Of a stretch of 30,260 bases of DNA, positions 1 through 30,260 are shown one piece after another. The translations under genes and the position numbers were made by a program. Below the pieces are notes generated by a model. That model was not told where the DNA came from and ran no database searches. It saw nothing but the letters and a program-made list of their open reading frames with translations. The DNA comes from Kangiellaceae bacterium (GTDB lineage Bacteria > Pseudomonadota > Gammaproteobacteria > Enterobacterales > Kangiellaceae), in assembly GCA_049600015.1 (NCBI GenBank), contig JBMYPE010000001.1:1-30260 (forward strand). Direction: 5' to 3'. The first letter of the stretch is position 1. Each line of letters opens with the position of its first letter.

Positions 1-1678
1 TTTTGACGCTTGTAATTCTTGGTGCAAATTGAGAAATATCGCTATTTGGTGTCGCAATCGCTTCGTTCATAGTTTTAAGAATGTGTAGTCGACCACCTTT
101 AGCTTGGTGAAGGGCTTTTTCCATAATCTCTTGGTTAATACCTTCAATTTTTATGTCCATTTGTAAAGCGGTAATACCTGCATCAGTACCTGCTACTTTA
201 AAGTCCATATCGCCTAAGTGATCTTCATCACCCAAGATATCAGAAAGAACAACATATTTGTCGCCCTCCTTAACTAGTCCCATCGCGATGCCTGCTACCG
301 GCGCTTTTGTTGGAACACCAGCATCCATTAACGCTAAACTTGTTCCACAAACAGAAGCCATAGAACTTGAACCATTTGATTCAGTGATCTCAGAAACAAC
401 ACGAATTGTATATGGGAAAGCTTCTTGAGTTGGAATAACTGCTTGCATACCACGCTTAGCTAGTTTTCCGTGACCAATTTCACGACGCTTTGGCGCGCCC
501 ATAAAACCAGCTTCACCCACACAATATGGAGGGAAGTTATAGTGAAGCATAAAGCTTTCTTTTGACTCGCCAAACAAACCATCTACAATTTGACCGTCTC
601 GCTCTGTTCCAAGTGTAGCAACTACTAATGCTTGAGTTTCACCACGAGTAAATAATGCACTTCCGTGAGTTCTCGGTAATACACCAGTACGAATGTAAAG
701 CGCTCGTACCATGTCATTTTCACGACCATCGATACGATTTTCACCAGCGATGATTCTTGAACGAACCACTGATTTTTCAGTTTTAGAGAAAGCACCTTTT
801 ACATCATCTTTAGAAGGTGAGTCTTCAGCTTCCGTCACTAAAGAGGCGACCGTTGCATCTTTTATCTCTGCTAATTTTTCTTGACGAGCCATTTTATCAG
901 CTATTGCATAAGCTTCTGTGATTCCAGCTTTTGCCGCGTCTTCAACTTGAGCAATAACAGCAGTATTTTCTTCTGGAGCTTGCCAGTCCCACTTAGGCGT
1001 ATTGACTTCTGCGGCAAATTCATTGATAGCTTTGATGACAACTTGCATTTCGTTAAAACCAAACATCACCGCACCAAGCATGATTGACTCAGATAGTTCT
1101 TTTGCTTCTGATTCAACCATTAATACGGCATTTTCTGTGCCCGCAACAGCAAGATCTAATTCAGATTCGGCCATTTCATCTATGCTAGCGTTAAGCAGAT
1201 ACTCACCATTTTTATAACCAACTCTTGCAGCGCCAACTGGGCCATTAAATGGTAATCCAGAAACTGATAGTGAAGCCGAAGCACCAATTAAAGCAACCAT
1301 TTGCGGGTCGACTTGAGGGTTGATAGAAATAACTGTACAGATAATTTGCACTTCATTCATAAATCCTTTGGGGAAAAGTGGACGAAGTGGGCGGTCGATT
1401 AGTCGCGCAGTTAAAGTTTCGCCATCTGAAGGACGGTTTTCACGCTTTATAAAGCCGCTAGGTATTTTACCTGCTGCATATCGTTTTTCTTGGTAGTTGA
1501 CTGTTAATGGAAAGAAATTTTGACCTTCTTTCTGCTCTTTTTTACCAACGGTAGATACTAAAATCGTTGTACCTTCTACGTCGATAATAACGCATCCTGA
1601 TGATTGACGAGCAATTTCGCCTGTTTCTAAAGTGACTGTGCGGTTTCCATATTGGAAGGATTTTTTTATAGGATTCAT
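1..1678 (-). CDS. pnp: Polynucleotide phosphorylase (PNPase); 5' ~559 codons, 3' end runs off the window (absent from the ORF track)
   Basis: Manual translation from ATG at 1678: [28 protein letters not shown], then [72 protein letters not shown] just upstream. Follows rpsO as in the conserved rpsO-pnp order. Confidence 0.98.
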
Positions 1679-1758
1679 TAATTTTCCTTTTAGTTTAATA
1701 CTAGACAACTTGGTATTAGTTTAAATCTAGTTTTGAGTTAACCCTAGCCTATTCAGTT

Positions 1759-1847
1759 GATGTCTTAGCTGTTCTATTTGTGACTAATAATCTAATTTTA
1801 AATAATTAATCAGAACAAAACCTCAATAGAATAACCTAGGATGACAA
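1759..1847 (-). promoter_or_regulatory. Possible long imperfect stem in the pnp leader (RNase III-type processing site)
   Basis: On the minus strand GUCAUCCUAGGUUAUUCUAUU can pair imperfectly with AAUAGAACAGCUAAGACAUC. The position matches the RNase III-processed pnp leader known in enterobacteria. Pairing judged by eye only. Confidence 0.3.
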
Positions 1848-1913
1848 GTTTTTAGCTCTCTCAATTGTTCAAAGAAAGCTCAGGAGAGGATCAAAGTCTC
1901 CATCTCCAAAAGC

Positions 1914-1940
1914 AAAAAAAGGAGCCTTAGGCTCCTTTTT
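1914..1940 (-). terminator. Intrinsic terminator after rpsO (potentially bidirectional)
   Basis: A7-GGAGCC-tta-GGCTCC-T5: perfect 6-bp GC stem with U-tracts possible on both strands, 10 nt past the rpsO stop. Confidence 0.9.
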
Positions 1941-1950
1941 AAAAACTCTT

Positions 1951-2220
1951 TTATCGACGTAGACCTAATTGACCGATAAGAGCTGTGTATCTGTCCACAT
2001 TCTTACCTTTTAGGTAATCTAACAATTTACGACGTTGAGCAACCATTCTTAATAAACCACGACGAGAGTGATGGTCGTGAATGTGCTCTTTGAAATGACC
2101 TTGTAAGTGATTGATTTGATGACTTAAAAGAGCTACCTGTACTTCAGGAGACCCTGTATCGCCTTCACTTTGACCATATTCGCTAACAATTTTTGCTTTT
2201 GCTTCTGCACTTAGTGACAT
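1951..2220 (-). CDS. rpsO: 30S ribosomal protein S15
   Basis: 89 aa with [42 protein letters not shown] and C-terminal LGLRR. Confidence 0.99.
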
Positions 2221-2279
2221 TTAATACTCCAAATATTTATAAATAAGATAAATATAGCCAATCACTAATTCAGCTATAT
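2211..2279 (-). promoter_or_regulatory. S15 autoregulatory leader (hairpin/pseudoknot, gammaproteobacterial type)
   Basis: Minus strand: stem AUAUAGC/GCUAUAU enclosing UGAAUUAGUGAUUG. Loop UUAGUGA is complementary to UCACUAA right after the AUG. Same architecture as the E. coli rpsO leader (GCUGAAUUAGAGAUCGGC ... AUGUCUCUAA). Confidence 0.85.
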
Positions 2280-2337
2280 CAAGATTGCCGTACCACCATA
2301 CTAAATCTCCTAATTTTGATTCACTATGGGCTACAAC

Positions 2338-2373
2338 GGGCGCGATTTTACAGTAGCATCAATGGCTTAGCAA
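2338..2373 (-). promoter_or_regulatory. sigma70 promoter of rpsO with GC-rich discriminator
   Basis: Minus strand TTGCTA-17nt-TAAAAT followed by CGCGCCC, typical of stringently controlled ribosomal-protein promoters. Confidence 0.75.
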
Positions 2374-2401
2374 GCATCTAGCGTAGAAAATGAGGGTAAA
2401 A

Positions 2402-5095
2402 TTAGAAATTCATATTAACTTGTAAATAAAGCTCTCTACCAAGCGGGTTGTAGTAGCTTCCAGCATTAGAATACCAAGGCCAGTTGTTTTGTGTCGGGTC
2501 TTCTGGAGGCCTTTTGTTTAGTAGGTTATTGACACCAATACTGAGTTGCGTGAACTCAGAATAGTGATATCTAAAATTGGCATCAAGAGTGATCCACGCG
2601 TCAATATAATCTTCTGATGCACAAAGATTACAAAACTGACCACCAACTTTATCAATATAATTTAATTTGGCAGTCGCGCCTTTATTTTCACTCTGCCAAT
2701 CTAACATTAGATTTGTTCTGTATTCTGGATAAAGCCCCAGTCCGATGTTCTCGACCTTGTCGATATCTTCTATCGCTTGAAAATAAAAAGATTGGATCCA
2801 AGTGGTTGCTATGCTCGCTTTCCAATCTCCCAGTGAATTAAACCACTTATAATCCGCGGTTAAATCAATACCTCGCGTTTGCTGTTTTGCAAAGTTAATA
2901 GGAAAAGTAACTATGTATGCATCTGCTCCATTCAAAGATCCCGTTGAATCTCTTTGAATAAAATCACACAACAATTCAAACTCTGAACATGCGTTAACAA
3001 TAAATTGAGCGCTTGGTTCAGCCACTATTTCTTCCAATGCAATATCAAAAATATCCATGTTCAGGTTAAGTTGATCATTGACAGACCAAGAAATACCTAA
3101 GTTGTAGTTAACACCTCTTTCTTCGCTCAAATCAATGTTGGAGCCCGAAAAAGTTTGAACCGACTGAATAACCTCTCCTGGTTCGCTCGGTGAGTCAGGA
3201 TCGATAATATCTGTAAAACTGCTTGTAAACCCACCAAATAACTTTTGCATATCTGGCGCTCTAAAACTCTTCCCCCATGATAAACGAGTCAGTAGACTTT
3301 CATTCACTTGATAAGCCAAAGCAACTCTTGGGCTAAATGCATTGCCAACTGCTGACTTGTCACGGTAATCATCCCAACGCAAAGCAATATCCATTTCCAA
3401 TGTTTTGGAAAAAGGAAAACTTAATTCGCCACCAACTCCAAGATGCTTTCGAGTGCCGTCTCCAGAGGTTGAGCCATCAAAGGCATCACCACTATCAACA
3501 AAAGAATCAGGTCGATCAAAATAGTTTTCACTGACTCGTTCAAACGCCAGGGCAAATTGAATGGGGCCTCCATCAAGTGAAAAATCTAAATCACCAGATA
3601 GTGAAAAGTCGATCAATTTATTAATCGATTCAGCTTTTTTGTTAGCAACAAAACCAAGTTGTTCAACAGTATTTTGAGGAATTGGTTGAAACAAATCTAA
3701 CCCGTTTTCAACAGCTGCGTTCAGGCCACTGAGCAAAATGTTATTACTCTCTATATCTAAACGAGTTTTGTTATAAGCTACCCCTAACTCCCAATCATAT
3801 TGACCACCATATAATTCGCCATTTAAGCCCGCCAAAAAATTGAGTGAGTTATTTTTTACATCGCTAACTCTTGGGCCAAACTCAATTAAACGGCGAATAA
3901 ATACGCCATCTTCTTGAGTTCCGCCAGTGGTGGGATTATTTTCGGCGCCAGCCAGCACTAGACCACCGTTATTTGGCACCAAACTACCAAAACCTGTTAA
4001 AAGACCAGCGCCATAAAAATTAGGTTCTGTTTGAGATTTGGTGTTTGAACTGGTCATTCCTACTCGGCTAAAAAAGGAAACATCTTCATTGACTTTATAA
4101 TTCACCCTCGCCATAACTGAAAATCGTTCTTGCGGTGCTATTAACTGTCTGTGCTGAGAACGGTCAAATCCGCACCAAACATCATCAACTGTATAAACCG
4201 GTCGAGCGACATTCGCAATCCCTTCGCCATTTAATGCACCATTTTCAGTACCGCAGTTAGGGTCTTGAATGATTAAGTCTGAATCCAAACTCAGAAATGA
4301 TGCTCCACCAAAACTATAACTACCTCGAGGGTTAGAAACGTCAGATGCTGCGTAATTTCGATCGCGTGCCCAAAGCGCTTCTTGATTCCAATAATCAATA
4401 ATAACATCTAGCTGAGTGTCGCCATTTCTCGCCCCAGTTAACAGATTAAAGCGCTGAGTTTCGTATCCACCGTCAGAAGTAGTGGATGTTCTAAAGCTAG
4501 TTGAAATGCCTTCGATATCTTTTCGAGTTATAATATTGATAACACCAGCAACCGCGTCACTACCATAAATAGCCGATGCGCCATCAGTTAGTACATCAAT
4601 TCGTTCAACAAATGCCATTGGGATGGATGACAGATCAACAAAATTAGTTGTCCCACTAATTCCGATGGGGTAAATCGGTAAACGTCGACCATCGATCAAA
4701 GTTAAGGTTTGACCAAAACCAACACCTCTTAGATTAACTGCCGAAGCACCCGGCGTAAATCCAAAAGTGAAAGAGTTATCAATTGTACCTCCTGAATTTT
4801 GAGTAAGATTAGAAATAACATCTTTAACATTGGCATAGCCTTGTTTATCAATTTCTTCTCTAGAAATAGAGATTAACGGTGAAAGGCTATTGATATCGAT
4901 TTGTTTTATACGTGTTCCAGTGACAATAATTTTGCGTTTGTCACTTTTTATGTCGTCCGCTTTATCTAAAATTTGAGATGAACTAGCTACCGCACCTGAA
5001 ATCTCTGAAGTTTGTTCCGCATGGGCACTCACACTAAACAAACATACAAAAATAAAGCGACTAATAAATGCTTTTTTACTAATTAAGTAATTCAT
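2402..5095 (-). CDS. TonB-dependent outer-membrane receptor, substrate unknown
   Basis: Signal peptide ending in SAHA, TonB box IIVTGTRI, plug motifs VNLRG, TLTLIDGRR and RIDVLTDGASAIYGSDAVAGVINIITRK, SWGKSFRAP, GVNNLLNKRPP, and C-terminal Phe (QVNMNF). Confidence 0.95.
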   Translation of the reverse strand: MNYLISKKAFISRFIFVCLFSVSAHAEQTSEISGAVASSSQILDKADDIKSDKRKIIVTGTRIKQIDINSLSPLISISREEIDKQGYANVKDVISNLTQNSGGTIDNSFTFGFTPGASAVNLRGVGFGQTLTLIDGRRLPIYPIGISGTTNFVDLSSIPMAFVERIDVLTDGASAIYGSDAVAGVINIITRKDIEGISTSFRTSTTSDGGYETQRFNLLTGARNGDTQLDVIIDYWNQEALWARDRNYAASDVSNPRGSYSFGGASFLSLDSDLIIQDPNCGTENGALNGEGIANVARPVYTVDDVWCGFDRSQHRQLIAPQERFSVMARVNYKVNEDVSFFSRVGMTSSNTKSQTEPNFYGAGLLTGFGSLVPNNGGLVLAGAENNPTTGGTQEDGVFIRRLIEFGPRVSDVKNNSLNFLAGLNGELYGGQYDWELGVAYNKTRLDIESNNILLSGLNAAVENGLDLFQPIPQNTVEQLGFVANKKAESINKLIDFSLSGDLDFSLDGGPIQFALAFERVSENYFDRPDSFVDSGDAFDGSTSGDGTRKHLGVGGELSFPFSKTLEMDIALRWDDYRDKSAVGNAFSPRVALAYQVNESLLTRLSWGKSFRAPDMQKLFGGFTSSFTDIIDPDSPSEPGEVIQSVQTFSGSNIDLSEERGVNYNLGISWSVNDQLNLNMDIFDIALEEIVAEPSAQFIVNACSEFELLCDFIQRDSTGSLNGADAYIVTFPINFAKQQTRGIDLTADYKWFNSLGDWKASIATTWIQSFYFQAIEDIDKVENIGLGLYPEYRTNLMLDWQSENKGATAKLNYIDKVGGQFCNLCASEDYIDAWITLDANFRYHYSEFTQLSIGVNNLLNKRPPEDPTQNNWPWYSNAGSYYNPLGRELYLQVNMNF

Positions 5096-5360
5096 TCCTA
5101 CAACTCAATTTATCTATTGGCTTATTTTTATGGATTTTAGTTGGTAGCTAATTTTATTAGTTGCCTTCCAATGAAGTTAAAGAAGGTAACCTGAACTTTA
5201 ACTGGCTTATATTACAACAGTTTCCAATGCATTTGTAGAAAGCAATTTACTATTAATGAAGCTTTTATAAAGTATTATTAACAAAATCATTTATAAAACC
5301 ACTTAACAAGCTAAATTAATAGTTTTAATATATGACCAATCCTCTCTTTAAAGTAGACAC

Positions 5361-6281
5361 ATGACCTTAAACGAACTCAAATATGTAGCCGCAGTCGCGA
5401 GAACACAGCACTTTAGTCAAGCGGCGGAGCTATGTCATATTAGCCAACCAAGCCTAAGTATTGCAATCAAAAAACTGGAAGAAGAACTAGGCATAACCAT
5501 TTTTAGACGTGGCAAGAGAAAAGTAGATGTCACAAAAGAAGGGGAAGTCGTTGTAGAGCAATGTCAAAGAGTTTTAGAGGAAGTAGAAAAATTAAGTTAT
5601 TTAAAAAGCAAACGAAAAAGCCCGTTAGATGGTGTGATTCGATTAGGAGCCATTTTTACCATTGGCCCTTACCTCTTCCCGTCGTTAATACCCGAAATCA
5701 GCCAGCGATTCCCTAATATGCCTTTGCACATAGATGAGGATTACACCAATAATTTACGTAAAAAATTGCTTCAAGCGGAATTAGACATAGCCGTTTTAGC
5801 ACTTCCTTTTAGTGACCCTGCATTAGAGACACTAGAAATATACGATGAAGATTTCATTCCTGTTTTTTATGACGATCATCGCTTTGCATCTCAAAAAAAT
5901 ATTTATGTTAATGACATACGAGCTAACGAGCTTTTAATGTTAGGCTCTGGTAACTGTTTTCGCGATCAAGTGCTAGCAGCTTGCCCCAACTGTCATTCAC
6001 CAGAGGCAAAAAATGATAGCTGGGTTGTTGGTAGCTCCTTGGAAACCATAAGACATATGGTGGCAATGAAATTAGGAATCACTGTTATGCCTATCACAGC
6101 GTTAGCAAAACAAACTGATTACCCTGGATTAGATTCAAGACCCTTTGCTTCACCCGTACCTAAAAGACGAATTGTGCTTGCGTGGCGTGCAAGTTATCCC
6201 AGAAAAGAAGCCATACATGCTATTGCCAAAAGTATGCAAACAGCACTGAAGGGTCAGGTGGATTTATTATCTATAGAATAA
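5361..6281 (+). CDS. oxyR: Peroxide-sensing LysR-family regulator OxyR
   Basis: LysR HTH (HFSQAAELCHISQPSLSIAIKKLEEELG). Redox pair C199/C208 in GNCFRDQVLAAC falls at the canonical positions. Lies 26 nt upstream of recG, as in the Pseudomonas oxyR-recG operon. Confidence 0.93.
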   Translation: MTLNELKYVAAVARTQHFSQAAELCHISQPSLSIAIKKLEEELGITIFRRGKRKVDVTKEGEVVVEQCQRVLEEVEKLSYLKSKRKSPLDGVIRLGAIFTIGPYLFPSLIPEISQRFPNMPLHIDEDYTNNLRKKLLQAELDIAVLALPFSDPALETLEIYDEDFIPVFYDDHRFASQKNIYVNDIRANELLMLGSGNCFRDQVLAACPNCHSPEAKNDSWVVGSSLETIRHMVAMKLGITVMPITALAKQTDYPGLDSRPFASPVPKRRIVLAWRASYPRKEAIHAIAKSMQTALKGQVDLLSIE

Positions 6282-6307
6282 CCGACATAGGTAATCGTTA
6301 AATTTCC

Positions 6308-8392
6308 ATGAAACTCTCGCAAATTTCCGTAGAAACACTAAAAGGCGTCGGCGCAAAAGTTGCTGAAAAACTGAATAATCTTGGTATCAAATCTATTGAG
6401 GATTTGTTATTCCATTTACCAACCCGCTACCAAGATCGTAGTCGCATCCATCCTATAGCAAGTTTATTACACGGACAAACCGCTCAAGTGTTTGCGGAGA
6501 TAGAATGTGCGGATATCGCCTTTGGAAAAAAGCGGTCGTTAGTTTGTAAAGTGTCCGATGGAACGGGCACACTAGACATCCGCTTATTCTTCTTTTCAAT
6601 GGCGCAAAAGAAAGCCTTTGTACGCGGTGAGTATGTACAAATTTATGGGCAGGTTTCTCGTGCAGGTCGCGGGGTAAGTATGATCCACCCAGAAATTAAG
6701 TATCTTAAAAATCAATCCAACCCAGAGTTAGAAAATGGATTAAGAGCAGTTTACGCCACAACACAAGGACTACAACAGAAAACATTTCATTCGATCATGA
6801 AGCAGGCAGTTAGCTATTTAGATTCTGGTTACATTAAAGAATTATTGCCCGAAAAACTTTTGCAAAAACTTAATTTTCCTTCCCTTGCAAAAGCCTTAAG
6901 GTTGCTACACCAACCGCCGCTCAATATTTCATTAGAGGACATTCAATCGGGTGAGCACCCATTAATTCAGCGCTTAGCTTTTGAGGAGTTAATGGCGCAA
7001 CATTTATCGATGTTGCATTTAAAATTAGAAAGAAAAGCTTTAAAAAGTCACTCAATTTCTATTATTCCAAAAGCAATCGATCAATTTATTAAAAAGTTGC
7101 CCTTTGATTTAACAAAGGCTCAGAACCGAGTGATTAAGGAGATCCAAAATGATCTAATTAAAGCACACCCGATGACTAGGCTGGTGCAAGGTGACGTTGG
7201 CTGTGGAAAAACGCTAGTTGCCGCTTTATCAATGCTTCCGATTGCGCAACAAAAACTTCAATCAGTCATTATGGCTCCTACGGAAATTTTAGCAGAACAG
7301 CATGAGTTAAGTTTTAAGCAATGGTTCGAACCCCTCGGAATTAGAGTGGTTTTGTTAGTCAGTAAAATGAAAAGTAAAAAGCAAACCGAGACATTAGAGT
7401 TAATAAAAAAAGGAGAAGCTCAAATTATTGTTGGTACCCATGCTGTCTTTCAACAAAGAGTTTCATTCAAAGATTTAGCATTGGTTGTCATTGACGAGCA
7501 ACATCGATTTGGTGTCGAACAAAGAAAATCACTATTAGATAAAGCGCAAAACTCTTCGAGTCAGCTAACGCCTCATCAACTAGTGATGACCGCGACGCCA
7601 ATACCGCGCACTTTAGCACAAACCACTTATGCGGATTTAGATTTATCCATTATTGACGAACTGCCTCCCGGTAGAAAACCGATAGAGACATCGGTGATTA
7701 ACGATTTGGGTAGAGATAAAGTCGTAGAAAGAATTAGAAATGCTTGCATACAGGACAAAAGGCAAGTGTATTGGGTTTGTACTTTAATTGAAGAATCAGA
7801 AGAAATTCCCAGTCAAGCCGCTGAAGCCGCATTTGATTTACTAAAAGAACAGCTCACCGAATTAAAAATAGGGCTAGTTCATGGTCGATTAAAAGCGACA
7901 GAAAAACAGCATCAAATGAATGCCTTCAAATCCGGTGAACTGGATATATTAGTCGCCACGACCGTAATAGAAGTGGGTGTAGATGTACCCAATGCGAGTT
8001 TGATGATCATTGAAAATCCGGAACGGCTGGGTCTTTCTCAATTACATCAGTTACGCGGCCGTGTGGGAAGAGGCGAGAAAGAAAGTTTTTGTTTGTTAAT
8101 GTACCATGCGCCACTTTCTAAAAATGCCAAACAGCGGTTACAAGTTATGCGGGAAACTAATGATGGCTTTATTATCGCCGAAAAAGATTTGGAAATTAGA
8201 GGCGCTGGCGAAGTCTTGGGGACACGCCAAACGGGCGAAGTGTTGTTTAAGTTCGCTGATTTACTCCGAGATAGAAAACTCCTCCCGCAGGTTCAACAAA
8301 ACGTTGAATTGATTGCAAAAAACCACCCTGAAACCGCTTTAGAATTGCGAAAACGCTGGGTTAAATTTGGAGAGACACTCAGCCACGTCTAA
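6308..8392 (+). CDS. recG: ATP-dependent DNA helicase RecG
   Basis: LLFHLPTRYQDR, wedge domain, QGDVGCGKT, DEQHRFG, MTATPIPRTLA, QLHQLRGRVGRG, DLEIRGAGEVLGTRQTG. Confidence 0.98.
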   Translation: MKLSQISVETLKGVGAKVAEKLNNLGIKSIEDLLFHLPTRYQDRSRIHPIASLLHGQTAQVFAEIECADIAFGKKRSLVCKVSDGTGTLDIRLFFFSMAQKKAFVRGEYVQIYGQVSRAGRGVSMIHPEIKYLKNQSNPELENGLRAVYATTQGLQQKTFHSIMKQAVSYLDSGYIKELLPEKLLQKLNFPSLAKALRLLHQPPLNISLEDIQSGEHPLIQRLAFEELMAQHLSMLHLKLERKALKSHSISIIPKAIDQFIKKLPFDLTKAQNRVIKEIQNDLIKAHPMTRLVQGDVGCGKTLVAALSMLPIAQQKLQSVIMAPTEILAEQHELSFKQWFEPLGIRVVLLVSKMKSKKQTETLELIKKGEAQIIVGTHAVFQQRVSFKDLALVVIDEQHRFGVEQRKSLLDKAQNSSSQLTPHQLVMTATPIPRTLAQTTYADLDLSIIDELPPGRKPIETSVINDLGRDKVVERIRNACIQDKRQVYWVCTLIEESEEIPSQAAEAAFDLLKEQLTELKIGLVHGRLKATEKQHQMNAFKSGELDILVATTVIEVGVDVPNASLMIIENPERLGLSQLHQLRGRVGRGEKESFCLLMYHAPLSKNAKQRLQVMRETNDGFIIAEKDLEIRGAGEVLGTRQTGEVLFKFADLLRDRKLLPQVQQNVELIAKNHPETALELRKRWVKFGETLSHV

Positions 8393-8425
8393 ACTCCTAA
8401 ATCTCTTATATTATTCTAACTATTC

Positions 8426-8453
8426 TTGCGAACCGACATATCTAAACTATACT
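8426..8453 (+). promoter_or_regulatory. Candidate sigma70 promoter for the soluble chemoreceptor gene
   Basis: TTGCGA-16nt-TATACT. The -10 is one arm of a TATACT-ca-AGTATA palindrome (8448-8461). Confidence 0.35.
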
Positions 8454-8494
8454 CAAGTATACAGAACAAAATCGCTAAAATAGGCCGATAAAAC

Positions 8495-9643
8495 GTGTGG
8501 TGGAATAAAAAGGAAAATGCTTTAGAGTTGGAACTCAAAGCAGCTAAGCAAGAAATCGCCAAAATGAAGAGTGACCTGACGCTTTTTGAAAAGGTGAGGG
8601 AAGTATCCGGCTTGCAGCGAGATCACGCGATTGAGCAATATAAAGAACAATCCAACTTATATGAATTATGGGTTGATGGCGCGCTTACCATTGAAACCAT
8701 TAAAGATGCAGTGGCAGACTCTTTTGCTCAATTAAAAAATGAAAAAGATCAACTAATTGATTCCATCAGCTCATTTGATCAAATTCATGTATTGATATCT
8801 TCTATTGCCAGTAGCTTAGCAACTATAAAATCCCAAAATAATGAGGCAGCTAGTTCTGTTGACACATTAAGTGAGCAAGGACTTGCCATTGAACAATTTG
8901 TCACACAAATTCAAAATATTTCTGATCAAACCAATCTGCTTGCTCTTAACGCGGCAATTGAGGCAGCAAGAGCGGGTGATCAAGGCAGAGGGTTTGCGGT
9001 AGTAGCTGATGAAGTAAGAACGCTTGCGCAAAAATCAGCTGTCGCATCACAAGAAATAACAGCCATTGTTTCATCAATCACAGAGCAAACTAGCCATACT
9101 CAAAAACAAATTAGAGATTCTGAAAACTCTGCAAATAACCTGTTTGACCAAACCCACAACGTGCAAACCATCATCAATGATATCACTGAAGTTTCCAAAT
9201 CAATGTTTACTGTGATCAATCACTCGACCAATTCATCTTTTATACAGACTGTTAAACTCGATCATGTCACATGGAAAGCAGAAATATATAGAGCGGTTTG
9301 GGGTTTATCTGATAAAAAAGCCAGTGATTTTGCCGATCATCATTCTTGTAGACTTGGACAATGGTATTTTCAAGGCGATGGAAAAAAATATAAGCACCTC
9401 GATACCTTTCAACGACTAAACAAACCTCATAAAGAAGTCCACGATGGTGGCTTTGAAGCGTTGAGTAGCAATGAGCAAGGTGATAAAGATGGCGTTAAAA
9501 ACGGTTTAATGAAAATGGAAAAAGCCAGCAAACTAGTCATTGATATGCTGGCGGAGCTAGAAACAAAACTACCCTCTGACGTACCTGATTTAATCAACGA
9601 ATCGAGTACATCTCGTGATGCGGGATCTGCCGAGTTGTTTTAA
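8495..9643 (+). CDS. Soluble methyl-accepting chemotaxis protein with C-terminal CZB (zinc-binding) domain, McpA/CttP-like
   Basis: GTG start and no TM segment. Signalling hairpin [37 protein letters not shown] 3His-1Cys motifs [16 protein letters not shown] and PHKEVH. C-terminal tail SAELF. Confidence 0.88.
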
Positions 9644-9706
9644 ATCGTTAACGCTTCAAAAGTGCGTGATTAATCACTAACTTATCCCATGTTATCACGC
9701 CACCTT

Positions 9707-11737
9707 TTAGGCTACTTCAAACTGATTAACTAACTTCTCTAAATTTAAAGAAATGTTCGTTAATTCTGAAATAACTTCAATATTTTGGTTCGCCCCTTTA
9801 GTCGTCTCTTCTGATAATTCGTTAATGCTAACAATTGTTCGATTAATTTCTTCTGTAGTCGCGGCCTGTTGTTCAGACGCTGTGGCGATTTGCGTATTCA
9901 TCAAGTTGATAGTATCAACAGCCGTCGTGATCGCCACCAGAGCTTCTCCGGCTGATTTCGTTTGTTCAACGCCCAGATATGCTTTTTGTTGACCTGCGTC
10001 CATCGCTAGAACGGCTTTTTTAGCACCCGATTGAACGGTTTCTATCATGGTAGCGATTTCTTCGGTCGACTCTTGTGTACGCCCTGCCAAAGTACGAACT
10101 TCATCAGCCACTACCGCAAATCCTCGACCTTGGTCTCCCGCTCTTGCCGCTTCGATTGCCGCGTTAAGTGCTAATAAGTTAGTTTGATCCGCTATCCCTT
10201 TGATGACGTCCAAGACTGATCCTATCTGATCGCTATCATCAGCAAGTTGCCTAACTACATTGCCCGCTTTTTCTACTTCTGTAGTCAAACTTGCGATTGA
10301 ATTTGCTGTCTGGTCTACGATTTGTTTGCCTTTATTAGCTTCTTGATTAGCTTGTCCCGTAGCATTAGCTGCGTCCTGTGCACTATGGTTAACATTAGCG
10401 ACCGTTGAAGACATTTGATTAATTGCTGTGGCTGTTTGCTCTATTTCCACTCTTTGTGAATTTAAACTAATACCATTTTGAGACGTTCCTTTGGAAGCTT
10501 GTTCTGCTGCCGATATTAGTTGCTTCGTTGAATTCATAATCTCCTTAACTAATTGCTGAAACTGACTAGCCATGGCGTTAAAGTCGCTTGCGATTATTTG
10601 CATTTCATCTTTGCTTTTTAACCTCGCTCTGACTGAAAGGTCACCTTTTGCTAAGTTTTTTGCTACATTGCCAATCATGGTAATATTTCTCGTAATCGCA
10701 AGATAAAGACCTACAAATAAATAACTGACAATTATCAAAACAAACGATATAACCGTAATTTCGACGATCATTAGTTGTATGGAATCGTTTGACCGCTCGC
10801 CAAATAATTGCTGAATTACCGGAATTAACTCATCAAATAATTGATAAGAGTTATTTATCGCGGCAGTTGCGCTATCAAACACAACATCGGCATTTGTTGT
10901 TATATTATCAGCTTCCAAAAGATCTTTTTTTAACAGTCTCGTAATGTTGTTAACTGCGGCGTTGCTTTTTTCAGTAAACTTATTTAATTGAGATTTTACC
11001 TCCGGGTTAGCTTCATACACTTTAGATATCGATTTTTGTATCGTTGAAAATTTGTTATCTATATTATTAGTCAGTAAAGATAACTTGATAAATGCGTCTT
11101 GAGTGAATTTCTTTTCCCCAGCAATAGCGCTCCCTAATGCTCTGGCTTGGCCCATATTTTCAAGTAATTGTGGTAAGTGAGTCACTAAAAGATTGCCTAA
11201 ATAATAAGTATCTAATACCGGATCTAAGGTGATACCTGAATTATCTGATATTGTTGCCATGAGCAAAAGTAATCGAGAAATGAGCATTGAGTGTTCATGG
11301 ATCACGGTTTTAGCATCCCAATCCAGAGAATCATTTTTAATTTGGTTCCAATGCTGAGAGATAGGTTGAAGCAACCCCGAAGTATTTAAATGACTACCTA
11401 TTTGCTGATCGACTTTCTCTAATTGTTTCAAGTAACCGTCAATTTCAGTTCGTTTCGATAATATTTTAGAGCGGAATTCCTCTCTTGCACCAGACGCATA
11501 GGCTGAGTTCATTCCTCTATGTTGCTGTATGGCTTGGATGGGCGGCTTCATCGAATAGATATATTCAACGCCAATTTGTTGATTTTTAATAAATGATATT
11601 TTCTCACTTAAACCACTAAAAACGTCTAAGGTAAGAATTACCAAAGGTAACAATACAATGATAAATATCACCAGAAATTTATAAGGAAACCGCATAGAAT
11701 TCAAAAATAGAACGGCTGGTTTGAAAAAAACATTCAT
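9707..11737 (-). CDS. Transmembrane methyl-accepting chemotaxis protein with large helical periplasmic sensor (NIT-like motif)
   Basis: TM1 near the N-terminus, ~280-aa periplasmic region, TM2, HAMP (GDLSVR...DEMQIIASDFNAM) and MA domain. IQQHRGMNSAY resembles the NIT LQxERG motif. Confidence 0.92.
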   Translation of the reverse strand: MNVFFKPAVLFLNSMRFPYKFLVIFIIVLLPLVILTLDVFSGLSEKISFIKNQQIGVEYIYSMKPPIQAIQQHRGMNSAYASGAREEFRSKILSKRTEIDGYLKQLEKVDQQIGSHLNTSGLLQPISQHWNQIKNDSLDWDAKTVIHEHSMLISRLLLLMATISDNSGITLDPVLDTYYLGNLLVTHLPQLLENMGQARALGSAIAGEKKFTQDAFIKLSLLTNNIDNKFSTIQKSISKVYEANPEVKSQLNKFTEKSNAAVNNITRLLKKDLLEADNITTNADVVFDSATAAINNSYQLFDELIPVIQQLFGERSNDSIQLMIVEITVISFVLIIVSYLFVGLYLAITRNITMIGNVAKNLAKGDLSVRARLKSKDEMQIIASDFNAMASQFQQLVKEIMNSTKQLISAAEQASKGTSQNGISLNSQRVEIEQTATAINQMSSTVANVNHSAQDAANATGQANQEANKGKQIVDQTANSIASLTTEVEKAGNVVRQLADDSDQIGSVLDVIKGIADQTNLLALNAAIEAARAGDQGRGFAVVADEVRTLAGRTQESTEEIATMIETVQSGAKKAVLAMDAGQQKAYLGVEQTKSAGEALVAITTAVDTINLMNTQIATASEQQAATTEEINRTIVSINELSEETTKGANQNIEVISELTNISLNLEKLVNQFEVA

Positions 11738-11998
11738 ATTGGCATATTCTCTTAATTGATCAGAACTTAAACAGATGTATAAAATAAGTTTAGTATTTAA
11801 GTGGTATATTCGCTAATTTTTAACTTGTCTTAGTTATACAAATCGCTAAGCAACGATTGCTTGTTTACTACGAAAAACAATTCGCGAATTAAGAAGAATG
11901 GATTCGTCTAGCTAGCATAAAATGTTAGTTATGGTTTCGCTCACCAAAACAGAAAAAATGTAACTAGAGCATAATTATTGTTAGAACACCCACCCAAT

Positions 11999-12025
11999 AA
12001 AAAAGCCGAAACTAGGTTCGGCTTT
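11999..12025 (-). terminator. Intrinsic terminator after the 12061-14067 chemoreceptor
   Basis: A6-GCCGAA-actagg-TTCGGC-TTT, giving a hairpin plus U6 on the minus strand. Confidence 0.88.
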
Positions 12026-12060
12026 CTCAAATTTAAGATGAGCTTCTAGAATAGTGATTG

Positions 12061-14067
12061 TTAATTAAACTTAAAATGTGACACTAGCCCCTGTAAATTA
12101 ACCGCTAATTTTGCCATATCTTGACTGGCTGCTAAGTTTTCTGTGGCGCCCTGCGCTGTTTGATCAGCGGCTTGTGAGATAGAGAGAATGTTTTCATGCA
12201 TTTCACGAGAAACTGAACTCTGCTCATCCGCCGCACTCGCAATATGGCTGCTCATATCATTGATTACGCTAACGGCATTGGTAATCTTAGTCAGTGACTC
12301 TCCTGCTTTAGCAGTTTCTGCAACACTGTTTTGCGCTTCCTCAGTACTGCTTTTCATAACCTCAACAGCTTCCTGCGTTCCTGTTTGCAATCTTTCTATC
12401 ATCTCTTGAATTTCGGATGTTGACTCTTGTGTTTTGCTTGCCAATGTTCTAACTTCATCGGCAACAACAGCGAATCCTCGACCTTGTTCACCTGCTCTTG
12501 CTGCTTCAATCGCAGCATTTAATGCTAATAAATTAGTTTGATCGGCTATTCCTCTAATCACATCTAATACGCTACCAATATTGGTTGAGTACTCATCGAG
12601 TTTGTCAATCACACCAGCCGCTCGTTGAATCTCAGAAGCTAATCCATTTATAGTGTTAATATTTTCTTGTACAATTTGTTGCCCAGAAGATGCCTCTGAA
12701 TTAGCACCTTGCACTTCTTTTAAGGTATTACTTGCGCTAGAAGCAACTTCATCAACCGTTGCTGTCATCTCAGTCATTGCTGTAGCAATCATATCTGTTT
12801 GCTCTTTTTGTTGCCCAATACTAGCGTTACTCTGAAGTGAAATCGCAGAGGTCTGTTCCGCAGCAGCGGATAGTTGCTCTGAACTACTAGAAATTTCTGT
12901 CATCATGCCACTTAACTGCGTGCTCAAGCGATTAATGCCATCCGATAACAATCCTATTTCATCGTCGCTATTAACAGCCACCTTATCTCTTAAGTCGCCG
13001 GCAGCGACTTTGTTCATGACATTGAGTACTTCTAAAAGAGGGCCTCTAATACTTTTTAACACCCATGCATTAGCTCCAACGGCCACCAGAATCGCGATAA
13101 TTGCAAGTCCAATCATTAACGCTCGACTAGAGGATACATTATCTCCAGCTTCTTCCTTGATACTTAAATTCAAAGCGTTAACTCTTTCAGAAACTACTGT
13201 TAATTCAGCTAAAGCTTGCTCGACAATTTGCGATGATCGAACCAATTCAGACTTAGCTTTTTCTTTAATATTAAGCTGTGTTTCCAATAGATGCACGATG
13301 CTAGATGAGCCAATCACTAAGTTTCTGAATATCTCAACGCTAGCATTGGTATCTTCGAAATATTCGTTGCTGCTACCTGCCCCATGATTACTTACCTGAG
13401 CAAATCGCTTGTCAAAATCCTGTATCAATGTGCTAATTTCATTTGACGCTGTTTTCACTTGAGACATCTCAGCGATCGCTAGCGCGTCGGTGATGGTCAC
13501 CGTCACTTCATTTACCATGGAAGACATAGCCAATAGATTATCTGAAACTGATTTATTACCCACCTCGTCTGAAAAATCAGAAAGTAAAGAATCCAGCTCA
13601 TCTGCGGCATCTTCAAATGCCACTTGTTTAGTGGTTAGCTCCGCTTGGAGTTTCAGATCTTCTTGGTGTGATTTGAATGATTGAGGTATTAAATTAAAAT
13701 ATTCATTCACTTTTGTATGGCTTGTATTCAATATCGAATTGATATTTTCATAACTTGCCGAATATTGATCGAGTGCGGCATACGCTTTGTCATTTTCTTC
13801 ATGAAAAACTGAGTATTGCCGCTCAAATTTTGCCAATTCACCTGCTTCAATTTCTTGATGATAGTTATTCACCTGCACCGATGCCTTTAATAGGCTAGTC
13901 ATTACATTGCTAGTTTGCTGTAACATGGGCGTTGACTCTTCTGTGACTCTGGTTAACCCATCATTAATACTACTTACACCAGAGAGACCGTTAAAAACTA
14001 AAACTGCCAGAAGGACAATAGTTAATATGGCACCACCCACGATACGTGCCGTAACTGTCAAATTCAT
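12061..14067 (-). CDS. Transmembrane methyl-accepting chemotaxis protein with large helical (HBM-like) periplasmic domain
   Basis: TM1 ([17 protein letters not shown]), ~290-aa helical periplasmic region, TM2 ([16 protein letters not shown]), HAMP (GDLRDKV...DEIGLL) and MA domain. Confidence 0.93.
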
Positions 14068-14300
14068 ATATACCTCTATATTCGATTGATTAAACCTGCT
14101 CTAGGAGGGATCAATCAGATTGTTCACATTTTATATACCTTAAATTAAGGTTAGACCCAAATATCGCAATTTGCTTAATATTTACGATTTTTCCCCACAT
14201 ATATTGAGTCTTATAAGTTAGAAGCTACATACTCGCGTTAGTCTGTAGATATTGGTATTATCGAAACAGTGCATTATCAATATTTTTCAGGAATTTCAAA

Positions 14301-14771
14301 ATGCTAAATACTAACTTCTTAAAAACTATCACTCTCGTCTTTGTTTGCATATTCTGTAGTAATAGTTGGTCTCAAAGTAAAGGTATGGTGACACACAACA
14401 GTGCTCACTCGGTTGATAGGACAGAAAAACGTTTGCTGAAAATCCTACAAAACAAAGGATTTAGGATTTTCTCGCAAATTAATCACAGTGAAGGGGCGAA
14501 AGCACACGGCATTGATCTTCCTGCTACTCGAGTTGTAATTTTTGGTAAACCTCAAGTCGGTTCAAAATTAATGCAGTGTAGTCCCAGTGTAGCGATTGAT
14601 TTACCTCAAAAAATGCTTATCTGGAAAGAAGATCAACAAGTAAAACTCGCTTATAACTCACCGCGTTTTTTGCAAAAACGCCATCAAATGAAAAATTGTG
14701 AAACTCTATTAAAAAAGATTAATAATGCACTGAATAAAATCGCAGAAAAGGCTACATCTAGCGGAATATAA
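14301..14771 (+). CDS. Exported DUF302-family protein
   Basis: Signal peptide, then KGFRIFSQINHSEGA, VVIFGKPQVGSKLMQ and AIDLPQKMLIW, matching the DUF302 pattern. Confidence 0.85.
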   Translation: MLNTNFLKTITLVFVCIFCSNSWSQSKGMVTHNSAHSVDRTEKRLLKILQNKGFRIFSQINHSEGAKAHGIDLPATRVVIFGKPQVGSKLMQCSPSVAIDLPQKMLIWKEDQQVKLAYNSPRFLQKRHQMKNCETLLKKINNALNKIAEKATSSGI

Positions 14772-14814
14772 ATTAACTAGTTAACAAACCTTAACACTCA
14801 CAGAGGCTTTAATA

Positions 14815-16443
14815 ATGGAAAAACCATGGCACAAAAATTATCCCGATAACGTCTCGCGTGAAGTCGACATCAATCGTCATCACTCCGTAGTCGAAGTTTT
14901 TGATAAGGCTGTGGAATCATATAATGAACTTATAGCTTTTCAAAGTTTTGGCAAGGAACTCACTTATCAAAACATAAAAACCCTCTCAGATAATTTCGGT
15001 GCCTATTTACAAAATGAATTAGGTGTCAAAAAGGGTGATAGAGTAGCGGTTATGTGCCCGAACACATTTACTTTTGCTATTTCCATGTGGGCAATTATTC
15101 GTATTGGTGCGGTTCAAGTCAGCGTTAATCCACTTTACTCTGCTCACGAATTACAGCATCAACTAAAAGATGCCGATGTAGAGAATATAATTATCTTTTC
15201 AGCATCAACACCAGTTCTTGCGGAAATAATAGAAAGCAGCCCAATTAAGAATGTCATCGTTTCTGGAATTGATGATTTAGTTAATTTAAATTTACCAAGT
15301 ACCCCGACCGATCCAAGACTACAAAATACAATTTCATTTGTTGATGCGTTAAATCACGGTGCAGAACACGAAATAACAACCCCACAGTTATCCCACACCG
15401 ATCTAATATTTTTGCAATATACAGGAGGTACTACAGGTCTTTCTAAAGGCGCAATGCTCAGTCACGGAAATATCATCGCTAACCTTTTACAATATAATCA
15501 AGTAACGCAAAACTATCTTGAGAAAGGTAAAGAAACCGTTATGACGGCAATCCCCATGTATCATATTTTTGCTTTAACGGTGAACACGTTAGCTAGCTTT
15601 AATCTAGGTGCAAAAAATATTTTAATAGCCAACCCTCGTGATATGCCTTCATTTGTAAAAACTTGGCAAACATCTCAAGCAACATTTTTTACCGGTGTAA
15701 ATACATTATTTAATGGACTAATCCACACGCCAGGCTTTGATGAGATCGATTTTTCGAGCCTAAAACTAACCGTTGGTGGAGGAGCTCCCGTACAAGATGC
15801 CGTTTCTAACAAGTGGGAATCTATTACCGGCACAAGTATATATGAAGGCTATGGATTATCAGAAACCGCTCCCATTGTGAGTCTAAATCACCCAACGTCG
15901 AATGGTTATATCAGCGGAATCGGTTACCCTGTACCCTCTACCGATGTATCAATCAGAGATGATGATAATAATGTGGTCGCCGATGGCGAATCCGGTGAAT
16001 TATGCGTCAGCGGCCCACAAGTGATGCAAGGTTATTGGCGAAATCAAAAAGCCACTGATGAATGTATGACGCCTGATAATTACTTCAAGACAGGCGATAT
16101 TGCTTTATTAGATGAACATGGTGCATTCCATATTGTGGACCGTAAAAAAGATATGATTCTTGTTTCTGGTTTTAATGTATTTCCAAATGAAATTGAAGAT
16201 GTTGTCTCTAATATGGAGGGAATTCTTGAGTCCGCTTGTATTGGTGTTAAAAATGAAAAAACTGGTGAAAGCCCAAAATTGTTTGCAGTTAAAACCGATA
16301 GTTCAGTTACTGCGGAAGAGGTTGCCAACTTTTGCAAAGAAAGATTAGCCGCTTATAAAATACCCCGTGAAATTGTATTTATTGATGAACTGCCAAAATC
16401 AACAGTCGGCAAATTATTACGCAGAGAATTAAGAAACTATTGA
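14815..16443 (+). CDS. fadD: Long-chain fatty-acid-CoA ligase (FadD-like)
   Basis: MEKPWHKNYP start, LQYTGGTTGLSKGAMLSHGN, EGYGLSET, GELCVSGPQVMQGYW, IVDRKKDMILVSGFNVFPNEIE, ELPKSTVGKLLRR. Confidence 0.9.
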   Translation: MEKPWHKNYPDNVSREVDINRHHSVVEVFDKAVESYNELIAFQSFGKELTYQNIKTLSDNFGAYLQNELGVKKGDRVAVMCPNTFTFAISMWAIIRIGAVQVSVNPLYSAHELQHQLKDADVENIIIFSASTPVLAEIIESSPIKNVIVSGIDDLVNLNLPSTPTDPRLQNTISFVDALNHGAEHEITTPQLSHTDLIFLQYTGGTTGLSKGAMLSHGNIIANLLQYNQVTQNYLEKGKETVMTAIPMYHIFALTVNTLASFNLGAKNILIANPRDMPSFVKTWQTSQATFFTGVNTLFNGLIHTPGFDEIDFSSLKLTVGGGAPVQDAVSNKWESITGTSIYEGYGLSETAPIVSLNHPTSNGYISGIGYPVPSTDVSIRDDDNNVVADGESGELCVSGPQVMQGYWRNQKATDECMTPDNYFKTGDIALLDEHGAFHIVDRKKDMILVSGFNVFPNEIEDVVSNMEGILESACIGVKNEKTGESPKLFAVKTDSSVTAEEVANFCKERLAAYKIPREIVFIDELPKSTVGKLLRRELRNY

Positions 16444-16479
16444 GTATCTTCAATAGTTTCGTAAAACATATTAATCGCT

Positions 16480-17865
16480 TTACTCGTTCAATAAATTAAA
16501 AATAAATTGACCGATTTTAGTGTTGTCATGATGTCCGGCCAACTCTGCAGATCTAGGGCCATACGCATATAAATTAACATCAACACCTGTGTGCCCTCTT
16601 GTTGTCCAACCGGTGTAACTATGGTCGTTTATAATATTGGTGATGGTAGCGACCAATGCATTTTCAATTTTACTTTCACTCTTACCTTTAATATCGATAT
16701 TCATTAGCTCCTCAGGAAAAGTAAAGCTTTTTAATGTGGCCACTTCGTCTTGATAAATTTCCATAGAAGAAGCTTTTATAAAGGCAGAATAAAGGTCCTT
16801 GGCGATTAATGCCTGTACTGCAATTTCTTCCGGTGTTTTAGTAAAAGAACGTATCACATCACTATTCCAATCATAATATTTCTTGCCCTTTACTTCACTC
16901 CCAATTGATAATCCTCCAGTAGAATGATCTGCGGTAAGAATCACTTGTGTTTCACTATTACTTTTTGCAAACTCAATAACTTCCTTTAAAGCTAGTTCAA
17001 AGTCTTGCATTTCTGACATTGCACCAACAATATCTTTTCTATGACCAGCCCAATCAATTTGACTGGCCTCAATCATTAAAAAGAAACCTTTTTTGTTTTT
17101 TGATAGTTGTTTTATTGCTGCATTTGTCATTTCAGCTAAAGATGGCGTTTCTTTTTTGCGATCCATCATTTTATCTAGTTGTTCTTTAGCAAAAATACCA
17201 ATCATTTTTTCTTGAGTATTATTTAGTAAACCTTCTTTGTTGACGACATAATTATATCCTTTAGATTTAAATTCTTTGGTTAGGTTACGATCTTCCCTTA
17301 CAAAATTATTCTTCCCTCCCCCTAACATTACGTCTACGTAAGGACTACTACCGAATTGGTTATCAAAAAACTGATCCGCTATTTTCGCGTATTCATAACG
17401 ACTTGGATGATGGGCGACAAAAGCTGCTGGCGTTGCACCAGTAAGTGGTGAGGTAACAACTATTCCGGTTGATTTTCCTAGTTGTTTCGCTTTTTCTAGT
17501 ACCGTGAGCAATTCCTCACCTTGATCTGTTATTGATAAAGTTCGATTTGGCACTTTCTTGCCCGTCGCATAAGCTGTTGCGGCGGCAGCGGAATCCGTCA
17601 CCTTCTCATTTGTTCCTTTTGGATGTGTATCAAGCGTACCTACTAAGTGCTTGTCGAAAGTTGTCATCTCAAATATTTCTGTTTCTGGATCATCTTTAAA
17701 AAGTCGGTACGCTTTGATATAAGCAGGCCCCATGCCATCCCCAATCATCAATATTATATTTTTGACTTTTTGTTTTTCTGGTTTTTGTTGAGTCGATTGA
17801 CAGCCAACTAAAATGGATAAAAAAATCAACAAGCTAAAAACTAACTTAGATTGGAAAAATTTCAT
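16480..17865 (-). CDS. Alkaline phosphatase (PhoA superfamily), predicted lipoprotein
   Basis: Lipobox LVG-C. Metal and active-site motifs IGDGMG, VTDSAAAATA (catalytic Ser), IEASQIDWAGH, TADHSTGG, GHTGVDV. Confidence 0.93.
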   Translation of the reverse strand: MKFFQSKLVFSLLIFLSILVGCQSTQQKPEKQKVKNIILMIGDGMGPAYIKAYRLFKDDPETEIFEMTTFDKHLVGTLDTHPKGTNEKVTDSAAAATAYATGKKVPNRTLSITDQGEELLTVLEKAKQLGKSTGIVVTSPLTGATPAAFVAHHPSRYEYAKIADQFFDNQFGSSPYVDVMLGGGKNNFVREDRNLTKEFKSKGYNYVVNKEGLLNNTQEKMIGIFAKEQLDKMMDRKKETPSLAEMTNAAIKQLSKNKKGFFLMIEASQIDWAGHRKDIVGAMSEMQDFELALKEVIEFAKSNSETQVILTADHSTGGLSIGSEVKGKKYYDWNSDVIRSFTKTPEEIAVQALIAKDLYSAFIKASSMEIYQDEVATLKSFTFPEELMNIDIKGKSESKIENALVATITNIINDHSYTGWTTRGHTGVDVNLYAYGPRSAELAGHHDNTKIGQFIFNLLNE

Positions 17866-17967
17866 GTTCTTACCTTATTTTAAATATCTAAAATCAAAGA
17901 GATCTACTATGCTCGTATATAGCGTGCTAAAATTTCGCTTGGACGACAAAAAAGGAATAATAATAAA

Positions 17968-20265
17968 GTGATCGCTAAAACGCAGCCCTATTCTATCTTA
18001 TCTCCACATTATTTTAGAATTTTATCGCTTTTAGTTTTTCTTTGTTACTTTTGTATCGCTTCAAGTACTTTTGCAAAAGACCTCTATCTCCCTCACTTTC
18101 CACAACAAATCACTGTTGATGGAGAGCTCACAGAAGAAATTTGGCAAAAAGCCCTAAAGATCGATCTAAATTATGAAACTTCTCCTGGCGAGAATATAAA
18201 GCCAAGTGTGATTACACACGTTTATCTATATGAAAATGGCGAAACGCTATTTGTCGCATTTGACGCTAAAGATGACAATCCAAGTGAAATCAGAGATTAT
18301 TTGTTAGATCGAGATAACATCTGGAGTAGTGATTTTGTTGGCTTAAAATTTGACACCTTTGGCGAAAACAGAAAAGCATTTCAATTTTTTACTAACGCAA
18401 AAAGCATTCAAGCAGATGCGATTCAAGAAGATTTTAGGGGTGACGACTCAACTTGGGATGCCATTTGGCAGAGTAAAGCAAAAGTAAACTCGGATGGTTA
18501 TATTGTTGAAATGGCAATTCCTTTTAGCGCGCTTCGCTTTCCGTCTACAGGTCAAAAGCAATCTTGGGGAGTAGAGCTGTTAAGGTTTTTACCAAGAAAG
18601 TCCTTTCATAGAATTGCTAATTCACCGGTCGACCGAAGCATTGCTTGTAATATTTGCCAATTTGATAAACTAGTTGGTTTAACGAATATTAAGGAGTCAA
18701 AAAACCTACGCCTTATTCCTACTCTCACTTTAGGAAAAAATGAAACTCGAAGCTTTAACGACCAAAGCATTCCAAGTGCTTGGGAAAATGATGGTTTGGA
18801 TTCGAGTGTTGGGCTAGATCTACGATGGGGCATTACTCCAGAGACTTATCTTAACGCAACAATTAATCCTGATTTTTCTCAAGTAGAAGCAGATTCCGCT
18901 CAACTGGAAGTCAATTCTACTTTCTCGATTTTTGTCGATGAAAAACGACCATTTTTTTTAGATGGCGCAGACTATTTTAATACACCTCACCGCCTTGTAC
19001 ATACTCGTGATTTAATCTCACCAGACTATGGTATAAAAGTAACAGGGCAATCAAACAATCATAGTTATGGTGTTATTTCGGTTAAAGATGAGGCAACCAG
19101 TTTTCTTTTACCTAGCAGTCAAGGTTCCGATTTGCTGACCATGGATAATCTAGAAAGTGAAAACCAAATTTTGCGTTACAGCTATGACTTAGGTAATAAG
19201 AATAATGTGGGCGCACTGATTACAAATAAAACTGCGGATGGATACTCAAATCGAGTATCCTCAATTGATGGTAAATATTGGTTCAATCAAGATCATTCTT
19301 TTACCTACCAACTAATGAATTCAGAAAACCAATATTCAGATGCAATGCTAGAGAATGAAGATTTCGAGATTAATAAAGCAAAAATTTCGGATAACGCGTT
19401 TACTTTAAATTATGATTATCAAACTAGAAATTGGCGTGCCAAAGTAAGGCATGTTGATTTTGGTAAGGACTTTAGAGCAGATTTAGGTTTTATCCGAAAA
19501 GTTGATTTTACTAAGTCGGTGATTGGTATGCGAAGAATTTGGTTTCCATCACCAAATGAAAAGAAATGGTGGAATCGCGCTTCATTGGGCGGGGATTGGG
19601 ATATCACTAAAAACTCTGACGGAAAACTTTTAGAAAAAGAATTGGAAGCAAATGTTCGTGTAGAAGGTACTTATCAATCTGCAATAAATTTTGGGCTAGG
19701 ACAACGAGAAAGAGAATGGGATGATATTTATTTTGATGAAGATTTTTATTTCTTATTCTTAGCCGCTGAACCTATCTCCGGCCTTAAGCTTAATATTCGT
19801 CTTAATACTGGCGATACCATTGATTTCGTGAACAGTGAGTTAGGTAAATCAAAACGAATTTCACCTGGGATGGAGTGGCAGGCAAATCAAAATATACTAG
19901 TGAGATTAAATTTTTCTAAACAGTGGTTTGATTTGGATACAGGTGAATTATTTAATGCATCAGCGACTAACTTTAGATTTACTTATTTGTTTAATGAACG
20001 GAGCAGTCTTAGATTTACTTTACAAAAGTTAAACATTCAAAAAAACCCGGTGCTATACGATTCATACTTGGATGATTCGGTTGATAACGAAATCCCAAAA
20101 TTTATTTCTCTTGCAACTCAGCTTTTATATTCATATAAGGTTAACCCTCAAACTTTATTTTTTGCAGGCTATTCAGATAATGGTTTCCAAAATGATGAAA
20201 TGGCACATATTGAAAAAGAAAATCGTTCAGTGTTTATGAAGTTTTCGTATGCTTGGCAAATCTAG
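17968..20265 (+). CDS. CBM9-like (DOMON) domain plus DUF5916 outer-membrane beta-barrel protein
   Basis: GTG start with AAAGGAA RBS and a signal peptide. N-terminal ITVDGEL..EIW, IVEMAIPFSALRF. DUF5916-type LNATINPDFSQVEAD and EKRPFFLDG. C-terminal amphipathic strand FMKFSYAWQI. Confidence 0.82.
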   Translation: MIAKTQPYSILSPHYFRILSLLVFLCYFCIASSTFAKDLYLPHFPQQITVDGELTEEIWQKALKIDLNYETSPGENIKPSVITHVYLYENGETLFVAFDAKDDNPSEIRDYLLDRDNIWSSDFVGLKFDTFGENRKAFQFFTNAKSIQADAIQEDFRGDDSTWDAIWQSKAKVNSDGYIVEMAIPFSALRFPSTGQKQSWGVELLRFLPRKSFHRIANSPVDRSIACNICQFDKLVGLTNIKESKNLRLIPTLTLGKNETRSFNDQSIPSAWENDGLDSSVGLDLRWGITPETYLNATINPDFSQVEADSAQLEVNSTFSIFVDEKRPFFLDGADYFNTPHRLVHTRDLISPDYGIKVTGQSNNHSYGVISVKDEATSFLLPSSQGSDLLTMDNLESENQILRYSYDLGNKNNVGALITNKTADGYSNRVSSIDGKYWFNQDHSFTYQLMNSENQYSDAMLENEDFEINKAKISDNAFTLNYDYQTRNWRAKVRHVDFGKDFRADLGFIRKVDFTKSVIGMRRIWFPSPNEKKWWNRASLGGDWDITKNSDGKLLEKELEANVRVEGTYQSAINFGLGQREREWDDIYFDEDFYFLFLAAEPISGLKLNIRLNTGDTIDFVNSELGKSKRISPGMEWQANQNILVRLNFSKQWFDLDTGELFNASATNFRFTYLFNERSSLRFTLQKLNIQKNPVLYDSYLDDSVDNEIPKFISLATQLLYSYKVNPQTLFFAGYSDNGFQNDEMAHIEKENRSVFMKFSYAWQI

Positions 20266-20282
20266 AAAAAGGAAAATATAAT

Positions 20283-20885
20283 ATGTTAGTTTTATTAGAC
20301 AATGGACATGGCGGATTAATCAACGGCGACTACCAAACACCTGGAAAACGATCACCGATTTGGGATGATGGCTCACAACTTTTTGAAGGTGAATTTAACC
20401 GAGCCATTGTTGCCAGAATTATTGAATCTTTAACTAGTCTAAATATTGCTTATATTAACATCGCGCCAGAAATGAGAGATGTAACTTTAGCAACAAGGAT
20501 CAAAAGAGCAAATGATGCATACAAAAGAAAATGTTTTTATCTGAGCGTGCATTCTAATGCCGGAGGAGGACGAGGGTTTGAGGTTTTCACTTCCAGAGGG
20601 CATAGTAAAAGCGATAAAATTGCTACATTGTTTGGCGAAGAGTTTAAAAAAACCTTTCCAGATAAAAAACTAAGGGCCGACTATTCTGATGGAGATCTCG
20701 ATAAAGAAGCTGGTTTTGCGGTACTCAAGCGCACAAGAATGCCGGCCATATTAACAGAGAATTTTTTCATGGATAATGAAGAGGAGTGTAAAAATATTCT
20801 TATGACAAGACATGGCAGAGACGCAATTGCAGATTTTCATGTCAATGCCATAGTTAGAGCGCAAAAAGAGATATTTCTCGGATAG
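20283..20885 (+). CDS. N-acetylmuramoyl-L-alanine amidase (Amidase_3, Zn-dependent), single domain, no signal peptide
   Basis: ATG 20283 preferred over TTG 20253 because RBS AAAGGAAAA sits at ~20268-20276. All four catalytic motifs are present: DNGHGG (His), EGEFNR (Glu), SVHSNA (His), ILTENFFMDN (Glu). Confidence 0.9.
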   Translation: MLVLLDNGHGGLINGDYQTPGKRSPIWDDGSQLFEGEFNRAIVARIIESLTSLNIAYINIAPEMRDVTLATRIKRANDAYKRKCFYLSVHSNAGGGRGFEVFTSRGHSKSDKIATLFGEEFKKTFPDKKLRADYSDGDLDKEAGFAVLKRTRMPAILTENFFMDNEEECKNILMTRHGRDAIADFHVNAIVRAQKEIFLG

Positions 20886-20919
20886 TATCAAATTAAACTA
20901 AAATTAAATATCTGACCAA

Positions 20920-22074
20920 TTATTGAAGCACTGCAACATTATTTGATTTTAATTTTCTTCTTCTTTTATCATCACTAAAATCACAGTCATCAATTGTTTG
21001 CTTTATATCTTCGTTCACCGATGCCCAGAGGTAGTAGCTATGCTCAACACTCCCGCCTACAATATCGGAGCAGTCAATTTGATGTATTTTGTTATGTAAT
21101 TGATTCGGTCTCGCTGCGCCAGCATGTCCTAACCTTTCAACATTGCCTTTTGTATAATCTGATATATACATTGCCACATCGCCTTTATTAAAATAAATAC
21201 TCACATGGCGACTTAATTGATGGACATTATTCATTGGTTGTTCCATTTCAAATACCGTATCATCCACATCGGGAGCACACATAAACACGTTTTTAAATAG
21301 TCGAGGAAGAACATCATTTTTGTCTTCTTTAACTAAAGAGGTTAAAGCATTTTGAAGCACAAAATTTCCCATTGAATGACATAGTAAATGCAGGTCTTGC
21401 CCACACTCTTCGAGTGACTTATCAAGCTTTAATTTAGATACGACTTTTTTAGGTCTCAATGTCATTAGAAAATCTCGCAATTTTAAAAATCCGCGAGCGA
21501 CTGCGATACCAGAATCAGTTGCATCTTGCTTATCAGATGCATAAGCTCTTCCTTTCATCATATCCCCATTAGAAGGCCAACTAAATAAAAAGACGGAAAC
21601 AGACTTTTTATTACTATGGTCATGGATAGTTTTACGGTTAAGCATAAGTTCAAGCGCCATAGCTGCGCCAACGGCTTCCCACCAATCAACATTAAATCCA
21701 TGTATGTTAATCATAATATCCTGTTTTTTATCCATGATGGTTTTTAATTCTTGAAAAAGTTTTTTTGACGCAAGTTGTGTTTCATCAAATCCAGTTTTGC
21801 CCCCAGCAGTGACGTCTTTATATGCGTTAATTTTCGCTTTATTTTTTGCAAGCTTAGTTAAATATTCTGACAATCCTTCGCCATCGCCAATACGTTTGTG
21901 TTTCGATTTTTGTAGAAACTCATTTATTTTGTTCTCAGTAACCGTCAACTCGATTTTACCAAAACGTAAATTACTATTTCGATCTGAACTAAAGTTTTTT
22001 CCATAACCAGAAGGCTTCCAACGATTCGTTCCTTCATGATTTCTATTGGTTGCGTAAAATAATGTAATTTTCAC
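20920..22074 (-). CDS. DUF900-family alpha/beta hydrolase (esterase/lipase-like)
   Basis: GTG start with AAAGGAG RBS. FYATNR, IHGFNV, FSWPS, nucleophile elbow CHSMG (21367-21381), APDVDD, D in NKGDVAM, His in EHSYY. Confidence 0.85.
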   Translation of the reverse strand: MKITLFYATNRNHEGTNRWKPSGYGKNFSSDRNSNLRFGKIELTVTENKINEFLQKSKHKRIGDGEGLSEYLTKLAKNKAKINAYKDVTAGGKTGFDETQLASKKLFQELKTIMDKKQDIMINIHGFNVDWWEAVGAAMALELMLNRKTIHDHSNKKSVSVFLFSWPSNGDMMKGRAYASDKQDATDSGIAVARGFLKLRDFLMTLRPKKVVSKLKLDKSLEECGQDLHLLCHSMGNFVLQNALTSLVKEDKNDVLPRLFKNVFMCAPDVDDTVFEMEQPMNNVHQLSRHVSIYFNKGDVAMYISDYTKGNVERLGHAGAARPNQLHNKIHQIDCSDIVGGSVEHSYYLWASVNEDIKQTIDDCDFSDDKRRRKLKSNNVAVLQ

Positions 22075-22095
22075 AAAGTTATACTCCTTTACTAT

Positions 22096-22124
22096 TTAAT
22101 ATTTACAACTTGTTTAGATCTCAA
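22096..22124 (-). promoter_or_regulatory. Candidate sigma70 promoter for the DUF900 gene
   Basis: Minus strand TTGAGA-17nt-TATTAA, ending just upstream of the RBS. Confidence 0.45.
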
Positions 22125-22141
22125 GCTCTTTTAAAGTGATT

Positions 22142-25100
22142 CTATTTACCAAATGTGTTTTTAAACAAGCTAGCACTGTTAGACACACTAATTAGTAATG
22201 TCGATAAGCCTGCAAGGGTGGTCAACATCAAATCAAAAATATCACTTGCTGTTAAAAAGAGCCATCCCAATATCGCAAACAAACCTATACTTACTAACCA
22301 TTTATAATTTTGCCATACCCCTTTTTCCGCCTGTTTTTGCATTGTAACAAAGGCCTCTGAAATTTCCGCGTTTTTGACAAACAATTGAAAGCTACTATTT
22401 GAAATAATCAATCTTTTTTTATGATCTAACTTAATAAAACCTTTGACTACCAAATCTTCGATCACAGACTTGTTTCTTGGGTTAGGTTTAATTCCGTTTG
22501 CTGTGTGAAAAAGTTCTAATTTTTCAGAGTTGCTACACTTAACCCATTTAAAACGATAAAGTGCGTTCGCATGTAATAACATAAACCTGTTTTCATTATA
22601 CTCAGTTTTACTATTTACATTACCTTGTGACAAATTAGTTTCTTGTGGCAATCTACTAACATTGTTTATTTCCATCCATTTATCTGCAACATATTTTAGC
22701 TCTTTAAAAACTGAACACTCGTTAACTATATAATCACCATCAACATTTTTGTACATTGTCTCAGGAACGACAACTTCAAATTTTGACAACAACCAGGACC
22801 AATTGAAAATTTCTTCATTTGTTAAATGGATTTCTGCGTTATTACTTGATTGTAAGAACTCTCTTTTAAATATTGACTTAATGGTGATGTCTTTAACAAA
22901 CAAATTTAATCTGTAGTTAGAGTTTTTAATCACCAAATTGACTATTTTTTTAAGTTGCCTAAAAAATAGTTTTCGTTTACTCGCATCAAAAAATAAACTG
23001 TCAACTCTGGTAATGTATAAATCTTGAAAATTATCAGACTCCTTAATATACACATTAAACATTGGTCTCTCTTCATTTTCAGTATAATCCAAAGCTGGCA
23101 TACTATTTTTAATATGATTAATTTGAGCCACCGAACGATCATCGTAATTGAGCATTAGATTATCATTTGGAACAGAAATCTCTTTATTCAAGTACTCAAG
23201 ACTTAAATCACCGAGATAATCTAGGAACTTCTCTGTTCCATAAAGTTTAGCTATTACTATTTTTCTATAAAAATAATTCCAAGCGACTAATGAAATAATG
23301 AGTAGTATGAACAGAACCGCTAATACTCGCCAATGAATTATTTCTATTTTTTTGTGCTCTTTCCCATCTCCAATATACTGAATATCAAAATGGTTTCTTA
23401 TATGTGAATAGGATAGAGAATGAGGGGCTAACTTAAATTTGTGTTGATGATTTTCTGCCTTCTCTCCTTCAATAACTACATTGTCATCTACGATTTGCTT
23501 GCTCGGAAAATAAAGCCCAGCCACTTCGCTTTTTCTATTTTTTGATTCTAGTTGGTTTGATTTGCTAACCAATTGATAATAATTTTCCACACCATTATTC
23601 ACAAAGTTAATAGAATTGCTTAACACCATTTGATATGCCACCGCTGATCCAACCAAAACAATCGAAATCACTAGCTTGCCTGTACTGTGACGGCTTACAA
23701 AACGACCAAGCATTAACAAAAATAAAAGGCCAATCAACAAGCTAATATTGTTAAATTGACTCATATTAACTAACGTCATCACGCTAAACAAAGAGATTAA
23801 CCACACGATTAAAGCATGGTTATTTATTTTTAAAACTGTCTCTAGTTCTAGGATTTTGGTGTATTTAGCAATGATTGGAAGTAAATATATTATCGCCGTA
23901 ATTAATAACAAAATGATGATCATTGAAATAGATATATAGGAATAAATATCTTCAACATAGGTGTTAATCGTATCAACTGGGTAAAATATAATAGTTGCCC
24001 AATCATCTATCCCACTTTCAGAAATTATGAAATTATAGGCTGTTCCGTGATAATGTCCTTTTATAAAAAACTGCTGCTTTTTATCATAGTTTTCTAAACC
24101 ATATTTAATAATATGTGTAATATTTTCATTTCCGTCGAGCTCAGCATAAAAATTTTCAGTGACACTTAATTCATCATGACTATGAAACAATACTTTACCT
24201 GAAGCACGCTCAACAATTGCGAACTGATAGTCCTCGGTTAGACCATTATTAATCGTCAATCCAGGCATAGTAATATCAGCACCGACGATTGAATTACTAT
24301 TCCATGGAATTGCAATGGTTGTTCCTCGTGTACCGTCAGTTAAATTAAGCAGTCGTTCAATATAAAATTTATGTTCATTCTTAATATCGCTTTTTTGATA
24401 TTTTCCAGATACAACCGATGCAAAGTAATTTCTATGACTGACGTTCAAAACGTCCATACCACTAGTTTTTTCTGCGTACTCAATATCAGGCAAGCACAAA
24501 TCACCATTTTCATTGGCATTAAACATTGTCCGTATCAAAGGTATTACTAAATTATCAGAGCCATTTGAATCGCTGATATAAGCTAGTTTTTTATAATTTT
24601 TATATTTGTCTAAGCAGCTCCCTACAGCAGCAATATCACTGCCTTCATCTGGGTATTTTTTCAGGTGTAGGTCTTTTATGGAATGATTAAATACTTCTTC
24701 GATGTCTACATTAGAACTTTCTCTCAATTCGTTCTTACTATAAAGGGTGCTATTGTGCTCAAGCTTGGTCAATACATCTGTAACATTACTCGTTAACCTC
24801 TCTTGAACAAGTGACAAATTTCGTTTGCCTTCGACTTGCTTTCTGTTTTTTTCTAATTCATAACCTATAAAGCTGAGTAAACCTGAATTAAAAAGAACGA
24901 TAAACGAAACCGACGAAACTACACACAAAGCTCTAAACAACCAACCAAAGCCAATATTTTTTTCGCTGATCATTAGCCTCACTAAAGCAACAACAAAGGT
25001 AAAAACACATAAAAAAGAAATAATAAATCCAGTTTTCTTAAAATTATTACCTTGTGAACTAGAGGTAAATTTTTTCTTTTTTATTAATCCAATAAGATAG

Positions 25101-26257
25101 AACGATTTTTCTTCACCAATTTCAAGTTCATCCTTTATTTTAAAGGGATAAACAAAAATTCGATATTTTGTTCCTGAAAAACTCATATCAGTGTAAGTGC
25201 TTACCGAAGGAGTGTCGTTATTGTTCTTATTTAGCTCGTTATTTTCTTTAGACGAGAACTTCCCAAACATTCCTATATCCAAATTTTCTTTAGATATTTG
25301 CGTAAACACGGAATTCATATTTGAAAAACCGATGCTAGAATGATTGTCGCCGGCAGATATTATGTTACCTTTTGAATCGCTAAATAAAAGGCCATCAAAC
25401 GATTCGTGTTGCAAAACAAAAATATCTTTTAGTTCGAGCTCTAAATAGGCATTTTGATTTTGTAGATCTTTTAGACAAACTAATAATTTATTCTTATTTA
25501 TTTTATAAGGTTGGGCACCTGATCGGCAAATGTCATTGGGTGCTTTCCCATTACTATACTTTATACTTTTGAACAAGTTCTGCAATAAATCAGGCACTTC
25601 ATTCAGGCTTGATTTAGTTAGATAATTTCGATCAAATTTTGAGCCTACTTGCTTCTTTAGATTTTTTAAGTCAGCCTTCAATTGTTCAATGTAATCCATC
25701 AGCAACTTGGAGTTTTGAACATTCATGTTTACCGACGCTTGATTGTGAAAATAGTCTTCTAACTTTCTTTTGTTTTTTTCTATTTTTAATTCGATCTTTT
25801 TAGATTCCAACTCCTCATGGGTTAAGCTTTGTTCAGTTGGTTTTTCTTTTTCCTTCAAGTTAGCTAGCTCTTTTTCCAACTTGTCAATATCCCGAACATA
25901 ATTATAAAACGCTTCCTTAGATAAATTTGACTTACCATAAGCTTTATCGAAGTTTGTTTTTAATTGGTTTATTTTTCGTTCGATCTGATTGGCGGTGACA
26001 ACAGTTTCATCAACTAATAATCCTGAGTACTTTATAGCGACTTTGAGTTGTAAAAAGCTCCGTTCAAACTCTTTCGTTATCTTTTCTAGGCTTTTAAATG
26101 CCTCTCTATTATTAACTGCATCACGTTCAGAATTACTTTGATAATAAAAATAAAATACTGATACAAACAGAAGTAACCCAAAAAATATGGGTAACTTGTT
26201 TAATTTGGAGGAGCTGATGTTTTCAGTAGTGGATGTGGTAGACATCGGTGTATTCAT
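22142..26257 (-). CDS. 1371-aa polytopic membrane protein with two extracytoplasmic Cache-like regions and an unassigned cytoplasmic C-terminal module
   Basis: About 10 hydrophobic segments by eye. Coiled coil at aa ~90-205. Cache-like strands FDGLLFSDSKGNII...YRIFVYPF...FYLIGLI. dCache-like SHRNYF...FYIERL...TTIAIP...VGADI...FAIVERASGKVLFHS. No kinase, GGDEF, EAL or MA motif. Confidence 0.75.
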   Translation of the reverse strand: MNTPMSTTSTTENISSSKLNKLPIFFGLLLFVSVFYFYYQSNSERDAVNNREAFKSLEKITKEFERSFLQLKVAIKYSGLLVDETVVTANQIERKINQLKTNFDKAYGKSNLSKEAFYNYVRDIDKLEKELANLKEKEKPTEQSLTHEELESKKIELKIEKNKRKLEDYFHNQASVNMNVQNSKLLMDYIEQLKADLKNLKKQVGSKFDRNYLTKSSLNEVPDLLQNLFKSIKYSNGKAPNDICRSGAQPYKINKNKLLVCLKDLQNQNAYLELELKDIFVLQHESFDGLLFSDSKGNIISAGDNHSSIGFSNMNSVFTQISKENLDIGMFGKFSSKENNELNKNNNDTPSVSTYTDMSFSGTKYRIFVYPFKIKDELEIGEEKSFYLIGLIKKKKFTSSSQGNNFKKTGFIISFLCVFTFVVALVRLMISEKNIGFGWLFRALCVVSSVSFIVLFNSGLLSFIGYELEKNRKQVEGKRNLSLVQERLTSNVTDVLTKLEHNSTLYSKNELRESSNVDIEEVFNHSIKDLHLKKYPDEGSDIAAVGSCLDKYKNYKKLAYISDSNGSDNLVIPLIRTMFNANENGDLCLPDIEYAEKTSGMDVLNVSHRNYFASVVSGKYQKSDIKNEHKFYIERLLNLTDGTRGTTIAIPWNSNSIVGADITMPGLTINNGLTEDYQFAIVERASGKVLFHSHDELSVTENFYAELDGNENITHIIKYGLENYDKKQQFFIKGHYHGTAYNFIISESGIDDWATIIFYPVDTINTYVEDIYSYISISMIIILLLITAIIYLLPIIAKYTKILELETVLKINNHALIVWLISLFSVMTLVNMSQFNNISLLIGLLFLLMLGRFVSRHSTGKLVISIVLVGSAVAYQMVLSNSINFVNNGVENYYQLVSKSNQLESKNRKSEVAGLYFPSKQIVDDNVVIEGEKAENHQHKFKLAPHSLSYSHIRNHFDIQYIGDGKEHKKIEIIHWRVLAVLFILLIISLVAWNYFYRKIVIAKLYGTEKFLDYLGDLSLEYLNKEISVPNDNLMLNYDDRSVAQINHIKNSMPALDYTENEERPMFNVYIKESDNFQDLYITRVDSLFFDASKRKLFFRQLKKIVNLVIKNSNYRLNLFVKDITIKSIFKREFLQSSNNAEIHLTNEEIFNWSWLLSKFEVVVPETMYKNVDGDYIVNECSVFKELKYVADKWMEINNVSRLPQETNLSQGNVNSKTEYNENRFMLLHANALYRFKWVKCSNSEKLELFHTANGIKPNPRNKSVIEDLVVKGFIKLDHKKRLIISNSSFQLFVKNAEISEAFVTMQKQAEKGVWQNYKWLVSIGLFAILGWLFLTASDIFDLMLTTLAGLSTLLISVSNSASLFKNTFGK

Positions 26258-26280
26258 CCCTGTCTTATTTTTTAGTCTTA

Positions 26281-26309
26281 TTTATACTCCTATAAATTCA
26301 GCTTATCAA
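26281..26309 (-). promoter_or_regulatory. sigma70 promoter of the 1371-aa gene
   Basis: Minus strand TTGATA-17nt-TATAAA, 23 nt before the ATG. A TCTCAA-a-TTGAGA palindrome (26311-26323) abuts the -35. Confidence 0.65.
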
Positions 26310-26399
26310 ATCTCAAATTGAGACAATAATACGGATTCAACGCGCATCGAAGTGGAAGCACTCATGCCTCTTTAACGCTCATACTTCTTCTCTGGACAT

Positions 26400-26423
26400 A
26401 AAAAAGCGACCCTAAGGTCGCTT
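26400..26423 (-). terminator. Intrinsic terminator of fadBA
   Basis: A6-GCGACC-ctaa-GGTCGC-TT, giving a hairpin plus U6 on the minus strand, 25 nt past the fadA stop. Confidence 0.9.
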
Positions 26424-26448
26424 CATATTCCAACTTAAAATTAAAAGA

Positions 26449-29797
<3,349 letters not shown>

Positions 29798-29916
29798 TCG
29801 TTTGCTCCGTTTATAACAGTTATTTCAATTGAGAGGATAGAGTGTAGCTTTTAAAAATAGAAAGCGTTACCTAGTTTACTCAATCCATAGGACTTGATTA
29901 AATTTTTGGTGGACTG

Positions 29917-29944
29917 ATTATAACTAGATCAACCTACAATTCAA
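29917..29944 (-). promoter_or_regulatory. sigma70 promoter of fadBA
   Basis: Minus strand TTGAAT-16nt-TATAAT. The -35 lies inside the palindromic operator. Confidence 0.65.
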
Positions 29945-29976
29945 ACGGTTGTTTGAATTAAATTGAACGATCGTTC
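29938..29976. promoter_or_regulatory. PsrA-type (TetR family) operator plus adjacent second palindrome
   Basis: Perfect 9-4-9 palindrome AATTCAAAC-ggtt-GTTTGAATT (29938-29959) fits the PsrA box (C/G)AAAC-N2-4-GTTT(G/C). It is followed by the perfect 12-mer GAACGATCGTTC (29965-29976). Confidence 0.8.
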
Positions 29977-30063
29977 GTTTTATGCAAGAATTCTAGCTGT
30001 TTTTAGTTCTATAGACTGGGTATACTGTTAAACCTAGAAAATTTGGTAATTGTGAGGTATGAC

Positions 30064-30260
30064 ATGAAAACAATTGTTGAACAACTATCAACCTACAAAA
30101 GTGTTCACTTAAACAAAAAGAACATAAAAACTCATTTTGTGGGTGTACCTCTCATTGTTTGGGCAATTTTTGTTCTTTTTAGTTTGATCCAACTGCCAAT
30201 TAAAATTCCTACCACCGAAATACCTGTGACTTTTGCGATGCTATTTGTTACTGGGGTGTT
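30064..30260 (+). CDS. Mpo1-like / DUF962 membrane protein, 5' part only (absent from the ORF track)
   Basis: RBS GAGGT, then MKTIVEQLSTYKSVHLNKKNIKTHFVGVPLIVWAIF, matching the DUF962 N-terminal pattern QLxxYxxxHxNxxNxxxHxxGVPLI. Confidence 0.82.
   Translation, partial: MKTIVEQLSTYKSVHLNKKNIKTHFVGVPLIVWAIFVLFSLIQLPIKIPTTEIPVTFAMLFVTGV

Follow-up and report, generated by a model that had tools for sequence, protein, structure and literature searches.

The gene P0001, located in a 30,260-nucleotide stretch of a Kangiellaceae contig (hereafter the window), encodes what is, judging from its sequence and from fold models, a large polytopic inner-membrane receptor, in which a periplasmic dCache sensor is joined to a cytoplasmic STAND/AAA+-type remnant devoid of the ATP-binding loop. 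The frame of 1371 codons proposed in a first-pass annotation is indeed open on the minus strand, and the gene has its own upstream region behind the fadA terminator. Profile and database searches with P0001 gave no Pfam, NCBIfam, PADLOC or PDB-sequence match. In particular, neither a kinase, MA, GGDEF/EAL or phosphatase domain nor any other Pfam or NCBIfam domain was detected, in agreement with the claim that an output domain is lacking. No description of this architecture was found in the literature searched, in line with its being called undescribed. Fold models were obtained with pLDDT values of 80.4 (AF2, aa 400-1371) and 84.4. No extracellular sensor is commoner in bacteria than the Cache domain, and STAND NTPases form the core switches in innate immunity and cell-death signalling, from bacteria to plants and animals. 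Coupling of a periplasmic dCache domain to a STAND-like module by way of a polytopic membrane region would represent a new input-output logic for both.

Features of P0001 and of its immediate surroundings in the window
Feature	Residues (aa)	Positions	Strand	Basis or remark
Whole gene P0001		22142..26257	minus	1371 aa, open frame, ATG start
TM1	19-37	26147..26203	minus	Kyte-Doolittle peak 1.81
Periplasmic coiled-coil stalk	~40-225	25583..26140	minus	weak SMC and coiled-coil compositional matches
Periplasmic domain D1	225-410	25028..25585	minus	conserved; possibly PDC/Cache-like
TM2-TM3 hairpin	412-465	24863..25024	minus	hydropathy; model helices pLDDT >85
Periplasmic dCache domain (modelled)	466-780	23918..24862	minus	VIA, Foldseek, hhalign; contains SHRNYF and GKVLFHS
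TM4-TM7	779-880	23618..23923	minus	hydropathy and model helices
Poorly conserved, low-confidence loop	881-972	23342..23617	minus	pLDDT <50, model residues 524-571
TM8	973-1002	23252..23341	minus	hydropathy peak 2.59
P-loop NTPase alpha/beta core remnant (putative)	~1030-1165	22763..23170	minus	motif alignment to P0131 and relatives; hhalign
Helical domain and winged helix (putative)	~1170-1300	22358..22750	minus	conservation; VIA matches
C-terminal hairpin TM9-TM10	1320-1358	22184..22300	minus	hydropathy, model helices 915-969, family consensus
Left copy, 10-bp direct repeat AGGAGTATAA		26282..26291	minus	brackets gene
Right copy, 10-bp direct repeat		22079..22088	minus	doubles as RBS of DUF900 gene
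DUF900 alpha/beta hydrolase	384 aa in all	20920..22074	minus	Pfam E 1e-28; downstream neighbour

Hydropathy analysis points to about 10 TM segments, with peaks at aa 19-37, 412-430, 443-465, 779-797, 815-833, 837-855, 862-880, 973-995, 1320-1338 and 1340-1358. This series matches the layout read earlier by eye (TM1, TM2-3, five further segments and a terminal hairpin). By topology parity, the loop between TM7 and TM8 is predicted to be periplasmic and the module of aa ~1000-1320 would be placed in the cytoplasm. Small residues are abundant in the TM9-TM10 hairpin. Assignment of P0001 to the ToxR/CadC-like class was considered and rejected: those regulators have an N-terminal cytoplasmic DNA-binding wHTH, one TM segment and a periplasmic sensor, whereas P0001 shows the opposite order, with 10 TM segments and a C-terminal winged helix located between TM8 and TM9.

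The sensor is best defined in the central periplasmic region. The model of aa 466-780 (pLDDT mostly >85) aligns with 3lif_B with a VIA-align Z of 16.3, and all of the 37 top VIA rows are Cache/PDC sensor domains. Foldseek relates it to the dCache domains of McpH, PctB, Mlp24 and DctB with E values of 1.3e-5 to 1e-4, the TM score against chemoreceptor and kinase dCache domains reaching 0.71. From these models, the region is to be considered as a true dCache ligand-binding fold, which bears out its first reading as dCache-like. The two motifs noted at that stage are also where they had been placed, SHRNYF at aa 607-612 (24422-24439) and GKVLFHS at aa 687-693 (24179-24199). R609, Y611, G687, H692, E701 and N702 vary hardly or not at all within the family, and a longer family motif, GxVLFHSDxxRSLxEN, is strongly conserved in the domain. 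SHRNYF is a motif of the RxWY type and aligns with R-x-W-Y-K of dCache_1 sequences (hhalign 67%, E 5e-5, 163 columns). P0001 has no match to PF02743 (dCache_1) at E<=0.1; this model is matched by 8 of 28 distant family members and by several P-loop-bearing ones. With the known dCache_1 sensors (PctA/PctB, Mlp24, McpH, DctB, rpHK1S-Z16), P0001 shares a long N-terminal helix together with a tandem pair of PDC/PAS-like modules, the whole lying between TM segments, as well as VIA Z values of 12-16 and the RxWY-like motif. In contrast to them, its dCache domain feeds no MA, HisKA, GGDEF/EAL, PP2C or cyclase domain and is preceded by a TM hairpin and, ahead of it, by a further periplasmic domain.

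That preceding region had also been taken as a Cache-like sensor. Of the two proposed sensors, the central one stands, whereas Cache support for the first is weak. The globular part, D1 (~170 aa), is present in 111 of 155 relatives as detected by jackhmmer. It is weakly related to the final hairpin within the dCache domain of this same family (hhalign 52%) and hardly to a small dCache_1 profile (hhalign 0.5%), and its ESM-feature neighbours in Cache/PDC clusters, at 0.91-0.93, serve as leads only. The stalk that precedes it is far shorter in most relatives, where the next domain begins at aa ~80-100.

On sequence grounds, the module of aa ~1000-1320 descends from a P-loop NTPase. Its core aligns to the GPPNAGKS, IVAVDHLE and TVVVFST motifs of P0131 and relatives. 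These distant, P-loop-bearing relatives display a GPPxxGK[ST] Walker A, a Walker B of the hhhhDHxE form and a sensor-1-like strand, and the Walker A is retained at the homologous position in P0131, P0166, P0167 and P0175. At this position, P0001 reads NLMLNY-DDRSVAQ; like 154 of its 155 nearest relatives, it has no GxxxxGK[ST]. Because P0001, as also its near relatives, has lost the P-loop, ordinary use of ATP is not open to this protein. In the Walker B-like strand LYITRVD, D1086 aligns with the D of IVAVDHLE, in a column where, among 89 sequences, E occurs 64 times and D 18 times. R1095 is conserved, and the sensor-1-like strand RLNLFV aligns with TVVVFST. From the Walker B strand onward, P-loop-less and P-loop-bearing modules are related by hhalign at 99.94% (E 3.9e-37). 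As for the P-loop-bearing members, they show a weak sequence lead to the AAA+ protein Hda (E 1.6e-4), and their ESM-feature neighbours all belong to STAND/AAA families; the Pfam STAND/AAA models detect not even the P-loop-intact modules.

Conservation within the family peaks in the helical and winged-helix region, at W1238, C1241, E1245, L1249, N1259, P1260, N1262, G1273, N1287, F1290, A1297 and E1298. When the module was submitted alone, the seven best VIA matches (2qen, 9qlv, 2fna, 6mfv, 9h2l, 6s2p and 4v4l) were STAND or archaeal AAA+ proteins at moderate Z values of 7.0-9.4. Among the scores are 8.2 for the NLR 9qlv, 8.1 for 2fna, 7.7 for the STAND protein 6mfv and 7.0 for NRC1 and Dark, and the top value of 9.4 (2qen) barely exceeds the level of 7-8 up to which noise usually reaches. 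For the module, Foldseek gives E values >=0.05 and TM ~0.2. Against the Swiss-Prot AFDB models, the top hits are for the most part plant NLRs, CED-4, ORC1 and archaeal ATPases, and these alignments run from the Walker B strand to the WHD. On the whole, the structural matches cover mainly the helical-WHD half of the module and not the alpha/beta core. With moderate confidence, the models suggest a layout of the STAND or ORC/Cdc6 type, in which the alpha/beta core is succeeded by a helical domain and then by a winged helix. The first-pass annotation had inferred that an AAA+/STAND-like core, degenerate and lacking a Walker A, precedes a winged helix, and this reading holds in view of the homology to P-loop members and of the consistent, moderate structural matches. 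The same order of elements is found in the STAND proteins (NB-ARC/AP-ATPases such as plant NLRs, CED-4 and Dark; MalT; archaeal PAB2304/SSO1545) and in ORC/Cdc6 AAA+ proteins. Unlike STAND proteins, P0001 has neither a Walker A nor a cytoplasmic TPR, WD or LRR repeat sensor; its sensing part would be periplasmic and N-terminal, and the module is membrane-anchored at both ends.

The winged helix also raises the possibility of a membrane-tethered transcription factor, in which it would bind DNA as in ToxR/CadC-like one-component regulators, the NTPase remnant being only a linker. DNA-binding winged helices of the ArsR, MarR and SmtB types do occur among the structural matches (Z 6-7), and the high conservation of the element would suit such a role. 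However, the best matches are WHDs of STAND/ORC proteins together with the helical domain that precedes them. Moreover, the winged helix is held by the membrane on both sides and lies ~20 residues ahead of TM9, its putative recognition helix SVIEDLVVKG is acidic and hydrophobic rather than basic, and its conserved residues (N, P, S, F, A, E) include no basic one. A transcription factor of this kind is regarded as very unlikely.

P0001 is not an isolated oddity. An exhaustive search places it in a family that comprises at least 861 clusters (50% identity) at E<=1e-3, 244 of them at E<=1e-10, in which some members have an intact P-loop. The members are polytopic proteins of 1,100-1,900 aa named only 'hypothetical' or 'Cache domain-containing', and conservation across the family is highest at the dCache domain and at aa ~1220-1368. 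A cytoplasmic part without a Pfam model in at least 861 clusters is a gap in domain annotation, and the P-loop-bearing and P-loop-less branches offer a natural experiment on nucleotide-free switching. It may be imagined that the P-loop-less clade consists of decaying relics, non-functional or merely structural membrane proteins heading for loss, considering the missing Walker A, the very fast divergence and the repeated lack of the gene in congeners. Such decay appears highly improbable. The strong conservation of the C-terminal unit disfavors it: more than 20 invariant or nearly invariant residues of the winged-helix/hairpin unit and of the dCache domain are common to at least 89 diverse sequences. 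In addition, the 1371-codon frame is intact, and most family members are of the P-loop-less form.

Considering these properties, the explanation that we favor, with modest confidence, is a receptor in which the dCache domain and the STAND remnant form a ligand-gated conformational or oligomerisation switch acting via the winged-helix and TM-hairpin unit. A ligand would bind to the periplasmic dCache domain, and the TM helices would relay the signal to the dead NTPase module, which would serve as a nucleotide-independent conformational or oligomerisation switch. The output would be mediated by the invariant winged-helix and TM-hairpin unit rather than by an enzymatic output domain, and would consist in a membrane change, such as an ion leak or a pore, or in the recruitment of a partner. 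A broader proposal would be that of an unrecognised class of membrane-embedded, Cache-gated, STAND-derived receptors that oligomerise, the winged helix and TM hairpin forming a ligand-gated pore or death switch, with ATP-dependent (P-loop) and ATP-independent branches and with phospholipase partners in some lineages. Such a class would provide the first example of a STAND-type switch that responds to a small-molecule or envelope cue from outside the cytoplasm. In this extended form, the idea is speculative and distinctly unlikely.

The genomic setting bears on the role of the switch. The gene sits between fadA and the gene of a DUF900 hydrolase, with fadBA directly upstream; amidase and DUF5916 genes are also neighbours. 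Between fadA and DUF900, a P0001-type gene is absent from G007 and G008, and homology to gene-lacking congeners stops at ~26363-26381 and resumes at 22073. The 10-bp repeat occurs in exactly two copies in the window, versus 0.06 expected. GC is low for the gene (0.31-0.34 versus 0.38-0.41), and identity to the syntenic orthologue is 37%, versus 82% and 92% for the flanking genes. Sequence comparison thus designates P0001 as an accessory, fast-diverging, single-gene indel or insertion. Of the 401 genomes sampled within the order, 12 (3%) yielded the gene; none of the 399 sampled elsewhere in the class did. An accessory setting of this kind fits a niche-specific chemosensing or conflict role.

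A conflict or defence role can be envisaged, in which P0001 would be a membrane-embedded, STAND-derived abortive-infection or exclusion sensor, playing a role like that of Avs, KAP/PifA or Tmn. In response to an envelope cue, its own TM helices would permeabilise the membrane or, in some genomes, an adjacent cytoplasmic phospholipase would be activated. The STAND ancestry of the module, the patchy distribution, the indel with its flanking repeat, the low GC and the extreme divergence relative to the flanks would all agree with this. So would same-strand neighbours of lipase type, which represent three different families: DUF900 in the present window and in G002, Lipase_3, whose gene is 92 nt downstream of P0004, and patatin, whose gene is upstream of P0045. 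On the other side, small molecules are the typical ligands of Cache domains; the patatin gene is truncated ahead of its DGG motif, and DUF900 is kept beside fadA in congeners without the big gene. PADLOC gives no match, and in ~12 other independent contexts the family genes stand alone among housekeeping genes, with no defence islands. Inactive STAND components have a precedent in the iSTAND proteins of vWA-MoxR ternary conflict systems, where an inactive STAND module is likewise kept for signalling (Kaur et al., 2020, PMC7159879). However, iSTAND proteins have neither Cache domains nor the TM architecture of P0001, and no vWA or MoxR gene was found near the P0001 gene or in ~15 other family contexts. 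For membrane P-loop defence proteins, the precedents are Tmn and KAP, Tmn and PifA acting on membrane or ion balance (PMC13001434). Like P0001, KAP (PifA) and YobI/Tmn are large single polypeptides combining TM helices with a signalling NTPase fold. In these proteins, though, the TM helices are in or beside an active P-loop domain and the sensors are cytoplasmic, whereas in P0001 the sensors are periplasmic, the P-loop is dead and the TM segments number 10. Membership of P0001 in the KAP/YobI (Tmn) group finds no Pfam or PADLOC match, and its TM hairpin comes after the winged helix. Among the relatives of DUF900 are a bactericidal phospholipase (bioRxiv 10.64898/2026.06.10.730825) and a ROCO-fused domain (PMC11378527), two further points in favor of a defence role. 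On the whole, this role is regarded as unlikely.

Finally, P0001 might be a dedicated regulator of the adjacent hydrolase, within a two-gene sensor-lipase module supplying fatty acids to FadBA. This appears quite improbable. Most family members have no hydrolase neighbour. In G007 and G008, where the big gene is missing, DUF900 orthologues (69-73% identity) adjoin fadA; in G014, the orthologue lies elsewhere. The pairing is not obligatory, because congeners carry DUF900 without P0001. A complex prediction for the two proteins scored 0.00, which is unsupportive, yet not evidence against binding. The DUF900 protein itself has an HSMGN serine motif and no signal peptide. Nevertheless, the two genes share a strand with a gap of 67 nt and no terminator-like site between them, and from the sequence they are probably co-transcribed. 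The arrangement is syntenic in G002, fadBA is immediately upstream, and the insertion has displaced the native upstream region of the DUF900 gene.

The gene of the Cache/STAND-like membrane protein P0001 is an uninterrupted frame of 1371 codons, followed on the same strand, after a 67-nt gap, by a DUF900 alpha/beta-hydrolase gene. A 19-residue hydropathy scan gave ten TM-grade peaks, in agreement with the layout put forward in the first-pass annotation, and the two motifs quoted there, SHRNYF and GKVLFHS, were found where it had placed them (see table). The full-length protein has no significant match in Pfam, NCBIfam, PADLOC or PDB sequences. As developed below, what had been observed in that annotation is largely confirmed and what had been interpreted is partly supported: P0001 is a new architectural variant joining modules of two known kinds, one a Cache sensor and the other a STAND-type switch.

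Coordinates of features at the P0001 locus, in the P0001 protein and at loci of related genomes
Feature	Location	Strand	Remark
P0001 gene	window 22142-26257	minus	1371 codons
fadA terminator	window 26403-26424		P0001 gene begins beyond it
10-bp direct repeat AGGAGTATAA	window 26282-26291	minus	flanks P0001 gene
10-bp direct repeat AGGAGTATAA	window 22079-22088	minus	flanks P0001 gene; right copy
SHRNYF	aa 607-612; window 24422-24439	minus
GKVLFHS	aa 687-693; window 24179-24199	minus
TM-grade peaks (19-residue hydropathy)	aa 19-37, 412-430, 443-465, 779-797, 815-833, 837-855, 862-880, 973-995, 1320-1338, 1340-1358
Amidase_3 gene	window 20253-20885	plus
CBM9/DUF5916 gene	window 17968-20265	plus
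fadA-DUF900 locus	L073, 8663-11210		congener G008
fadA-DUF900 locus	L075, 83-2357		congener G007
fadA-DUF900 locus	L072, 4409-10406		congener G001
Lipase_3 gene by P0004	L001, 12400-13485		Colwellia MAG
Patatin gene by P0045	L016, 3936-4994		Nitrosomonas contig
Two Band_7/SPFH genes by P0166	L065, 10680-12607		Calditrichaeota

A word-index search gave five relatives of P0001, and an exhaustive HMMER scan covering 1.84 billion cluster representatives gave 861 at E<=1e-3, 244 at E<=1e-10 and 42 at E<=1e-30. Most members are 1,200-1,900 aa long, and conservation is highest across the central periplasmic region and the C-terminal ~150 residues. Hosts named for them are Arsukibacterium, Pleionea, Colwellia, Nitrosomonas, Methylococcales, Calditrichaeota and KSB1. 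The family is sizeable yet unannotated: its source names are limited to 'hypothetical protein' and 'Cache domain-containing protein', and no description of a membrane family combining Cache, P-loop and winged helix was found in the literature searched.

As judged from an AlphaFold2 model of aa 400-1371 (mean pLDDT 80.4, pTM 0.78, 69 homologues), residues 466-780 form a dCache domain. In a Foldseek search of the PDB, this region matched exclusively ligand-binding dCache domains, from chemoreceptors and kinases (E 1.3e-5 to 1e-3, TM by target up to 0.71). VIA-align, which is independent of Foldseek, gave Z 16.3 to 3lif_B and a series of Cache/PDC domains at Z>9. At the sequence level, Pfam dCache_1 is matched directly by 8 of 28 long, distant members, and alignment of the family profile with four bona fide dCache_1 sequences covers 163 columns and places SHRNYF over the classical RxWY motif.

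Two Cache-like sensors had been proposed; that at aa 466-780 stands, whereas the Cache identity of the first periplasmic region was not demonstrable. The coiled-coil part of this region (aa ~40-225) is mostly peculiar to P0001, because the next domain starts near residue 80-100 in most relatives; coiled-coil-type noise accounts for the only matches of aa 42-228 in sequence-library searches. The following domain, D1, is globular, spans ~170 residues (aa 225-410) and shows conservation across >110 relatives. With hhalign, it reached 52% against the family's own dCache, confined to the last hairpin, and 0.5%, that is no match, against four dCache_1 sequences, for which a verified-dCache control gave 67%. 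A comparison with 19 sCache_2 domains was powerless, D1 and the verified dCache being equally unmatched. Language-model features of D1 point to Cache/PDC clusters, at the level of a lead.

From TM parity, aa ~1000-1320 would form a cytoplasmic module between TM8 and the terminal hairpin. Profiles of this module found nothing usable in Pfam, NCBIfam, PADLOC or PDB sequences. Its origin is indicated by P0131 (KSB1), the only one of the 155 nearest relatives with a canonical Walker A, and by the other members of its subfamily, P0166, P0167 and P0175 (GPPNAGKS, GPPASGKS, GVPFSGKS and GPPGSGKT in these four proteins). The Walker A of the P-loop-bearing members aligns exactly to NLMLNY-DDRSVAQ of P0001, and their Walker B strand, IVAVDHLE, aligns to LYITRVD (D1086), after which comes a sensor-1-like strand. 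When profiles of the P-loop-less and P-loop-bearing modules are compared, they align over 225 columns that begin at the Walker B strand and reach the end (probability 99.94%, E 3.9e-37). The P-loop-bearing modules also match the AAA+ protein Hda weakly (E 1.6e-4), and their neighbours in feature space are all STAND or AAA (nSTAND2, NACHT, AAA_16, AAA_22 and AAA_35, at 0.87-0.88, a lead). Taken at the level of sequence, the evidence that the P0001 module descends from a P-loop NTPase is decisive, and the degeneration is confined to one clade. Even the intact modules of P0131, P0166, P0167 and P0175 have no match to Pfam AAA/STAND models; hence, the NTPase family as such seems to lack a model. 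P0131, at 1087 aa, is devoid of the first periplasmic domain. Two Band_7/SPFH genes lie closely downstream of the P0166 gene, possibly by coincidence.

Modelled alone (pLDDT 84.4, 89 homologues), the module consists of an N-terminal alpha/beta part followed by a helical bundle and then a winged helix. Its best VIA matches are the Pyrococcus Walker-type ATPase 2qen (Z 9.4), the TIR-NLR resistosome 9qlv (Z 8.2), the archaeal AAA+ protein 2fna (Z 8.1), the TPR-STAND protein 6mfv (Z 7.7), the wheat resistosome 9h2l (Z 7.1), the NRC1 NB-ARC and the Drosophila apoptosome (both Z 7.0), and CED-4, MalT and ORC/Cdc6 (Z 5.5-6.6). Matches among Swiss-Prot AlphaFold models are mainly plant NLRs, CED-4, ORC1 and archaeal ATP-binding proteins, in alignments that start at the Walker B strand and extend through the winged helix. 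Since Foldseek with the module alone found no significant match (E >=0.05) and the structural matches fall mostly in the helical-WHD half, the structural evidence backs that from sequence but cannot stand alone; the models thus lend moderate support to a STAND/ORC-like fold. Together, the two comparisons uphold what had been proposed, an AAA+/STAND-like core that is degenerate, lacks a Walker A and carries a winged helix.

Beyond the domain composition and the module ancestry shown here, the likeliest reading is that P0001 is a receptor, in which occupancy of the dCache domain would be relayed via TM4-TM8 to the dead NOD-like module. This module would then change conformation or oligomeric state without nucleotide, and the invariant unit of winged helix and TM hairpin would provide the output, directed at the membrane or at a partner. 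That the winged helix instead binds DNA is unlikely: it is tethered on either side, the helix that would serve for recognition is acidic, and the closest folds of the winged helix are STAND WHDs.

The P0001 gene is accessory. Counting the window's own genome, a family gene occurs in 4 of 41 near relatives. Within the order, 401 genomes from 110 genera were sampled, and 12 of them, from 9 genera, were found to carry one; the 399 other genomes sampled across the class gave no match, which means rarity and not absence. DNA homology of the window to two genomes of the same genus, G007 and G008, ends at ~26363-26381 and restarts at 22073. On either side of the intervening 4.2 kb stands a copy of AGGAGTATAA, which occurs nowhere else in the window (two copies, 0.06 expected); the right one is also the RBS of the DUF900 gene. 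This repeat may be a target-site duplication, or a stretch of microhomology through which the segment was inserted or deleted. GC content is 0.31-0.34 in the gene versus 0.38-0.41 in its flanks. Compared with its syntenic orthologue in G002, P0001 shows 37-40% identity over its whole length, versus 92% for FadA and 82% for DUF900. At the DNA level, identity to G002 (L011) is ~81% over fadA and ~73.5% over DUF900 and the last ~150 codons of the P0001 gene (22142-22600), the only part of the gene to retain flank-like similarity; the other ~3.7 kb hardly align at all (63% over 514 nt). Such a mosaic points to either allele replacement or a much faster divergence of the portion comprising sensor, TM segments and NBD. 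Such population behaviour, the STAND ancestry of the module and, by analogy, the precedents of iSTAND, Tmn and KAP make a defence-type role a live alternative to the receptor model.

Lipase-type hydrolases are neighbours of family genes in three contexts independent of one another. In the window and in G002, the neighbour is DUF900. P0004 is followed at 92 nt, on the same strand, by a Lipase_3 gene, which encodes a class-3 lipase with GHSLGG and no signal peptide. Upstream of P0045 lies a patatin gene. A phospholipase partnership of the family might be envisaged on this basis, and three such contexts exceed chance expectation, but the link is fragile. The patatin gene is truncated, stopping just short of the catalytic DGG motif, and about a dozen other contexts show solo family genes amid housekeeping genes. 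As for DUF900, it adjoins fadBA at the level of the genus, whether or not the big gene is present: in G007 and G008, it directly follows fadA (gaps of 178 and 238 nt), and the idea of an obligatory partner was rejected. The partnership is thus a minority possibility. Complex prediction with the module (aa 1000-1322) and the DUF900 protein scored 0.00, which speaks neither for nor against binding. A Tle1-like gene near P0059 was left out of the count, lying 5.5 kb off beyond opposite-strand genes. At the Nitrosomonas locus, a 92-aa ORF between the patatin gene and P0045 is the detached N-terminus (TM1) of P0045, so that either a frameshift in the assembly or a decaying locus is indicated.

DUF900 may be functionally allied with fadBA, as an esterase/lipase feeding beta-oxidation. 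In G001, a split S15 peptidase (X-Pro dipeptidyl-peptidase) lies between fadA and DUF900; the spacer is therefore a variable site. In the window, the Amidase_3 gene, for which no signal peptide is evident, overlaps the CBM9/DUF5916 gene at the latter's end and converges on the DUF900 gene; the DUF900 orthologue of G014 has an Amidase_3 gene immediately upstream, in the same orientation.
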